Positions 1 to 36,702 of a stretch of DNA of 36,702 nt are shown here, piece by piece; the stretch's first letter is position 1; each line of letters begins with the position of its first letter. The stretch lies in IMG/VR virus record IMGVR_UViG_3300045988_119983; one strand, given 5' to 3'. Source of the stretch: a virus. The notes under the pieces are model-generated. The model had not been told where the DNA came from. It made no database searches and worked only from the letters and a program-made list of their open reading frames with translations. A program made the translations under genes and the position numbers.

Positions 1-55
1 CCTGCTGCGTCTTACGTTTGTGATGCCAACGGCAAAGCCACTGGAGGTTCACCGC
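1..55. repeat. 55-bp exact terminal direct repeat, copy 1 (assembly overlap of a circular molecule)
   Basis: cctgctgcgtcttacgtttgtgatgccaacggcaaagccactggaggttcaccgc is identical to 36648..36702. Confidence 0.97.
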
Positions 56-229
56 GCGGTGATCGTCACCTGGCTCGATGTGATCGCAGTCTGTACCTGC
101 AGCGGGGCAGCGCGTGCCGTCGTGCAGCATCGCTTCACACCTGCCGGCTGCGCGATCGCGAACGAAGGCGCGGCGCTCTTCCCAGTCATCAGGCAGACGG
201 GCGGCGCGGTCCGATGTCTCCCATGCCAT
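1..229 (-). CDS. HNH endonuclease, 5' part (gene continues at 36571..36702 across the circular junction; 101 aa in total)
   Basis: Own translation from ATG 229 (SD GAGGGGG upstream): MAWETSDRAARLPDDWEERRAFVRDRAAGRCEAMLHDGTRCPAAGTDCDHIEPGDDHRAVNLQWLCRWHHKRKT.... This is an HNH-type pattern (C..C, CDH, NLQ.LC..HH). Not in the ORF track because it is split by the window edge. Confidence 0.85.
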   Translation of the reverse strand, partial: MAWETSDRAARLPDDWEERRAFVRDRAAGRCEAMLHDGTRCPAAGTDCDHIEPGDDHRAVNLQWLCRWHHKRKTQQ

Positions 230-253
230 GCCCGCCCCCTCATCCCGTATGCA

Positions 254-294
254 CTGACCCCCGCTCCACCGGGGCCGATGGGAGCGGGGGTCAG
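254..294 (-). terminator. Perfect 14-bp GC-rich hairpin between the last early gene and the HNH gene; possible terminator or attenuator
   Basis: ctgacccccgctcc (254-267) / ggagcgggggtcag (281-294), 13-nt loop. No U-tract on either strand. Confidence 0.35.
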
Positions 295-396
295 TACAAG
301 TGCGCGGATTGCCGTTAAAGCAGAAGCCCCTCGCTTACGCTCAGGGCCACACTAGGAGAATACGCCGTGACAAGCCCTTCTGCAAGCGACACGCGC

Positions 397-1179
397 CTAC
401 ATCCTGCGTGTCGCCAGCCTCTCAATATCCCCGACCCGGTAGAGGCGATCCCCGCCCCTCCTCGCCCGGGGCGCCAGCTGTCCCCGCTGCGCCCACTTCC
501 GGACAGTCGGATCCTTGATCTGCGTGCCGGCCAGGATCTCCGCGACGCGTGTCGCCCGCGAGCGTGGCAGCAGAGACTCACGAGCTTTCGAGAGCAGTCG
601 CTCCCAGGCTTCGCCGATCTGCTCGACCGCTCCGCACTCCCGGCAGGTCGTCGCCTCCTCATCTGGATCGCGCACGAGAAGATCAGCGTCGCACTGGCTG
701 CACGAGCCGACGTAGACGAGACGCTGTCTGCCGGGGGAGGCGAGGCGTTCCAATCGCGAGACAGAGTAGAGCACCTCGTCTGCGCACTGCTCGGCTTCCG
801 ACCATCTGCGGAGCTTGTCCTCGTGCAGGTCGAACACGCGCGCGACCATCCACCAATCGCCGGGCCGCACCCAGTAGGACGGACCCATCACGTGCGAGAG
901 GAGCAGCGTCGCCCAGGTGAGGATTGAATCGCACATCTCGTCAACCTCAATCATGAGCGCGAGGTTGAGCGGAGCTCGCGACGACGGGACTCCAGCGCCG
1001 CCGACCTGCTCGCCCGTGCGCACGCCGTGCGACGCAGCATAGGCGAGATCACTCATCAGGCCGGGCATCGACGCGGTCGCGACACGGATGCGGGCAGCTC
1101 CGCCGCGAGACAGGAACTCTCCATCGAGGAGAGGCTCACCCGTCACCGGGCAAACCCGGCGGTCGTCATACTCAGTCAT
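397..1179 (-). CDS. DNA-binding protein with CxxC..CxxC zinc ribbon and C-terminal MerR/excisionase-like HTH; possible late-gene regulator by position
   Basis: Start taken at MTEYDD (ATG 1179, overlapping the stop of the upstream gene). CSQCDADLL..TTCRECG; C-terminal RATRVAEILAGTQIKDPTVRKWAQRG...LYRVGDIERL. Confidence 0.55.
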   Translation of the reverse strand: MTEYDDRRVCPVTGEPLLDGEFLSRGGAARIRVATASMPGLMSDLAYAASHGVRTGEQVGGAGVPSSRAPLNLALMIEVDEMCDSILTWATLLLSHVMGPSYWVRPGDWWMVARVFDLHEDKLRRWSEAEQCADEVLYSVSRLERLASPGRQRLVYVGSCSQCDADLLVRDPDEEATTCRECGAVEQIGEAWERLLSKARESLLPRSRATRVAEILAGTQIKDPTVRKWAQRGQLAPRARRGGDRLYRVGDIERLATRRM

Positions 1180-1414
1180 CGTATCCCTCCACCCATGAGG
1201 AGAGCTGATCGCGCACAGACTCGATGAGGCCACGCCGCGCGAGCATCGATCCTCCGCCGTCATGCATAAAGACAGTCACTTCTTCTTTGCTGGGGACCAT
1301 TACCTCAGCACAGACCACCCAGGTCCCCGTCACCGCCTGATCTCCATGCCCTGCCTGTACCAGTGCTGAGAGAGCATCTTCTACCTTGCCCCTCAGCTCT
1401 TCTTCCTGGCTCAT
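1172..1414 (-). CDS. Hypothetical protein (80 aa)
   Basis: ORF with strong SD (GAAGGAGAAGAAGG). Its ATG overlaps the TAA of the upstream gene by 1 nt. Confidence 0.6.
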   Translation of the reverse strand: MSQEEELRGKVEDALSALVQAGHGDQAVTGTWVVCAEVMVPSKEEVTVFMHDGGGSMLARRGLIESVRDQLSSWVEGYDD

Positions 1415-2442
1415 TACCTTCTTCTCCTTCTACGGTTCCGTTTACTTGATTGCTGCTGAGGTGTGCGCGGGTGCCCGGCCTGGCCCGCGCCTGCCCTTCC
1501 CGGCCCGTCCCGTCCCGTCCCGTCCCTACCCGACCCGAGAGTATTCGACCTGATACCCTTCGACGTCGGACCAGGGTTCGGACTCAAGTCCGAACTAGGT
1601 CGAATACGCGGACCCTCGGACGCGCGCCGCTCGGACGCGCCGGGGTCACGCACAGCGGCCTCAGCGGGGCCGCTGTAGCCGCGCCCGGGGTCAACAGGCG
1701 CGCCGGACCCTCGGCCCGGGAGCACGCCCCTCGCGGGCGGCTCTGAGGCGGGGTCAACGGGCGCGCCCGGATCCACGGACGGCACGGCTTCATATCCGTA
1801 CCTGGTGAGGAATTCTGCCGACCACACTCCGTAATAGGGCGTGGTCGGGACGGGACGCAGCGGCGAGGCCGCGTCGAACGCTTCCCGCGCGTGACCGCGC
1901 GAGGAGTTGCACTCATAGCAGGCGACCACGAGACCATCGACCGGGGCGTCCCCCAGCGAGTCCGGGTCCACGTGATCGAGCGTGCCGAGGTTGTAACCTT
2001 TCGGGCCAGTCCACCGCACGACCTTCCCGCAGTACCGGCACTGATCGCCGTCGCGGAAGATTACAGCAGCCTTTTTATTCGGGTCGCGATTCTCCCGCGA
2101 CCGTGCGCGGCGACGCATGACCTCCTCGCGCGGCTGGATATGAATGAACTCTTCATCCGTGAACAGGCGTAGTTTCTTCGCGCCGTCCACCTCAACCCAC
2201 GTGAGCAGCTCTGCGGCCACCGCCGCATCGATGAGGTGCACAACCCGCGAGCGCTCGCCGTCGCGGAAAGCTGCGCCTCTCTCGATGATTCCGTCTGTTA
2301 GGTGCTTGGCCGAGTAGGTCGCGAGCGCCATGAGGAAGCCGAACATTTCGACGATCGAGATGTCCTCGGCGCCCTCCACGTCGTACAAGCTCATGAGCTT
2401 CGGGTGGCTCAGCGCTTCGTCGCCGACTCGGACCCAGGCCAT
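1414..2442 (-). CDS. HNH-domain protein with unknown N-terminal domain and a long low-complexity C-terminal tail
   Basis: CRYCGKVV...LDHVDP...VVACYECNSSRGH. SD AAGGAGGG before ATG 2442. Downstream of about 1640 the third-codon-position GC content (GC3) falls and DNA repeats and inverted repeats dominate. Confidence 0.7.
   Translation of the reverse strand: MAWVRVGDEALSHPKLMSLYDVEGAEDISIVEMFGFLMALATYSAKHLTDGIIERGAAFRDGERSRVVHLIDAAVAAELLTWVEVDGAKKLRLFTDEEFIHIQPREEVMRRRARSRENRDPNKKAAVIFRDGDQCRYCGKVVRWTGPKGYNLGTLDHVDPDSLGDAPVDGLVVACYECNSSRGHAREAFDAASPLRPVPTTPYYGVWSAEFLTRYGYEAVPSVDPGAPVDPASEPPARGVLPGRGSGAPVDPGRGYSGPAEAAVRDPGASERRASEGPRIRPSSDLSPNPGPTSKGIRSNTLGSGRDGTGRDGPGRAGAGQAGHPRTPQQQSSKRNRRRRRR
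1504..1526. repeat. Pentanucleotide tandem repeat (CCCGT)x4 plus a partial unit
   Basis: cccgtcccgtcccgtcccgtccc. The unit length is not a multiple of 3, and the repeat lies in the tail of the 342-aa ORF. Confidence 0.9.
1541..1607. other. Nested inverted repeats (cruciform or RNA three-element structure)
   Basis: Outer IR gtattcgacc (1541-1550) / ggtcgaatac (1598-1607). Inner perfect hairpin gttcggac-tcaa-gtccgaac (1576-1595). Palindrome cgacgtcg (1561-1568). Confidence 0.8.
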
Positions 2443-2480
2443 TAGTTGCCCTCCTTTACGGTTGTTTTCTTGATCTCCGT

Positions 2481-2657
2481 TTACTCCCAGTAGTCCTCCG
2501 GGAACAGATCCCGAGGCCGGAACCCCGGGAAGTTTCTGCGCATCCAGTCACGCTCGGTCTTACGCTGGTACTCAGCCTCAAACCTGCGGAAGCACGGCCT
2601 ACAGCGCGCGTGCCCTGCAGCGAGCACCTCGCCGCAGTCCGGGCAGTAGCGCTCCAT
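2481..2657 (-). CDS. Small zinc-ribbon protein (58 aa)
   Basis: Own translation: [58 protein letters not shown]. Its ATG overlaps the ssb stop (TGATG). Below the length cut-off of the ORF track. Confidence 0.6.
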   Translation of the reverse strand: MERYCPDCGEVLAAGHARCRPCFRRFEAEYQRKTERDWMRRNFPGFRPRDLFPEDYWE

Positions 2658-3163
2658 CAGAACGGCGGCTCAGAAGGGGCAGCAGGAGCGCCCCACGGAT
2701 CGTGCTGCTCCGCATCCAGCGACGCAGACGGTTGCCACCCGCCCGCATCCTGAACAGGCGCAGGCCCCGCCCCGAAGCCGCCCGCGCTCGCGGGCTGCAC
2801 TTGAACGCGGGTGACCTGTGCGCGTGCGCGGCGCAGGGAGGGGCCGACCTCGTCAACCTGCAGCTCTACGACCGTACGGCGTTCGCCCTGCGGGGTTTCG
2901 TACGAGCGCTGGGTGAGGCGACCCTGAACGATGACGCGCATGCCCTTACGCAGCGACTCGGCAACGTTCTCAGCGATCTCGCGCCACACGGAGCAGCGCA
3001 TAAAGAGGGTGTCGCCGTCGCGCCACTCGCCGGCGTTACGGTCGTAGGTTCGCGGCGTCGACGCGACGGTGAAGTCGGCGACTGCGGCGCCGGACTGCGT
3101 CCAACGCAGCTCGGGGTCAGCGGTCAGGTTACCGATGACAGTGATGACGGTTTCTCCAGCCAT
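2657..3163 (-). CDS. ssb: Single-stranded DNA-binding protein
   Basis: N-terminal OB-fold pattern [26 protein letters not shown]...[12 protein letters not shown]...VQGRL, Gly/Pro-rich linker, C-terminal tip EPPF. Confidence 0.9.
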
Positions 3164-3588
3164 TACTTGCTCTCTTTCTTATCTGTGTTCGCGTACACGC
3201 GGATGCTGACCTCGTACATCGGGATGTTCAGGTGCTTCCCTGCCAGGTTGTCCGCGATGACGGTGTGCGGGCCGTCGAGGAACCGGTCCGCGTCATCAGG
3301 CAACAGGCCTGCGTCGATCAGGCCGTCCATGAGCGCCTTCACGGTCGGCGCAAGGTTGCTGCGGTCGCGTCGGCGACGATCCGGATACGCGAACTCCACC
3401 TCGACGCGAGCGTGCGTCAGTCCGAGGCGAGCGACGCCTTCACCTTCACGACCGAGCAGGTAGCCCCACTGACGGAGCTGCTTCGTGAGCCGCGCGCGGA
3501 CGCCCCAGTGCATCTTGTCGTTCGCGGTGATTAGCTTGCTGCGCGTCAGCGGCAGGACACGCGATTCCCATACCAGCTGCGAACTCAT
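3163..3588 (-). CDS. rusA: RusA-like Holliday junction resolvase
   Basis: [30 protein letters not shown] matches the RusA acidic catalytic pattern. Size 141 aa. Confidence 0.7.
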
Positions 3589-3893
3589 CCCAGATCCTCC
3601 TCTGTGAGCTGTTCGCCCGGCCTCGTGTACCAGGCTGTGAAGTCCTCCGGGATGCGGTTCGACAGACGCATACTGCCCGGGCGTGCGACGATCATGTCCC
3701 CCTCAAGCGCCCAGATCGTGTAGGTGTGCTCGACGAGCATCACCCGCCCGTCCGGCGTGAAGCCGCACCGCTTGCGCGCGCGGCGCGCGATCGCCTCCGC
3801 GTTCTCACGAGTCAGCCGGACCGCGCGGACGAGCGCGCGCTCCTGAAACTCCTTGACACCGGGGATGTCCTTCAGTGGGTCGATGGCGGTCAT
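3585..3893 (-). CDS. Hypothetical protein (102 aa)
   Basis: ORF with ATGA overlaps at both ends. Confidence 0.6.
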   Translation of the reverse strand: MTAIDPLKDIPGVKEFQERALVRAVRLTRENAEAIARRARKRCGFTPDGRVMLVEHTYTIWALEGDMIVARPGSMRLSNRIPEDFTAWYTRPGEQLTEEDLG

Positions 3894-5102
3894 GCTGCCT
3901 CCTTAAGGGCGATCTTGGTGAGCTGGTAGATAGCTGCGGCGCCCTGCTGCGGGACGACCCCATTTCCGAGGAGTCGGAGCTGCTGCTCGCGTGTCAGGCC
4001 GAGATCCGCGCCTGTCACATGCCCTTCCGGTAGCCCCATGAGCCACTCGACAAACTTCGTTGAGAGGCGTGCTCGCCCCCCCCTCGCGAGTCGGTGGGAC
4101 AGTCGGCGCCGGAGCCTCACGTCCGAGCACCTGCTCCCAGCGCGCGATCGCTGGCGCGTACATTCCGAAATCGGTGTACTCAATCCGCGTCGCCAGGTGT
4201 GTACTCTTTTCCGGCGGTCGTCCGCTCGTCCGAGGGAGGCCCATCACCGCATCTCCTGCCTTCGGAGTCGGCAGCAGCTCGCGCGCCACTTCGTGCAAGT
4301 TCGCGCCGTACCCGGTCGAGGAGGCCGTTGCGTTCGTTGCCTGCGGCGTCGGCAGCATCTGCACCGCCTGAGACAGACTCATGCCCGTCCCCTCCTGGTG
4401 CCTCCCCGCCTTATGGTCCGACGCAGTCGGCGTCGGGATCAGGGCACCAGATGCTCGATCTGGTCTGCCAGGCTCACCGAGTGCCCCCCGGCCCGCCGCT
4501 TCTCCGGCTCCTGCGATCCCCCGCAGCTGCCAAGGTTCGCCTGCGGGGTGGCTAGTAACAAAAAGTCGCTCTCGCTGATGAGGGGCGCCAACGTCGGAAG
4601 CTCTGACAACACACCATTGCGAGTCATACCCGAGGCCGGCCAGATCTCCGACCACACGGCCTGCTGCGCGGAGAAGAGATCCATCTGCTCCGTCTCCCAG
4701 CAGTCCCTGCTCTTGTTCCACCAGACTGAATGCTCCACTCGTCAAACTCCCTCGCACGTTTTCCCACACGACCAGACGCGGACGCAGTGTCTTGATCGCC
4801 TCGAACATCGACTCCCACAGGCCCGATCTCGTCCCCGAGGCCATGCCCGCGCGACGGCCCGCGAGGCTCAGATCCTGGCAGGGTGAGCCTCCGCAGATGA
4901 TGTCGACCGGTTCAACGTCCGACCAATCAACCTGCGTGATGTCGCCTAGATTCGGCACGCCAGGCCAGCGCACCTCAGCAAGCCGACATGGCCCCGGCTC
5001 GACGTCACTCGTCCACGCGACACGCGCCGACGGATCAAGGGCTATACGCACGGCCATATCAAGACCGCCGTATCCAGTAAAGAGACTGCCGATAGTTGTC
5101 AT
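3890..5102 (-). CDS. DNA (cytosine-5) methyltransferase, reading frame broken at a G8 tract
   Basis: Start MTTIGSLFTGYGGLD (motif I), GGSPCQDLS (IV), ENVRG (VI), GAPHQRERLF (VIII), three LPTPxA repeats. The C-terminal FVEWLMGLPEGHVT...GNGVVPQ (motif X) is in the +1 frame (track ORF 3890..4183). Confidence 0.85.
4076..4083. repeat. Homopolymer C8 (G8 on the coding strand) at the methyltransferase frame break
   Basis: gctcgCCCCCCCCtcgcg. Confidence 0.95.
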
Positions 5103-5488
5103 TCTGCGGCCTCGTCTCGGTCCCACATCCTGTAATAGCGGTTCTCGAACTCCCTCGCACCGCGCGGGTTCGCGAGCGCCAAGAGCACATCTGCATGGCA
5201 GGGCTGATCGAGCTTGCACCAGCAAGCCAGGTCCAAGCCCCACAAATTCCGGGCTGCGCACGACGCTACGAACCGGCCTTCTCGCGTCTGCTCGATCCAC
5301 TCGCGATACCGAGCGACAGCCTCATCCGCCGACGCGACAACAAGCTCGCCGCCCTCTTCAAGCTCACGCGCCGACCGGGCGACTCGGTAAGGGTTCCCGT
5401 ACAGGCTCCCCCTGCCCACGTACTTCGTGTGCGCGGGCATACGCCACCCGCGAGCGCGGCGGCGCTGGATCCTGATCGGGAGTCTCAT
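5099..5488 (-). CDS. DUF4326-like protein
   Basis: RGWRMPAHTKYVGRGSLYGNPY...DLACWCKLDQPCHADVLLALAN, as I recall the family signature. Confidence 0.6.
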   Translation of the reverse strand: MRLPIRIQRRRARGWRMPAHTKYVGRGSLYGNPYRVARSARELEEGGELVVASADEAVARYREWIEQTREGRFVASCAARNLWGLDLACWCKLDQPCHADVLLALANPRGAREFENRYYRMWDRDEAAE

Positions 5489-5727
5489 TGCTGCTCCTCA
5501 GCCCAGACGCCGACCTCTGCGAGCTCGGCGGGCGTGTAGCCGCGCTCGCGGGTGAAGTTGATGACGGTTTGTGCGCAGGCTTTGTGCGTGATGTGCTCGA
5601 TTGTGGTGGCTTCGTTTTCGGCGTCGATGGTGACGTGAACGTTCGAGCCTTTCGGCGCGAGGCGCGTGCGGCAGACAGGGCAGAAGCGGAAGCCGGGGAC
5701 GTTGCGCGCCTGCTTGATTTCGATCAT
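5485..5727 (-). CDS. Small Cys-containing protein (80 aa), possible zinc ribbon
   Basis: Start MIEIKQARNV (ATGA overlap at 5724-5727). FCPVCRT...HKAC. Confidence 0.5.
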   Translation of the reverse strand: MIEIKQARNVPGFRFCPVCRTRLAPKGSNVHVTIDAENEATTIEHITHKACAQTVINFTRERGYTPAELAEVGVWAEEQQ

Positions 5728-6026
5728 TGCTCGGCTCCTTCGATGTCGGTGAGGTCGTAGATGTGGACCCCGCACGCCGGGCATCGGCGCAGTGTGTGCG
5801 GTGGCTGCGGCTCTGGGGTTTCGTCGTCCTGGCGGGTGACCTTGCCGGTGACTCGCACGAGCCGGAGCTCGTGCAGGACGGAAGGTGAGGGTCCGGAGCG
5901 GATGACGAGTCCGCGGCGTTCTGCTTCCTCGACGAACGCGGCGCAGGCCGTCGCGACGATATGAGGCATGGGGAGATGTTGGTCGGCGATCTCCCACTCG
6001 ATGCTGAGGAGCCCGGCGCCGCTCAT
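5724..6026 (-). CDS. Hypothetical protein (100 aa)
   Basis: ORF with ATGA coupling to its neighbours. Confidence 0.55.
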   Translation of the reverse strand: MSGAGLLSIEWEIADQHLPMPHIVATACAAFVEEAERRGLVIRSGPSPSVLHELRLVRVTGKVTRQDDETPEPQPPHTLRRCPACGVHIYDLTDIEGAEQ

Positions 6027-6376
6027 TCCCCGGCCTCCTCGGGTGTGATCGGTGTGCCCTGTGAGACGTTGACTAGGGCGTCGATTGGTTCGCCGATTGC
6101 TAGGCGGATTTCGCTGGCTTCGTCGGGTGTGCCGGCGTACCTGGCGGCGACGTAGCTTGCTACGTCGGCGAGGTCCGAAGCTGCGACGGCGATCGCGTCC
6201 TGCAGCTCATCGACACGGTCGAGGAGGTACGCCATATCCACGGCTGCGTTCTGGTCGAACGCAGCGACAGCGTCTGTGTAGGCCTTCGCGATCGCGGTGC
6301 GGTCTGCGCCTGCGTAGCTGCGGCCAGCGAACGCCACGGCGTTCAGCCTGTCCTTGATCTCGTTGATGGTGGTCAT
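6023..6376 (-). CDS. Hypothetical acidic protein (117 aa)
   Basis: ORF with high third-position GC. Confidence 0.6.
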   Translation of the reverse strand: MTTINEIKDRLNAVAFAGRSYAGADRTAIAKAYTDAVAAFDQNAAVDMAYLLDRVDELQDAIAVAASDLADVASYVAARYAGTPDEASEIRLAIGEPIDALVNVSQGTPITPEEAGE

Positions 6377-6388
6377 TGGTTGTCCTTC

Positions 6389-6539
6389 TCTAGGGGGTCT
6401 TGCCCTGCGCGCTCGTGGCGCGGGCTTCGTGCCCGCCCGGGACTTGCACCCGTGAGTCTGCTTGTCGGGCTGCGCGATCTTTAGCCTGTCCCGCTTTGTT
6501 TTCTTGGTGGCGGGTGGCCTCCTCGATGGTCGCGCTCAT
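6389..6539 (-). CDS. Possible small basic ORF (49 aa)
   Basis: Own translation: MSATIEEATRHQENKAGQAKDRAARQADSRVQVPGGHEARATSAQGKTP*. No clear SD and only moderate GC3. Confidence 0.25.
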
Positions 6540-6551
6540 CGGGGAGTGTGC

Positions 6552-6803
6552 TTACTCGTCGATGTAGTCGCCTTCACCGACGTTGAGGCGCTCGGATGCT
6601 TCCTGGAGCTTTCCGACGATCTCGAGGTACAGGTCGCGCTTCTTGTCGATCGCCTCACGAGCGAGACGTCGGGCGGCGAGGTCATTGATCTGCTTCGTGA
6701 TCTCCAGATCCTCATCAGCGGTGAGCACCGTCTCCTGCGCGTCGTCTCGCAGTGCCTACACCTGAGCGGCGTCGAGATAGACCGCGATGTATCTGCCCTT
6801 CAC
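6552..6803 (-). CDS. 82-codon early ORF interrupted by an in-frame TAG (6756..6758)
   Basis: Own translation: VKGRYIAVYLDAAQV*ALRDDAQETVLTADEDLEITKQINDLAARRLAREAIDKKRDLYLEIVGKLQEASERLNVGEGDYIDE*. GTG 6803 overlaps the upstream stop (GTGA). GC3 is high on both sides of the TAG. Confidence 0.5.
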
Positions 6804-7126
6804 TTTCCCTCCTCCGTCTCGGTACCGACTTCATCAGCGGCCTGTAGGGGGTCGGCTATGGACGCGATCTTCTTTGCGAGCCGGTCGCGCACGTCGGCTG
6901 CGTCCAGGGCTGCGTCCAGGGCATCGATGATCTTCGCCATCGTCGTGTGCTCGCGGCTGAGGGTTATCTTCGCTACTTGGCGAGCTCTGTCGTTGTGCAT
7001 GATCTCGACGTTCTCGAAATCGACCTCGGCACTGATGCTCTCCTCGTACAGGAACTCGCGCAGGTAGAAAACGTCAGCTGCTTCGATGGTGAGCGTTACC
7101 GGGTTTTCGAGGTGCTTAGCGCTCAT
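6800..7126 (-). CDS. Hypothetical acidic protein (108 aa)
   Basis: ORF with an ATGA overlap to the upstream surface-protein gene. Confidence 0.6.
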   Translation of the reverse strand: MSAKHLENPVTLTIEAADVFYLREFLYEESISAEVDFENVEIMHNDRARQVAKITLSREHTTMAKIIDALDAALDAADVRDRLAKKIASIADPLQAADEVGTETEEGK

Positions 7127-8394
7127 CGGGCGGTCTCCTCTTCGTGCTTGCGCCCTTCCAGCAAGCGGAGGATGACGAGGCCAACGCCGATGCCGAAGGC
7201 GATAATTCCGACTGCGAGGACAACGCCGTCAGTGGTCGCGCCCGTCTTTGCGAGGCGCTCCTGCGGCGCGGGCGCTGCAGCCTGCTCAGGCTTCGGCGAG
7301 GGCTTCACAGTGTCCGGCGTCGGATCGGTCGTAGGAGTAGGCGTCGGGGTCGGCGAGGACTGCGGCTCATCCGAGGGAGTCGGAACCGGGGTCGGCTTCG
7401 GCGACGGCTTCGGGAGAGGAGACGGGACCGGCGCGGGGGTCGGCATGCTCGGGTCAGGCGTGGGGACCGGCGCGGGCTGAGGCTTGGTCTTGCCGTCGCC
7501 GTCGGTGCCGCCCGAGGCCTTGATCGTCGCGGTTGCCTCAAGGCTCTTGCCGTTGATCGTCGCTCGGTTGGTGTAGGCGTCCTGGCCCTCGACGTGAGGG
7601 GACGCAGCCGGGTACACGATGCAGACCAGCGAGCCGGCGGGCGGCGTGAACATCAGCGTGTGCGCGGACTCGTCGAGCGTGCCGTCGGTCCAGGTCGTCG
7701 TCGCCGGATCCCAGGTCGGGCCGGACGAACACTTCACGGCCTTCGGCAGAGCGTTCGTCTCGTCCGTCAGCGTGTAGGTCTTGCCAGCCTCTACGGCCCA
7801 CTTGATGCCCCAGCCGATCGACTGGTCCGCGTTGGTCCACCCGAACTTAATCGTCTCGGGAGCCGCGTACTCGAAGTGCGCGGGCGTCGAACAGTCGTTC
7901 GTGCAGGTGCCCGAGCCGTCACGGTCGCCCCAGACAAGCGTGCGCGTGACTTTGCCGTTCACGACGATCTGCGTGTCCTCAGTGCCGACTGCGGCGTCCG
8001 AGAGACGCGCGCGGGCATTGAAGTTTCCGGTCACGTCGGTCTTGTCCGCGTAGGACGCGGGAACCTCGGCGACCGTGCAGGTCAGAGTCGCCTCGTCGGC
8101 CTCGCAGTCGCCGATCTTGGTCCCGTCGTCGAGGACGAAGGGAAAGCCGGCATACCACTTGAAGCCGCCGTCCTTGCTGGCAACTGTGAAGTGCTGGCCG
8201 ACCGCGAGCTTCGGCGCGGACCAGGTTCCCTCGACGGTGACCTCACTCGAGGTCTGGCGGGAGGCGCTGGTCGCCTTGGTAACCTGCGCGGTCATGGCCG
8301 GTGCGGCCTCGTCGGCGGCGTATGCGGCGCCGTAGGGCAGCGCTAGGGCTGCGAGGGTGAGGGCAGCTCCTGCGGCCCAGATCTTCTTGTTCAT
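7123..8394 (-). CDS. Secreted, sortase-anchored (LAKTG) cell-wall surface protein with Pro/Thr-rich stalk
   Basis: Signal peptide MNKKIWAAGAALTLAALALPYGAAYA|AD, beta-rich body with paired Cys residues, PT-rich linker. C-terminus is LAKTG + hydrophobic helix + RLLEGRKHEEE. Confidence 0.8.
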   Translation of the reverse strand: MNKKIWAAGAALTLAALALPYGAAYAADEAAPAMTAQVTKATSASRQTSSEVTVEGTWSAPKLAVGQHFTVASKDGGFKWYAGFPFVLDDGTKIGDCEADEATLTCTVAEVPASYADKTDVTGNFNARARLSDAAVGTEDTQIVVNGKVTRTLVWGDRDGSGTCTNDCSTPAHFEYAAPETIKFGWTNADQSIGWGIKWAVEAGKTYTLTDETNALPKAVKCSSGPTWDPATTTWTDGTLDESAHTLMFTPPAGSLVCIVYPAASPHVEGQDAYTNRATINGKSLEATATIKASGGTDGDGKTKPQPAPVPTPDPSMPTPAPVPSPLPKPSPKPTPVPTPSDEPQSSPTPTPTPTTDPTPDTVKPSPKPEQAAAPAPQERLAKTGATTDGVVLAVGIIAFGIGVGLVILRLLEGRKHEEETAR

Positions 8395-8424
8395 TGGGGT
8401 TCCTTCTGTTCTTGGTGTTGGCGG

Positions 8425-8625
8425 TTAAGCGGATCGGCGAGGTTTCATCGGCGCGAGCGCCGACCGTGAGGGCTTGACCTCGACCGGATGGTGAGCGGCG
8501 CGGGCGCAGGCCTCCATGACCAGGCGATGCACACGCTCGTCGACGTGCGGTCGGTTTGCGTAGAGGATGTGTGCGCGGGCTATCGCGCGAGTGATCTCGA
8601 CATCGAGGGGAGGCGTCTCCTGCAT
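8425..8625 (-). CDS. Hypothetical protein (66 aa)
   Basis: ORF whose start overlaps the upstream stop by 1 nt. Confidence 0.5.
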   Translation of the reverse strand: MQETPPLDVEITRAIARAHILYANRPHVDERVHRLVMEACARAAHHPVEVKPSRSALAPMKPRRSA

Positions 8626-9011
8626 CAGGCCTTCACCTCCAGGCTCGGCTCATCGAGCCGCAGCACTTCGAGGGTCACGTGGATCTGCTGTCGGTCGAGA
8701 TCGACCGCGATCTTCGGCGTATCGAGCGCGTAGCAGTTGTTCAGCTCTGCCTCGATGATGACGTCCTGCGTCGCGAGGCAGATCAGGTGAGGCAGCGGGG
8801 CCTCGCCGTCCACGTCGTAGTAATCGAAGCCAACGTGCCGCTCGAGCAACGTCGTGCCCTTCGCGCGCGCCTTCGACGCGGAGCGCTGCATACGAGCGGC
8901 GATCTCCTCGATAGAGGCCGCGCGCGAGGCCCCTCGGGCTGCGATCCAGTCCAGCAGGACACAGCCCGCGAATAGCAGGAAAACGACCGTGACAATGATC
9001 GACGCGCTCAC
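8625..9011 (-). CDS. Membrane-anchored protein (about 128 aa from GTG 9011)
   Basis: GTGA overlap with the upstream stop. N-terminal TM segment SASIIVTVVFLLFAGCVLLDWIAA. Confidence 0.5.
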   Translation of the reverse strand: MSASIIVTVVFLLFAGCVLLDWIAARGASRAASIEEIAARMQRSASKARAKGTTLLERHVGFDYYDVDGEAPLPHLICLATQDVIIEAELNNCYALDTPKIAVDLDRQQIHVTLEVLRLDEPSLEVKA

Positions 9012-9220
9012 AGCCTGCCCGCCTTCCAGTCCGCACGAATCAGGACAACCGCGAGCGCGAGGAGGCCGAGGGCGGGGAAGAAGGTCCACTCAGGGAGGCC
9101 GTCTGGATTGTCGAGTCCGCGCATTGCGAAACCGAGGGTGAGGGCGGCGGCGAGGGAGGCACCTGCGATGAGGGTTCGCCAGGGCCGCAGGTGGCGGCGG
9201 CGTGTGGTACTCTGGTTCAT
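9008..9220 (-). CDS. Small two-TM membrane protein (70 aa)
   Basis: LIAGASLAAALTLGFA and FFPALGLLALAVVLI hydrophobic segments. Confidence 0.55.
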   Translation of the reverse strand: MNQSTTRRRHLRPWRTLIAGASLAAALTLGFAMRGLDNPDGLPEWTFFPALGLLALAVVLIRADWKAGRL

Positions 9221-9266
9221 GGAATCTTCCTTCTTTCTCTAGGGGTTCTGCTCGCTCCCAGCGCTT

Positions 9267-9482
9267 CTACCGCTGGGAGCTCTTCTTTTCGCCGGAGCCG
9301 AGGCTCTGGCACTGGCGGTTGAGGTCGTCGCCGCTGTATCGGACGGAGCGCCCGATCTTGATCGCGGAGACCTTGCCCTCAACTCCGAGGCGCTCGACGG
9401 TCGAGCGCGAGAGGCTGAGCGTCTCCTGCACCTGCTGCGCTGAATACCAGCGGCCAGGTGCGAACGGGGATGCGGTTGTCAT
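9267..9482 (-). CDS. Excisionase-family (MerR-like) HTH DNA-binding protein
   Basis: RWYSAQQVQETLSLSRSTVERLGVEGKVSAIKIGRSVRYSGDDL. Confidence 0.65.
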   Translation of the reverse strand: MTTASPFAPGRWYSAQQVQETLSLSRSTVERLGVEGKVSAIKIGRSVRYSGDDLNRQCQSLGSGEKKSSQR

Positions 9483-9685
9483 TTTCTGAACACTGCCTTA
9501 TCGATCGCTTCGACGAGACGCTCACCAGCGGCGTAGGCAACATCAGCAAACGCTCCTAGTGCGTCTAGCGCTGCATCGAACGCGCGACCGGCGCAGACAG
9601 ACACGATGTAGCCAACACAGAAGAAAACCGGAACTCCTGCAACTACGAGAATCAGGAAGATGATCGCCTTGACAACGTCGCTCAT
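9479..9685 (-). CDS. Small membrane protein (68 aa)
   Basis: Start MSDVVKAIIFLILVVAGVPVFFCVGYIVSVCAG. The longer track ORF upstream of this start is off-frame overlap. Confidence 0.55.
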   Translation of the reverse strand: MSDVVKAIIFLILVVAGVPVFFCVGYIVSVCAGRAFDAALDALGAFADVAYAAGERLVEAIDKAVFRK

Positions 9686-9687
9686 AT

Positions 9688-10017
9688 CTACTCGTCCTCG
9701 GCGTAGATGCTGCCGTGCGACGCCTGGAGGATCACGACGCCGGACTGCTTGTCCTGGATTGCGAAGCCGCTCGGCTTCTGCGCTTCGGCGGCTGCGCGGG
9801 ACTCCGCTTGCTTGACAAGCTCGGAGGGCTGCACTTCGAGCGCAGCGGCAAAGGCGCACAGGTCGTCGACGTTGATACGCCGCGAGCGGTACCGGATCTT
9901 CCGGAGCACTCCGCTGTAGGAGAGGCCGGACTTCTTGCTGAGCTGCAGGAGCGAGATCCCGCGCGCTTCTGCGGAGGCCTCGATCACATCAGCTATCCCG
10001 ATTGGTATATATCGCAT
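9688..10017 (-). CDS. XRE-family HTH regulator, Cro-like (first gene of the early operon)
   Basis: Start MRYIPIGIADVIEASAEARGISLLQLSKKSGLSYSGVLRKI.... Divergent from the CI-like gene. Confidence 0.7.
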   Translation of the reverse strand: MRYIPIGIADVIEASAEARGISLLQLSKKSGLSYSGVLRKIRYRSRRINVDDLCAFAAALEVQPSELVKQAESRAAAEAQKPSGFAIQDKQSGVVILQASHGSIYAEDE

Positions 10018-10024
10018 ACCGCAT

Positions 10025-10053
10025 AACCTATGCCGATTGGCAACACTTGTCAA
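10025..10053 (-). promoter_or_regulatory. Early (lytic) promoter: -35 TTGACA, 17-nt spacer, -10 TAGGTT, leaderless geometry
   Basis: Minus strand reads TTGACA(10053-10048)-agtgttgccaatcggca-TAGGTT(10030-25)-atgcggt-ATG(10017). Confidence 0.6.
10031..10042. promoter_or_regulatory. Operator O1, TGCCgattGGCA
   Basis: Dyad half-sites TGCC/GGCA. Lies in the spacer of the early promoter and is part of a 19-bp arm (10029-10047) repeated in inverted form at 10069-10087 (17/19). Confidence 0.55.
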
Positions 10054-10059
10054 CTCGAC

Positions 10060-10089
10060 TTGCGTGCGAGTGTTGCCACTTGGCATACT
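10060..10089 (+). promoter_or_regulatory. Putative repressor promoter: TTGCGT, 18-nt spacer, CATACT, leaderless
   Basis: The -10 ends 6 nt before ATG 10096. Confidence 0.35.
10074..10085. promoter_or_regulatory. Operator O2, TGCCacttGGCA
   Basis: Same dyad, 43 bp centre-to-centre from O1. Overlaps the -10 of the putative repressor promoter. Confidence 0.55.
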
Positions 10090-10095
10090 TACCGC

Positions 10096-10350
10096 ATGGG
10101 AACGGCGACTCGGTATGTTGAGCTTGTGGCGTGTATTCTGCGCGAACTTGCTGATCGCAGGGGCCTCAGCGGGGCTGAGATCGCACGCCGCAGCGGCGTG
10201 TCTCAGGCGCAAATTTCGCGCATATTTACCGGAAAACGGACCATTAGTGTAGATCATGTCCTGGCCGTCGCCGAGGTACTCGGCGTGCGCGGCTCCGATG
10301 TTTTTGCCGAGGCTGAGCGCCGATTCCTCTCGGAACAGGCAGAGGCGTAG
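10096..10350 (+). CDS. XRE-family HTH repressor, CI-like (84 aa, no peptidase domain)
   Basis: Start MGTATRYVELVACILRELADRRGLSGAEIARRSGVSQAQISRIFTGKR. Same strand and block as the integrase. Confidence 0.7.
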   Translation: MGTATRYVELVACILRELADRRGLSGAEIARRSGVSQAQISRIFTGKRTISVDHVLAVAEVLGVRGSDVFAEAERRFLSEQAEA

Positions 10351-10446
10351 GCCGATAATTGGCCCGCGCGGATTACAACCGCGCCCGCCCTCATCCTGCG
10401 AGCTGTAGGCTATCCATATCGCCAGACCGTGCTCAAAGGAGGAGCC

Positions 10447-10908
10447 ATGCACCGGCCTAAAGGAGCCTTCCGGCTCTACTCATCTGATCCCGCTGAGATC
10501 ATCTGCACCGACACCGAGCTGCTATATGACTCGAAGCGCCGAGGCGAGCCAATCCAGCGCATCCCACTGACTGACGTCGTCAGCGTCGAGGTCGAGGACG
10601 GCGAAGCGGCGCAGGCGCGTGTGACCGCGACGCGCCTCGTCGCGCTCGGTATCTTCGCGCTTGCTGCGAAGAAAAAGAGCGGCGGCGACAAATGGCTCAT
10701 GATCGAGACGCGCACCGCCCTGCTGACTCTCCACTTCGAGCGCAAGTATGTTGACGGCCTCATGCGCTTCGTTGCTCACACGCGCGCCGCCGTGAAGGCT
10801 GCACAGGCCCAGCCCGTGCCCGCCGCCCCGCCCGCTCCTATCCGCTGGCCCGGCGCGCCTCAGCAGCCCGCTCCGAAGCCTGGCGGCTGGGGCCGCATAT
10901 TCCGCTAA
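10447..10908 (+). CDS. Hypothetical protein with PH-like N-terminal region, hydrophobic segment and Pro-rich tail; candidate exclusion factor
   Basis: SD AAGGAGGA before ATG 10447. RLVALGIFALAAKKK; C-terminal PVPAAPPAPIRWPGAPQQPAPKPGGWG. Confidence 0.5.
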   Translation: MHRPKGAFRLYSSDPAEIICTDTELLYDSKRRGEPIQRIPLTDVVSVEVEDGEAAQARVTATRLVALGIFALAAKKKSGGDKWLMIETRTALLTLHFERKYVDGLMRFVAHTRAAVKAAQAQPVPAAPPAPIRWPGAPQQPAPKPGGWGRIFR

Positions 10909-10913
10909 ACCTT

Positions 10914-10931
10914 GTGGCGCTGTAGTGGCGC
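10914..10931 (+). promoter_or_regulatory. Pair of GTGGCGC repeats, 11-bp phasing (candidate integrase arm-type sites, P arm)
   Basis: GTGGCGC at 10914-10920 and 10925-10931. Confidence 0.45.
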
Positions 10932-10977
10932 GCACAGATAGGCGCGTCCACTTTTCGGCGTGATTAAGGGCGCGTGT

Positions 10978-10999
10978 TTCGATTCCCCCCATCTCCACA
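10978..10999 (+). other. Candidate attP core resembling a tRNA 3' end
   Basis: ttcgattccccccatctccaca reads as T-loop TTCGATT + CCCCC + 7-nt acceptor strand + discriminator. The upstream bases do not form the matching T-stem, so this is a fragment and not a gene. Confidence 0.5.
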
Positions 11000-11003
11000 C
11001 ATA

Positions 11004-11034
11004 CCCCGGAGTCTCGTTGAGATTCCGGGGTTTT
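11004..11034 (+). terminator. Rho-independent terminator just 3' of the tRNA-like core
   Basis: ccccggagtct-cgttg-agattccgggg followed by tttt. Confidence 0.6.
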
Positions 11035-11087
11035 CGTTGCCCTCATACCGTTTTCAGGCCCTCGCCCCACTCTCTCCCATGTATCAG

Positions 11088-11106
11088 GATGTAGCACGAT
11101 GTAGCA
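11088..11106 (+). repeat. Tandem GATGTAGCA x2 (10-bp phasing), candidate recombination-directionality or arm site
   Basis: gatgtagca c gatgtagca. Confidence 0.4.
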
Positions 11107-11113
11107 TTGCTAG

Positions 11114-11158
11114 TGGCGCATATGTGGCGCACGCAGTGGAAAAAGATTCTGCGCCACT
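11114..11158 (+). promoter_or_regulatory. Second pair of GTGGCGC repeats (11114, 11125) plus one inverted copy (11152-11158); candidate P' arm sites
   Basis: tagtggcgcatatgtggcgcac...tgcgccac. Confidence 0.45.
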
Positions 11159-11178
11159 TCCCCGACGAGGAGGCAGAT

Positions 11179-12336
11179 ATGAGCGGACGGAGAGCCTTCG
11201 GCTCGATCAGGAAAGCCCGCAGCGGGCGATTCGAGGTTCGCTACACAGGGCCCGACGGTGGCAAGTACACCGCCGGGAGATCTTTTATCCGCAAGACCGA
11301 CGCGAGTGCCTTCCTTGCACATGTCGAGGCCGAGATCAGCGAGGGTACCTGGACCAGCCCCAAAGAAGCCCGCGAGCGCGATCGCGTGCAGGAGGTCGCC
11401 GCCGAACGCGCGGCGATCACTTTCGCCGCCTGGTCGGAGAGGTGGCTCGCGTCGCTCGAGCGACTAGGCCGCACCCCTAAGACAATTCAGACGCACACCT
11501 ATCGGATGCGGCAGCTCGTCCCAGTGTTTGGTGCGAAGCCGCTCGGGTCGATCAGCGTCGAGGACGTCGATTCCTGGTATCAGCGCATCTGGGATGCCAA
11601 GGGGCCTGGCGTCGTGCGACCAATCTATATGACCTTGTCCGCGTGCATGAACGCCGCGGTGAAGGCGGGTCTCATCGCGGCGAGCCCCTGCAAGGTTCCC
11701 GAAGGGCAGAAGCATCGGCCCGTGCGCGAGCGCGAGCGACAGGTCGCGACACCCGAGGAGGTCCGCGCCGCCGCCGACGCAATGCCCGCACGCCTGCGCA
11801 TCGCCGTCCTTCTCGCTGCCTGGTGCCAAACCAGGCTCGGAGAGCTGATCGGCTTGCAGCGACGGGACTTCGATCTCTGCTCCACACCCGCGATAGTCCG
11901 GATCGAGCGGCAGGTGCAGTACCTGACTGGCGAGGGGCCTGTCGAGCTGCCCCCGAAGAGTGCCGCCGGCATCCGCGAGATCGTCATCCCCCCGTCGCTT
12001 GTCCCTACCCTGCGAGCGCACCTTGATTCCTACGTCGAGCCGGACGCTACGGCCTGGCTCCTCTGCTCTGAGCGCTCGGCCCGACTCCCGCTTCATCCGA
12101 ATACCCTCCGCAGGGCATGGGAACGCGCGCGCGAGGACGCCGGCATCCCTTGGCTTAAATTCCACGACCTCCGGCACACTGGCCTCACGATCTTCGCGCA
12201 GCAGGGCGCGACGCTTGCTGAGCTGCTTCACAGGGGCGGGCATAGTGATGTCGACGTTGCGCTGCGTTATCAGCATGCGACCCGCGAGCGCGATGCGGCC
12301 TTGACGTCGCGTATGGACTCGCGTGTCCTTATCTGA
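11179..12336 (+). CDS. int: Tyrosine integrase
   Basis: Start MSGRRAFGSIRKARSGRFEVRY (SD GAGGAGG). TRLGELIGLQRRD, HDLRHTGLT, GHSDVDVALRYQH (R..HxxR..Y). Confidence 0.9.
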   Translation: MSGRRAFGSIRKARSGRFEVRYTGPDGGKYTAGRSFIRKTDASAFLAHVEAEISEGTWTSPKEARERDRVQEVAAERAAITFAAWSERWLASLERLGRTPKTIQTHTYRMRQLVPVFGAKPLGSISVEDVDSWYQRIWDAKGPGVVRPIYMTLSACMNAAVKAGLIAASPCKVPEGQKHRPVRERERQVATPEEVRAAADAMPARLRIAVLLAAWCQTRLGELIGLQRRDFDLCSTPAIVRIERQVQYLTGEGPVELPPKSAAGIREIVIPPSLVPTLRAHLDSYVEPDATAWLLCSERSARLPLHPNTLRRAWERAREDAGIPWLKFHDLRHTGLTIFAQQGATLAELLHRGGHSDVDVALRYQHATRERDAALTSRMDSRVLI

Positions 12337-12370
12337 GTGCTATTGTTTTGTAGATCACATCCGTTCCTGC

Positions 12371-12400
12371 TTGCACTATACGTCGGGCGCGATGTATAGT
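12371..12400 (+). promoter_or_regulatory. Promoter copy 1: TTGCAC, 18-nt spacer, TATAGT
   Basis: ttgcac-tatacgtcgggcgcgatg-tatagt. The ACTATA/TATAGT inverted repeat spans the -35 and -10. Confidence 0.6.
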
Positions 12401-12407
12401 TAATGCA

Positions 12408-12429
12408 TCGGGAGGGACGAGCCCCCCGA
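12408..12429 (+). ncRNA. Conserved 5'-leader hairpin, copy 1
   Basis: tcggg(a)ggg-acgag-ccccccga, directly followed by ccctcaaaGAAGGAGaca and ATG 12453. Confidence 0.45.
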
Positions 12430-12452
12430 CCCTCAAAGAAGGAGACACTGAA

Positions 12453-12794
12453 ATGACCACCGCAAACTGGACCAAGGCAGAGCGTTTCGACGGTGACAAC
12501 GCCCTCATTGCCGCCGACCTCGACAACGGCGCCCGCGCCGTCATCTACGGCGATTACCAGGACGAGATCAAGATTAGCTTGCTGATCTTCGACTCCTCCC
12601 TGCCGGGTGGCAGTGCCTCGACCAGCAACACCCAGGAATGGCCGCTCATCGAGCGACACATCCCCCGTGTCGAGTGGCCCGCCGAAATCTGGGGCGGCTA
12701 CCATGGCCCCGCCGAGCGCACACCCGACCCCGAGGTTGCCGCCGCCGTCGCCCAGTTCGTCGCCGAGACGAACGCCTGGCTGGCCGAGGGCTGA
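12453..12794 (+). CDS. Small acidic protein (113 aa), unknown function
   Basis: About 18 Asp/Glu against 7 Lys/Arg by my count. Has its own promoter, leader, SD and downstream hairpin (moron architecture). Confidence 0.65.
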   Translation: MTTANWTKAERFDGDNALIAADLDNGARAVIYGDYQDEIKISLLIFDSSLPGGSASTSNTQEWPLIERHIPRVEWPAEIWGGYHGPAERTPDPEVAAAVAQFVAETNAWLAEG

Positions 12795-12808
12795 CCAGCA
12801 AACCAAGG

Positions 12809-12838
12809 CCCCCGCGCCCGAAACCGACGGCGCGGGGG
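12809..12838 (+). terminator. GC hairpin after the first acidic ORF
   Basis: cccccgcgcc / ggcgcggggg, 10-nt loop, no T-tract. Confidence 0.4.
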
Positions 12839-12857
12839 TCAACCCGTAGGAGGAGAA

Positions 12858-13268
12858 TTGACCGAACCGCTTACACCCGCCGGGCTGAGATGTCGAAGAG
12901 AGGCCCTCGGCCTCTCCCGCGCTGACCTTGGTGCCCTCCTGGACGTCAACGAGGGCGTGATCCGCTCCTGGGAAATCGGTAAGAGTGAACCAAGGGATCC
13001 GATTAGCATTCACATGCTCCTCGGCGAGATCGAAGATGCGGCCCTCGACTGCGTCGACGAGCTCATCGAGAGCATGGACGACGAGAACGAGGGTGTGCGG
13101 GCGCTGCCGACAGCGCTCATCGCGTACCAGGACATTCTCACCTATCGTCAGAGCACGCGATGGGCAATGCGGCTCCCCCTACCCTCGTACCGTGCCTGTG
13201 TCGGGCGCGCATACCAGCTCCTCTCCGATCAGGGCATCCCCGTCCAGATCGTCACCCCCTACGACTGA
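12858..13268 (+). CDS. XRE-type HTH protein (136 aa), TTG start
   Basis: SD AGGAGGAG. LRCRREALGLSRADLGALLDVNEGVIRSWEIGKSEP. Confidence 0.6.
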   Translation: MTEPLTPAGLRCRREALGLSRADLGALLDVNEGVIRSWEIGKSEPRDPISIHMLLGEIEDAALDCVDELIESMDDENEGVRALPTALIAYQDILTYRQSTRWAMRLPLPSYRACVGRAYQLLSDQGIPVQIVTPYD

Positions 13269-13279
13269 GGACAAGAATC

Positions 13280-13495
13280 ATGACTACCGAGTACCTCGGA
13301 ACGGCTGCTGTCGCAGAACGCCTCGGCCTCGCTGTCCCCACGATCCGCTCATACATCCTGCGCGGCCTCATGCCCGCGCCTGACGTCATCATCTCTACCC
13401 CCTCCGGTCCCCTGCGCGGCTGGGCTCCCGAGACAATCGATGAATGGCAGCGCGATCGCCCCGGACGCGGTGCCCGCACCGACATCGAAAAGTAG
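13280..13495 (+). CDS. Excisionase/MerR-like HTH protein (71 aa)
   Basis: Start MTTEYLGTAAVAERLGLAVPTIRSYILRGLMP. The track ORF 13160.. begins earlier with a low-complexity extension. Confidence 0.6.
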   Translation: MTTEYLGTAAVAERLGLAVPTIRSYILRGLMPAPDVIISTPSGPLRGWAPETIDEWQRDRPGRGARTDIEK

Positions 13496-13517
13496 CACAC
13501 AACACAGTTATTCCAAC

Positions 13518-13547
13518 TTGCACTATGCATCGCGCACGATGTATAGT
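13518..13547 (+). promoter_or_regulatory. Promoter copy 2: TTGCAC, 18-nt spacer, TATAGT
   Basis: ttgcac-tatgcatcgcgcacgatg-tatagt. Confidence 0.6.
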
Positions 13548-13554
13548 TAATGCA

Positions 13555-13576
13555 TCGGGAGGGACAAGCCCCCCGA
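13555..13576 (+). ncRNA. Conserved 5'-leader hairpin, copy 2
   Basis: Identical to copy 1 except for one loop base (acaag vs acgag). Confidence 0.45.
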
Positions 13577-13600
13577 CCCTCAAAGAAGGAGACAGAAACC

Positions 13601-13969
13601 ATGGACCTCTACGCCGCCACCAAGGCATGGACCAACTGCGACACCGTCGATATCCCCGGCTGCCCCGGCTGGGCATTCAACGGCCCTGCCCGCCCCACGG
13701 AGGAGTTCTTCGTCGCTATCAGCTACGACGGCCGCGAAATCGCCCGCGCCTACGGCGACGAAGCCGATCCGATGTCGATCCACTTCTACCCGACACCGCG
13801 AGAGATCGTCACGCTTGACGACTTCAAGTGGATCATCAAGATGATTCGTCGAGGCTTCCTCCTCAGCCTCGACTCAGAGTTCAACTACTGGCTCGCGAAC
13901 TGCGACTGCTCCAGCTACCACTGGGACTTCGACCCCGGAATCGGAGTGACAGCCCCCGCCAAGGCCTGA
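13601..13969 (+). CDS. Small acidic Cys-containing protein (122 aa), unknown function
   Basis: Start MDLYAATKAW at the SD-spaced ATG 13601. About 18 acidic against 10 basic residues. Confidence 0.65.
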   Translation: MDLYAATKAWTNCDTVDIPGCPGWAFNGPARPTEEFFVAISYDGREIARAYGDEADPMSIHFYPTPREIVTLDDFKWIIKMIRRGFLLSLDSEFNYWLANCDCSSYHWDFDPGIGVTAPAKA

Positions 13970-13978
13970 CAACAAGGG

Positions 13979-14013
13979 AAGGCCCCACCGCCCAAAACTG
14001 GCGGTGGGGCCTT
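13979..14013. terminator. Bidirectional terminator between convergent genes
   Basis: aaggccccaccgcc-caaaact-ggcggtggggcctt, a perfect 14-bp stem. Confidence 0.7.
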
Positions 14014-14022
14014 CTGCATCGG

Positions 14023-14922
14023 CTACGGATGCACGCGAGACGGGAACGATGCCATGAGGCCGGACGCTCCCTTTTCGAGCGCTGTACGCGCCTGTCCCTC
14101 GTTCGTGATGATGTGCGCGATCGTCGGACGCCCGGACGCGTTGATGCGGTTCCAGACGTCCGCGCTCGCGGACCACTCCATGCCGATTACATCCCACTGC
14201 TGTAGGTTCGCCGCGGGGACTTCGGCGGGGTAGAGCATTGCCATTGTGCGATAGCCGCGCGCTTTCGCTCGTGCCGCGCTCGTGCCCTTCGCAAAGACTT
14301 TCCAGATCACGCGACGCTCGGGATGCCCACCGAAAGCGGTGTCCAGGTACTCGAAGAGCTGCTCCTCAGCCTGCAGATCAGCCGTGTTCCGCTGATCCTC
14401 AGACGAGGTCGTCTTGTGGTCGATCGCCAGGACGACATCATCGGGGATCTGGTCGACGATATCCCGAAGCCGCATAAACGGCCCCGTGCCCTGCTGCAGA
14501 GTCCGCAGCGTGCTCCAGGGAGTAGACCAGATCGGCAGATCCGTCCCCGGGACCGTGCGAGTCGTTTTCCAGTCATGGATCGCGATAAACTCGGCAGGCT
14601 CTCCGTGCGGCCCCCGAGCGGAGAGCCGGACGGAGATCTCCAGCGCCTTGAAGCCCGCCCGGAGCGAGGCATCAAGACCCCGCTGCGTGAACTCCGGATA
14701 TTCTGTGCCGCTCATCCTATGGGCGATATAGAAGGGCCGTTGCCGCAGGAATTGCTCGACGACGTCCGTCGCGGCGGGCGTGACCGGAGTCGTCGCCTCA
14801 CGTCGACGCAGGAGAAGATCCCCTCCGTCGCGACGACGGCGACGCACGACCCCGGGCACGTCACCACCGTTGCGACGACGGCGATAGATCGTCAGCTCAG
14901 CCACGGGCGACCACCTGGACAC
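14023..14922 (-). CDS. Glycerophosphodiester phosphodiesterase (GDPD)-like protein with Arg-rich N-terminus; start uncertain
   Basis: FYIAHRMSGTEYPEFTQRGLDASLRAGFKALEISVRLS...FIAIHDWKTTRT resembles the GDPD pattern HR(G)..PENT...E.D....HD..RTT. Confidence 0.65.
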   Translation of the reverse strand: MSRWSPVAELTIYRRRRNGGDVPGVVRRRRRDGGDLLLRRREATTPVTPAATDVVEQFLRQRPFYIAHRMSGTEYPEFTQRGLDASLRAGFKALEISVRLSARGPHGEPAEFIAIHDWKTTRTVPGTDLPIWSTPWSTLRTLQQGTGPFMRLRDIVDQIPDDVVLAIDHKTTSSEDQRNTADLQAEEQLFEYLDTAFGGHPERRVIWKVFAKGTSAARAKARGYRTMAMLYPAEVPAANLQQWDVIGMEWSASADVWNRINASGRPTIAHIITNEGQARTALEKGASGLMASFPSRVHP

Positions 14923-16066
14923 CGATCCCGTTACTCCCTTGGACGTTCGGGTAGGTCACGACGAGGTCGGCGGGGGATCCTGCAGTTCGCTTTGCAAGCG
15001 TCACCGTCTGATAATTCAGACCGTCCTGCGCCGCAAATTGTAACTTCTCCCAGCCCTCCGAGACCGTGACCTGGTCCGAAGTTTCGCCCGCACTCGTGCG
15101 CTCGAAAGTGAAGCCGAGCGCGAGACCCGCACCCGCGAGCGCGGGCGCCGTGCAAGTCTTAGTCTCGACCGGCTCGGCCTGACGTTTCTTGACGGTGCCG
15201 GCCTCGATGCGGGAGGCACCACGTACTGCGGCTGCGGCCCATCCAATCTCGGCGTTCTGCGACATCGTGACCGTGATCGTTGGCGCCCAGGGACCGGTGA
15301 TGATAGTCGCGCTCATCGTACCGACCCAGTACGGATCGACGAGCGTCGTCCAGCCCTGCGGGAGGTTTGCGGTAGCGCGAACGCCTTGAGCCTTTTCGTT
15401 GATGCCCAGGATGATCTTGTCGCCTGCCTTGCCGTCGACCTTTACGGTGATAGTCTGGCCGACAACGGAGCCCGAGGCGTGGCCGACGACGGCGGGGCCG
15501 GCGGCTGGCGCGGGGCCGGGCGTCGGGGTCGGCGGCTGCGCTGGTGAAGCTGCGGCAGCGAGGAAGTAGAGCGCGCCGTCTGGCAGGCGCTGCGCTTCGG
15601 CCTCGTTTGCGACGACGGTGATGCCGACGCCTGTTAGCGCGGCCTGCAGCTCAGCCTTGGTAGCAAGGCCGGTCAGGTCGGAGGTGTGCGCGACGCCTGC
15701 GACGTCGCCCTTCGTCGCATAGCCGGAGAGCTCGGCCTTCGTGGCGAGGCCTGTCAGGTCGGATCGTTTTGCGACTCCGACGATCTCGTCCTTCGTCGCG
15801 TAGGCCGTGAGGTCTGCGCGGGAGGCGAGGTCGGCGACCTGGCGAGTGGTCGCGTAGCCGGCCAGTTCCTCGCGGGTCGCGAGGCCCCGCAGCTCTGCCT
15901 TCTTCGCGTAGTCGGTGAGGTCCACTCTGCCGCCTGCGGCGGCGGTCGCGACGTCGCCCTTCGTCGCATAGCCGGAGAGCTCCGACTTTGTTGCGAGCGG
16001 TGCGACTGCTCGCGCGATTGCCTTATCGGTGCCCTGCTTCGTGTAGAGCGTCGGTCGTGCTGCCAT
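14897..16066 (-). CDS. Fibre-like protein: about 12 nonapeptide repeats (ATKxELxGY), Pro-rich hinge, C-terminal globular domain
   Basis: ATKSELSGY/AKKAELRGL/ATREELAGY/.../ATKAELSGY/ATKGDVAGV. An exact 35-bp DNA repeat occurs at 15699-15733 and 15948-15982. Confidence 0.65.
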   Translation of the reverse strand: MAARPTLYTKQGTDKAIARAVAPLATKSELSGYATKGDVATAAAGGRVDLTDYAKKAELRGLATREELAGYATTRQVADLASRADLTAYATKDEIVGVAKRSDLTGLATKAELSGYATKGDVAGVAHTSDLTGLATKAELQAALTGVGITVVANEAEAQRLPDGALYFLAAAASPAQPPTPTPGPAPAAGPAVVGHASGSVVGQTITVKVDGKAGDKIILGINEKAQGVRATANLPQGWTTLVDPYWVGTMSATIITGPWAPTITVTMSQNAEIGWAAAAVRGASRIEAGTVKKRQAEPVETKTCTAPALAGAGLALGFTFERTSAGETSDQVTVSEGWEKLQFAAQDGLNYQTVTLAKRTAGSPADLVVTYPNVQGSNGIGVQVVARG

Positions 16067-16081
16067 AGGTCAGGCTCCGAT

Positions 16082-16489
16082 CTAGAGTGTATCGTATATG
16101 TCGCCGTAGAGCGTTCCGTCCAGGGTGAGGGTGTCTCCGTCGCCGGAGATCTCGACACCGCCCATACCAGGGACAGGCGCGGGAGACGGGGTCGGCGACG
16201 TGGCGCCGGAGAAGATCTGCGCCAGGTCGTAGGCAACCGATGGGCGCAGCGTCACGGTCGCCTCTCGGAGCGTGCGGCCCGGGATCGCGAGACGCAGATG
16301 CACCTGCGTCTCCGCGCGGATATCAAGCGGGAGGACGATCTGCCCTCGCACGTCGGCCTGCCGGGCCACCGGCCCGCCCGCGAGGACAGCGAGATTCTCA
16401 CCTGTCCCCGCGAGCGCGGCGACGATGTAGGCCTGCGGCTCGGGTGCGCCGTCAAGCCTGCCGACAGTGCCCGAAATAGTCGTGGTCAC
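16082..16489 (-). CDS. Hypothetical beta-rich protein (135 aa), possibly Ig- or prealbumin-like
   Basis: ORF with high GC3, coupled to its neighbours. Confidence 0.5.
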   Translation of the reverse strand: MTTTISGTVGRLDGAPEPQAYIVAALAGTGENLAVLAGGPVARQADVRGQIVLPLDIRAETQVHLRLAIPGRTLREATVTLRPSVAYDLAQIFSGATSPTPSPAPVPGMGGVEISGDGDTLTLDGTLYGDIYDTL

Positions 16490-17049
16490 TGCTGATTCAC
16501 TTTCTCTTCGAGTTTGTCGAGTCGCTCGTGCAGGCGCGCGTGCGCGTCGTGCGAGTGCTCATCGATTGTCCGCTGCGCCGCCTCACGAGCGACGCGCTCA
16601 TCGTGGATTTCCTCGGCCATACGACCGCCGCGCTCGTCGATCCTGCCGACGCGTGACTCCACCGCTTCGAGACTCTTCCCGTGATTGGTGAGCGTCGTCT
16701 CGACGCGGTTCAGCTGATCGGCGAGCGTGCCGACGTGTCCGGTCAGCTCACCGATCTGGTCCGAGACAGCGTGGACGGTCTCGATCGCGCGGTCCAAGTC
16801 ATCCCTGATGTTGGTGTCGTGATCGTTGGAGACCTGCGCGTCCGCCGAGCGGGCGGCGGCTCTGGCTTCCTCGACGCCCGCGAGGACGTGCGCGAATTTC
16901 GCGTCCATCCAGCGGCGCACCTGGCTTGCGGCCAGGGCGACGATGCCCGTCATCGCGACGAGGACCGCGACGACGAGCGCGGCGAGCGCGTCTGTCACTT
17001 TCGGATCCGCTAGAAGCTCAGTCACGGCTGGCCAGCTCGGCCCCGTCAA
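16486..17049 (-). CDS. Membrane-anchored coiled-coil protein, possible lysis accessory
   Basis: TM segment ALAALVVAVLVAMTGIVALAA followed by a long heptad-like acidic and basic helix. Confidence 0.55.
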   Translation of the reverse strand: MTGPSWPAVTELLADPKVTDALAALVVAVLVAMTGIVALAASQVRRWMDAKFAHVLAGVEEARAAARSADAQVSNDHDTNIRDDLDRAIETVHAVSDQIGELTGHVGTLADQLNRVETTLTNHGKSLEAVESRVGRIDERGGRMAEEIHDERVAREAAQRTIDEHSHDAHARLHERLDKLEEKVNQQ

Positions 17050-17431
17050 CTACCCGGGTCGAAGGGACAGCAGCAGCGGCAGCGCGAACCTCCTCGACGG
17101 ACTCGCCGCCGGGAGTCACAGCGCCGACCCAGTCAATCAGTGTCACGCCGTTAATACGCACCGCCGAGAGCACCTGGAACACAGACCAGGCGATGCCCAG
17201 GAAAACGCCGGCCTGGGCAATGAGAAGTCGCCAGGTCGCCGGATACGTTCCGGACACCCAGACGGCCAGCGAGACGATGACCGCGACGCCGGTCAGCAGC
17301 ACCTTACGGCGTGCCGGCGTCCAGTACGGACGGTCGAGTGCCGCCTGGACCATCGGCCACACCATGCCGACGACGACCGTCGTCAGGAACGGGTCAGTGA
17401 GGAGACCGAGCAGAAGATCATTCATCGTCAT
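17018..17431 (-). CDS. Holin-like multi-TM protein
   Basis: 3-4 hydrophobic helices. ATGA overlap with the endolysin stop. Confidence 0.65.
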   Translation of the reverse strand: MTMNDLLLGLLTDPFLTTVVVGMVWPMVQAALDRPYWTPARRKVLLTGVAVIVSLAVWVSGTYPATWRLLIAQAGVFLGIAWSVFQVLSAVRINGVTLIDWVGAVTPGGESVEEVRAAAAAVPSTRVVDGAELASRD

Positions 17432-18264
17432 TCCCCCTTCTCCGCGCCCGCGAGCGCGGCGTTAATTGCGTTGTTGGTGGCCGGGCCGTAGATCTCGTCG
17501 TCGTCCACGCCGACGGCGCGCTGGAGGTTGCCGACGACTCGATCGTGCGCCTCGTCCGAGGCGTCGCCCCAGACACCGTCTGCCTCAGTACCTATCACAT
17601 ACTGCACGTACTCGATACCGAAGGGGAACTGCCGCCCGCCCCAGGAGCTGGCGGCGACGACGGCATAGATTCGCTTGGTCGTATCGGGGCCGACCACGTT
17701 GTCAGCGGTCGCGCCGACCGCAGCCTGCAGCGCCGTAACGTCGGTGTAGCCCGCCGCGGTGGTTGCGTCGCCGTAGTGCGGGCGAATGACCGCACACACC
17801 GAGTCCCAGCCTCTGGTGCGGCGCCACACGCCGCCGCCGTTGGACTGCGAGCCCGCAGCGCCCGAGCTGGTGTTGAATTCAATGGTCTGCAGCCAGCCGC
17901 CGTAATTGGCCTCCACGATTCCGACGTGGTCCGCGACCCCGTCGTCATCCCAGTCGAAGCAAACCAAATCTCCAGGCGCTGCCTGGGTCATGGGGGAGAC
18001 GAGTCGGCCTTCGCGCGCGGCTGCGTTGATCCCGTAGGGGACATATGCAAAGTCCCCTCCGGGCAGGACGGACTTGTCCTCATTGTCAGTCGCGCACCAG
18101 GACGCACCCATAGCGCAGAAAGGCACACCGGACGTGCCATAGTACGCGCCGTGCCGCTTGGCGTACCAGCGACCGTACTTCGACCCCTCTTCGGGGTCGT
18201 CCCAGCGCGTGTACCCAATTTCTCCTGCCGCCCAGCCGAGGACGTTCTGTGCGGTCATACTCAT
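17428..18264 (-). CDS. Endolysin: N-terminal CHAP-type amidase or peptidase plus C-terminal peptidoglycan-binding repeats
   Basis: GVPFCAMGASWCA (Cys) ... DHVGIVEAN (His). C-terminal repeats LQAAVGATADNVVGPDT and LQRAVGVDDDEIYGPAT. Confidence 0.8.
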   Translation of the reverse strand: MSMTAQNVLGWAAGEIGYTRWDDPEEGSKYGRWYAKRHGAYYGTSGVPFCAMGASWCATDNEDKSVLPGGDFAYVPYGINAAAREGRLVSPMTQAAPGDLVCFDWDDDGVADHVGIVEANYGGWLQTIEFNTSSGAAGSQSNGGGVWRRTRGWDSVCAVIRPHYGDATTAAGYTDVTALQAAVGATADNVVGPDTTKRIYAVVAASSWGGRQFPFGIEYVQYVIGTEADGVWGDASDEAHDRVVGNLQRAVGVDDDEIYGPATNNAINAALAGAEKGE

Positions 18265-18374
18265 CGCGCGGCCTCCGTCTGCTCGTAAGGGATGTAAATC
18301 GGGGCGACGACGTCAGGCGGCGTATCCGTTGCGGGCGTCATTGACGCCATAAGCTGCTCAATGGTCGGTTCCAT
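18261..18374 (-). CDS. Small protein (37 aa)
   Basis: SD GAGGAG, 6 nt, then ATG 18374: MEPTIEQLMASMTPATDTPPDVVAPIYIPYEQTEAAR*. Its stop overlaps the endolysin ATG. Confidence 0.45.
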   Translation of the reverse strand: MEPTIEQLMASMTPATDTPPDVVAPIYIPYEQTEAAR

Positions 18375-18445
18375 GTGTTTCTCCTCTTCGGGTATGGGAA
18401 AGCCCCCGGACGGGCTTGTCCGAGGGCGTGAAGAATTGGTGGCTG

Positions 18446-19045
18446 TCAGTAGCCGATCGCGGTCCACGAGTAGGCGTGCCGGCCAGGGGTCGTGACCCCC
18501 GGCAGCATCGCTCGGAAGCCGTTCCTGCTCATCGAGTCAAGGCAGAACTGCTGCGCCTGCTTGAAGTTCCAGCCAGCTGAGCCCGTCCCGTATAGCGGCG
18601 TCACGGTGACAGACACGCAATCGGTCGGGAAAGGTATCTGGAACGTAATGCTGTCAAGGTAGAGGTTTCCGAACTGGACTTCTGTCGCAGACGTAGCGAC
18701 TTTGCCTGCCTTGATAATGCCGTTCCGCACGCCCGTGCTGAGGCCCGCGCCGACCGGCATATCGCCGACCGCGCCCAGCTCCATCTGCAGATTCGACTCA
18801 CCAGACCACCTGCGACCATCCCAAACGCGAACAGCGTTGAGGTCCGTTCTCCAGACGTAGACAGGCTGCGTAGGGGAGGCCGTGAGACCCACGCCCGCGA
18901 GCGCGGCGACGTACTGGGAGGCGGCGGTCTCGGACGCGCACGCCTTGTAGGAGGGGATCGACAGCGATAGGTCGAGGAGGTCTTGGCGGCGGGCCGGATC
19001 GGTGGGGGATGGCACCTTGTGTCCGCGCTGGTCCTGGTAGCTCAT
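18446..19045 (-). CDS. Minor tail protein, candidate receptor-binding protein (199 aa)
   Basis: Start MSYQDQRGHK at the ATGA overlap 19042-19045. The upstream part of track ORF 18446..19486 is an off-frame overlap. Confidence 0.6.
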   Translation of the reverse strand: MSYQDQRGHKVPSPTDPARRQDLLDLSLSIPSYKACASETAASQYVAALAGVGLTASPTQPVYVWRTDLNAVRVWDGRRWSGESNLQMELGAVGDMPVGAGLSTGVRNGIIKAGKVATSATEVQFGNLYLDSITFQIPFPTDCVSVTVTPLYGTGSAGWNFKQAQQFCLDSMSRNGFRAMLPGVTTPGRHAYSWTAIGY

Positions 19046-19824
19046 TGCGCACGCCTTTCCGTAGGCTTGGTGGGGAGTGTTTCGGTGTAGTCGATGTGTA
19101 GGGCTGCGCTTGCGCCGCCCTTGGTGATGCCGCCGTAGGCAGTACCGACGAGAGCGAGGCCAGCTCCCGCTTTGAGGGTCTTTGCCAGGGCGGTGATGTC
19201 GACCTGTGATTGGGCTGCGTTGACGTTGATCGTCTGCGTCGCGCCGGTCGGCAGCGGCCCCGACTCCGAGTAGGACGCCGGTTGAATTACCAGCGCCCAG
19301 GGCGGGACGTGCGTCCCGGGCTGCACGGTGAGCAGCGCTCGAGTGATCGTGATCGTTCCGAGGGCTTCGAGCTGGCGACCGTAGGTTATGAGGCCTCGGA
19401 GGCGCTGGCCTGCGGGGTTGGTTCCCTGCCAGGCTCCGCCGTCGCCGTAGCGCGACCATCCGCCGGTTGTCCAGGTGCCCATCCACTGCGGCGTGAGCAC
19501 CGCGTGCCGAGCCACCGGCTTAGGCTCGGGCGTTTTCGGGACCGTCGGGAGCGGCCCCTCGGGGGACGGTGCAGGCCCCAGCGCGTGGACGGGACGCCCC
19601 GTGTCCGGATCGAGGAGGACATGCGCGGTCTTGACACCGTTCCAGTTGACGGCGGTCGCTGGGATCTGGACCCCGGTGCCGCCGTACAGGGAGACAATGA
19701 GTTGGCGACCGCCTTCGACGAGGGCGACGATCTGCGCGATCGCCGTCGTCGACCTGTCCGACCCGTACCTGGGCGGCAGGTCGTCCGGCGTGGAGGAGAT
19801 CAAGTCCATCACACGGAGGCTCAC
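19042..19824 (-). CDS. Minor tail protein (260 aa)
   Basis: Position in the tail module and coupled overlaps. Confidence 0.6.
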   Translation of the reverse strand: MSLRVMDLISSTPDDLPPRYGSDRSTTAIAQIVALVEGGRQLIVSLYGGTGVQIPATAVNWNGVKTAHVLLDPDTGRPVHALGPAPSPEGPLPTVPKTPEPKPVARHAVLTPQWMGTWTTGGWSRYGDGGAWQGTNPAGQRLRGLITYGRQLEALGTITITRALLTVQPGTHVPPWALVIQPASYSESGPLPTGATQTINVNAAQSQVDITALAKTLKAGAGLALVGTAYGGITKGGASAALHIDYTETLPTKPTERRAQ

Positions 19825-20951
19825 AGGGTCACCTCCACGTCGGTTTTCTGCGTCCCCTTATAGGTGAGCGGGACTTCATAGGCTGTGACGAGGCCCCAGA
19901 GCGTTTTCGGCTCAGCCGCTAGGACCGGCTGCGTGACAATCTCGATCGGCTGATCGAGCGCGACGCGCGGATCCGGCGCGTGCTCCACGGGGACTTTCAC
20001 TTTTCGGCGGATCGACTCCGCGAGCATCGCCTCCGCCGTTTTTCGGGCCTGCTCCTGCGACGTGATGAGCGGTGAGGAGAAGAAGCGGGGGACGATGCCG
20101 TATGGGCCGTCGGTGCGCATGGGGCCGGTCGTCTGATCCGCGACCGCCTGGAACGCGGGCGCGCCCTCATCGTGCCCATCCTGCCCGCGCGCGACCACCC
20201 GGTTATACACCTTGTCGCGCGAGACCTGCGACGAGACGCCGACGACGGTACCGTCCAGGTCGTCCGTGAGCCGCAGCTTCGGCGGCGAGACCGGCGGCGA
20301 GACCGGCGGGGTCACGTACAGGATCCCGTCGCCGCCCTCACGGATCGATGCCGGCCAAGCCTTCGCGATCTCGTAGATCGCGTCGATACGTGATTCGCCC
20401 CAGGTCATCGACGGGCACCATCGGTCAACGAGGGCAGTGTCGATAACGACGCCCATGTGCCCGCCGACCAGCCTGCGGATCTCGGACGCGAGCGTTCCGT
20501 TCCACATGGGGGAGAGCGGAGTCGTGAGGCGGTCCTCTTCGAGGCGGTGCATCAGCGATTTGCCGGTCACCCGCACGGTCGAGGGGCCGGGATCGACGGA
20601 GGTGATGAGGAAGCGTCCGAGCTGGACATCCCACCAGCCGCCGCCGGGAATCACCGAAGCGATCGTCAGAGAGACATGCAGTGTCTGGCCGAAGCAGGCG
20701 AGCGGGTGTGACGGGTCTGTCGGATCCCAGTCCCTCCAGTCCTCATCCTCACTCGCCGAGCCGACGCGCGGGACCGTGAGTGAGAGTGAGCCCTGCACCT
20801 GCTGGGTTGCATCCCAAGCGACCGAGCCATCCTCGACGGGCACCTCACCGAGGTACTCATCGCCGAGCCATGACTCGACCGTCGCCTCCAGCGTGTACGC
20901 AGACTGCAGTAGGTCGTCTGGGATGCGCGCGTCCGGGCCGGTCAGGCTCAT
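19821..20951 (-). CDS. Minor tail protein, Tal-like by position (376 aa)
   Basis: Start MSLTGPDARIP at the ATGA overlap 20948-20951. Second gene after the tape measure. Confidence 0.6.
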   Translation of the reverse strand: MSLTGPDARIPDDLLQSAYTLEATVESWLGDEYLGEVPVEDGSVAWDATQQVQGSLSLTVPRVGSASEDEDWRDWDPTDPSHPLACFGQTLHVSLTIASVIPGGGWWDVQLGRFLITSVDPGPSTVRVTGKSLMHRLEEDRLTTPLSPMWNGTLASEIRRLVGGHMGVVIDTALVDRWCPSMTWGESRIDAIYEIAKAWPASIREGGDGILYVTPPVSPPVSPPKLRLTDDLDGTVVGVSSQVSRDKVYNRVVARGQDGHDEGAPAFQAVADQTTGPMRTDGPYGIVPRFFSSPLITSQEQARKTAEAMLAESIRRKVKVPVEHAPDPRVALDQPIEIVTQPVLAAEPKTLWGLVTAYEVPLTYKGTQKTDVEVTL

Positions 20952-22390
20952 CGGTCCTCCTGCCAGATCGTGCGGTCGAAGCCCTCCCACGTGAGGCGGC
21001 GAGCATCGAGGCCCTGCCATGTGAGCGCGCGACCGTCGAAGTCCGTCCACGTCGAGAGAGCGAGGAGCGTCGATGCCTGCGGCAGCGACGTGATCGTCCC
21101 CTTAATCGTCCACGTGCGCTCCGCAATATCGATCCGAGCTGCGCGCTCCATCGATACCGCCGTCGGCGACATAAGCGTCACCAGGTCAACGTCACAGACA
21201 CCTGCCCTGCACTGCACGCAGTGCTCGGGATTATGGAAGAGAGCGACGGGGGTCGGCGTTCCCAGCAAGAGCTTGAGCGCGGGCGTGTCCTTGAGATTCG
21301 TGCGAGCCGTCAGCGAGACAGTACCTGCGCCCATCGTCGGCGCGTACACCATGACCGGAGTCCGCCTGCCGGGCACCTCATGCTCGGTCAGCCGCATCTT
21401 CATCTCACGCTGATCCGTGCCCTGCCAGAGGAGATTCACGGGCATCTTGCCCGCAGTGTCCGTCATCAACGAGAGCCCCTGCCAGCGGCGCACGACAGGC
21501 GAGGACTCCACCTCGACGCCCCGAGACGTCGTCAGACGGTACCTAAATTCCGTGTTGATCGGAGCGAGCGAGTCACCGATCACGCGCTGCGCGCCCGTGC
21601 CAGTCCACACGCCCGCGCGCGGGATCCATTTGAAGCCCGTCGCAGCGATGCCCTCGACGTAGCATGCCGTGCCCGCAGGCGCGAGCGACGCCGGGATCAC
21701 CAGCTGCACGCGCGGGGCCTGGCCGTCCTCGACGACCGCGACCGGCTCGCGCGTCATATCCAGCGCGCCCTCAACCTCACGCGACGCAGAGAGTCCCTTC
21801 GCGCCCGTCCACTGGTGAGTTATCGCCCGCTGCGAGTAGCCGATCCGCTGCTGAGGCGTATCCCCGTCGAAGAAGGTCGCCGCATCGGCGACAGCCTCCT
21901 CGACGGTCGCCGCCGCGACGATCATGACATCGTCGAGATGCACCGAGCCTGGTTTGTTGTCGCGGACACCCGAGGTGTAAACCTCAAAGCGCACGCGCGC
22001 CTGCGTGGCGCCAGTCGGGGCCACGTGGACCCAGGTCGGGCGCTCGCCCTCTGCACTCGATGTCAGCAGCAGCGGCGCGGACGTGACCTGGCTACGTCCT
22101 CCGACCGTCCACTCGACGCGGACGGCGAGGCCAATACCAGGACTCGTGCGGACAAGCGCAGACACAGCCAGCGCCTGCCCCGCCGAAACGGAGACCACGC
22201 CCGGTGTGGCGACCTGCCCCTGCAGCTGGGCAGGCACGTCGACAGCCAGGTAAGTTGGCGACTGTCGATCATGCCCGCCCCACGCAGCGGGATCAGATGC
22301 GATCCGGAGCGACGATGGTGCGTACTTCGCCCAGCTATTCGTCCCATACGCGAACGACGGGTTCGGGCAAAGATTCGTCCGCACCATCAT
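20948..22390 (-). CDS. Minor tail protein, Dit-like by position, with N-terminal carbohydrate-binding-like jelly-roll
   Basis: First gene after the tape measure (ATGATG overlap). N-terminal NLCPNPSFAYGTNSW...VHLDDVMIV pattern. Confidence 0.6.
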   Translation of the reverse strand: MMVRTNLCPNPSFAYGTNSWAKYAPSSLRIASDPAAWGGHDRQSPTYLAVDVPAQLQGQVATPGVVSVSAGQALAVSALVRTSPGIGLAVRVEWTVGGRSQVTSAPLLLTSSAEGERPTWVHVAPTGATQARVRFEVYTSGVRDNKPGSVHLDDVMIVAAATVEEAVADAATFFDGDTPQQRIGYSQRAITHQWTGAKGLSASREVEGALDMTREPVAVVEDGQAPRVQLVIPASLAPAGTACYVEGIAATGFKWIPRAGVWTGTGAQRVIGDSLAPINTEFRYRLTTSRGVEVESSPVVRRWQGLSLMTDTAGKMPVNLLWQGTDQREMKMRLTEHEVPGRRTPVMVYAPTMGAGTVSLTARTNLKDTPALKLLLGTPTPVALFHNPEHCVQCRAGVCDVDLVTLMSPTAVSMERAARIDIAERTWTIKGTITSLPQASTLLALSTWTDFDGRALTWQGLDARRLTWEGFDRTIWQEDR

Positions 22391-25300
22391 CGACTCCTTC
22401 CTGCTAACTGCTTCCTACGAGCGAGGACACCCGCGCTAATCCCCTCGACATGCGCACGGAACTGCACGCCGTCATCGAGGACCAGATTCACCTGCGCCCC
22501 ATCAAGCGAGACACCCGCACCCGCTCCACTAGCCGCGAGCGCGGAGACGTCGGCCCATTGGCGGGCGGTGAGGATTGCTTCGCGCTGGCCGGTTTGGTTG
22601 ACTGCGGCGGTGACTCCGTCGGGGAGCCAGCCTCCACGGTCGTACTTGCGTGCGCCGCCGTAACGTCCGACCGATGGGGATCCCCAGATCGCTGTCTTGC
22701 GAGCGCTCAGTCCGGGCCTGGGTTCCTCGATCATCTGGCCGTTGCCTGCGTAAACAGCGACGTGCCAGGCGGGCGATCCCCAGTAGAGGAGGTCGCCGGG
22801 GGTTGCCGAGCCCCAGGGGACGGGTGTTGAGCCGGACTGGTATCCGGCAGCGGTGAGTCGCGGCCAGCCAAGGCCGAGCTGCTGCGCGGCCCAGTAGACG
22901 AGGCCGGAGCAGTCGAGGCCGGGCGGGATTGCCGAGCCACCCCAGACGTAGGGCACCCCCATTAGAACTGCCTTCATGGCTGCGCCGACGAGGCCCGCGC
23001 CGCCTGATAGCCCGGACTCGTTGACCTTCGAGGTGAACATGCTTTTCAGGCCGTCGAACAGCATCGGCGGGATCCCGTAGGCCACGCTCTCCCAGAAGCT
23101 GCCGTCCTTCGGGGAGAGCAGATCGCGCGCCGGCTTGATGACCAGGTTTGCGATTGCCGCAGCGGGATCGGTGACGATCTCCGCGACCGCCTCCGTCGTT
23201 TCCTTCACCCAGTCCAGGGCGCCGGAGAAGCCGCCCCGCACGGCGTTCCAGATGCCGCCGTTAGCGAAAGCGACTTCGCCGCGGCGGCGTCCGGTCTCTC
23301 CGACGGTCGCGAGTCCGGAGCCGCGCGAGGCGTTGACACGGTCGAGCCAGGGCTTCCCGCCGAGCGCGCGCAGTGCGTCGGGGCGGATGATGCCCTCGCC
23401 GCCAGACAGGCGCAGCGCGCCGCCCCCGTCCGGGCTGTAGAAGTGATAGATGTCCTTGCCGGGCGAGTAGCCGGGCGTCATGGTGGAGAACACGCCGCCG
23501 GTCGCGTAGGCCGGAATGGCCTTCACGTCCGGGAGCCTCACGGAGAGGCCGACCTTCGCGGCGATGGTGTCGAAAGCTGCCTTAATGCCGTCCCTGTAGA
23601 CCGTCGTGATGACAAAGTTGATCGGCTTTGCGGCGGCGCCCTTGATCTTCTCGAACACCGACTCGACCGACTGGCGGAAAGACTCGAAGCTCTCCTTCAT
23701 GCCGCCGATCGCGTTCTTGATCGCTGGGAAAACCACATCGACGATGACCGACGAGGCGACTTGCACCGCCGACGAGATTTTGTCCCACACAGGCTTGATG
23801 ACCGAGTCATACAGCCAGGTGAAGGTCGGGCCGAGCGTCGAGGAGATCGCGCTGCCAATCGCAGAGAAGATCGGGGACAGGATTCCCCAGACCGTCTGGA
23901 TCGCTGAGCTGATCCCATTCCAGGCCGTCACTACGGTTGTCCACAGGCCCTCGAAGGCCAGGCCGATAGTTCCCGAAACAACCGTCGCCAGCAGATCAAA
24001 CAGCGGATACAGAACGTTATCCCAGACAGCAAGGATGAACGTCGACACGTTCGTCCAGACCGGCTCGACAACGTCCTGCCAGAAGCTCCACAGTGCGGGC
24101 ATGAGTGTGTCTCGGAAGAAGCCCGCGAGCGCCTGCATAGCCGGGTAAATCACGGCCCAGGCTGACTGGACTGCCGAGGCGAAGCCCTCCCACAACGGCT
24201 TGATGACCGTCTCCCAGAGGGTTTTCAGGACAGGCCAGATGACCCGGGAGATGATCGTCCACAGGGCCATGAGGGTAGGCCGGATGACGGCGGTCCAGGC
24301 GAGAGCGAGGCCCGAGCCGATCCCCTCAAACAGGGGCTGCAGTACGGTCGACCAGAAGTTCTGGAGGCCCGGCCACAGGGTGCCCGATATCCAGTCCCAC
24401 GCCGCCTCAAGGGACGGCTTGATCTGGTCCGTCCATGCCGTGTAGGAGATCTCTCCGACCGCGAGGAGCGCGTCCCTCAGCGTGAAGAAAAAGTCGACGA
24501 GCGCCGAGTCCTCCTCAAGGCCAAAGAGATTACCGTCGTAATCGCCGGTCGTGAGGATGCCCCACGCCGACTCGATGCCCGGGATGAGCGTGTTCTTCGT
24601 GTAATCGACGAAAGCGTCGATAACGGGCGTGACGTTGGTCGTCCAGAACTCCGCGATGCCGGCACCGAGCGAGTTGATCGCGTTCGCGACATCCTCGTTC
24701 GTGTTGTACAGGTAGATCAGGCCAGCGACGAGCGCGCCGATAGCCACGACCGCCAAGCCGATAGGGTTCGCAGCCATTGCCGCGTTGAGCCCCTCCTGCA
24801 CGAGCGTCGTGTTCTTGATCCACTCGATCACAGTCGTGAGCACTGAAAAACCCCAGTACGCAGCGACCGCGATCCCGATCCCCTCGCCGAGCGCGACCAG
24901 TAAGTCTTTGTGCTCCTTGATCCACCCGAAGGCGTTCGAGAACATGTCCGACAGCCAGCCCATCAGGTCTGTGATCGTGGGCTTCATGTAGTCGACGAGA
25001 TCCTTCACGCCGCCCATGATCGTGGCCTGGAGGTTTCCGGCGGCGTTCTCGATACGGCTCGTATCGCGAGCCGCGTTCGCTGCGACCTCATCGAAGCCGA
25101 GGCTCAGCAAAGCCTCGTTAAATTCCTGCGCCGAGATCTGACCCTGGGCCATTGCATCGCGGAAATTGCCCGTATAGGCGCCCGCGTCCAGGAGGGCTTT
25201 CTGAATCTTCCCGGACGCGCCGGGGATCGCGTTCGCGATCTGATTCCAATCCTGCGTCGCTAACTTGCCGGCACCGTTGACCTGCACGAGCGCCAGGCCA

Positions 25301-26076
25301 ACCTGCTTGTAGGTCTCAGCAGAGCCACCCGCGACAGCGTTCAGATTGCCCGCAGCTTCCGCGAGCTTGTCGAAGCCCTCGACATCGTTCGCCGCAAGCT
25401 GCGACGTAATGCCCTGAATATCCGAGAGATCGTAAACGGTCTCGTCGGCGTACTTCTGCGCAGCTGCTCCCAGCTCTTCGATCCGATCAGGATCAATGCC
25501 AGCGAACTTCAGGGTGTCCGCGAATTTTTGGGTCGCGTCAGACGCGGCGATAGCCTCGGAGACGAAGCCGCCGATGCCCACAGCAGCGGCCAGTGCAGCC
25601 AGGGGCGCGATCGCGTTCTGAGCAAAGCCCGCCATAGAGGAGAAGCCCGAGCCGGCCTCGCGCATGCTGCCCGCAGCCGAGCCAGCCGAGGACGAAGCCC
25701 CATCGAGCGCGCGCGCCGCCGAATCAACCGGCCCGCGAGCGCGGCCCGCTTCGGCCCCCATTGTGGATAGGCTTCGGCCTGCTCCGTCGGCGGCGCGCTG
25801 CATGCCGCTCGTTGAGGACTGAAGCCCCTTTGTCATCGCGTTGACGCTGTTTTTTACGTCGCTTGCGGCGGCGTCGAGGGGCTGGCTGATGCTCTTTGCG
25901 ACCTGTGCGCCGCTGGTGCCTACACCTGCGCGTAGGCCGTTTGCGAAGTCTTTACCGGCGCTCTGCCCAATATTGGGCAGCTGTGCTTTGGCGTCGGTCT
26001 CGACTGTCTTGAAGAATCCCCTCATGCTGGGGACTACGTCAACGTAGAGCGTTCCCGCCTTGTAGACTCCAGCCAT
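22387..26076 (-). CDS. Tape measure protein with C-terminal NlpC/P60-like peptidoglycan hydrolase domain
   Basis: 1229 aa with Ala/Gly-rich and hydrophobic core segments. VPYVWGGSAIPPGLDCSGLVYWAA...HVAVYAGNGQMIE. Confidence 0.85.
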   Translation of the reverse strand: MAGVYKAGTLYVDVVPSMRGFFKTVETDAKAQLPNIGQSAGKDFANGLRAGVGTSGAQVAKSISQPLDAAASDVKNSVNAMTKGLQSSTSGMQRAADGAGRSLSTMGAEAGRARGPVDSAARALDGASSSAGSAAGSMREAGSGFSSMAGFAQNAIAPLAALAAAVGIGGFVSEAIAASDATQKFADTLKFAGIDPDRIEELGAAAQKYADETVYDLSDIQGITSQLAANDVEGFDKLAEAAGNLNAVAGGSAETYKQVGLALVQVNGAGKLATQDWNQIANAIPGASGKIQKALLDAGAYTGNFRDAMAQGQISAQEFNEALLSLGFDEVAANAARDTSRIENAAGNLQATIMGGVKDLVDYMKPTITDLMGWLSDMFSNAFGWIKEHKDLLVALGEGIGIAVAAYWGFSVLTTVIEWIKNTTLVQEGLNAAMAANPIGLAVVAIGALVAGLIYLYNTNEDVANAINSLGAGIAEFWTTNVTPVIDAFVDYTKNTLIPGIESAWGILTTGDYDGNLFGLEEDSALVDFFFTLRDALLAVGEISYTAWTDQIKPSLEAAWDWISGTLWPGLQNFWSTVLQPLFEGIGSGLALAWTAVIRPTLMALWTIISRVIWPVLKTLWETVIKPLWEGFASAVQSAWAVIYPAMQALAGFFRDTLMPALWSFWQDVVEPVWTNVSTFILAVWDNVLYPLFDLLATVVSGTIGLAFEGLWTTVVTAWNGISSAIQTVWGILSPIFSAIGSAISSTLGPTFTWLYDSVIKPVWDKISSAVQVASSVIVDVVFPAIKNAIGGMKESFESFRQSVESVFEKIKGAAAKPINFVITTVYRDGIKAAFDTIAAKVGLSVRLPDVKAIPAYATGGVFSTMTPGYSPGKDIYHFYSPDGGGALRLSGGEGIIRPDALRALGGKPWLDRVNASRGSGLATVGETGRRRGEVAFANGGIWNAVRGGFSGALDWVKETTEAVAEIVTDPAAAIANLVIKPARDLLSPKDGSFWESVAYGIPPMLFDGLKSMFTSKVNESGLSGGAGLVGAAMKAVLMGVPYVWGGSAIPPGLDCSGLVYWAAQQLGLGWPRLTAAGYQSGSTPVPWGSATPGDLLYWGSPAWHVAVYAGNGQMIEEPRPGLSARKTAIWGSPSVGRYGGARKYDRGGWLPDGVTAAVNQTGQREAILTARQWADVSALAASGAGAGVSLDGAQVNLVLDDGVQFRAHVEGISAGVLARRKQLAGRSR

Positions 26077-26096
26077 TCCGGTGTTCCTCTCTTTGA

Positions 26097-26552
26097 TTAT
26101 TCTTCGGTGTCCTCCCAGTGTGGGAGTAGCGCCTTCATGGCTTCATCTCGGAAGTCGTGAAGGTGGTCGGCGCGTGCGTCCTCGAGTGCGAGCTCGACCG
26201 CTGACACCGGACGCGGGTACGGCTCTTTGCCGCCGAAGGCTGCGGACACCAGGTCGAAAATATCCTGCAGGAGACGCACGACTGGGGTCTGCTCACGCAT
26301 CCGCGCCTCGGTGTCGTCTGTGGTCGCTTCGGTCTCCGCGACAGTGCGCGCGATCTCCTCGAAGCGATCTGGATCGTTGAGGATCGCGACGGTTGTCCTG
26401 CTCGTCGACGCGAGGCTGTCGATGAGTGTGAGGAGGAAGCGCCAGCGGCGGGCGCGGAACAGGGCCGGGACATCCCAGCCCTGCTCCGCGAGATCGGAGA
26501 CGATCTGCCTCTCGTACCGACTTAGTCGGTCGTAGAGGCGTTGCCTTCCCCC
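26097..26552 (-). CDS. Tail assembly chaperone frameshift extension (T part of G/GT), no start codon of its own
   Basis: The -1 frame is open from the G5 tract through ...RYERQIVSDLAEQGWDVPALFRARRWRFLLTLIDSL...MREQTPVV...HWEDTEE*. Confidence 0.7.
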   Translation of the reverse strand, partial: GGRQRLYDRLSRYERQIVSDLAEQGWDVPALFRARRWRFLLTLIDSLASTSRTTVAILNDPDRFEEIARTVAETEATTDDTEARMREQTPVVRLLQDIFDLVSAAFGGKEPYPRPVSAVELALEDARADHLHDFRDEAMKALLPHWEDTEE

Positions 26553-26863
26553 GCGTCGCCCAGCATGCCCTGATAGTGCTCGGAAGCCTGACGGATCAGG
26601 ATGCCGAGCTGGCGCATGTTGAGCTTGCTGAGGAGCAGGTCCGCATCCTCTGCGGTGAGCCAGGTGCGGATCATCTGCGTCGGAGCCTTCGAGGACTCCA
26701 TCGCGGCCATGAACCTCTCAGCGGCCTCGGGCGTGAGGCTCAGCGGATCCGGGAAGCTGATGACCTGGCTACCGATCCCGAAAGTGAACGGGGCCGGGGC
26801 CGCAGCCTTCTCCAGCTTCGCGAGGGCATTGAACGTGAACGTAGGCTGTGCCTTGTCAGACAT
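26522..26863 (-). CDS. Tail assembly chaperone (G)
   Basis: 113 aa, lying between the major tail and tape measure genes. Confidence 0.75.
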   Translation of the reverse strand: MSDKAQPTFTFNALAKLEKAAAPAPFTFGIGSQVISFPDPLSLTPEAAERFMAAMESSKAPTQMIRTWLTAEDADLLLSKLNMRQLGILIRQASEHYQGMLGDAGEGNASTTD

Positions 26864-26896
26864 GTGTGATCTCCTTGTTATTTGTCTGGCGGTTGG

Positions 26897-27103
26897 TTAC
26901 TTGTTGAAGGTGGGCGGGGCGGGCAGCGTCGGCTTCTCGTCGCCGTCCTTCGAGTCGTCGGCGGGCGACCATCCCTGCGAGATGAGCTGGTTCTGCTCGA
27001 CGGCAGCGTCGGTCTCGCGCTCCAGCTTGAGCTCGTCGCCGGTATCGGTCTTGACAGTCTTGAGGAACTTCATCTTTGGTCCTATCCGTGAGGTGATCTC
27101 CAT
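26897..27103 (-). CDS. Small acidic protein (68 aa, or 58 aa from ATG 27073)
   Basis: High GC3 from MKFLKTVKTD onward. Confidence 0.5.
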   Translation of the reverse strand: MEITSRIGPKMKFLKTVKTDTGDELKLERETDAAVEQNQLISQGWSPADDSKDGDEKPTLPAPPTFNK

Positions 27104-27118
27104 GCGTGAGTTGTGGAC

Positions 27119-27153
27119 GGGCGGGCCGTGGGGAGATCAACCACGGCCCGCCC
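27119..27153 (-). terminator. Perfect 13-bp hairpin after the major tail gene (attenuator or terminator)
   Basis: gggcgggccgtgg-ggagatcaa-ccacggcccgccc. Confidence 0.5.
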
Positions 27154-27168
27154 GAGATCAAGAGCAGA

Positions 27169-27831
27169 TCAGTTAGCCTGCTCGAAACCGATCGCGTCGC
27201 GGTGACGGATCGCACCGCTGCCGCCGATGTAGTGGCGGCAGGACGTGCCCGCCGTCTCGTCCATGAACGCGGCGAACTCGAGGTCGAACTGCATCGCGTC
27301 CGACGCTGCCCACTTCTCGTCGGGCAGCGAGGAGAGCTTCACGCGCGGGTAACAGCGCCCGATCAGCCACTCGTCGGCGGCAGGACCGTCTGCCATGACC
27401 AGCAGAAGGCGATATTCTGCGAGTGCCGGGATCGCGGCCTCGTCGAAGGTGATCTCGCCAGTGGTCTTGGAGGCCTTGGTCTGCGACAGGTCGATGCCGT
27501 AGACGAGCTGCTGGATCGTCTTGCGGACCGGCTCCAGGACCGTGAGCTTCACCGACTTGGGCGCGCCGGTCAGGTCAGACCTGACTGCCTCCGCATATCC
27601 GAGGGCTTCGACCTCTTCGTTCTTCGCATCGGCGGAGAAGGTGATGCCGTCGGTCGTAATGAGACCCAGGGGCATGAAATCGGTGGGGATCTCCTTGAGG
27701 GCGCCGCCCGCGTCAGTGATCGCCGCCGGGACTGCCGTCGTCATCGGGGCCAGGAACGCGAGTGCGTTCAGGCCCTTACGCACGTTGGACGTGCGGTTGT
27801 GCTTCTTCTTGAGGGCTTCGATGGTGGTCAT
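27169..27831 (-). CDS. Major tail protein
   Basis: 220 aa, upstream of the chaperone pair and followed by a strong hairpin. Confidence 0.75.
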   Translation of the reverse strand: MTTIEALKKKHNRTSNVRKGLNALAFLAPMTTAVPAAITDAGGALKEIPTDFMPLGLITTDGITFSADAKNEEVEALGYAEAVRSDLTGAPKSVKLTVLEPVRKTIQQLVYGIDLSQTKASKTTGEITFDEAAIPALAEYRLLLVMADGPAADEWLIGRCYPRVKLSSLPDEKWAASDAMQFDLEFAAFMDETAGTSCRHYIGGSGAIRHRDAIGFEQAN

Positions 27832-27859
27832 GCGAGCCTTCCCTTCATGTCAGTTGATG

Positions 27860-28252
27860 TCATTCTGAGATTGGCCTGTGCGTGACCGTTGCCGTCATAT
27901 GGACGACCTCGACAGCCTCGTAATAAGGCTGCACGCCCAGGGTCGATTCGACCTCTGCTTCATCTACCCAGCCGGACGCGCCGACGACCGGACGGACCGC
28001 GAGCGCCCCCTCGATCTTGTCCGCGAGCGCTGAGGCTCCGGCTTCGGCGGGTGAGGCCGGGGTCTTTGCGTAGATGGATATTGAGATCGTGTCGGCTCGG
28101 TCGTATTCGCCGGGGTCGGCGTTTACGAGCGAGACGTGTGCGAGTGGAAGCGGCCCGTCGGTGAAGCCGGGCTGCAGGACTCGTGCAGTCGGGATGCCGG
28201 TCGCCGCGGTGATTGCATCGCGGATGACCTGGACTGCGTCGGTGTAGGTCAT
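27860..28252 (-). CDS. Tail terminator or head-tail joining protein (by position)
   Basis: 130 aa with an ATGA overlap to the upstream gene. Confidence 0.55.
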   Translation of the reverse strand: MTYTDAVQVIRDAITAATGIPTARVLQPGFTDGPLPLAHVSLVNADPGEYDRADTISISIYAKTPASPAEAGASALADKIEGALAVRPVVGASGWVDEAEVESTLGVQPYYEAVEVVHMTATVTHRPISE

Positions 28253-28596
28253 CGTGACCGCCTCCGTTTAGATCTGGCTCCGAGGAGTGCTCGGAGAGTG
28301 TGTGCGCCAGGGACCGGCTTCCCGGTTCTCGAGCGATGACCGAACTCGACAGCGAGCGCGTGCGGCGCGTCGTTGTAGACGCGACCAACGTCTCGAACCG
28401 GACCTCCCGGCCTGAGCGGCGCTTTCGTCGTTTCGGCCTTGTATGAGTCGGCGAGGCTGTCGGTGAGGCCTCTCGGGGCGGCGGCTGCTGCTGCTGCCCT
28501 GAGCTGCTCGGCTTCCTTGTGGAGGCCGGGCGCGAGGGCGCCGCTTTGTAGGAAGCCCTTGATTCCGGCTGAGTCCCGGCGGAAGTTGTTCCCCAC
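28249..28596 (-). CDS. HK97 gp10-like head-tail joining protein
   Basis: VYNDAPHALAVEFGHRSRTGKPVPGAH pattern, plus position. Confidence 0.6.
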   Translation of the reverse strand: MGNNFRRDSAGIKGFLQSGALAPGLHKEAEQLRAAAAAAAPRGLTDSLADSYKAETTKAPLRPGGPVRDVGRVYNDAPHALAVEFGHRSRTGKPVPGAHTLRALLGARSKRRRSR

Positions 28597-28600
28597 GGTC

Positions 28601-28939
28601 TCACCTCCGGTTGATGGTGACTGCGACGCCTTTCGGCCAAGGGGACGGCGGCGACTCGACTTGCCATTTCCCGCCGAGCGGGTGCTCAGCTGGGATTGTG
28701 ATCCTGTCGCCGACAGCGAGCGTCGTTCCCGGTGGCGCGTACAGCGTCGCTTGCTCGTCGGGTTGCTCCGATGTCGGCGACGTCAGCAAGCCCGGGACCG
28801 TGAAGGCCCCCGGGGCGACGAGACAACCGCCGATCAGCCTCCCGCCTATCCCCTTAATCAGGTATCCGTCAGCGTCCCTGCGGACACTTCCCTCAACCTG
28901 AACCGGGGTCCGCCACTCTTCCATCGGCTCCCGGCTCAT
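28601..28939 (-). CDS. Head-tail adaptor or head closure protein (112 aa)
   Basis: Start MSREPMEEWRTPVQVEG at the ATGA overlap 28936-28939. The rest of track ORF 28601..29638 is off-frame. Confidence 0.6.
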   Translation of the reverse strand: MSREPMEEWRTPVQVEGSVRRDADGYLIKGIGGRLIGGCLVAPGAFTVPGLLTSPTSEQPDEQATLYAPPGTTLAVGDRITIPAEHPLGGKWQVESPPSPWPKGVAVTINRR

Positions 28940-29517
28940 GCTTCCATCACCCACACATGGCCCGAGCGTCGCGGCCTGAACGAGTCCGCGAGCGCCTGGT
29001 CGTCGGGGGAGAGGAGAGCTTGGCCTCCGATTGCCCAGCTGGCGTACTGCCTGGTCTGGGTGAACGGGCCGGTCGTGTCCGTGGCCTGGGTAGCTCCGTG
29101 CGCTGCGGCGGCGTCGATCGACATGATGCGGCGCGCGCTGTCGGCGAGTTGGAGCCGGACGGCGGCGGGGACTTCGTCGAGGCCGGCGGAGTAGGAGACG
29201 ACAAGGAAGTCGGACGCTGGCTTGTCGACCTGGACGAAGCCGTGCCGAAGCTTCCAGGCGACCGGCGTCCCGTCGTCTGTGGTCACCGAGTAGACGGCGA
29301 TGAGCGGGGTCCGAGTGGGGAAGAGGCGACCGCCGCCGTCGACCTTGAGGCGGTGCGTGTACTGCTCGACGGTGAAGGTCTGGCGGGCTCGGTCTCGGAA
29401 AGCTGCTGAGAGCTTGTCGAGGACGAACTCCGCGCGGCGCTTCTCCGTCTCGTTGAGGTCGCGGCCTAGTGCTGCTTCCAAGTCCGAGACGGATGCGAGC
29501 GGTAGGTCGGCGGTCAT
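28936..29517 (-). CDS. Head-tail connector (gp6-like) protein
   Basis: 193 aa, following the capsid gene. Confidence 0.6.
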   Translation of the reverse strand: MTADLPLASVSDLEAALGRDLNETEKRRAEFVLDKLSAAFRDRARQTFTVEQYTHRLKVDGGGRLFPTRTPLIAVYSVTTDDGTPVAWKLRHGFVQVDKPASDFLVVSYSAGLDEVPAAVRLQLADSARRIMSIDAAAAHGATQATDTTGPFTQTRQYASWAIGGQALLSPDDQALADSFRPRRSGHVWVMEA

Positions 29518-29525
29518 CTCTCCTC

Positions 29526-29702
29526 CTACTTCTTGGTCTTTGCCGGAGCGGGCTCCGGATCCTCGATGTCCTCGATGTCCTCGACAGGCTCGACAGGCTC
29601 GATGCCGTCTGCGACAGCCTCGACGATGCCGGCGGCAATCATCGCGGTTGCGACCTGATCCTCGACCTCGATCTCAAGGTTGTTGGTTCCACGGACGAGC
29701 AT
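29526..29702 (-). CDS. Small very acidic protein (58 aa) after the capsid gene
   Basis: Own translation: MLVRGTNNLEIEVEDQVATAMIAAGIVEAVADGIEPVEPVEDIEDIEDPEPAPAKTKK*. Its ATG overlaps the capsid stop. Contains 9-bp tandem DNA repeats. Confidence 0.55.
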   Translation of the reverse strand: MLVRGTNNLEIEVEDQVATAMIAAGIVEAVADGIEPVEPVEDIEDIEDPEPAPAKTKK

Positions 29703-30550
29703 CAGACCCCCTTAAAGACCTGAACGGCGGTCGGGCGCAGCACCTTGCCGCCGTACACGTGCAGGCCACGGACGCGGTCGGCGAAGGTGTTCTCGGCGCG
29801 CATGCTCTCGACCTTCGAGATCTGAGAGACGTAGGCAACCGAGGGCTTGTGCAGGCCGATCGCCATAGGCTTGGTGTTGTCCATCCACGGGGACACGACG
29901 ACGTCGAAGCCGAGGAGGCGACCGATGATCGCTTCTCGCAGGCCGTCGGTCGTGTTGGCCTTGTCGAAGGCCGTGAGCTTCGAGCCGTCGGAGAGCAGGA
30001 AGTTCTCGAACTTCGCGTTCACGAGCAGGACGCGACCTGCCTGCGGCACCTTTGCGTCGGTGAGCTTGCCTCGCAGGGCCAGCGCGACGTTGTAGGCAGA
30101 GGCCCAGTCCGTGGGGTTTGCGATGCCCGTTGCCGCCGTGCCCTGCGTGGACAGCAGTCCGGTGAGGAAGGCTTCCGCGTCCTCGACCAGGCCGATACCG
30201 GCGGACTCGGTGTACTTGTCGAAGCTCTTGTTCGCCTGTGCGCGGTCGATGTCATCGACGAGGAAGTCGAAGGACTTCTCCTGATCGACGACCAGCTCGA
30301 TACCCGTGTCGGCGACCGTGTCGGGCGCGGTTGTGCGCGGCTGCTTGCCGCCGCCGGACGCGGCGGGGAGGACGCCGGTCTTGTAGTCCTTGACCTTGAC
30401 GTCGACGATGCCGGCGATGTGGATCTTCGATCCGGAGGTCAGTGCGCCCTCGTACTCGCGGTTCGTCAGGCCGGTCAGGACAGCCTGGTTACGGAAGCTC
30501 TCCAGGATGGAGGCCGACCAGACTTCGGGGATGAAGTTCGTGTTAGCCAT
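29702..30550 (-). CDS. Major capsid protein
   Basis: 282 aa, directly downstream of the scaffold gene. Confidence 0.8.
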   Translation of the reverse strand: MANTNFIPEVWSASILESFRNQAVLTGLTNREYEGALTSGSKIHIAGIVDVKVKDYKTGVLPAASGGGKQPRTTAPDTVADTGIELVVDQEKSFDFLVDDIDRAQANKSFDKYTESAGIGLVEDAEAFLTGLLSTQGTAATGIANPTDWASAYNVALALRGKLTDAKVPQAGRVLLVNAKFENFLLSDGSKLTAFDKANTTDGLREAIIGRLLGFDVVVSPWMDNTKPMAIGLHKPSVAYVSQISKVESMRAENTFADRVRGLHVYGGKVLRPTAVQVFKGV

Positions 30551-30575
30551 TGTGGCTCCTTTCGCGGGCTCGCTG

Positions 30576-31157
30576 TCAGGCGAGGCCCATCACGTCGTTG
30601 AGTTGGCCCGCTCGGCGGGCCTGGTTGATCTGCTCGGCACTCATGGTCTTGAGGTCCTCGCGTGTGAGTTGCTTACTCGACCTGATCTCTTCACCTCGAT
30701 GCCCCGCGTCGGACGCCGGGGCGCCCTTCGGGATCTGCGCTCCTCGCCACGCCAGCAGACGATCCGCAGACGCTTCCAGCTCCTCCAGCGTCGAGCCGGA
30801 CAGCAGATCAACGTCCACACCCTTCGCCGCGGCGACCTGTGCTCGCGTCGCCTGGACTTCAAGGGCCTTCACGCGGGCCTCAGCCTGCGCAGCCTTATCG
30901 AGAGCCTTCTGCAGCTCCGTCTTGCCCTGCTCCTCGTGCTCGTCGAACAGGCGCGCCTTCTCGGCGTTTTCCTTCGCACGCGCTTCGTTCTGACGTGAGA
31001 GTGCCTTCCACCTCTTCGCTTCGGCTTCCCAGTCCTTTGCCTGCTCCGTTTCGGCAGCAGCCTCCGAGACCTGAGCCTCATCCGCTTCCCCGCCCGCAGG
31101 CGCGTCGGCGGAATCAGCGAAACGCAGATGCGGTCGCTCGTGCAGGTGAATCTTCAT
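30576..31157 (-). CDS. Scaffolding protein
   Basis: 193 aa, Glu/Ala/Lys-rich coiled coil, upstream of the capsid gene. Confidence 0.75.
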   Translation of the reverse strand: MKIHLHERPHLRFADSADAPAGGEADEAQVSEAAAETEQAKDWEAEAKRWKALSRQNEARAKENAEKARLFDEHEEQGKTELQKALDKAAQAEARVKALEVQATRAQVAAAKGVDVDLLSGSTLEELEASADRLLAWRGAQIPKGAPASDAGHRGEEIRSSKQLTREDLKTMSAEQINQARRAGQLNDVMGLA

Positions 31158-31250
31158 GGTCGATCAGTCCTCCCGTTTCGGGTAGCCTCCCCCGCGAGCG
31201 CCGTTGCGGCCTTGGCGGGGCTTGATTGTGCGGCACGGCTGGTTTAGGCG

Positions 31251-32060
31251 TTACGCCTTGTCCGCCATGCCGCTTTGCTTTGGGGTTTTCGGTTCTGCCC
31301 ACGTCAAAGTGGCGCCGTATTCCCCGTGTGCCTCGACTCGGATTAGCTTCCGGTAGTCGGGCGTTCTGCCTCCTCGGTCGGCTTCTCCGAGCCGGTCGGC
31401 AGCGATCTTGTGGACCTGCTCCAGGCGGTCCTCGTCGATGACCTGCTGGCCTGCCGCCTCGGGCGGTAGCGGCTGCACGTCGCAGTCGCATCCCGGATGG
31501 ATCGGGAGCAGATCTTCCTTGTAGTAGCGCTGCGTCGATGCGACGACGCAGAGGCCGCAGTTCTCGCGGCCCGTGAGCACGCGCCGGTAATACGAGCCCG
31601 TGTCCGGGTAGGCGCGCATCACTTGTCGGGATGCGTGTACCTTCGCGAGCTGAGCGTCGCCGCCGATCAGCTGAGTCAAACGCAGGCGCCCCTCAGAGAC
31701 CGCCTGCTCGACAGGCTTCCCGTCAGACAGTGCCTTGTACACGTCGACCGCAGGGCGGCGGTACACCGTCCGGGGATCGACGCCGCGAGCGCCGAGAATA
31801 TCCGCCTTGTCGAGGGGCGGGACGACGAGCTTCCAGCCGAGCTCGTGGGCGCAGCGTGCGAGGTAGGCGCGGGTCAGGTCCGCGATGCGGAGCTGACCGG
31901 CGGTGACCCTGGGGATGATCGCGTCGATCATCTCCTCGACGGCGCTCGCCCTGTAGTTCGGCATGGAGTCCCAGTAGGCCTCGCCGAACTTCGTGATCTG
32001 TGTGCGCACGGCGTGGACCTGGGTACTGTAGACACTCGTGAGGTCGTCCAGGTCCGTCAT
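31251..32060 (-). CDS. MuF-like head morphogenesis or minor capsid protein
   Basis: Start MTDLDD (SD GAGGAG, 8 nt upstream). LTGRENCGLCVVAS...PIHPGCDCDVQP. Confidence 0.7.
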   Translation of the reverse strand: MTDLDDLTSVYSTQVHAVRTQITKFGEAYWDSMPNYRASAVEEMIDAIIPRVTAGQLRIADLTRAYLARCAHELGWKLVVPPLDKADILGARGVDPRTVYRRPAVDVYKALSDGKPVEQAVSEGRLRLTQLIGGDAQLAKVHASRQVMRAYPDTGSYYRRVLTGRENCGLCVVASTQRYYKEDLLPIHPGCDCDVQPLPPEAAGQQVIDEDRLEQVHKIAADRLGEADRGGRTPDYRKLIRVEAHGEYGATLTWAEPKTPKQSGMADKA

Positions 32061-32062
32061 GC

Positions 32063-32236
32063 TCACTTCTCCTCAAGGTCGGCTGACTGCGTCTCAGGCA
32101 GACGCAGAGCGACGGGCACTGCGCCTGTGAACTTGATTCCGTCGAGGCCGACGACCTGAGCCGCTGACTGCGGGGCAACGCCCGCGCGGATCGCGGTACC
32201 GAGCGCGTCGAACTTTGTTTTCAGTTCAGACGGATC
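32063..32236 (-). CDS. Portal C-terminal extension in the -1 frame (57 codons, no start codon)
   Basis: DPSELKTKFDALGTAIRAGVAPQSAAQVVGLDGIKFTGAVPVALRLPETQSADLEEK*. High GC3. Fills an otherwise empty 155-bp gap and ends 2 nt before the next ATG. Confidence 0.6.
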   Translation of the reverse strand, partial: DPSELKTKFDALGTAIRAGVAPQSAAQVVGLDGIKFTGAVPVALRLPETQSADLEEK

Positions 32237-33624
32237 CCCCCCGTGACCGGAGGCTGCGCCTCATCGGTCGGCTGGGGGTTGTCCTGCAACGCGAACGCGA
32301 GAGCAAGCTGCTCTTCTGCGCGGCGCTGCTTGTCCTGTGCGATCTGTTCCGGCGAGTAGCCGAGAATGTTCCGCTGGATCGTCTCCAACGCCTCGCCCGC
32401 GTTGCGGGCCTGCACGGCTGCGGCGTACTTCTCCGTGAGGGAGACCGCGTGAGGCGGTACGAATAGCACCTCGACGGTTTCTGTCTCGTCAAGGTCGATG
32501 CCCTCGACCGCGAGCGCGCGAACCATGAGGTAGGCCAGTGCCGGCTTGAATCGCTCGATCCGGTCCTCAGCCTTGGACAAGAGTGCCTTCTGCGGCTGCT
32601 CGGCGCCCGAGGCTGACTGGTTCGCCGAGTCGGGCAGCATGATCGACAGCGGGGTCGAGGTCTCAACCGCGAGCTCGCGCCAGTCGTCCTTCGTGGCGTT
32701 GAGAATCTCGGTGATCTGAGTCTGCGAGGACTCCCAGATTTCGACTCCGGGAGGCAGCTCCCAGAGGGCGGCGGGCGACGGCTCGAACACCTTCTGGTAG
32801 TCGATCTCGTTCCCGGCCTCGTCCTCAGCTGGCAGGCCCGCCGACCCTTCGGCGCTCTTGAGCGCACGCTGGCGGAAAGCCTGCATCGAGATAATGACGA
32901 GACGCTGCAGCGTCTGCCAGTTGATGCGGTCGATCAGGTCGAGGACGTTCTCGAACTCACCCTCACCGAACCTGTTCTCCAGAACGACGACGGGCGGTGC
33001 GCCCTCGAACGCTTGCTCGCCGGCCTCGTCCTGCCGCCAGCCGGACGAGACAGTCGAGATCAGGGCCTTCGAGTCGCTGTAGGCAGAGCGAGAGAACGCC
33101 GTGCGCTTCCCCGGGGTCCACATCACCAGATGATCGATGCCCGCCGCGGAGTCGCGCCAGACCTTCACAGCCGCGAGCGCACGCCAGGGCCGGACCGGAT
33201 CCGGCTCCACGTACATGTGCTCAGGCCGTTCGTAGGTCACGCAGGCGTGCCCGTCCTCGTCTTGTGTGACGAGGAGGTAGCCGCGTCCGAGTGTCGCGGC
33301 GTCCCAGATCGCGTCGGAGAAAGCGACCTTGAGGCGGTTGTCTCGCCAGATCCTGGCTGCTGCCAGCGCTGCCGGCGTCTTGTCGCTCGCTCCGACGGTC
33401 ACGCCGTTCGGGATGAGGCGGTCAACGAGCGCGGCGACGACGAGCTTTCCGGGGCTCGTGCGCGCGCGTCGCTGGAACTTGATCCAGGCTTTCGCCAGGT
33501 TCGGCCCCATCTCCGGTAGGGGACTGGTGCCGTTGGTGTAGGAGCGCAGCAGGTCTGTCCTGGTGCGCTCCTTGTCCATCTTTGCGGTGAGGTAGGAGAG
33601 CCACTCCTCGGGGGTCTTGGTCAT
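32221..33624 (-). CDS. Portal protein (annotated frame stops 4 codons after a G7 tract)
   Basis: 467 aa, downstream of terL. Confidence 0.85.
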   Translation of the reverse strand: MTKTPEEWLSYLTAKMDKERTRTDLLRSYTNGTSPLPEMGPNLAKAWIKFQRRARTSPGKLVVAALVDRLIPNGVTVGASDKTPAALAAARIWRDNRLKVAFSDAIWDAATLGRGYLLVTQDEDGHACVTYERPEHMYVEPDPVRPWRALAAVKVWRDSAAGIDHLVMWTPGKRTAFSRSAYSDSKALISTVSSGWRQDEAGEQAFEGAPPVVVLENRFGEGEFENVLDLIDRINWQTLQRLVIISMQAFRQRALKSAEGSAGLPAEDEAGNEIDYQKVFEPSPAALWELPPGVEIWESSQTQITEILNATKDDWRELAVETSTPLSIMLPDSANQSASGAEQPQKALLSKAEDRIERFKPALAYLMVRALAVEGIDLDETETVEVLFVPPHAVSLTEKYAAAVQARNAGEALETIQRNILGYSPEQIAQDKQRRAEEQLALAFALQDNPQPTDEAQPPVTGGIRLN

Positions 33625-33651
33625 GAGGTGGGGCCTCCTTCCCCAGCACTG

Positions 33652-35322
33652 TTAGTAGAGTCGTCGCGGAGCGCGGCGTGCCGTCGGCCTGGCCGCGCCC
33701 TTACCGACCGCGTCAAGGCCAGCCTTATAGGCGAACATCGCGCCCCAGGTCGCGTCGATCTTGGAGTAGTCCTGATCGTCGGCGGGCTTGACGAGCACGT
33801 ATCCGGCCTGCCTCGGGGACTTCCTCGCGTTGAGGAAATGCGCGGTCATCGTCGGATCGCCGTCGTAGGTGATGAGGCCCTGATGAATCGCGGAGAGCAG
33901 CTGAGCGAAGTTCTCGCACGTCTGAGAAACGTTGCGCTGCGGATAACGGATCGGCTCCGCAGCGCTGATCTTCGCCCGCAGGCGGCGCGAATACTTGGCC
34001 TCCCAGGTCTTGACATCCTGCGCCCACCCTGCCGACGGGTCGGCGTAGAAACCAACCACGTTGTAACGCTCGAAAGCGTCGCGCACGGTCTGCTCGATCT
34101 CCAGGCGCGGCGGTTGCCAGCCCTCACCCGCCGGGCCGTCCGGCTGCGTCCAGATCCCCACCTTGAACAGGTGCTTCTGGGTGATCGAGTAGCCGATGAG
34201 GACGGTCGCGTCGGCGATGCCGATCTTCCGCCCTTCCGATCCGTCGAAGCCGAGCGTGATCGGCTCTGTCGACGAGATCGTTTTGCCGTGGTCCTCGATC
34301 GCTCGAAGTTCCGGCATTGTGAGCCAGGCGTCGGACGCGGAGTTGATCTGGTTGAGGAAGTCGGCGCACATGTCCGCCGGATCGTTATCCGGGTGCCAGA
34401 ACGAATCTGCGATGCGTTCGAGGTCCACCCAGCCGGGCTCGCACTCTGGATCGTGGATCGCGCAGCCGCGCGGATCCCGAGCCGAGTCGCCGTAGGCGAT
34501 CCGCAAGCCCTCGATGAGAGATTCGCGGTCTGTGATGTCCGTGTCGAGTGGCGCCTGCCGGTGGTCGTAGTAGAGGCCTCGTGAGGCTTCCTTCTTGACC
34601 TTCCCGGCCTTCACCAGCTCATAGAACCTGGCCGTATTCTCTGCGACTGACCGCTCGCCGATCGTGAAAGCGTTCGGTGTCTCGATCGTCAAACCGCCGA
34701 GCTTGTCAGCGTTGGACCTTAGCGTCTTGGCGAGCTTCGGCCCGCCGTTGCCGGGTAGCCAAGTCTCCGTCTGGTCCATCACGGCCATTACGGCTTTGGC
34801 ACCCTTGACGGAGGTCGCCGAGGACGTGCGCTTCTCGATACGGCCACGCCGCAGGGCGACGAAGCTATCCATCGGGTCGATGCCGTACTCGTCCTCAGCT
34901 GGCGAGCCGCGAAGCATCTCCAGGAGCGGATCCCACGTGTTCGCAGTCTGATCGTCCGTCGTCGCCGTGACCTGCACGAGTGGCGTTCGCCGCGTCGACC
35001 ACGGCACACCGACCGGCTGACCCTCAGCATCCCACCCGTCGCACAGGACAGGCCCCATCGCTTCGGCGCAGCAGATCGCCGCGAGAAACGGGGACTTGCC
35101 CCAGCCACGAGGCCTGGACAGAACGGCACGCTGCTTGAGCCTGCGCCCTGTCTGCGGATCCAGCTCATACACATGAACGAGAAAGTCGAGCTGCTCCTGC
35201 GTCGGTACGAACGGGATCAGCTCGTCCTTGTCCGGCGTCAGCAGGAAAGCGGTCATCCAATCGGCGACGTCATAGCCGAGTGTGGGAAACTCGTCCTCTT
35301 CGTCGATCGGTATCCAGGGCAT
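33652..35322 (-). CDS. terL: Terminase large subunit
   Basis: 556 aa. SRPRGWGKSPFLAA Walker-A-like motif. Confidence 0.9.
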   Translation of the reverse strand: MPWIPIDEEDEFPTLGYDVADWMTAFLLTPDKDELIPFVPTQEQLDFLVHVYELDPQTGRRLKQRAVLSRPRGWGKSPFLAAICCAEAMGPVLCDGWDAEGQPVGVPWSTRRTPLVQVTATTDDQTANTWDPLLEMLRGSPAEDEYGIDPMDSFVALRRGRIEKRTSSATSVKGAKAVMAVMDQTETWLPGNGGPKLAKTLRSNADKLGGLTIETPNAFTIGERSVAENTARFYELVKAGKVKKEASRGLYYDHRQAPLDTDITDRESLIEGLRIAYGDSARDPRGCAIHDPECEPGWVDLERIADSFWHPDNDPADMCADFLNQINSASDAWLTMPELRAIEDHGKTISSTEPITLGFDGSEGRKIGIADATVLIGYSITQKHLFKVGIWTQPDGPAGEGWQPPRLEIEQTVRDAFERYNVVGFYADPSAGWAQDVKTWEAKYSRRLRAKISAAEPIRYPQRNVSQTCENFAQLLSAIHQGLITYDGDPTMTAHFLNARKSPRQAGYVLVKPADDQDYSKIDATWGAMFAYKAGLDAVGKGAARPTARRAPRRLY

Positions 35323-35816
35323 TACTGCACCGCCTTGAGGACTGTCTTTCGCCCCCTCGCACGAGACGAGACCGGCAAGGCCTCAGCGGATGGGCCGTCA
35401 TCTTCTAAGCCGTCCGCGACGGCGAACTGAATCCGCAGACGCGCACGGTCCTCGGGCGTCGCACCAAACTTGGCGACGCGCAGACGAAGCTCCGCCGCGA
35501 CCTTGAAGTCACCCTTCCAATACAGGGCATGCAGATAGGCCGTATCCATCAGGAAAGCCCAGTCGGTCTCGGTGTACTCAGCGGAGAGCGGCGACTCGCC
35601 CCACATCTTCCACCAGCGCTTCGTGATCGTCGGCCAATTGAAGCGCTTCTTCTTCGGCACGCCGAACTCATCGACGACGACCTGCTCGATAGTCGGAAGC
35701 GCCGGCTGCTCGACCGGCTGCGCAGTGATGATCCGGAGCACCTGCGGATCCTTATTCCGACGAGCGCGAGAGCCTTCCGGCTTCGGCGCAGGACCGCGAC
35801 CAGCCACACAGATCAC
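35322..35816 (-). CDS. terS: Terminase small subunit (start GTG 35816 or GTG 35807)
   Basis: (V)AGRGPAPKPEGSRARRNKDP N-terminus, typical of P27-type small terminases. Overlaps the terL start. Confidence 0.7.
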   Translation of the reverse strand: MICVAGRGPAPKPEGSRARRNKDPQVLRIITAQPVEQPALPTIEQVVVDEFGVPKKKRFNWPTITKRWWKMWGESPLSAEYTETDWAFLMDTAYLHALYWKGDFKVAAELRLRVAKFGATPEDRARLRIQFAVADGLEDDGPSAEALPVSSRARGRKTVLKAVQ

Positions 35817-35853
35817 CCCCAGCCATTCTGCGGAATATCAACGAAATAAGCGT

Positions 35854-35859
35854 TACAAT
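35854..35859 (+). promoter_or_regulatory. -10 box TACAAT, 7 nt before ATG 35867 (leaderless geometry)
   Basis: AT-rich 50-bp divergent spacer 35817-35866. Confidence 0.4.
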
Positions 35860-35866
35860 AGGACAC

Positions 35867-36418
35867 ATGAAAACGTGCGAACACTGCGGCCACCAGCTCA
35901 AAGCCTGGGCGCGAGCCGACGCGCGCTTTTGCAGCACTCGATGCCGAGTTGCTCATCACCGCTCGACCCGAACCGACGAAGCCGCCGGCCTCCCCGTCGA
36001 GCTGACCACCCGCGACCGCTGGGTCAACCACGTCAACAAACGGCCCATGTGCGCACGCACGGGCGCGTGGGCATCCGTCACCGACCCGACGACCTGGAGC
36101 ACGTATGAGGCCGCGAGCGCGACCGGCGCGCCCCTCGGCTTCGTCCTCGGCGACGGCGTCGGCTGTATCGACCTGGACGCCTGCCTCGACGAGAACGGCA
36201 TCCCGAACGAGACAACTCGCACGCTGCTCGCGTACTACGAGGGCTCCTACGTCGAGATCTCCCCCTCCGGACGCGGCTTGCACATCTGGGGCACCGCAGC
36301 TCCACGCCGCGGCTTCAAGCGCGAGTGGAAAGGCCAGCGAATCGAGTTTTACTCGACGGGCCGATACATCACGGTCACCGGCAATGTGTACCAGCATGGG
36401 GCGCTCCTGCCCCTCTGA
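35867..36418 (+). CDS. Mini primase-polymerase (AEP)-like protein with N-terminal zinc ribbon (183 aa)
   Basis: CEHCGHQL...FCSTRCR; GFVLGDGVGCIDLDAC (DxD); EISPSGRGLHIWG (sGxGxH); IEFYSTGRYITVTGN. Confidence 0.65.
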   Translation: MKTCEHCGHQLKAWARADARFCSTRCRVAHHRSTRTDEAAGLPVELTTRDRWVNHVNKRPMCARTGAWASVTDPTTWSTYEAASATGAPLGFVLGDGVGCIDLDACLDENGIPNETTRTLLAYYEGSYVEISPSGRGLHIWGTAAPRRGFKREWKGQRIEFYSTGRYITVTGNVYQHGALLPL

Positions 36419-36570
36419 CCACCCTCAGAGCACCCACCCTCCGATGCGGCGTTTCGCGCGGCACATCAACGAAAAGTGCCCCTCGCAAAATCCCCAGACC
36501 CGTACAAACTTAGATCGACAGCTCTTGACGGTGTTGCGCCGGGTGGGGGAGGGGGTCCCTGGTGGGTGGG

Positions 36571-36702
36571 TCAGTCGATGAGGCCGGGATGCTTGCGCTT
36601 TCGCGGCTGGTTTTTCTTCCGCTCAGCAGCGAGCGCCGCCGCAGCTTCCTGCTGCGTCTTACGTTTGTGATGCCAACGGCAAAGCCACTGGAGGTTCACC
36701 GC
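36571..36702 (-). CDS. HNH endonuclease, 3' part (stop TGA at 36571..36573)
   Basis: 44 codons ending ...AVNLQWLCRWHHKRKTQQEAAAALAAERKKNQPRKRKHPGLID*. The window end falls on a codon boundary and matches bases 1..55. Confidence 0.85.
   Translation of the reverse strand, partial: AVNLQWLCRWHHKRKTQQEAAAALAAERKKNQPRKRKHPGLID
36648..36702. repeat. 55-bp exact terminal direct repeat, copy 2
   Basis: Base-for-base identical to 1..55. Confidence 0.97.

What the first reader, a model, noticed from the sequence alone, without database searches (positions are those of the whole stretch)
7123..8394. Phage-encoded LAxTG sortase substrate embedded in the early lytic operon
- The 423-aa protein has a Sec signal peptide (cleavage at AYA|AD) and a beta-rich, adhesin-like body of about 270 aa with paired cysteines.
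- It also has a 70-aa Pro/Thr stalk and a C-terminal LAKTG + TM helix + charged tail.
- LAxTG is the motif recognised by class E (housekeeping) sortases of Actinobacteria. The phage therefore appears to decorate the host wall using the host sortase.
- Unlike typical morons, it has no obvious promoter or terminator of its own. It is translationally coupled (ATGA) to the next early gene, implying expression during lytic growth.
- Possible roles are superinfection exclusion, receptor masking, or altered adhesion of lysogens.
Basis: partly seen in the sequence, partly recalled or inferred. Interest (0 to 1): 0.65.

Follow-up and report, generated by a model that had tools for sequence, protein, structure and literature searches.

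The report
Phage-carried wall-anchored adhesin gene
A phage of the mouth bacterium Schaalia carries an optional gene for a sticky surface protein that the host's own sortase would fasten to the cell wall, and close relatives of the gene also sit in a second phage lineage and in the chromosomes of the tiny Saccharibacteria that live attached to such hosts.

Summary
ORF 7123-8394 (-) encodes a 423-aa protein with these parts:
- a Sec-type signal peptide
- a 270-aa all-beta body with three conserved cysteine pairs
- a 78-aa Pro/Thr stalk
- LAKTG, a membrane helix and a charged tail.

The window is a complete, circularly assembled relative (89% identity) of Actinomyces/Schaalia phage xhp1. The gene is the 7th of the Cro-side early operon and overlaps the next gene by ATGA.

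All but one truncated protein of 359 homologues keep an LAxTG or LPxTG sorting signal. AlphaFold and Foldseek place the body with the two-domain ligand-binding regions of MSCRAMM adhesins (Cna, Cnm, ClfB, SdrG). An invariant K183/D211/N276 triad fits a CnaA-type isopeptide bond.

The gene is accessory. Four of 41 xhp1-like genomes have an empty slot and four carry divergent alleles.

Unexpectedly, the nearest chromosomal relatives lie in Saccharibacteria (Nanosynbacter) genomes, as a GC-foreign, hypervariable gene between rplA and rplJ. One allele is 80% DNA-identical to the gene of a second phage lineage (D_HF4_2), including a hairpin that is otherwise specific to that phage.

The best reading is a phage-borne, sortase-anchored adhesin. 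Its ligand, expression timing and biological role are untested.

The parts
7123..8394 (-). Gene for the 423-aa surface protein precursor (homologue of XHP1_00038, annotated 'hypothetical protein' in phage xhp1)
   Evidence: ORF list, sequence, 87% identity to the xhp1 copy, dN/dS 0.14-0.21 in the body
8401..8406 (-). Ribosome-binding site GAAGGA, 6 nt upstream of the ATG
   Evidence: Read directly from the sequence
8317..8394 (-). Signal peptide, residues 1-26; predicted cleavage AYA|AD
   Evidence: The n/h/c architecture is read from the sequence. All 31 aligned homologues have an N-terminal hydrophobic leader. No signal-peptide predictor was available.
7885..8298 (-). First Ig-like (N1/N2-type) domain of the adhesin body, residues ~33-170, with the C97-C106 pair
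   Evidence: AF2 pLDDT ~90; Foldseek matches to Cna, Cnm, ClfB and SdrG; invariant W58, G66, T70, W80, C97, C106, G123
7495..7872 (-). Second Ig-like, CnaA-type domain, residues ~175-300, with invariant K183, D211 and N276 (putative isopeptide triad) and the C222-C258 pair
   Evidence: Alignment A1. K183 lies on the first strand and N276 on the penultimate strand of the domain. CnaA-like definition and reference triads from PMC12617251.
7261..7494 (-). Pro/Thr/Ser-rich stalk, residues 301-378; predicted disordered; length varies between homologues
   Evidence: Composition, low pLDDT, gapped alignment columns
7240..7254 (-). LAKTG sortase recognition pentapeptide, residues 381-385
   Evidence: Sequence. 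Conserved as LAxTG or LPxTG in 239 of 240 plus 119 of 119 homologues.
7168..7224 (-). Hydrophobic membrane-spanning segment of the sorting signal, residues 391-409
   Evidence: The only Kyte-Doolittle peak above 1.6; AF2 helix 389-413
7126..7167 (-). Charged cytoplasmic tail RLLEGRKHEEETAR, residues 410-423
   Evidence: Sequence. A different tail allele in xhp1 keeps the RLLEG start.
7123..7126 (-). ATGA stop/start overlap with the downstream early gene 6800..7126
   Evidence: Sequence. The same overlap is present in the xhp1 record, the divergent phage L011 and contig L017.
9688..9987 (-). Cro-like HTH gene, first gene of the early operon that contains the adhesin gene
   Evidence: Gene calls on the identical contig L017, weak HTH_26 hit. 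The homologue in xhp1 has HTH_3.
10030..10350 (+). cI-like repressor (HTH_3), divergent from the early operon. It is followed by a 153-aa gene and the integrase (11107..12336).
   Evidence: Pfam HTH_3 E = 1.5e-13; integrase Pfam hits; xhp1 annotation

Best explanation
The gene encodes a phage-carried, sortase-anchored adhesin of the MSCRAMM type.

**Proposed mechanism**
1. The gene is transcribed with the Cro-side early genes, after infection or prophage induction. This is inferred from gene order.
2. The precursor is exported by Sec and its signal peptide is removed after AYA. This is read from the sequence.
3. The C-terminal sorting signal holds the protein in the membrane. The host's housekeeping class E sortase cuts LAKT|G and links the threonine to the peptidoglycan precursor. 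This follows from the motif and from what is established about class E sortases; it was not shown here.
4. The 78-residue Pro/Thr stalk spans the wall. It displays a two-domain Ig-like ligand-binding region stiffened by three disulfides and probably by a K183-N276 isopeptide bond.

**Proposed role**
The displayed domain binds a protein ligand on an oral surface or on neighbouring cells. Cells carrying an active phage would then stick or aggregate. The ligand is unknown.

**Nature of the gene**
It is dispensable, exchangeable cargo rather than part of the replication machinery. It belongs to a mobile adhesin gene pool shared by xhp1-like phages, D_HF4_2-like phages, Actinomyces chromosomes and Saccharibacteria chromosomes.
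For: **Architecture and motif**
- The ORF and its parts were read directly.
- The sorting signal is kept in 239 of 240 homologues (228 LAKTG, 11 LPVTG) and in 119 of 119 of a further clade. The membrane segment and tail diverge freely.
- More distant members carry LAHTG, LARTG, LPRTG, LASTG or LAQTG.
- Two members hit Pfam Gram_pos_anchor.

**Sortase background**
- Class E sortases recognise LAXTG, and the A. oris housekeeping SrtA is class E (PMC8225981).
- S. odontolytica has predicted sortase-anchored fimbriae and a predicted adhesin (bioRxiv 10.64898/2026.09.08.750141).

**Fold**
- The body-only AF2 model has pLDDT 89.8 and pTM 0.76.
- Foldseek top hits are Cna 2f68 (E = 3.8e-11 body-only, 1.7e-13 full-length), Cnm, ClfB, SdrE, SdrG, FnBPA and Bbp, with TM-scores (query-normalised) of 0.45-0.59.
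- Five of 31 family members hit Pfam Big_8, best E = 9e-9.
- The only good viral-structure match is a metagenomic phage protein named 'Clumping factor'.

**Isopeptide triad**
- K183, D211 and N276 are invariant in 31 sequences, down to 26% identity over the whole protein.
- They lie on the first, a middle and the penultimate strand of the second domain, as defined for CnaA-like domains (PMC12617251).

**Phage context**
- The window is 89% identical to xhp1 and is a circular assembly.
- The gene is the 7th in the early operon.
- The same position holds in xhp1 and in the XH001 chromosome copy.

**Cargo behaviour**
- 37 of 41 IMG/VR relatives carry an allele in the same slot and 4 have an empty slot. 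Three allele classes occur.

**Native chromosomal relatives**
- Actinomyces copies have the same GC as their flanks, 68%.

**Phenotype background**
- xhp1 carriage enhances XH001 biofilm formation (cited in PMC13578794).
Against: - There are no expression data, so early co-transcription is inferred from spacing only.
- The promoter scan is uninformative in this genome.
- The host sortase gene was not examined here. Its existence rests on literature for related species.
- The cytoplasmic tail is unusually long and net neutral.
- The window protein itself hits no Pfam, PHROG or NCBIfam family and no solved structure by sequence. The adhesin assignment therefore rests on a predicted structure and on transitive homology.
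- The ligand is unknown.
- As far as I recall, the authors of the xhp1 biofilm study attributed the effect to released DNA, not to an adhesin. That paper could not be read.
- In a repressed lysogen, an early-operon gene would be silent. A colonisation benefit would then need leaky or induced expression.
Confidence: 0.55

Rival explanations
1. Superinfection exclusion or receptor masking. The wall-anchored protein is made early and covers or binds the receptor used by xhp1-like or competing phages, or it traps their tail proteins. This would protect the infected cell from superinfection and stop progeny being lost on debris, in the manner of the T5 Llp lipoprotein.
For: - The gene sits early in the operon and follows three small predicted membrane proteins.
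- It is also present in the D_HF4_2 lineage. All 47 genes there are on one strand, and no integrase was annotated or found among the 20 unnamed proteins scanned against Pfam. This argues for a role during lytic growth.
- Strong allele diversity and slot turnover fit an arms race.
- Saccharibacteria, to which Xhp1 particles bind (PMC13578794), have captured the gene at a hypervariable locus.
Against: - No similarity to any PADLOC or PHROG family, for the protein or its neighbours.
- The fold is that of adhesins that bind host or matrix proteins.
- Native chromosomal homologues in Actinomyces look like ordinary surface proteins.
- Known Gram-positive exclusion proteins are lipoproteins or membrane proteins, not sortase substrates (my own knowledge).
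Confidence: 0.2
2. Modulator of epibiont attachment. The phage-displayed protein has the same binding specificity as the homologous Saccharibacteria surface protein. Two outcomes are possible. It could occupy the ligand on the Schaalia surface that the epibiont uses, blocking attachment. Or it could tether epibiont and host cells and so shape the three-way interaction between phage, host and epibiont.
For: - The nearest chromosomal relatives (42-55% identical to the window body; up to 82-87% to the D_HF4_2 phage alleles) lie in Nanosynbacter genomes. They form a GC-foreign, hypervariable, sortase-signal-bearing gene.
- An xhp1-type backbone (L041) carries an allele 69% identical to the Saccharibacteria one.
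- TM7x association induces Xhp1, and Xhp1 particles bind TM7x (PMC13578794).
- Close-range surface adhesins have been proposed for TM7x host binding (PMC11623550).
Against: - The argument is purely comparative. No binding data exist for any family member.
- The sharing can be explained by gene flow among co-resident oral organisms that all benefit from a general adhesin.
- Host glycans, not proteins, are the reported determinants of TM7x binding.
Confidence: 0.1
3. Virion-associated or structural phage protein, for example a decoration or receptor-binding protein.
For: Ig-like domains are common on phage particles. Some metagenomic annotations of homologues are misleading, such as 'host cell-surface attachment protein'.
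Against: - A cleavable secretion signal plus a wall-sorting signal is not compatible with assembly in the cytoplasm.
- The gene lies in the early region, far from the structural module.
- No significant similarity to virion proteins in PHROGs or BFVD.
- Four of 41 relatives have an empty slot.
- Chromosomal homologues exist outside prophages.
Confidence: 0.02
4. Subunit of a sortase-assembled pilus.
For: Actinomyces pilins also combine CnaA-type domains, isopeptide bonds and sorting signals.
Against: - There is no YPK pilin motif; the sequence reads VYPAASPH.
- No sortase is annotated in the xhp1 record, and none was seen among the neighbouring ORFs scanned against Pfam. The window was not scanned systematically for a sortase or partner pilin.
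- The LAxTG signal points to the housekeeping enzyme rather than to a class C polymerising sortase.
- Foldseek ranks the two-domain ligand-binding regions of MSCRAMMs above pilins.
Confidence: 0.03

Closest known systems
MSCRAMM adhesins with a two-domain ligand-binding region (S. aureus Cna, S. mutans Cnm, SdrG, ClfB)
   Same: - The overall layout matches: signal peptide, two tandem Ig-like domains, a low-complexity wall-spanning stalk, then a sortase signal.
- The structural matches are the best in the PDB.
- The Lys/Asp/Asn triad is in the positions known for the Cna collagen-binding domain (7LGR K177/D210/N291, against K183/D211/N276 here).
   Different: - There is no detectable sequence similarity for the window protein.
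- It has three conserved disulfides, which are unusual for Firmicutes MSCRAMMs.
- It carries LAxTG rather than LPXTG.
- It has no B repeats or Ser-Asp repeats.
- It is carried by phages.
- The ligand is unknown and the latch elements were not examined.
SasX, the LPXTG surface protein carried on a prophage of S. aureus and S. epidermidis
   Same: It is a phage-borne, sortase-anchored surface protein thought to promote colonisation and aggregation of the bacterial host (papers listed).
   Different: - The protein fold and family are unrelated.
- The host phylum differs, as does the sortase class (class A, LPXTG).
- The gene here is embedded in the early lytic operon and also occurs in a phage lineage with no recognisable lysogeny module.
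Class E sortase substrates of Actinobacteria (Streptomyces chaplins; A. oris surface proteins anchored by SrtA)
   Same: They share the LAXTG pentapeptide followed by a membrane segment and a basic residue, in a high-GC Gram-positive host.
   Different: Those are chromosomal housekeeping or developmental proteins. This one is mobile cargo, and 11 of 240 phage-clade homologues plus part of the Saccharibacteria clade have switched to LPVTG.
Phage early surface-anchored exclusion proteins (T5 Llp lipoprotein, S. thermophilus Ltp)
   Same: They are small cargo genes expressed early, whose product is anchored at the cell surface. This comparison rests on my own knowledge.
   Different: Those use lipid anchoring, not sortase. 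There is no sequence or structural similarity, and no exclusion phenotype has been tested here.

Membership tests
[quoted passage not shown] | N-terminal cleavable secretion signal | tested here: met
   The n/h/c regions with AXA are read from the sequence. A hydrophobic leader is present in all 31 aligned homologues. No dedicated predictor was run.
[quoted passage not shown] | LAxTG or LPxTG pentapeptide about 30-45 residues from the C-terminus, followed by a hydrophobic segment and then basic residues | tested here: met
   LAKTG at 381-385, hydrophobic 391-409, then R410, R415, K416. The tail is unusually long and net neutral.
[quoted passage not shown] | The signal is conserved in homologues while the surrounding sequence drifts | tested here: met
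   239 of 240 and 119 of 119 homologues keep it. The membrane segment and tail of xhp1 are a different allele (dN 0.5) with LAKTG retained.
[quoted passage not shown] | The host encodes a class E housekeeping sortase | not tested
Literature: A. oris SrtA is class E, and S. odontolytica has predicted sortase-anchored structures.
[quoted passage not shown] | Cleavage at T|G and covalent linkage to peptidoglycan | not testable with these tools
   Needs cell fractionation and mass spectrometry.
MSCRAMM-type adhesin (Cna/Sdr/Clf ligand-binding region) | Two tandem Ig-like (DEv-IgG) domains forming the ligand-binding region | tested here: met
   AF2 body model with pLDDT 89.8. Foldseek top 30 are almost all MSCRAMM or Als two-domain regions, probability 1.0, TM-scores (query-normalised) mostly 0.45-0.59 (one hit, RspB, at 0.39).
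MSCRAMM-type adhesin (Cna/Sdr/Clf ligand-binding region) | Sequence membership of Pfam Big_8 (SDR-like Ig) or Collagen_bind | tested here: inconclusive
   The window protein has no hit. Five of 31 family members hit Big_8, best E = 9e-9, and one hits Collagen_bind at E = 0.25. UniRef names the xhp1 copy 'SDR-like Ig domain-containing protein'.
MSCRAMM-type adhesin (Cna/Sdr/Clf ligand-binding region) | Demonstrated ligand binding by the dock-lock-latch or collagen-hug mechanism | not testable with these tools
   No ligand is known. The latch strand was not analysed because model coordinates are not exposed.
CnaA-like isopeptide domain | Lys on the first strand, Asn on the penultimate strand and a catalytic Asp, all buried in an Ig-like fold | tested here: inconclusive
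   K183, D211 and N276 are invariant in 31 sequences and lie on strands 182-187, 207-211 and 273-280. The definition comes from PMC12617251. Side-chain distances could not be measured.
Prophage lysogenic-conversion surface protein (SasX-like moron) | Accessory gene carried by a temperate phage | tested here: met
   xhp1-like genomes carry an integrase and repressor. The slot is empty in 4 of 41 relatives.
Prophage lysogenic-conversion surface protein (SasX-like moron) | Own promoter and terminator, with expression from the repressed prophage | tested here: inconclusive
   The upstream gap is 30 nt, the downstream junction is an ATGA overlap, and there is no adjacent terminator. The promoter scan has no power in this genome. 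No transcript data exist.
Known anti-phage or superinfection-exclusion proteins | Homology to a described defence or exclusion family | tested here: not met
   No PADLOC or PHROG hit for the protein or its neighbours.
Sortase-assembled pilin | Pilin motif (YPK lysine) and a linked class C sortase | tested here: not met
   No YPK in the sequence. No sortase is annotated in the xhp1 record, and none was seen among the neighbouring ORFs scanned. The window was not scanned systematically.

The most novel reading that the evidence does not exclude
The adhesin may be a shared weapon or handle in the three-way relationship between oral Actinomycetes, their phages and their Saccharibacteria epibionts.

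- The phage-displayed protein would have the same binding specificity as the epibiont's own wall-anchored adhesin. When the prophage is induced, which epibiont attachment itself triggers, the protein would block or redirect epibiont attachment.
- The D_HF4_2-like phages donated an allele to Nanosynbacter chromosomes together with their own intergenic hairpin. They would therefore be phages that deliver DNA into, or infect, Saccharibacteria.
Probability: 0.12. Interest if true: 0.9.

Novelty: new member of a known kind. Interest (0 to 1): 0.58.

Why it matters
- **Uncharacterised.** Sortase-anchored adhesins and prophage-borne surface proteins are both known. This family is annotated only as hypothetical, and no paper in the searchable library links Actinomyces phages with sortase signals.
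- **Abundant.** It is common in human oral metagenomes, with 1,674 protein clusters at 90% identity.
- **A concrete candidate in a tractable system.** Phage xhp1 is the prophage of Schaalia odontolytica XH001, the model host of the first cultivated Saccharibacterium, and can be studied experimentally. The gene is a candidate for the prophage's reported biofilm effect.
- **A lead on two open questions.** The same adhesin pool is found in Saccharibacteria chromosomes, with a clear trace of transfer from a phage. This bears on which surface proteins mediate epibiont-host contact and on which phages exchange DNA with these ultrasmall bacteria.

Tried and rejected
- **Family searches on the window protein.** Pfam, PHROGs, NCBIfam and PADLOC gave nothing significant. 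The weak DUF7926 hit (E = 0.7) aligns to the wrong part of the protein and was discarded.
- **Profile search against PDB sequences.** It matched only Pro-rich low-complexity stretches.
- **First genome-collection scan.** With the 31-sequence alignment it failed for lack of a conserved stretch. It was repeated with 8 sequences.
- **The 2018 xhp1 paper.** It could not be read, so nothing is known about virion proteomics or the authors' view of this gene.
- **Promoter scan.** It returned nothing on either strand over 6.5 kb and was judged uninformative rather than negative.
- **Collagen-like tail fibres as ligand.** I looked for collagen-like Gly-X-Y repeats in the phage, as a possible ligand for a 'collagen hug' domain. 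None were found, and the idea was dropped.
- **Diversifying selection on the body.** Among close relatives the body is under purifying selection. Diversity arises by allele replacement, so positive selection on the xhp1-type allele is not supported.
- **Virion-component and pilin readings.** Both were rejected; see the rival explanations.
- **Host of the D_HF4_2 lineage.** It could not be resolved. Its GC is 51%, and metagenomic bins are labelled Rothia, Atopobium or Actinomyces.
Full report
**1. The observation**

ORF 7123..8394 on the minus strand is real. It starts with ATG, is 423 codons long, and has a GAAGGA ribosome-binding site 6 nt upstream.

- The N-terminus (MNKK, then IWAAGAALTLAALAL, then PYGAAYA|AD) has the three regions of a Sec signal peptide. 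It has no lipobox cysteine and no twin arginine.
- Residues ~33-300 are all-beta.
- Six cysteines sit at 97, 106, 164, 168, 222 and 258.
- Residues 301-378 are 63% Pro/Thr/Ser and are predicted disordered.
- The C-terminus reads LAKTG-ATTDG-VVLAVGIIAFGIGVGLVIL-RLLEGRKHEEETAR. The hydrophobic stretch is the only strong hydropathy peak and is an AF2 helix.
- The stop codon overlaps the next ATG as ATGA.

The one correction concerns the tail. It is long and net neutral, not simply basic.

**2. What the window is**

The first 25 kb match Actinomyces phage xhp1 (MG941013; host Schaalia odontolytica XH001) at 89% identity over 89% of the query. The first and last 55 nt of the window are identical. 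The window is therefore a circularly assembled, complete phage genome of about 36.65 kb.

Gene order follows xhp1:
- On the plus strand lie a cI-like HTH_3 repressor (10030..10350), a 153-aa gene and the integrase.
- On the minus strand the early operon reads, in order:
  1. a Cro-like gene (9688..9987)
  2. a 68-aa membrane protein
  3. an HTH_17 protein (9267..9482)
  4. a protein with two predicted membrane helices (9008..9220)
  5. an N-terminally anchored protein (8625..9011)
  6. a 66-aa protein
  7. the gene in question
- The operon continues with small unknown genes, DUF4326, a cytosine methyltransferase, RusA, SSB and HNH.

The gap upstream of the gene is 30 nt. The xhp1 copy (XHP1_00038) is annotated 'hypothetical protein'. 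The 2026 PNAS study of Xhp1 mentions neither this gene nor sortase. No paper in the library combines 'Actinomyces phage' with LPXTG.

**3. The sorting signal is under selection**

- Two searches returned 240 homologues. Of these, 228 end in LAKTG plus a membrane segment and tail, 11 in LPVTG, and one is truncated.
- A further clade of 119 has LAVTG (82), LPVTG (28), LAITG (5) or LAKTG (4).
- More distant full-length members carry LAHTG, LARTG, LPRTG, LASTG or LAQTG.
- Between the window and xhp1 the membrane segment and tail are different alleles (dN 0.51), yet LAKTG is retained.
- The switch to LPVTG comes with a canonical ARRR tail, and those members hit Pfam Gram_pos_anchor.

Literature supports the host side. 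Class E sortases recognise LAXTG, and the A. oris housekeeping sortase is class E (PMC8225981). S. odontolytica has predicted sortase-anchored fimbriae. I did not examine the host sortase gene itself.

**4. The body is an MSCRAMM-type adhesin fold**

- By sequence, the window protein matches nothing in Pfam, PHROGs, NCBIfam or the PDB.
- An AF2 model of residues 30-304, built on 31 sequences, has pLDDT 89.8 and pTM 0.76.
- Foldseek against the PDB ranks S. aureus Cna first (E = 3.8e-11; 1.7e-13 with the full-length model). Next come S. mutans Cnm, ClfB, SdrE, SdrG, FnBPA, Bbp, Srr1, UafA and the Candida Als adhesins. TM-scores normalised to the query are 0.45-0.59 for the MSCRAMM hits.
- Five of 31 family members hit Pfam Big_8 (the SDR-like Ig domain), best E = 9e-9. 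This links the family to MSCRAMMs by sequence as well.
- In the viral structure library the only good match is a metagenomic siphovirus protein named 'Clumping factor'. No virion protein matches.

The alignment shows invariant C97, C106, C222 and C258, and near-invariant C164 and C168, which are lost together. It also shows invariant K183, D211 and N276. These lie on the first, a middle and the penultimate strand of the second domain. That is the arrangement defining CnaA-like isopeptide domains, for example Collagen_bind 7LGR with K177/D210/N291 (PMC12617251). I could not measure the geometry because model coordinates are not exposed.

**5. The gene is exchangeable cargo**

Among 41 xhp1-like IMG/VR loci found through the neighbouring 128-aa gene:
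- 33 carry the xhp1-type allele in the same slot (88-100% body identity).
- One (L041) carries an allele 77% identical to P0236 and 72% to the D_HF4_2 type.
- Three carry a 35-37% allele (P0244 type).
- Four have an empty slot, with the flanking genes about 60 nt apart.

Among close relatives the body is under purifying selection, with dN/dS 0.14-0.21. Diversity therefore arises by replacement, not by drift.

**6. A second phage lineage**

Salivary Caudovirus D_HF4_2 (OR148985; 38.7 kb; 51% GC) and about 120 related contigs of ~39 kb carry a copy that is 57% identical in the body to the window protein (55% by tblastn). It lies in their early and replication region, before a primase-polymerase. 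All 47 genes of D_HF4_2 are on one strand. No integrase or repressor is annotated or was found by Pfam. The gene is therefore not confined to recognisably temperate phages.

**7. Chromosomal relatives, including Saccharibacteria**

The whole family is narrow, with only 35 clusters at 50% identity.
- Distant members (P0249; 33-35% identical) are chromosomal in Actinomyces. Their GC equals that of their flanks, 68%.
- The nearest chromosomal relatives are elsewhere. P0242-type and P0211-type genes lie between rplA and rplJ on 43-46% GC contigs of up to 797 kb.
- The flanking NusG, L11, enolase and glycosyltransferase proteins are exact or at least 90% matches to proteins named Candidatus Nanosynbacter, TM7 oral taxon 352 or HMT-352.
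- The flanks of two such loci are 91-94% identical in DNA over 9.4 kb, but the adhesin bodies are only about 50% identical.
- The gene is 55-61% GC against 43-44% for its flanks.
- The P0211 allele has 65 cluster members on contigs up to 726 kb. It is 82-87% identical in protein and 80% in DNA to D_HF4_2-clade phage genes.
- That similarity extends about 55 nt upstream and includes the hairpin CCTATAACCC-N6-GGGTTATAGG-CTTT. The hairpin occurs 7-8 times in the early regions of D_HF4_2-type phages. In each Saccharibacteria locus it occurs once, directly upstream of the adhesin gene, and nowhere else in the fetched DNA.

The simplest reading is transfer from such a phage, or a close relative, into Nanosynbacter chromosomes. 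Whether by infection or by uptake of free DNA cannot be told.

**8. How it most likely works**

- *Shown by sequence and structure prediction:* a secreted precursor with a wall-sorting signal, a wall-spanning stalk and an adhesin-type head.
- *From established knowledge of sortases:* cleavage between T and G, and transfer to lipid II by the host housekeeping sortase.
- *Inferred from gene order:* co-transcription with early genes after infection or induction.
- *Inferred by analogy:* the head binds a protein ligand and makes phage-active cells stick to surfaces or to each other. Xhp1 carriage enhances biofilm in XH001 (cited in PMC13578794).

I put about 0.85 on the molecular identity and about 0.4 on adhesion or aggregation as the selected role, giving 0.55 for the whole statement.

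**9. Rivals**

- Superinfection exclusion or receptor masking (0.2). It fits the early position, the presence in an apparently virulent lineage, the allele turnover and the capture by Saccharibacteria, to which Xhp1 particles bind. It has no homology support.
- Modulation of epibiont attachment (0.1). It rests only on the shared gene pool and on the induction of Xhp1 by TM7x.
- Virion component (0.02) and pilin (0.03). Both are contradicted by the secretion and sorting signals, the gene position, the empty slots, the lack of a YPK motif and the absence of an annotated linked sortase.

**10. Comparison and novelty**

The protein works like an MSCRAMM and like other class E sortase substrates. 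As phage cargo it resembles SasX. It differs in several ways:
- the fold family and the presence of disulfides
- the class E signal
- its position inside the early operon
- its presence in an integrase-less lineage
- membership of a gene pool shared with epibiont chromosomes.

I file it as a new member of a known kind. The Saccharibacteria link is the part a specialist would find surprising.

**11. Limits**

- No expression, localisation or binding data exist.
- The host sortase was not checked.
- The promoter scan is uninformative.
- The 2018 xhp1 paper could not be read.
- The host of the D_HF4_2 lineage is unresolved.

Noticed in passing
L021:10001-11281, L012:10001-11407 and L013:953-2359 (Nanosynbacter chromosomal loci): Saccharibacteria genomes hold a hypervariable, GC-foreign (55-61% against 43-44% for the flanks) sortase-signal adhesin gene between rplA and rplJ. 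Alleles about 50% identical sit on flanks that are 91-94% identical.
   Followed up: partly
L009:16180-20300 (Caudovirus D_HF4_2 early region); L021:9951-9976: The D_HF4_2 early region is built of repeated units: a terminator-like hairpin (two sequence variants, 7-8 copies) followed by a promoter-like box TATAATGAGAAC (6-8 copies). The adhesin gene has the hairpin and a ribosome-binding site but no promoter box. The same hairpin sits once upstream of the Saccharibacteria chromosomal copies, which suggests transfer from phage to epibiont.
   Followed up: partly
L009 (OR148985.1), whole genome: All 47 genes of D_HF4_2 are on one strand, with no integrase or repressor detectable. Its GC is 51% and its host is unknown; bins of related contigs are labelled Rothia, Atopobium or Actinomyces. 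Given the gene exchange with Nanosynbacter, it is worth testing as a phage that interacts with Saccharibacteria.
   Followed up: partly
window 1-55 and 36648-36702: The first and last 55 nt are identical. This is the overlap of a circular assembly, so the window is a complete phage genome rather than an integrated prophage.
   Followed up: yes
L020 (CP040006.1 1660609-1681847); L018 and L019 (LLVT01000004.1): In the complete XH001 chromosome, host genes lie immediately left of the 153-aa gene, where the phage record has the integrase. This looks like an integrated copy, with the junction between the integrase and the 153-aa gene; the rest of the prophage and the other junction were not examined. 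Yet xhp1 was published as a linear plasmid-like prophage. The draft assembly shows a tandem duplication of the early region.
   Followed up: no
window 9479-9685, 9008-9220 and 8625-9011 (minus strand): Three small predicted membrane proteins lie just upstream of the adhesin gene in the early operon. None hits Pfam, PHROG or PADLOC. They are possible exclusion or envelope-modifying cargo.
   Followed up: partly
window 6800-7126 (minus strand): The gene translationally coupled to the adhesin is itself highly variable among relatives (35-98% identity, or absent). The slot plus this neighbour may behave as one variable module.
   Followed up: no
window 11003-11031 (plus strand): A 13-bp-stem hairpin followed by a T run lies between the 153-aa gene and the integrase. 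It could be a terminator of the repressor operon or part of the attachment site.
   Followed up: no
window 14023-14922 (minus strand): A glycerophosphodiester phosphodiesterase gene sits at the end of the late region, next to the integrase (annotated as such in xhp1). It could act on wall teichoic acid or be lysogenic-conversion cargo.
   Followed up: no
L009:21583-22029: In D_HF4_2 the gene directly after the adhesin hits Pfam Phage_TAC_17 ('tail assembly chaperone', E = 8e-27), although it lies in the early region. The family name may be misleading.
   Followed up: no

What the first reader, a model, noticed from the sequence alone, without database searches (positions are those of the whole stretch)
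12371..13969. Two copies of one promoter-leader cassette each drive a small acidic protein and bracket two HTH genes: candidate anti-defence or lysogenic-conversion locus
Repeat structure:
- 12370-12447 and 13517-13594 are about 78-nt near-repeats. The 57-nt core gatgtatagttaatgcatcgggagggac(g/a)agccccccgaccctcaaagaaggagaca differs at one base.
- Each copy contains TTGCAC, an 18-nt spacer and TATAGT, with an ACTATA/TATAGT inverted repeat bridging the -35 and -10.
- Each copy also has a bulged 8-bp GC hairpin whose only difference is in the loop, then a strong SD.
- Each cassette drives an unrelated-looking acidic ORF (113 aa, net charge about -11; 122 aa, net charge about -8). Each ORF ends in a hairpin. 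This is classic moron architecture.

Context:
- An XRE-type HTH and a MerR/Xis-type HTH lie between the two cassettes.
- A strong inverted-repeat-bearing promoter, a small acidic protein and a downstream HTH autoregulator together resemble acr-aca operons. The locus sits next to int and attP.
- The two acidic proteins share a weak motif (G.R....YGD..D...S), so they may be distant paralogues.

The function is entirely inferred.
Basis: partly seen in the sequence, partly recalled or inferred. Interest (0 to 1): 0.8.

Follow-up and report, generated by a model that had tools for sequence, protein, structure and literature searches.

The report
Self-regulated accessory gene module in phage
A temperate phage of oral Actinomyces/Schaalia bacteria carries a 1.6-kb optional insert in which two copies of one promoter-operator-hairpin cassette drive small, mostly acidic proteins of unknown function alongside two DNA-binding regulators; the layout resembles known anti-defence (acr-aca) operons, but the function is untested.

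Summary
Two 84-nt repeats (12364-12447 and 13511-13594, 92% identical) each hold TTGCAC-18-TATAGT, a 24-bp dyad between the hexamers, a bulged 8-bp hairpin, a strong SD and an ORF that ends in a hairpin.

The whole int-to-terminator segment is missing from the close relative Actinomyces phage xhp1, which is still lytic, lysogenic and inducible. The module is therefore accessory.

About 100 cassette copies occur in about 60 related viral contigs, upstream of at least 7 unrelated small-protein families, most of them very acidic. The XRE and MerR/Xis-like genes stay constant. The dyad shows symmetric covariation in four sequence classes, which is the signature of an operator. The hairpin shows compensatory changes and a variable loop, and it starts 1 nt after the predicted transcription start.

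Best reading: a portable, self-repressed expression module that works like an acr-aca locus and probably carries counter-defence or host-takeover cargo.

- Nothing shows homology to known Acr, Aca or DNA-mimic proteins, and the structure models were poor.
- The proposed paralogy of the two ORFs is not supported.
- orf113 has distant, uncharacterised relatives, some fused to an HTH domain.

This is a new member of a known kind, of moderate interest.

The parts
10978..10996 (+). attP core, identical to the 3' end of the host tmRNA (ssrA) gene
   Evidence: In the integrated relative L249 the tmRNA gene (6215-6590) ends with the same TTCGATTCCCCCCATCTCC directly upstream of int.
11107..12336 (+). 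Tyrosine integrase, the backbone gene that bounds the module on the left
   Evidence: Pfam Phage_integrase 6.8e-14 and phrog_1 1e-56. It is 91% identical to the xhp1 integrase.
12348..12370 (+). Conserved block upstream of the -35 (ATCACATYCRTTCC), shared by cassettes A and B. Candidate UP element or second protein site.
   Evidence: Alignment of 15 cassettes and of 103 cassettes. The role is inferred only.
12371..12400 (+). Promoter A: -35 TTGCAC (12371-12376), 18-nt spacer, -10 TATAGT (12395-12400)
   Evidence: Both hexamers and their spacing are conserved in about 100 copies in relatives. No transcription start data exist.
12376..12399 (.). Operator A: 24-bp dyad CTATACGTCG-GGCG-CGATGTATAG, overlapping the -35 by 1 nt and the -10 by 5 nt
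   Evidence: It is unique to the two cassettes in the window. Across 77 distinct operators, 79.6% of arm positions are complementary, against 7-37% in slid registers. Positions 6/19, 7/18 and 8/17 covary symmetrically.
12407..12452 (+). 5' leader A: predicted +1 at A12407, bulged hairpin 12408-12429, invariant CTCAA, SD GAAGGAG 12438-12444
   Evidence: Fold of -14.9 kcal/mol. 98.6% of cells are paired over 69 distinct leaders, with GC>AU at one pair and one G-U. Further compensatory variants occur in L198 and L239. Covariance model score 66.8 bits. The +1 position is inferred from the distance to the -10.
12453..12794 (+). orf113 (cargo A), 113 aa, pI 4.3, net charge -11, unknown function
   Evidence: No family hit. 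Close homologues occur only in this phage group. Distant relatives share the motif WPxxERYIPRxEWPxEIxAGxxGPxxRxPDPAV, and some carry a C-terminal HTH.
12807..12840 (+). Intra-operon GC hairpin without a U-tract, between cargo A and the XRE gene. Candidate partial terminator or 3' stabiliser.
   Evidence: An 11-14-bp hairpin of -25 to -37 kcal/mol lies at this position in every module, with different sequences.
12858..13268 (+). XRE-type HTH protein, 136 aa, TTG start. Candidate repressor of both cassettes.
   Evidence: HTH_3 at 22.6 bits against a cutoff of 23; phrog_4836 1.5e-7; weak match to P22 C2 repressor. It is present in all 57 related loci.
13280..13495 (+). MerR/HTH_17 (excisionase-like) small DNA-binding protein, 71 aa
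   Evidence: phrog_597 1.8e-22, phrog_66 2.6e-5, and Pfam MerR 24.8 bits, below its cutoff. It always follows the XRE gene.
13518..13547 (+). Promoter B: -35 TTGCAC (13518-13523), -10 TATAGT (13542-13547), with operator B, the dyad CTATGCATCG-CGCA-CGATGTATAG, at 13523-13546
13554..13600 (+). 5' leader B: predicted +1 at A13554, hairpin 13555-13576 (loop ACAAG), SD 13585-13591
   Evidence: 70.7 bits.
13601..13969 (+). orf122 (cargo B), 122 aa, pI 4.5, net charge -8, 4 Cys, unknown function
   Evidence: No family hit. Homologues occur only in this phage group and are usually 130 aa.
13978..14014 (.). Bidirectional terminator hairpin shared with the convergent GDPD gene; right boundary of the insertion
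   Evidence: Terminator scan. It is homologous to the xhp1 int/GDPD intergenic hairpin.

Best explanation
The segment 12340-13975 is a portable, self-contained accessory module inserted between the integrase and the virion/lysis genes of an xhp1-like temperate phage of oral Actinomycetaceae. It consists of two transcription units.

Each unit starts with the same cassette:
- a housekeeping-sigma-type promoter (TTGCAC-18-TATAGT);
- a 24-bp dyad operator that fills the spacer and overlaps the -10;
- a transcript that begins about 1 nt before a stable bulged hairpin;
- a strong SD.

Unit A expresses cargo orf113 at a high level. A U-less hairpin and a TTG start then let through a small amount of the XRE-type and MerR/Xis-type HTH proteins. 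At least one of these, most likely the XRE protein as a dimer, binds the dyads and shuts off both promoters. This would give a burst followed by repression and would bring the adjacent unit B (orf122) under the same control. The 5'-terminal hairpin most likely protects the mRNA from 5'-end-dependent decay. Alternatively, it is an RNA site for one of the HTH proteins, as in Aca2 and Aca1.

The cargo slots are exchangeable. The cargo are most likely counter-defence or host-takeover proteins.

**Shown:** the anatomy, the insertion, conservation, operator-like and hairpin covariation, cargo turnover, and dispensability.

**Inferred:** the transcription start, who binds what, the timing of expression and the cargo function.
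For: - **Insertion and dispensability.** xhp1 has int followed directly by GDPD, sharing the terminator, and has no cassette. It is nevertheless lytic, lysogenic and inducible (PMC13578794).
- **Conservation independent of the leader.** 53 of 55 XRE-anchored loci carry cassette A by a strict pattern, and one more (L239) has a variant. A search anchored only on the -10 and SD returned 62 loci, and all the related ones had the hairpin.
- **Cargo turnover.** The families directly behind the leader are F2 (net -24), F4 (-17), F6 = orf113, F7 = orf122, F8, F12 (-23) and F15. The XRE and MerR-like genes are constant. None of the cargo has a known domain.
- **Operator.**
  - It is unique to the cassettes in the window.
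  - 613 of 770 arm cells are complementary, against 533 +/- 7 in shuffles (0 of 2000 shuffles reach the observed value).
  - The changes are symmetric, CG<>GC, AT<>CG and TA<>CG, and the centre is variable.
  - L239 changes both outer arms symmetrically, even altering the -10 to TAGAGT.
- **Hairpin.**
  - The stem is nearly invariant, with GC>AU at two different pairs, one G-U and a paired deletion. Loops vary from 4 to 6 nt.
  - The distances to the -10 (7 nt) and to the SD are fixed.
- **Attenuated regulators.** A hairpin lies between cargo A and the XRE gene in every module, and the XRE gene starts with TTG in the window.
- **Minimal form.** Single-cassette modules exist, in the order PA, cargo, XRE, MerR-like, terminator.
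- **Known precedent for every architectural element.** Aca proteins repress strong acr promoters through inverted repeats, bind 5'UTR hairpins and control adjacent operons (PMC13551039).
- **HTH fusions.** Some distant orf113 relatives are fused to an HTH domain. Acr-HTH fusions are known in the Acr field (PMC10901769 title and abstract).
Against: - No experimental data exist on transcription, binding or phenotype.
- There is no sequence or fold similarity to any Acr, Aca or DNA mimic. The AlphaFold models were poor, with pLDDT 48 and 57.
- Operator class and regulator variants correlate only loosely. In several genomes cassettes A and B carry different operator classes, which one regulator of one specificity does not explain.
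- The hairpin does not co-vary with operator class, unlike the Aca RNA motifs.
- The window's own two cargo proteins are only moderately acidic relative to the phage proteome.
- The position next to int and attP is also typical of lysogenic-conversion genes.
Confidence: 0.5

Rival explanations
1. Lysogenic-conversion or superinfection-exclusion moron. The cassettes are active in the prophage, and the small proteins benefit or protect the lysogen, for example by excluding related phages. The HTH proteins merely tune expression.
For: - The module is an insertion with its own promoter and terminator.
- It lies at the prophage end next to attL and int in integrated relatives.
- It is not under an operator shared with the immunity region, so it could be expressed in lysogens.
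- Diversification of operator classes resembles immunity-type diversification.
Against: - The cargo are small and soluble. Several families are extremely acidic ORFans without membrane segments or enzyme domains, which is unlike most known prophage defence or exclusion genes. There was no PADLOC hit.
- A tightly self-repressed strong promoter fits a burst better than steady expression.
Confidence: 0.2
2. Integration/excision control module. The 71-aa MerR/HTH_17 protein is the excisionase (RDF) for the adjacent integrase, and the XRE protein controls it. The acidic ORFs are passengers.
For: - The 71-aa protein has an excisionase-like HTH (phrog_66 2.6e-5; TIGR01764 weak; Pfam HTH_17 19.7 bits).
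- It sits just downstream of int and attP.
- It always travels with the XRE gene.
Against: - xhp1 has a 91%-identical integrase but no module, and it still lysogenises and is induced.
- The module also occurs next to a different, 265-aa integrase in L006.
- The scores are below the curated cutoffs.
- This reading does not explain the second cassette or the cargo turnover.
Confidence: 0.12
3. Induction or anti-repressor module. The small acidic proteins inactivate the phage or host repressors, and the cassette operators gate the lysis-lysogeny decision.
For: - Small acidic anti-repressors are common in temperate phages (general knowledge).
- The module has operators and two regulators.
- Some orf113 relatives are fused to an HTH domain.
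Against: - The module is dispensable in xhp1 for both life cycles.
- At least 7 unrelated cargo families would not all target one repressor.
- No LexA-type box is present, since the dyad differs from the actinobacterial TCGAAC-N4-GTTCGA box (own knowledge).
Confidence: 0.1
4. The hairpin and dyad are not expression signals. They would be terminators of the upstream genes, recombination scars or chance repeats.
For: - The hairpins lie 60-70 nt after the int and MerR71 stop codons.
- U-less terminators are known in actinobacteria (own knowledge).
- The two cassettes in one genome are homogenised, as expected for recombining repeats.
Against: - The spacing from the hairpin to the -10 and to the SD and start codon of the downstream gene is fixed, whatever lies upstream. 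This includes a third genomic location in relatives.
- About 100 copies always sit in front of an ORF.
- 0 matches are expected by chance.
Confidence: 0.03

Closest known systems
acr-aca operons with Aca1/Aca2/Aca14-type control (PMC13551039; PMC6765145; PMC9410906)
   Same: - A strong promoter carries an inverted-repeat operator.
- An HTH regulator is encoded downstream of small variable proteins in the same operon.
- A conserved structured hairpin lies in the 5'UTR.
- The same motifs also sit in front of a neighbouring operon.
- The cargo is hypervariable, small and often acidic.
   Different: - No sequence similarity was found to the Aca chains that would be in the PDB, or to any Acr.
- There are two regulator genes (XRE plus HTH_17) instead of one.
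- The hairpin is constant across four operator classes rather than co-evolving with the regulator.
- No anti-CRISPR or other anti-defence activity has been shown.
- The host is a high-GC actinobacterium.
Phage morons (a promoter-gene-terminator unit inserted between conserved genes, as described for lambdoid phages; own knowledge)
   Same: - The module is present or absent between the same two backbone genes in close relatives.
- It has its own promoter-like element and terminal hairpins.
- It lies near int and att.
   Different: - It has several genes, including its own regulators and operators.
- The expression cassette is duplicated.
- Cargo is exchanged inside a constant frame.
Start-associated and extended start-associated sequences (SAS/ESAS) of cluster K mycobacteriophages (PMC3203893)
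   Same: - Both are conserved repeated motifs, including imperfect inverted repeats with a variable spacer.
- Both lie immediately upstream of many start codons in an actinobacteriophage group.
- In both cases the function is not established.
   Different: - SAS is a short motif tied to the start codon, and ESAS is a 17-bp inverted repeat next to it, with many copies per genome.
- Here there are 1-3 copies per genome, each a full promoter, operator, hairpin and SD unit, and they are confined to accessory genes.
5'-terminal stem-loop mRNA stabilisers (E. coli ompA leader; B. subtilis ermC and aprE leaders; own knowledge)
   Same: A stable hairpin lies within 1-2 nt of the predicted 5' end, followed by a single-stranded linker and a strong SD.
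   Different: - The transcription start and the half-life effect have not been measured here.
- The hairpin has a conserved bulged A and an invariant downstream CTCAA, which a simple stabiliser does not require.
Actinomyces phage xhp1 (MG941013), the closest sequenced phage
   Same: The backbone is about 85% identical in DNA. Int, orf159, GDPD and the tail fibre are 91-95% identical in protein.
   Different: - xhp1 lacks the whole module and any copy of the leader; its best covariance-model score is 12.6 bits.
- Its immunity HTH protein is only about 30% identical.

Membership tests
acr-aca operon | The upstream small protein inhibits CRISPR-Cas or another defence system, or is homologous to a known Acr | tested here: not met
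   - No hit in Pfam, PHROGs, PADLOC, NCBIfam or PDB sequences.
- Foldseek found nothing with E <= 0.001, using low-confidence models.
- Activity itself cannot be tested here, and no dedicated Acr HMM library was available.
acr-aca operon | An HTH regulator (Aca) is encoded downstream in the same operon | tested here: met
   The XRE-type and HTH_17-type genes follow cargo A on the same strand with short gaps in all 57 related loci.
acr-aca operon | The regulator belongs to a described Aca family | tested here: not met
   - A PDB sequence search with XRE136 and MerR71 at E <= 1 returned no chain named as an Aca; the best hits were P22 C2 repressor and Atu1735. Solved Aca structures exist (PMC8633003, PMC9410881).
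- This is only a partial test, because no Aca HMM set was available.
acr-aca operon | An inverted-repeat operator lies in or overlaps the promoter | tested here: met
   A 24-bp dyad lies between the -35 and -10 and shows symmetric covariation. Protein binding was not tested.
acr-aca operon | [quoted passage not shown] | tested here: inconclusive
   The hairpin is supported by compensatory changes. It does not co-vary with the operator or regulator class, and binding cannot be tested here.
Phage moron | The unit is present or absent between the same conserved genes in close relatives | tested here: met
   In xhp1, int is followed directly by the shared terminator and GDPD.
Phage moron | It has its own promoter and terminator | tested here: inconclusive
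   Conserved -35/-10 hexamers and terminal hairpins are present. No transcription data exist.
Phage moron | It is expressed from the repressed prophage | not testable with these tools
   This needs RNA-seq of a lysogen.
XRE (HTH_3) transcription regulators | The Pfam HTH_3 domain scores above the gathering score | tested here: inconclusive
   22.6 bits against a cutoff of 23.0. Supported by phrog_4836, phrog_8 and phrog_3 and by a weak P22 C2 match.
Excisionase / HTH_17 (MerR-like) small DNA-binding proteins | The domain scores above the curated cutoff, and the protein acts as an RDF for the adjacent integrase | tested here: inconclusive
   - MerR 24.8 bits against 28.2, HTH_17 19.7 against 27, and TIGR01764 13.2 against 28.8. 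phrog_597 gives 1.8e-22 ('DNA binding protein').
- xhp1 manages without it.
Any Rfam RNA family | A match at the gathering score | tested here: not met
   No match in the window at the gathering threshold. Only chance-level hits appear at E <= 10 in 12200-14100.

The most novel reading that the evidence does not exclude
The module is a previously undescribed anti-defence island of oral Actinomycetaceae phages.

- It would have a new Aca-like regulator pair that controls two operons at both the DNA level (the dyad operator) and the RNA level (the 5' hairpin).
- The conserved promoter-leader cassettes would double as homology arms, letting at least 7 new families of small acidic inhibitor proteins be swapped in and out.
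- The operator classes would diversify to escape cross-repression by resident prophages.
Probability: 0.22. Interest if true: 0.7.

Novelty: new member of a known kind. Interest (0 to 1): 0.5.

Why it matters
If the reading is right, the conserved leader and dyad give a simple sequence handle for finding accessory, probably counter-defence, genes in phages of oral Actinomyces/Schaalia. No anti-defence proteins or Aca-like regulators turned up for this group in the searches made here. The handle already points to at least 7 uncharacterised small-protein families.

The closest relative, xhp1, lacks the module and has a working host system, S. odontolytica XH001 cured of Xhp1 (PMC13578794). Gain-of-function tests are therefore feasible.

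The cassette is also a compact, apparently strong and repressible expression signal for a high-GC Gram-positive host. It offers a natural data set on how operator specificity diversifies.

Tried and rejected
**Searches that found nothing**
- Rfam at the gathering and E-value thresholds found nothing.
- Pfam, PHROGs, PADLOC and NCBIfam found nothing for either ORF or for the alternative cargo families.
- PDB sequence searches with single proteins and with profiles A1, A2 and A7 found nothing.
- The AlphaFold2 models from shallow alignments were poor (pLDDT 48 and 57). The Foldseek results against the PDB are therefore uninformative, and the third fold search was not spent.

**Hypotheses rejected or left undecided**
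- Paralogy of orf113 and orf122 is rejected.
- Correlating operator class with XRE or MerR-like variants, to name the binder, was inconclusive. The two genes are linked, and hybrids and mixed-class genomes exist.
- A divergent minus-strand promoter suggested by the scan is rejected. Its -35 is not conserved among relatives, and class II left arms destroy its -10.
- SD sequestration by the conserved CCUC is rejected, because only 3 bp are possible.
- A third operator half-site, TAATGCATCG, downstream of the -10 was considered. It does not co-vary with operator class.

**Searches that added little**
- The single genome-contig scan used too loose a pattern. Nearly all 120 loci were chance hits, and only L118, L151 and L178 had the full cassette context.
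- One distant orf113 relative (L251) lies in an array of small ORFs and tRNA genes, without the cassette.
Full report
**What the window is.**
- The 36.7-kb window is a complete, circularly permuted phage genome, since bases 1-55 repeat at 36648-36702.
- It is about 85% identical in DNA to Actinomyces (now Schaalia) odontolytica phage xhp1 (MG941013).
- The shared backbone proteins orf159, Int, GDPD and the tail fibre are 91-95% identical.

**Check of the observation.** The repeat is real and is the only repeat of its kind in the window.
- 12364-12447 and 13511-13594 are 84 nt long and 92% identical.
- Each copy holds TTGCAC, an 18-nt spacer and TATAGT. It also holds the bulged hairpin TCGGGAGGG-loop-CCCCCCGA, whose only difference between the copies is a loop G/A, and the SD GAAGGAGACA.
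- The consensus promoter scan missed it, because TTGCAC matches TTGACA at only 3 of 6 positions.
The dyad occurs only in these two places, and 0 matches are expected by chance.
- The downstream ORFs are 113 aa (net charge -11) and 122 aa (net charge -8). Each ends in a GC hairpin, at 12807-12840 and 13978-14014.
- An XRE-type gene and a MerR/HTH_17-type gene lie between the cassettes.

**The segment is an insertion.**
- In xhp1 the integrase stop codon is followed at once by the hairpin that, in the window, follows orf122. The convergent GDPD gene comes next.
- About 12340-13975 is therefore absent from xhp1. A covariance model of the leader also finds no copy there; the best score is 12.6 bits, against 66.8 and 70.7 bits for the two window copies.
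- xhp1 forms plaques, lysogenises and is inducible (PMC13578794). The module is thus accessory to the basic life cycle.

**Position in the prophage.**
- An integrated relative (L249) shows the order SmpB, ABC transporter genes, tmRNA gene, int, module, GDPD and tail genes.
- The tmRNA 3' end, TTCGATTCCCCCCATCTCC, recurs at window 10978-10996, about 110 bp upstream of int.

**The cassette in relatives.** Three searches with different anchors gave the same picture.
- *Hairpin pattern.* It matched 38 viral loci.
- *Pattern fixed only on the -10 and SD.* It matched 62 loci, and all the related ones contained the hairpin.
- *Search anchored on the XRE protein.* It returned 57 real loci. 53 of the 55 with enough upstream DNA had cassette A by a strict pattern, and one more (L239) had a variant.

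The usual layout is cassette A, cargo A, GC hairpin, XRE gene, MerR-like gene, cassette B, cargo B.
- Single-cassette modules that end after the MerR-like gene also exist.
- Some relatives have a third cassette elsewhere in the genome.

The gene directly behind the leader belongs to at least 7 unrelated families:

| Family | Length (aa) | Net charge or pI |
|---|---|---|
| F2 | 68-139 | -24 |
| F4 | 91-92 | -17 |
| F6 (= orf113) | 113-115 | -11 |
| F7 (= orf122) | 122-130 | -8 (window) |
| F8 | 99-114 | basic (pI 9.2) |
| F12 | 117 | -23 |
| F15 | 121 | +1 (pI 8.1) |

- None of these families has a Pfam or PHROG assignment.
- The XRE and MerR-like genes are always present.

**The dyad behaves like an operator.**
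- Among 77 distinct 24-nt sites, 79.6% of arm positions are complementary, against 7-37% in slid registers. The observed count is 613 of 770 cells, against 533 +/- 7 when partners are shuffled, and 0 of 2000 shuffles reach it.
- The centre varies freely. Arm positions 6/19, 7/18 and 8/17 switch symmetrically (CG<>GC, AT<>CG, TA<>CG).
- This defines class I (CTATACRTCG...CGATGTATAG) and class II (ATAGCCCG...CGGGCTATAG). Class III occurs in L031. Class IV occurs in L239 (CTCTACACCG-CGCG-CGGTGTAGAG), where the symmetric change even alters the -10 to TAGAGT.
- Four specificities argue for a phage-encoded dimeric binder rather than a host factor.
- The window's immunity region has no such site, so the binder is most simply one of the module's own HTH proteins.
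- Which protein binds is not settled. XRE and MerR-like variants follow operator class only loosely, and in several genomes cassettes A and B carry different classes.

**The hairpin is a conserved structure.**
- Over 69 distinct leaders, 98.6% of cells pair. One pair switches GC>AU in 9 sequences, and one G-U occurs.
- The XRE-anchored set adds three more variants:
  - an inner GC>AU change together with a bulge A>U in L198;
  - a paired deletion of one G-C, found in both cassettes of L239;
  - a one-sided deletion in L214.
- Loops vary in length (4-6 nt) and in sequence. This argues against a fixed-spacing DNA site and for a nucleic-acid hairpin.
- The hairpin begins 7 nt after TATAGT, so the predicted +1 (a conserved purine) lies 1 nt before the stem. 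This is inference.
- A stable 5'-terminal stem-loop followed by a free, strong SD is the classic anatomy of an mRNA stabiliser (own knowledge).
- Binding by one of the HTH proteins, as shown for Aca2 and Aca1 on their 5'UTR hairpins (PMC13551039), is the alternative. The stem is the same in all operator classes, so it does not co-evolve with the operator. I take this as mild evidence for a constant reader.

**Other architectural points.**
- Every module has an 11-14-bp GC hairpin without a U-tract between cargo A and the XRE gene. Its sequence differs among lineages.
- In the window the XRE gene starts with TTG. Both features fit high cargo expression and low regulator expression.
- The two cassettes of one genome tend to share the same loop, operator and even the stem deletion. 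This indicates homogenisation by recombination. It also suggests that the cassettes serve as homology arms for cargo exchange, which is inference.

**The proteins.**
- orf113 and orf122 have close homologues only in this phage group.
- An exhaustive profile search found 50 distant clusters for orf113 at 25-43% identity, sharing the motif WPxxERYIPRxEWPxEIxAGxxGPxxRxPDPAV.
  - All are unnamed proteins of Caudoviricetes, Actinomyces or Schaalia.
  - Some carry a C-terminal HTH domain, and some are tandem duplications.
- The two ORFs are not detectably related to each other, with 0.4% and 0.08% probability.
- The structure models were of low confidence (pLDDT 48 and 57), and the fold searches returned only noise.
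- Against the xhp1 proteome, the window's two cargo proteins are only moderately acidic. Families F2, F4 and F12 are extreme.

**Interpretation.** The anatomy matches, element by element, what is described for acr-aca loci (PMC13551039, PMC6765145, PMC9410906):
- a strong promoter with an inverted-repeat operator;
- small variable cargo first, with the HTH regulator downstream;
- a structured 5'UTR motif;
- the same motifs in front of an adjacent operon.

I therefore judge that the locus works like an Aca-controlled accessory operon, and that counter-defence or host takeover is the most likely cargo role (about 0.4-0.5).

Membership in the acr-aca family is not established. There is no homology to known Acr or Aca proteins, and no activity data exist.

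Three rivals cannot be excluded without expression data:
- a lysogenic-conversion or exclusion moron;
- an Xis-centred excision module, weakened by xhp1 doing without it and by the module also sitting next to a different integrase in L006;
- an anti-repressor module.

**Verdict.** The locus is a new member of a known kind and of moderate interest. Its value lies in giving a searchable handle and a tractable test system, not in a new principle.

Noticed in passing
window 1-55 and 36648-36702: An identical 55-nt terminal overlap shows that the window is a complete, circularly assembled phage genome of about 36.65 kb.
   Followed up: partly
window 10978-10996; L249 6215-6590: The attP core TTCGATTCCCCCCATCTCC equals the 3' end of the host tmRNA (ssrA) gene. 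In L249 the prophage is integrated right after the tmRNA gene, near smpB.
   Followed up: yes
L043, L049, L052, L055, L057, L058, L062, L065, L071 (e.g. L049 about 3950-4320): Relatives carry a third cassette elsewhere in the genome. It has a stronger -35 (TTGACT), only the right operator arm, and the compensated hairpin variant TCAGG...CCTG(A/C). It drives a 91-aa very acidic ORF of family F4. It is absent from the window and from xhp1.
   Followed up: partly
L249 9624-10316 and many other loci (family F3): In many relatives a basic 230-aa protein with a ROS/MucR zinc-finger domain (1e-8) follows cargo B. It is not present in the window.
   Followed up: partly
window 13601-13969: The window's orf122 lacks 8 residues (QAFNEAAT) that are present near the N-terminus of almost all 130-aa relatives. 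This is an in-frame deletion.
   Followed up: no
window 10030-10350 and 9688-10452(-): The CI-like HTH gene is only about 30% identical to its xhp1 counterpart, although the next genes (orf159, int) are about 91% identical. This suggests a swapped immunity specificity. The long minus-strand ORF that overlaps it has its own HTH only in its C-terminal part, so it is probably a shorter Cro-like gene.
   Followed up: no
window 15648-15997 (within gene 14897-16066, minus strand): 27/54/81-nt periodic direct repeats encode reiterated ...ATK(A/S)ELSGYATKGDVA... units in a tail-fibre-like protein.
   Followed up: no
P0059, P0061, P0074, P0094, P0097, P0099 (relatives of orf113): Distant relatives of orf113 occur as tandem duplications (270 aa) or fused to a C-terminal HTH domain, for example in Actinomyces bovis and Schaalia sp. 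19OD2882. All are annotated as hypothetical.
   Followed up: partly
L251 1-8375: In another Actinomycetaceae phage contig (54 kb), a 124-aa orf113 relative lies in a long same-strand array of small ORFs. The roughly 125-nt gaps between them contain tRNA-like T-arm repeats (GGTTCGATTCC) rather than the promoter-leader cassette.
   Followed up: partly
L031 about 9700-9830 (+) and about 2680-2790 (-): Two cassettes on opposite strands have a different promoter (TTGTGT/TTGCAT...TATACT) and a third dyad type (GTACGCAGGTGCGTAC), but the same hairpin stem. One drives a 117-aa protein with net charge -23.
   Followed up: no
L006 1422-2219: The same module sits next to a different, 265-aa XerC/D-like integrase and a different cargo A (99 aa, basic, weak DUF6927 match). 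The module is therefore not tied to one integrase.
   Followed up: partly

What the first reader, a model, noticed from the sequence alone, without database searches (positions are those of the whole stretch)
32063..32242. The portal gene stops 4 codons after a perfect G_GGG_GGG slippery heptamer; a -1 shift adds a conserved-looking 57-aa tail
- The portal frame reads ...PPVTGG IRLN*.
- In the -1 frame the same G7 tract (32236-32242) continues as ...TGG DPSELKTKFDALGTAIRAGVAPQSAAQVVGLDGIKFTGAVPVALRLPETQSADLEEK*.
- That extension has high third-position GC, no stop codon and no start codon of its own. It terminates 2 nt before the next gene's ATG, and it contains that gene's SD.
- Without it, a 155-bp untranslated gap would sit in an otherwise overlapping operon.
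- G GGG GGG satisfies the X XXY YYZ rule exactly.
- Either two portal isoforms are made by programmed -1 frameshifting, or the true sequence is G8 (a sequencing or phase-variable tract).
- Together with the G8 tract in the methylase and the G5 site in the tail chaperone, poly-G slippage is a recurrent theme in this genome.
Basis: seen in the sequence. Interest (0 to 1): 0.65.

Follow-up and report, generated by a model that had tools for sequence, protein, structure and literature searches.

The report
Slippery G-run switches a portal tail
A run of seven G's near the end of this phage's portal gene is one allele of a length-variable DNA repeat that puts a conserved 57-residue tail of the portal protein in or out of frame; it is not a programmed ribosomal frameshift site, and similar repeats sit at the same spot in many unrelated actinobacterial prophages.

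Summary
The SPP1-type portal ORF (32221-33624, minus strand) ends 4 codons after a G7 run (32236-32242), and a stop-free 57-codon tail continues in the -1 frame.

The programmed -1 frameshift reading is not supported. The closest isolate, the infectious temperate phage Xhp1 (95.8% nt identity), has G8 and one fused 522-aa portal. In 56 related loci the run ranges from G4 to G10 or longer, and the tail lies in frame 0, +1 or -1 in 14, 20 and 22 loci. No RNA stimulator follows the run, and G_GG.G_GG.N heptamers are not among the efficient motifs in E. coli.

The tail is under purifying selection as strong as the portal body (pN/pS 0.04-0.14), whatever its frame. A sister lineage fixed the same 467-aa truncated portal, deleted the tail and interrupted the run, so the short form works.

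In prophages with other portal sequences, from several actinobacterial genera, homopolymers or (CAGC)n-type tetranucleotide repeats sit at the same portal/tail junction, mostly out of frame (repeat versus split, p = 3e-5).

Best explanation: DNA-level repeat slippage (phase variation) switches an accessory portal C-terminal module on and off. Sequencing error, and rescue by transcriptional slippage or reinitiation, are not excluded for this one contig.

The parts
32221..33624 (-). Portal gene as it reads in this window: 467 aa, SPP1 gp6-type, ending ...PPVTGGIRLN* (the OFF, truncated form)
   Evidence: ORF list. Pfam PF05133 SPP1_portal, E = 1.9e-20. AF2 model of the 99%-identical fused homologue P0001 has a portal fold; top Foldseek hits are the mycobacteriophage Douge and Bxb1 portals. 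The exact 467-aa product is found on at least 8 public contigs.
32236..32242 (-). Poly-G simple-sequence repeat (G7 here), the frame switch. In this sequence context G5, G8 or G11 puts the tail in frame, G7 or G10 puts it in -1, and G6 or G9 puts it in +1.
   Evidence: Xhp1 has G8. Relatives range from G4 to G10 or longer.
32236..32280 (-). Pro/Gly-rich flexible linker (about aa 449-463, NPQPTDEAQPPVTGG) between the portal crown helix and the tail. It hosts the repeat.
   Evidence: AF2 pLDDT is about 45 and there is no secondary structure at residues 449-464. Linker length and sequence vary among homologues.
32066..32236 (-). Conserved 57-aa C-terminal tail module (DPSELKTKFDALGTAIRAGV...FTGAVPVALRLPETQSADLEEK), in the -1 frame here
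   Evidence: Fused in frame in Xhp1 and in distant Nocardia, Arthrobacter and Klugiella prophage portals. pN/pS is 0.135 overall and 0.039 in the closest clade, against 0.056 for the portal body. phmmer finds 100 representatives at E <= 1e-3, and wherever the match is complete it lies at the C-terminal end of the protein (portals of about 460-610 aa, short ORFs and fragments). AF2: two helices plus an extended conserved motif.
32063..32065 (-). Stop codon of the tail frame, 2 nt before the next gene's ATG
32221..32223 (-). TGA that ends the truncated portal. It overlaps the tail's Leu codon as C-TGA.
   Evidence: The same position is an ATGA or GTGA stop/start overlap in other lineages.
32069..32074 (-). 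GAGGAG Shine-Dalgarno of the next gene, inside the tail's last codons
31251..32060 (-). Next gene (269 aa from the ATG at 32058-32060; weak VG15 match, at the position held by a VG15-family gene in related loci)
   Evidence: Homologous neighbours carry PF25310 in L164 and L165.

Best explanation
Proposed mechanism. The G7 run is one length allele of a hypermutable poly-G repeat. The repeat lies in the disordered linker that tethers a conserved ~57-aa module to the C-terminus of an SPP1-type portal protein of an Xhp1-like temperate phage of oral Schaalia/Actinomyces. Slipped-strand mispairing during DNA replication adds or removes G's. G8 gives a fused ~520-aa portal (ON, as in infectious Xhp1). 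G7 gives a 467-aa portal that stops 4 codons after the run and leaves the module untranslated (OFF, as in this window).

Shown.
- Both products are compatible with a working phage. Xhp1 is infectious with the long form, and a sister lineage has fixed the short form.
- Run length varies among relatives and the frames are scattered.
- The module is under purifying selection.
- The short form persists and diversifies in a sister lineage.
- The same repeat-at-junction architecture recurs in portals of other lineages.

Inferred.
- The change arises by replication slippage at a high, reversible rate.
- Selection on the module acts during ON phases, for example at virion production or transmission, while the run drifts in the prophage state.
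- The module works inside the capsid at the portal crown as a docking peptide.

This is a DNA-level phase-variation (contingency-locus-like) switch, not a translational recoding signal.
For: 1. Xhp1 (95.8% nt identity) differs at this site only by one extra G and encodes one fused 522-aa portal. Xhp1 is an inducible, infectious prophage (PMC13578794).

2. Among 56 tail-bearing relatives the run is G4-G10 or longer, and the tail sits in frame 0, +1 or -1 in 14, 20 and 22 loci. An independent recount gave 13 ON and 44 OFF. In the closest clade the 1382-nt portal body aligns without a single gap, while the run takes lengths 6, 7, 8, 9 and 10.

3. The tail is kept by selection whatever its frame. 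pN/pS is 0.123 in in-frame loci and 0.140 in out-of-frame loci. Variable sites by codon position are 11, 7 and 50, and no tail has a stop. In the closest clade tail pN/pS is 0.039 against 0.056 for the body, with 18 of 20 out of frame.

4. Control in the same phages and data sets: the methylase poly-G run is an in-frame G7 in the large majority of relatives (56 of 66 loci keep the frame). Assemblies therefore do not scramble such runs at random.

5. Natural experiment. L017, L025, L028, L031 and L081 have the identical truncated end (TGGIRLT*), an interrupted run (GGGTGGG) and a ~138-nt deletion of the tail. Their portals differ by 39-67 nt but only 4-12 aa, so the short portal is functional.

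6. Recurrence. Of 41 genome loci that encode the tail, 16 are split from the portal ORF and 13 of those have a repeat exactly at the junction (G/C runs of 6-9, or (CAGC)/(GCCA)/(CCAG) x4-12). Only 3 of the 24 clearly fused loci have one (Fisher p = 3e-5). Homopolymers are 14-fold enriched at the junction, and tetranucleotide repeats number 5 there against 0 in 163 kb elsewhere. This was replicated in 20 other viral contigs, including the sister pair L285 (G9, fused) and L286 (G8, split). Five of five small tail-only ORFs looked up in other lineages also had a repeat at or just upstream of the junction. Tetranucleotide repeats cannot be explained by ribosomal -1 shifting, transcriptional slippage or homopolymer read error.

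7. Background. In mycobacteria the NucS mismatch repair does not correct indels (PMC7015689). That Actinomycetota in general lack MutS/MutL, and that this applies to Schaalia, is my own knowledge and an inference.
Against: - No reads were available, so heterogeneity within a population and the switching rate are not shown.
- All three isolate-derived sequences of this clade (Xhp1, Actinomyces sp. HMSC035G02, Schaalia sp. ORNL0103) are in frame, whereas about 75% of metagenomic contigs are not. This leaves room for a contribution from assembly error, or for strong selection for ON in virions.
- The window carries a second homopolymer frameshift in the methylase, which is also what a homopolymer-error-prone assembly would give.
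- The low pN/pS of the tail, with most genomes OFF, would also fit expression of the tail from OFF alleles (slippage or reinitiation).
- Whether the switch is adaptive or merely tolerated is open.
Confidence: 0.62

Rival explanations
1. Programmed -1 ribosomal frameshifting on G_GGG_GGG makes a short (467 aa) and a long (520 aa) portal from the same mRNA in a fixed ratio.
For: - The heptamer is in the right phase and the -1 frame is open to within 2 nt of the next gene.
- The tail is under selection although it is out of frame.
- 22 of 56 relatives share the -1 configuration.
- Low-level frameshifting on G runs is known to rescue herpesvirus TK indel mutants (PMC5009743).
Against: - 20 of 56 relatives are in the +1 configuration and 14 are in frame, so neither the site nor its phase is conserved.
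- There is no downstream structure (z = -0.58) and no Rfam match.
- G_GG.G_GG.N is absent from the efficient E. coli motifs, and G_GG.G_GG.U gave the lowest value measured, 0.018% (PMC4066793).
- Homologous junctions in other lineages use tetranucleotide repeats.
- The zero-frame product alone suffices in the tail-less sister lineage.
Confidence: 0.06
2. Sequencing or assembly error: the real genome has G8 (fused portal) and the contig dropped one G.
For: - The site is a homopolymer.
- The nearest isolate has G8.
- All three isolate-derived relatives are in frame.
- The same contig has a second one-base homopolymer discrepancy in the methylase, G8 against the usual G7.
Against: - Lengths from G4 to G10 occur across many independent data sets, with the mode (G9 in the closest clade) out of frame. 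This is not a +/-1 scatter around G8.
- In the same assemblies the methylase run is an in-frame G7 in the large majority of relatives (56 of 66 loci keep the frame).
- The two discrepancies in the window go in opposite directions (-1 and +1).
- The exact 467-aa product is recorded on at least 8 contigs, although these may share a sample.
- Isolate genomes of other genera show the same split at tetranucleotide repeats, which are not prone to read error.
Confidence: 0.12
3. The tail is still produced from out-of-frame alleles. One route is RNA-polymerase slippage on the long G run, giving a mix of mRNA frames. The other is termination-reinitiation, giving a free ~52-aa peptide. In either case DNA run length would be nearly neutral.
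For: - Frames are close to random, or even biased to OFF (18 of 20 in the closest clade, p = 0.03), while tail pN/pS is as low as that of the body.
- Short stable runs (G4-G5) are ON in 6 of 6 loci, and in 5 of 6 in the recount.
- In other lineages the portal stop overlaps an ATG or GTG at the tail's first conserved hydrophobic codon. Examples are L172 (G8, 7 nt, ATGA), L190 (GTGA), L164 (GTGA) and L199 (ATGA), so there the tail is plausibly a separate, translationally coupled small protein.
- In the window the stop overlaps that codon as CTGA, with the G run 11 nt upstream as a possible SD mimic.
Against: - In the window's clade the codon is always CTG, a very poor initiator (own knowledge), and no canonical start exists.
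- G6 and G7 runs (20 of 56 loci) are short for transcriptional slippage, which is best documented for A/T runs of 9 or more (own knowledge).
- Neither route works for the tetranucleotide cases that lack an in-frame start, such as L195.
- The tail-less lineage shows the tail is not required.
Confidence: 0.15
4. The tail is a decaying remnant: a frameshift has pseudogenised a dispensable extension that is on its way to being lost.
For: - Tail-less lineages exist, and one shows an internal deletion after frame loss.
- Most members of the wider portal family have no tail.
Against: - pN/pS of the tail is 0.04-0.14 at pS 0.18-0.38.
- There are no stops in 56 of 56 tails, while both other frames always have stops.
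- The tail motif is conserved down to 44-50% portal identity in other genera.
Confidence: 0.03

Closest known systems
Hypermutable poly-G tracts in Campylobacter Fletchervirus phages (Sorensen et al. 2021, Cell Rep 35:109214; cited in PMC11032452 and PMC12633550)
   Same: G runs of 7-11 inside phage structural genes change length by slippage, switch the reading frame and create mixed phage populations.
   Different: There the targets are receptor-binding proteins and the benefit (matching a phase-variable host receptor) has been shown. Here the target is the portal, an internal core assembly protein; only a C-terminal accessory module is toggled; the host is a high-GC Gram-positive bacterium; and no phenotype is known.
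Phage contingency loci in T2/T4 and other coliphages (Gomez, Barrick, Waters 2025 preprint, PMC12633550)
   Same: Homopolymer repeats of 6 or more bases in phage ORFs give reversible frameshifts and population heterogeneity, interpreted as bet-hedging.
   Different: Those loci are A/T-rich homopolymers in lytic coliphages, with measured rates and defence-evasion phenotypes. That paper does not mention a portal gene or tetranucleotide repeats. Here the same junction has acquired repeats of different kinds in portals of several actinobacterial lineages.
Classical bacterial contingency loci with tetranucleotide or homopolymer repeats (Haemophilus, Neisseria, Campylobacter); reversible homopolymer frameshifts in Mycobacterium tuberculosis glpK (own knowledge)
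   Same: A repeat inside a coding region, ON/OFF switching by slipped-strand mispairing, and a downstream ORF preserved by selection. (CAGC)n-type units occur in several of the related prophages.
   Different: Those are cellular surface, restriction-modification or metabolic genes. Here the gene is a virion assembly gene of temperate phages, and OFF removes only a tail domain, not the whole protein.
Programmed -1 frameshift of tail assembly chaperones (lambda G/GT type) and IS element/dnaX heptamers (PMC4066793, PMC5009743)
   Same: A formal X_XXY_YYZ heptamer near the end of an ORF with an extension in the -1 frame, within a phage structural operon.
   Different: In those cases the site and its phase are conserved among relatives, the A-site triplet is A/U-rich, and a stimulator is usual. 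None of this holds here.
Herpes simplex thymidine-kinase G7 run with low-level compensatory frameshifting (PMC5009743)
   Same: An indel in a run of 7 G's, with a possible trickle of full-length product from the shifted allele.
   Different: That is a drug-selected mutation in a eukaryotic virus. Here the polymorphism is natural, widespread and bidirectional.
Poly-G tract in a methylase gene of Bordetella phage BPP-1 (mentioned in PMC12633550)
   Same: It resembles the second tract in this window, a poly-G run inside the phage DNA methyltransferase (4076-4083) that varies between G7 and G8 or longer among relatives.
   Different: It is a different enzyme family and host, and was mentioned only in passing in that paper.

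Membership tests
Programmed -1 ribosomal frameshift site | Slippery heptamer X_XXY_YYZ in phase with the zero frame | tested here: met
   acG GGG GGG with the zero frame ACG|GGG|GGG. G7 runs are not over-represented in the window.
Programmed -1 ribosomal frameshift site | A heptamer of a class shown to shift efficiently (A-site triplet AAA or UUU, or the few exceptions) | tested here: not met
   G_GG.G_GG.G is not in the list of efficient E. coli motifs, and G_GG.G_GG.U gave the lowest value measured (PMC4066793). It has not been measured in Actinomycetota.
Programmed -1 ribosomal frameshift site | Downstream stimulatory RNA structure (or upstream SD-like stimulator) at the right spacing | tested here: not met
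   The 96 nt downstream fold at -36.3 kcal/mol against -34.3 +/- 3.4 for shuffles, z = -0.58. No Rfam family matches at E <= 1.
Programmed -1 ribosomal frameshift site | Site and -1 frame relation conserved among homologues | tested here: not met
   Frame relations 0, +1 and -1 occur in 14, 20 and 22 of 56 relatives, and run length is G4-G10 or longer.
Programmed -1 ribosomal frameshift site | Both products made from one mRNA | not testable with these tools
   Needs mass spectrometry or a reporter assay.
Simple-sequence-repeat phase-variable (contingency) locus | A simple repeat (homopolymer or short unit) inside the coding sequence | tested here: met
   G7 at 32236-32242. In homologous junctions elsewhere: G/C runs of 6-10, or tetranucleotide units x4-12.
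Simple-sequence-repeat phase-variable (contingency) locus | Length polymorphism confined to the repeat among close relatives | tested here: met
   In the closest clade the 1382-nt portal body has zero gaps, while the run takes lengths 6, 7, 8, 9 and 10. Sister pairs: L285 G9 and L286 G8; L174 C8 and L175 C6.
Simple-sequence-repeat phase-variable (contingency) locus | Length changes switch expression of a downstream coding segment that stays intact, so the change is reversible in principle | tested here: met
   All 56 tails are stop-free, with pN/pS 0.12-0.14 in both in-frame and out-of-frame loci.
Simple-sequence-repeat phase-variable (contingency) locus | Elevated, reversible switching rate within a clonal population | not testable with these tools
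   No reads or cultures were available. Supporting background only: NucS repair does not correct indels in mycobacteria (PMC7015689).
Simple-sequence-repeat phase-variable (contingency) locus | ON and OFF states differ in phenotype, with a benefit under alternating selection | not testable with these tools
   Both forms appear viable: Xhp1 is ON and infectious, and the tail-less lineage remains under purifying selection. No phenotype is known.
SPP1 gp6-type portal protein | Sequence match to the portal family profile | tested here: met
   PF05133, E = 1.9e-20, 73.7 bits against a cut-off of 25.5, residues 49-414.
SPP1 gp6-type portal protein | Portal fold, and gene position between the terminase large subunit and the head-morphogenesis genes | tested here: met
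   AF2 of the 99%-identical P0001 gives pLDDT 80.8. Foldseek top hits are the Douge, Bxb1, 80alpha and SPP1 portals at E down to 8e-19. The terminase-like gene lies upstream, and the scaffold-like and major capsid genes downstream, as in Xhp1.

The most novel reading that the evidence does not exclude
Temperate phages of Actinomycetota have repeatedly evolved a contingency switch in the linker before a conserved C-terminal portal module. The switch is a homopolymer or a (CAGC)n-type tetranucleotide repeat. Each lysogen lineage would then throw off virions whose portals do or do not carry this internal module, or carry it fused rather than free. That would be bet-hedging built into a core, normally invariant, assembly protein. 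The module might control docking of the neighbouring MuF/VG15-like cargo protein or the behaviour of the packaged DNA end.
Probability: 0.3. Interest if true: 0.8.

Novelty: new variant of a known kind. Interest (0 to 1): 0.66.

Why it matters
Portal proteins are treated as fixed core parts of tailed-phage particles. A repeat-driven on/off switch for a conserved portal domain would be a new place for phase variation in viruses. It recurs with different repeat types across Schaalia/Actinomyces, Bifidobacterium, Microbacterium, Leucobacter, Glutamicibacter, Gulosibacter, Tessaracoccus and other prophages. It would also point to an uncharacterised function for the ~55-aa module (consensus FDALGvAIRAGV...FTGAVPVSLRxPE).

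Practical consequences:
- Gene callers split these portals or call spurious small ORFs, so annotation pipelines and frameshift predictors should treat such junctions as repeat alleles, not as programmed frameshift sites or pseudogenes.
- Xhp1 and its host S. odontolytica XH001 form a tractable, recently characterised system in which the idea can be tested directly.

Tried and rejected
- RNA stimulator for frameshifting. I folded the 96 nt after the run (z = -0.58) and scanned Rfam (no hit). Rejected.
- Function of the tail from databases. There was no Pfam hit. A PDB profile search gave only chance LRR-like matches at E >= 0.04. phmmer of the fused protein against PDB found nothing. AF2 gives two short helices plus a low-confidence extended motif, with no fold to compare.
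- Literature. I found no paper linking portal genes with repeat-driven phase variation or frameshifting. The two Xhp1-related papers do not mention portal, frameshift or poly-G in the phage.
- 'The tail is a separate gene with its own start.' There is no ATG/GTG/TTG at its start in the window or in any Xhp1-like relative; the codon is always CTG. I kept this only as a low-probability reinitiation rival, although it does hold in some other lineages (ATGA or GTGA overlaps).
- 'Pseudogene remnant.' Rejected by pN/pS and the codon-position pattern.
- First regex census. It missed most loci because the flanks differ, so I replaced it with a tblastn-anchored census.
- The Xhp1 GenBank record lists two methylase CDSs, which suggested a frameshift there too. 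The sequence shows one intact ORF with an in-frame G7.
- L034 (runs of G8, C8 and G17) looks like an assembly artefact at a contig end and was given no weight.
Full report
**1. What is in the window**

All the genes concerned lie on the minus strand. The ORF at 32221-33624 (467 aa) is an SPP1 gp6-type portal (PF05133, E = 1.9e-20). It follows a 556-aa terminase-like ORF and precedes a 269-aa gene, a scaffold-like gene and the major capsid gene, the same order as in phage Xhp1.

Its 3' end reads CCG GTC ACG GGG GGG ATC CGT CTG AAC TGA, i.e. PVTGG-IRLN*. The seven G's are 32236-32242. Starting from the last G, the -1 frame reads DPSELKTKFDALGTAIRAGVAPQSAAQVVGLDGIKFTGAVPVALRLPETQSADLEEK* (32066-32236). 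It stops 2 nt before the next ATG (32058-32060) and contains that gene's GAGGAG.

A G7 run is not in itself unusual here. There are 2 tracts in the window, giving 3 matches, against 7.5 +/- 3.5 in shuffles.

**2. The nearest relative settles the simple question**

Megablast finds one phage record, Actinomyces phage Xhp1 (MG941013), at 95.8% identity over 2.5 kb. In the region aligned around the run, the only length difference is one extra G in Xhp1, G8 against G7. Its portal is annotated and translates as a single 522-aa protein...PPVTGGDPSELKTKFDALG...LEEKRA*.

Xhp1 is an inducible prophage of Schaalia odontolytica XH001 whose particles lyse or lysogenise cured hosts (PMC13578794). The fused form is therefore a working portal.

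**3. The run is hypervariable and the frame is not conserved**

I fetched 80 related IMG/VR loci and anchored each on tblastn matches to the portal end and to the tail.
- 56 loci (including the window and Xhp1) carry a full tail.
- The run ranges from G4 to G10, with one aberrant G17.
- The tail is in frame 0, +1 or -1 in 14, 20 and 22 loci.
- A second census anchored on the tail alone gave 13 ON and 44 OFF.

In the closest clade (portal 92-96% nt identical to the window) the 1382-nt body aligns without one gap. Yet the run is G6 (2 loci), G7 (3), G8 in frame (2), a CC-G8 variant (2), G9 (8) and G10 (3), so 18 of 20 are out of frame.

A -1 ribosomal shift cannot serve the +1 configuration. Further points against it:
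- The 96 nt downstream fold no better than shuffles (z = -0.58).
- There is no Rfam match.
- G_GG.G_GG.N is absent from the efficient heptamers in E. coli, and G_GG.G_GG.U gave the lowest value measured (PMC4066793).

I therefore reject programmed -1 frameshifting as the main explanation.

**4. The tail is a real, selected protein module**

- No tail has a stop in its own frame, and all 56 have stops in both other frames.
- Variable sites by codon position are 11, 7 and 50.
- pN/pS is 0.135 overall, 0.123 in in-frame loci and 0.140 in out-of-frame loci. Read in the other frames, the same DNA gives 2.8 and 4.1.
- In the closest clade the tail (0.039) is as constrained as the portal body (0.056).

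The motif xLKxKFDALGvAIRAGVdP..AA..LGL.G..FTGAvPVsLR.PE..A..LEek is fused in frame to portals of Nocardia, Arthrobacter and Klugiella prophages at 44-50% identity. A phmmer scan of 1.84 billion representatives finds 100 matches at E <= 1e-3. Wherever the match is complete it lies at the C-terminal end of the protein (portals of about 460-610 aa, short ORFs and fragments).

In the AlphaFold model of the 99%-identical fused homologue P0001:
- the body has a portal fold, nearest to the Douge and Bxb1 portals;
- residues 449-464 form a disordered linker;
- the tail forms two helices plus an extended, highly conserved but low-confidence stretch, which looks like a docking peptide (this last point is an inference).

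No Pfam or PDB relative of the tail exists.

**5. Is it sequencing error?**

A built-in control argues against error as the general cause. The same phages carry a second poly-G run in their C5-cytosine methyltransferase (window 4076-4083). Among the relatives, from largely the same data sets, the frame is kept in 56 of 66 loci. Where the run is present it is G7 in most, G8 and out of frame in 7 (the window among them), and once an in-frame G10. Xhp1 has G7. Assemblies therefore usually get a G7 right, and selection keeps that gene in frame. The portal run, by contrast, has its mode at an out-of-frame length and spans six lengths.

The exact 467-aa product is on at least 8 public contigs.

Two facts leave some room for error in this single contig (I give it 0.12):
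- all three isolate-derived sequences are in frame (Xhp1; Actinomyces sp. HMSC035G02 with G8; Schaalia sp. ORNL0103 with G9-A-G);
- the window has two homopolymer discrepancies.

**6. The short portal works**

Five contigs (L017, L025, L028, L031, L081) have portal bodies 92-93% identical in nucleotides to the window's and 97-99% identical in protein. They end ...TGGIRLT*, the same truncation as the window. Their run is interrupted (GGGTGGG or GGCTGGG) and about 138 nt of the tail is deleted, leaving only DPSDLK|DLEEK. Their portals differ from each other by 39-67 nt but only 4-12 aa, and the next gene is intact. The truncated portal has thus persisted under purifying selection. Other clades (the L048 and L059 types), and most of the wider family, have no tail at all. 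The tail is therefore an accessory module. The stable end states seem to be a short in-frame run (G4-G5: 6 of 6 ON, 5 of 6 in the recount) or an interrupted run with the tail lost.

**7. The same architecture recurs elsewhere**

Small ORFs that consist of the tail alone led to portals with other sequences, each split at or just upstream of the junction by a repeat: C7 (L161, L162), C8 (L164), G8 (L165) and (AGCC)x7 (L163).

I then took an unbiased sample of 41 loci from GTDB representative genomes that encode the tail.
- 24 are fused to a portal ORF of 430 aa or more, and only 3 of these have a repeat in the preceding 120 nt.
- 16 are split, and 13 of these have a repeat exactly at the junction.
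- The remaining locus (L205) has too little upstream sequence to score.

The split loci with a repeat are:
- G/C runs of 6-9: Bifidobacterium cuniculi LMG 10738, Propionibacteriaceae bacterium P6A17, Gulosibacter macacae, a Tessaracoccus MAG, two related MAGs labelled Arcanobacterium and Actinomycetaceae with C8 and C6 (where C7 would be in frame), and others;
- tetranucleotide repeats: (GCCA)x8, (CAGC)x6 in Glutamicibacter creatinolyticus JCM 10102, (CAGC)x12 in Microbacterium sp. A20, (CCAG)x8 in Leucobacter ruminantium and (CCAG)x4 in L. chironomi.

The association of repeat with split has odds ratio 30 and p = 3e-5. Homopolymers of 6 or more are 14-fold enriched in the 90-nt junction window. 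Tetranucleotide repeats number 5 there against 0 in the other 163 kb.

M. oxydans carries nearly the same tail (one residue different) as Microbacterium sp. A20, but fused through a non-repetitive linker. Twenty further viral contigs repeat the pattern: 11 fused without a repeat, 1 fused with G9 (L285), and 8 split, all with repeats, including L285's sister L286 with G8.

Tetranucleotide repeats exclude read error, ribosomal -1 shifting and RNA-polymerase slippage as the common cause. What these loci share is slipped-strand change at the DNA level.

**8. Mechanism proposed**

Shown:
- a length-variable repeat in a disordered linker;
- frames scattered among relatives;
- a selected downstream module;
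- both long and short portals viable;
- recurrence of the architecture in portals of other lineages.

Inferred:
- Replication slippage is frequent and reversible. It is helped by the fact that the actinobacterial NucS repair does not fix indels (PMC7015689; its extension to Schaalia is my inference).
- The run drifts while the phage sits as a prophage.
- Selection on the tail acts when it is ON, at particle formation or infection.
- The tail acts inside the capsid at the portal crown.

Whether the switch is adaptive (bet-hedging) or a tolerated liability of a low-complexity linker is open. The recurrence with different repeat types, and the use of GGG and CCC codons that I would expect to be non-preferred in high-GC genomes (own knowledge), hint at the former.

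**9. What remains unexplained**

The tail's constraint is as strong as the body's, although three quarters of the genomes are OFF. Within the closest clade OFF is even over-represented (2 of 20 in frame, p = 0.03).

Fast switching can reconcile this. So could production of the tail from OFF alleles.
- In several other lineages the portal stop overlaps an ATG or GTG at the tail's first hydrophobic codon (ATGA or GTGA), with the G run at SD distance (L172, L173, L190, L164, L199). There the tail is plausibly a separate, translationally coupled peptide.
- In the window the overlap is CTGA, with no canonical start.
- Transcriptional slippage on G9-G10 is also conceivable.

I give these rescue routes 0.15 together.

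**10. Comparison and verdict**

The closest known systems are:
- the hypermutable poly-G tracts of Campylobacter Fletchervirus receptor-binding genes;
- the recently proposed phage contingency loci in T2/T4;
- more distantly, bacterial tetranucleotide contingency loci and the herpesvirus TK G-run.

I found no report of such a switch in a portal gene. This is a new variant of a known kind. Its -1 frameshift reading is not supported, and its 'phase-variable tract' alternative is.

Noticed in passing
window 4076-4083 (minus strand G8), gene about 3890-5100: The phage C5-cytosine DNA methyltransferase is also broken by a poly-G run. Upstream of G8 the frame reads ...PPTREGG. The conserved C-terminal motif (KFVEWLMGLPEGHV...LGNGVVPQQ) continues in another frame and would be restored by G7. 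The frame is kept in 56 of 66 relatives, most of them with G7; 7 loci including the window have G8, and one has an in-frame G10. Xhp1 has G7. This may be a phase-variable phage methylase.
   Followed up: partly
L163, L177, L184, L195, L201, L202 (junction about 1950-2000 in each locus): Perfect tetranucleotide repeats, (AGCC)/(CAGC)/(GCCA)/(CCAG) x4-12, encoding QPAS repeats, sit in the portal linker of Microbacterium, Leucobacter and Glutamicibacter prophages and related contigs. All are out of frame with the conserved tail.
   Followed up: partly
L172/L274 (G8, 7 nt, ATGA), L173 (G9, 8 nt, ATG), L190 (GTGA), L164 (GTGA), L199 (ATGA, no repeat): In some lineages the tail module looks like a separate, translationally coupled small ORF of about 50-60 aa. 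Its start overlaps the portal stop, and the G run lies at Shine-Dalgarno distance. The module may therefore work either fused or free.
   Followed up: partly
L017, L025, L028, L031, L081 (about 2880-2930 in each locus): A sister lineage has an interrupted run (GGGTGGG or GGCTGGG) and a ~138-nt internal deletion of the tail, leaving DPSDLK|DLEEK. Its portal ends TGGIRLT*, like the window's.
   Followed up: yes
L207 (Xhp1 MG941013 30122-31005): GenBank annotates two 'DNA cytosine methyltransferase' CDSs in Xhp1. The sequence, however, has one uninterrupted ORF from MTTIGSLFTGYGG to ...EEAA*, so this looks like an annotation artefact rather than a frameshift.
   Followed up: yes
L165 2186-3604 (NCBI GCA_046939275.1): The gene after the portal and tail in this prophage combines a VG15 domain with a Gln_amidase domain. 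This resembles a MuF-type capsid cargo protein with an enzymatic or toxin domain. It bears on the idea that the portal tail docks the neighbouring protein.
   Followed up: no
L178 about 3097 (Klugiella xanthotipulae), 1.1 kb downstream of the tail: A C10 homopolymer lies in a downstream head-morphogenesis gene of a prophage whose portal-tail junction has no repeat.
   Followed up: no
L034 about 2860-2900: There is an aberrant stretch of G8, C8 and G17 at the junction near a contig end. It is probably an assembly artefact and was excluded from interpretation.
   Followed up: no
L166-L206, about +1650 to +1780 nt from the tail start: Many of these prophages from different genera have a T6-T7 run at a similar distance downstream of the tail. 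It may be a conserved terminator or a coding feature.
   Followed up: no
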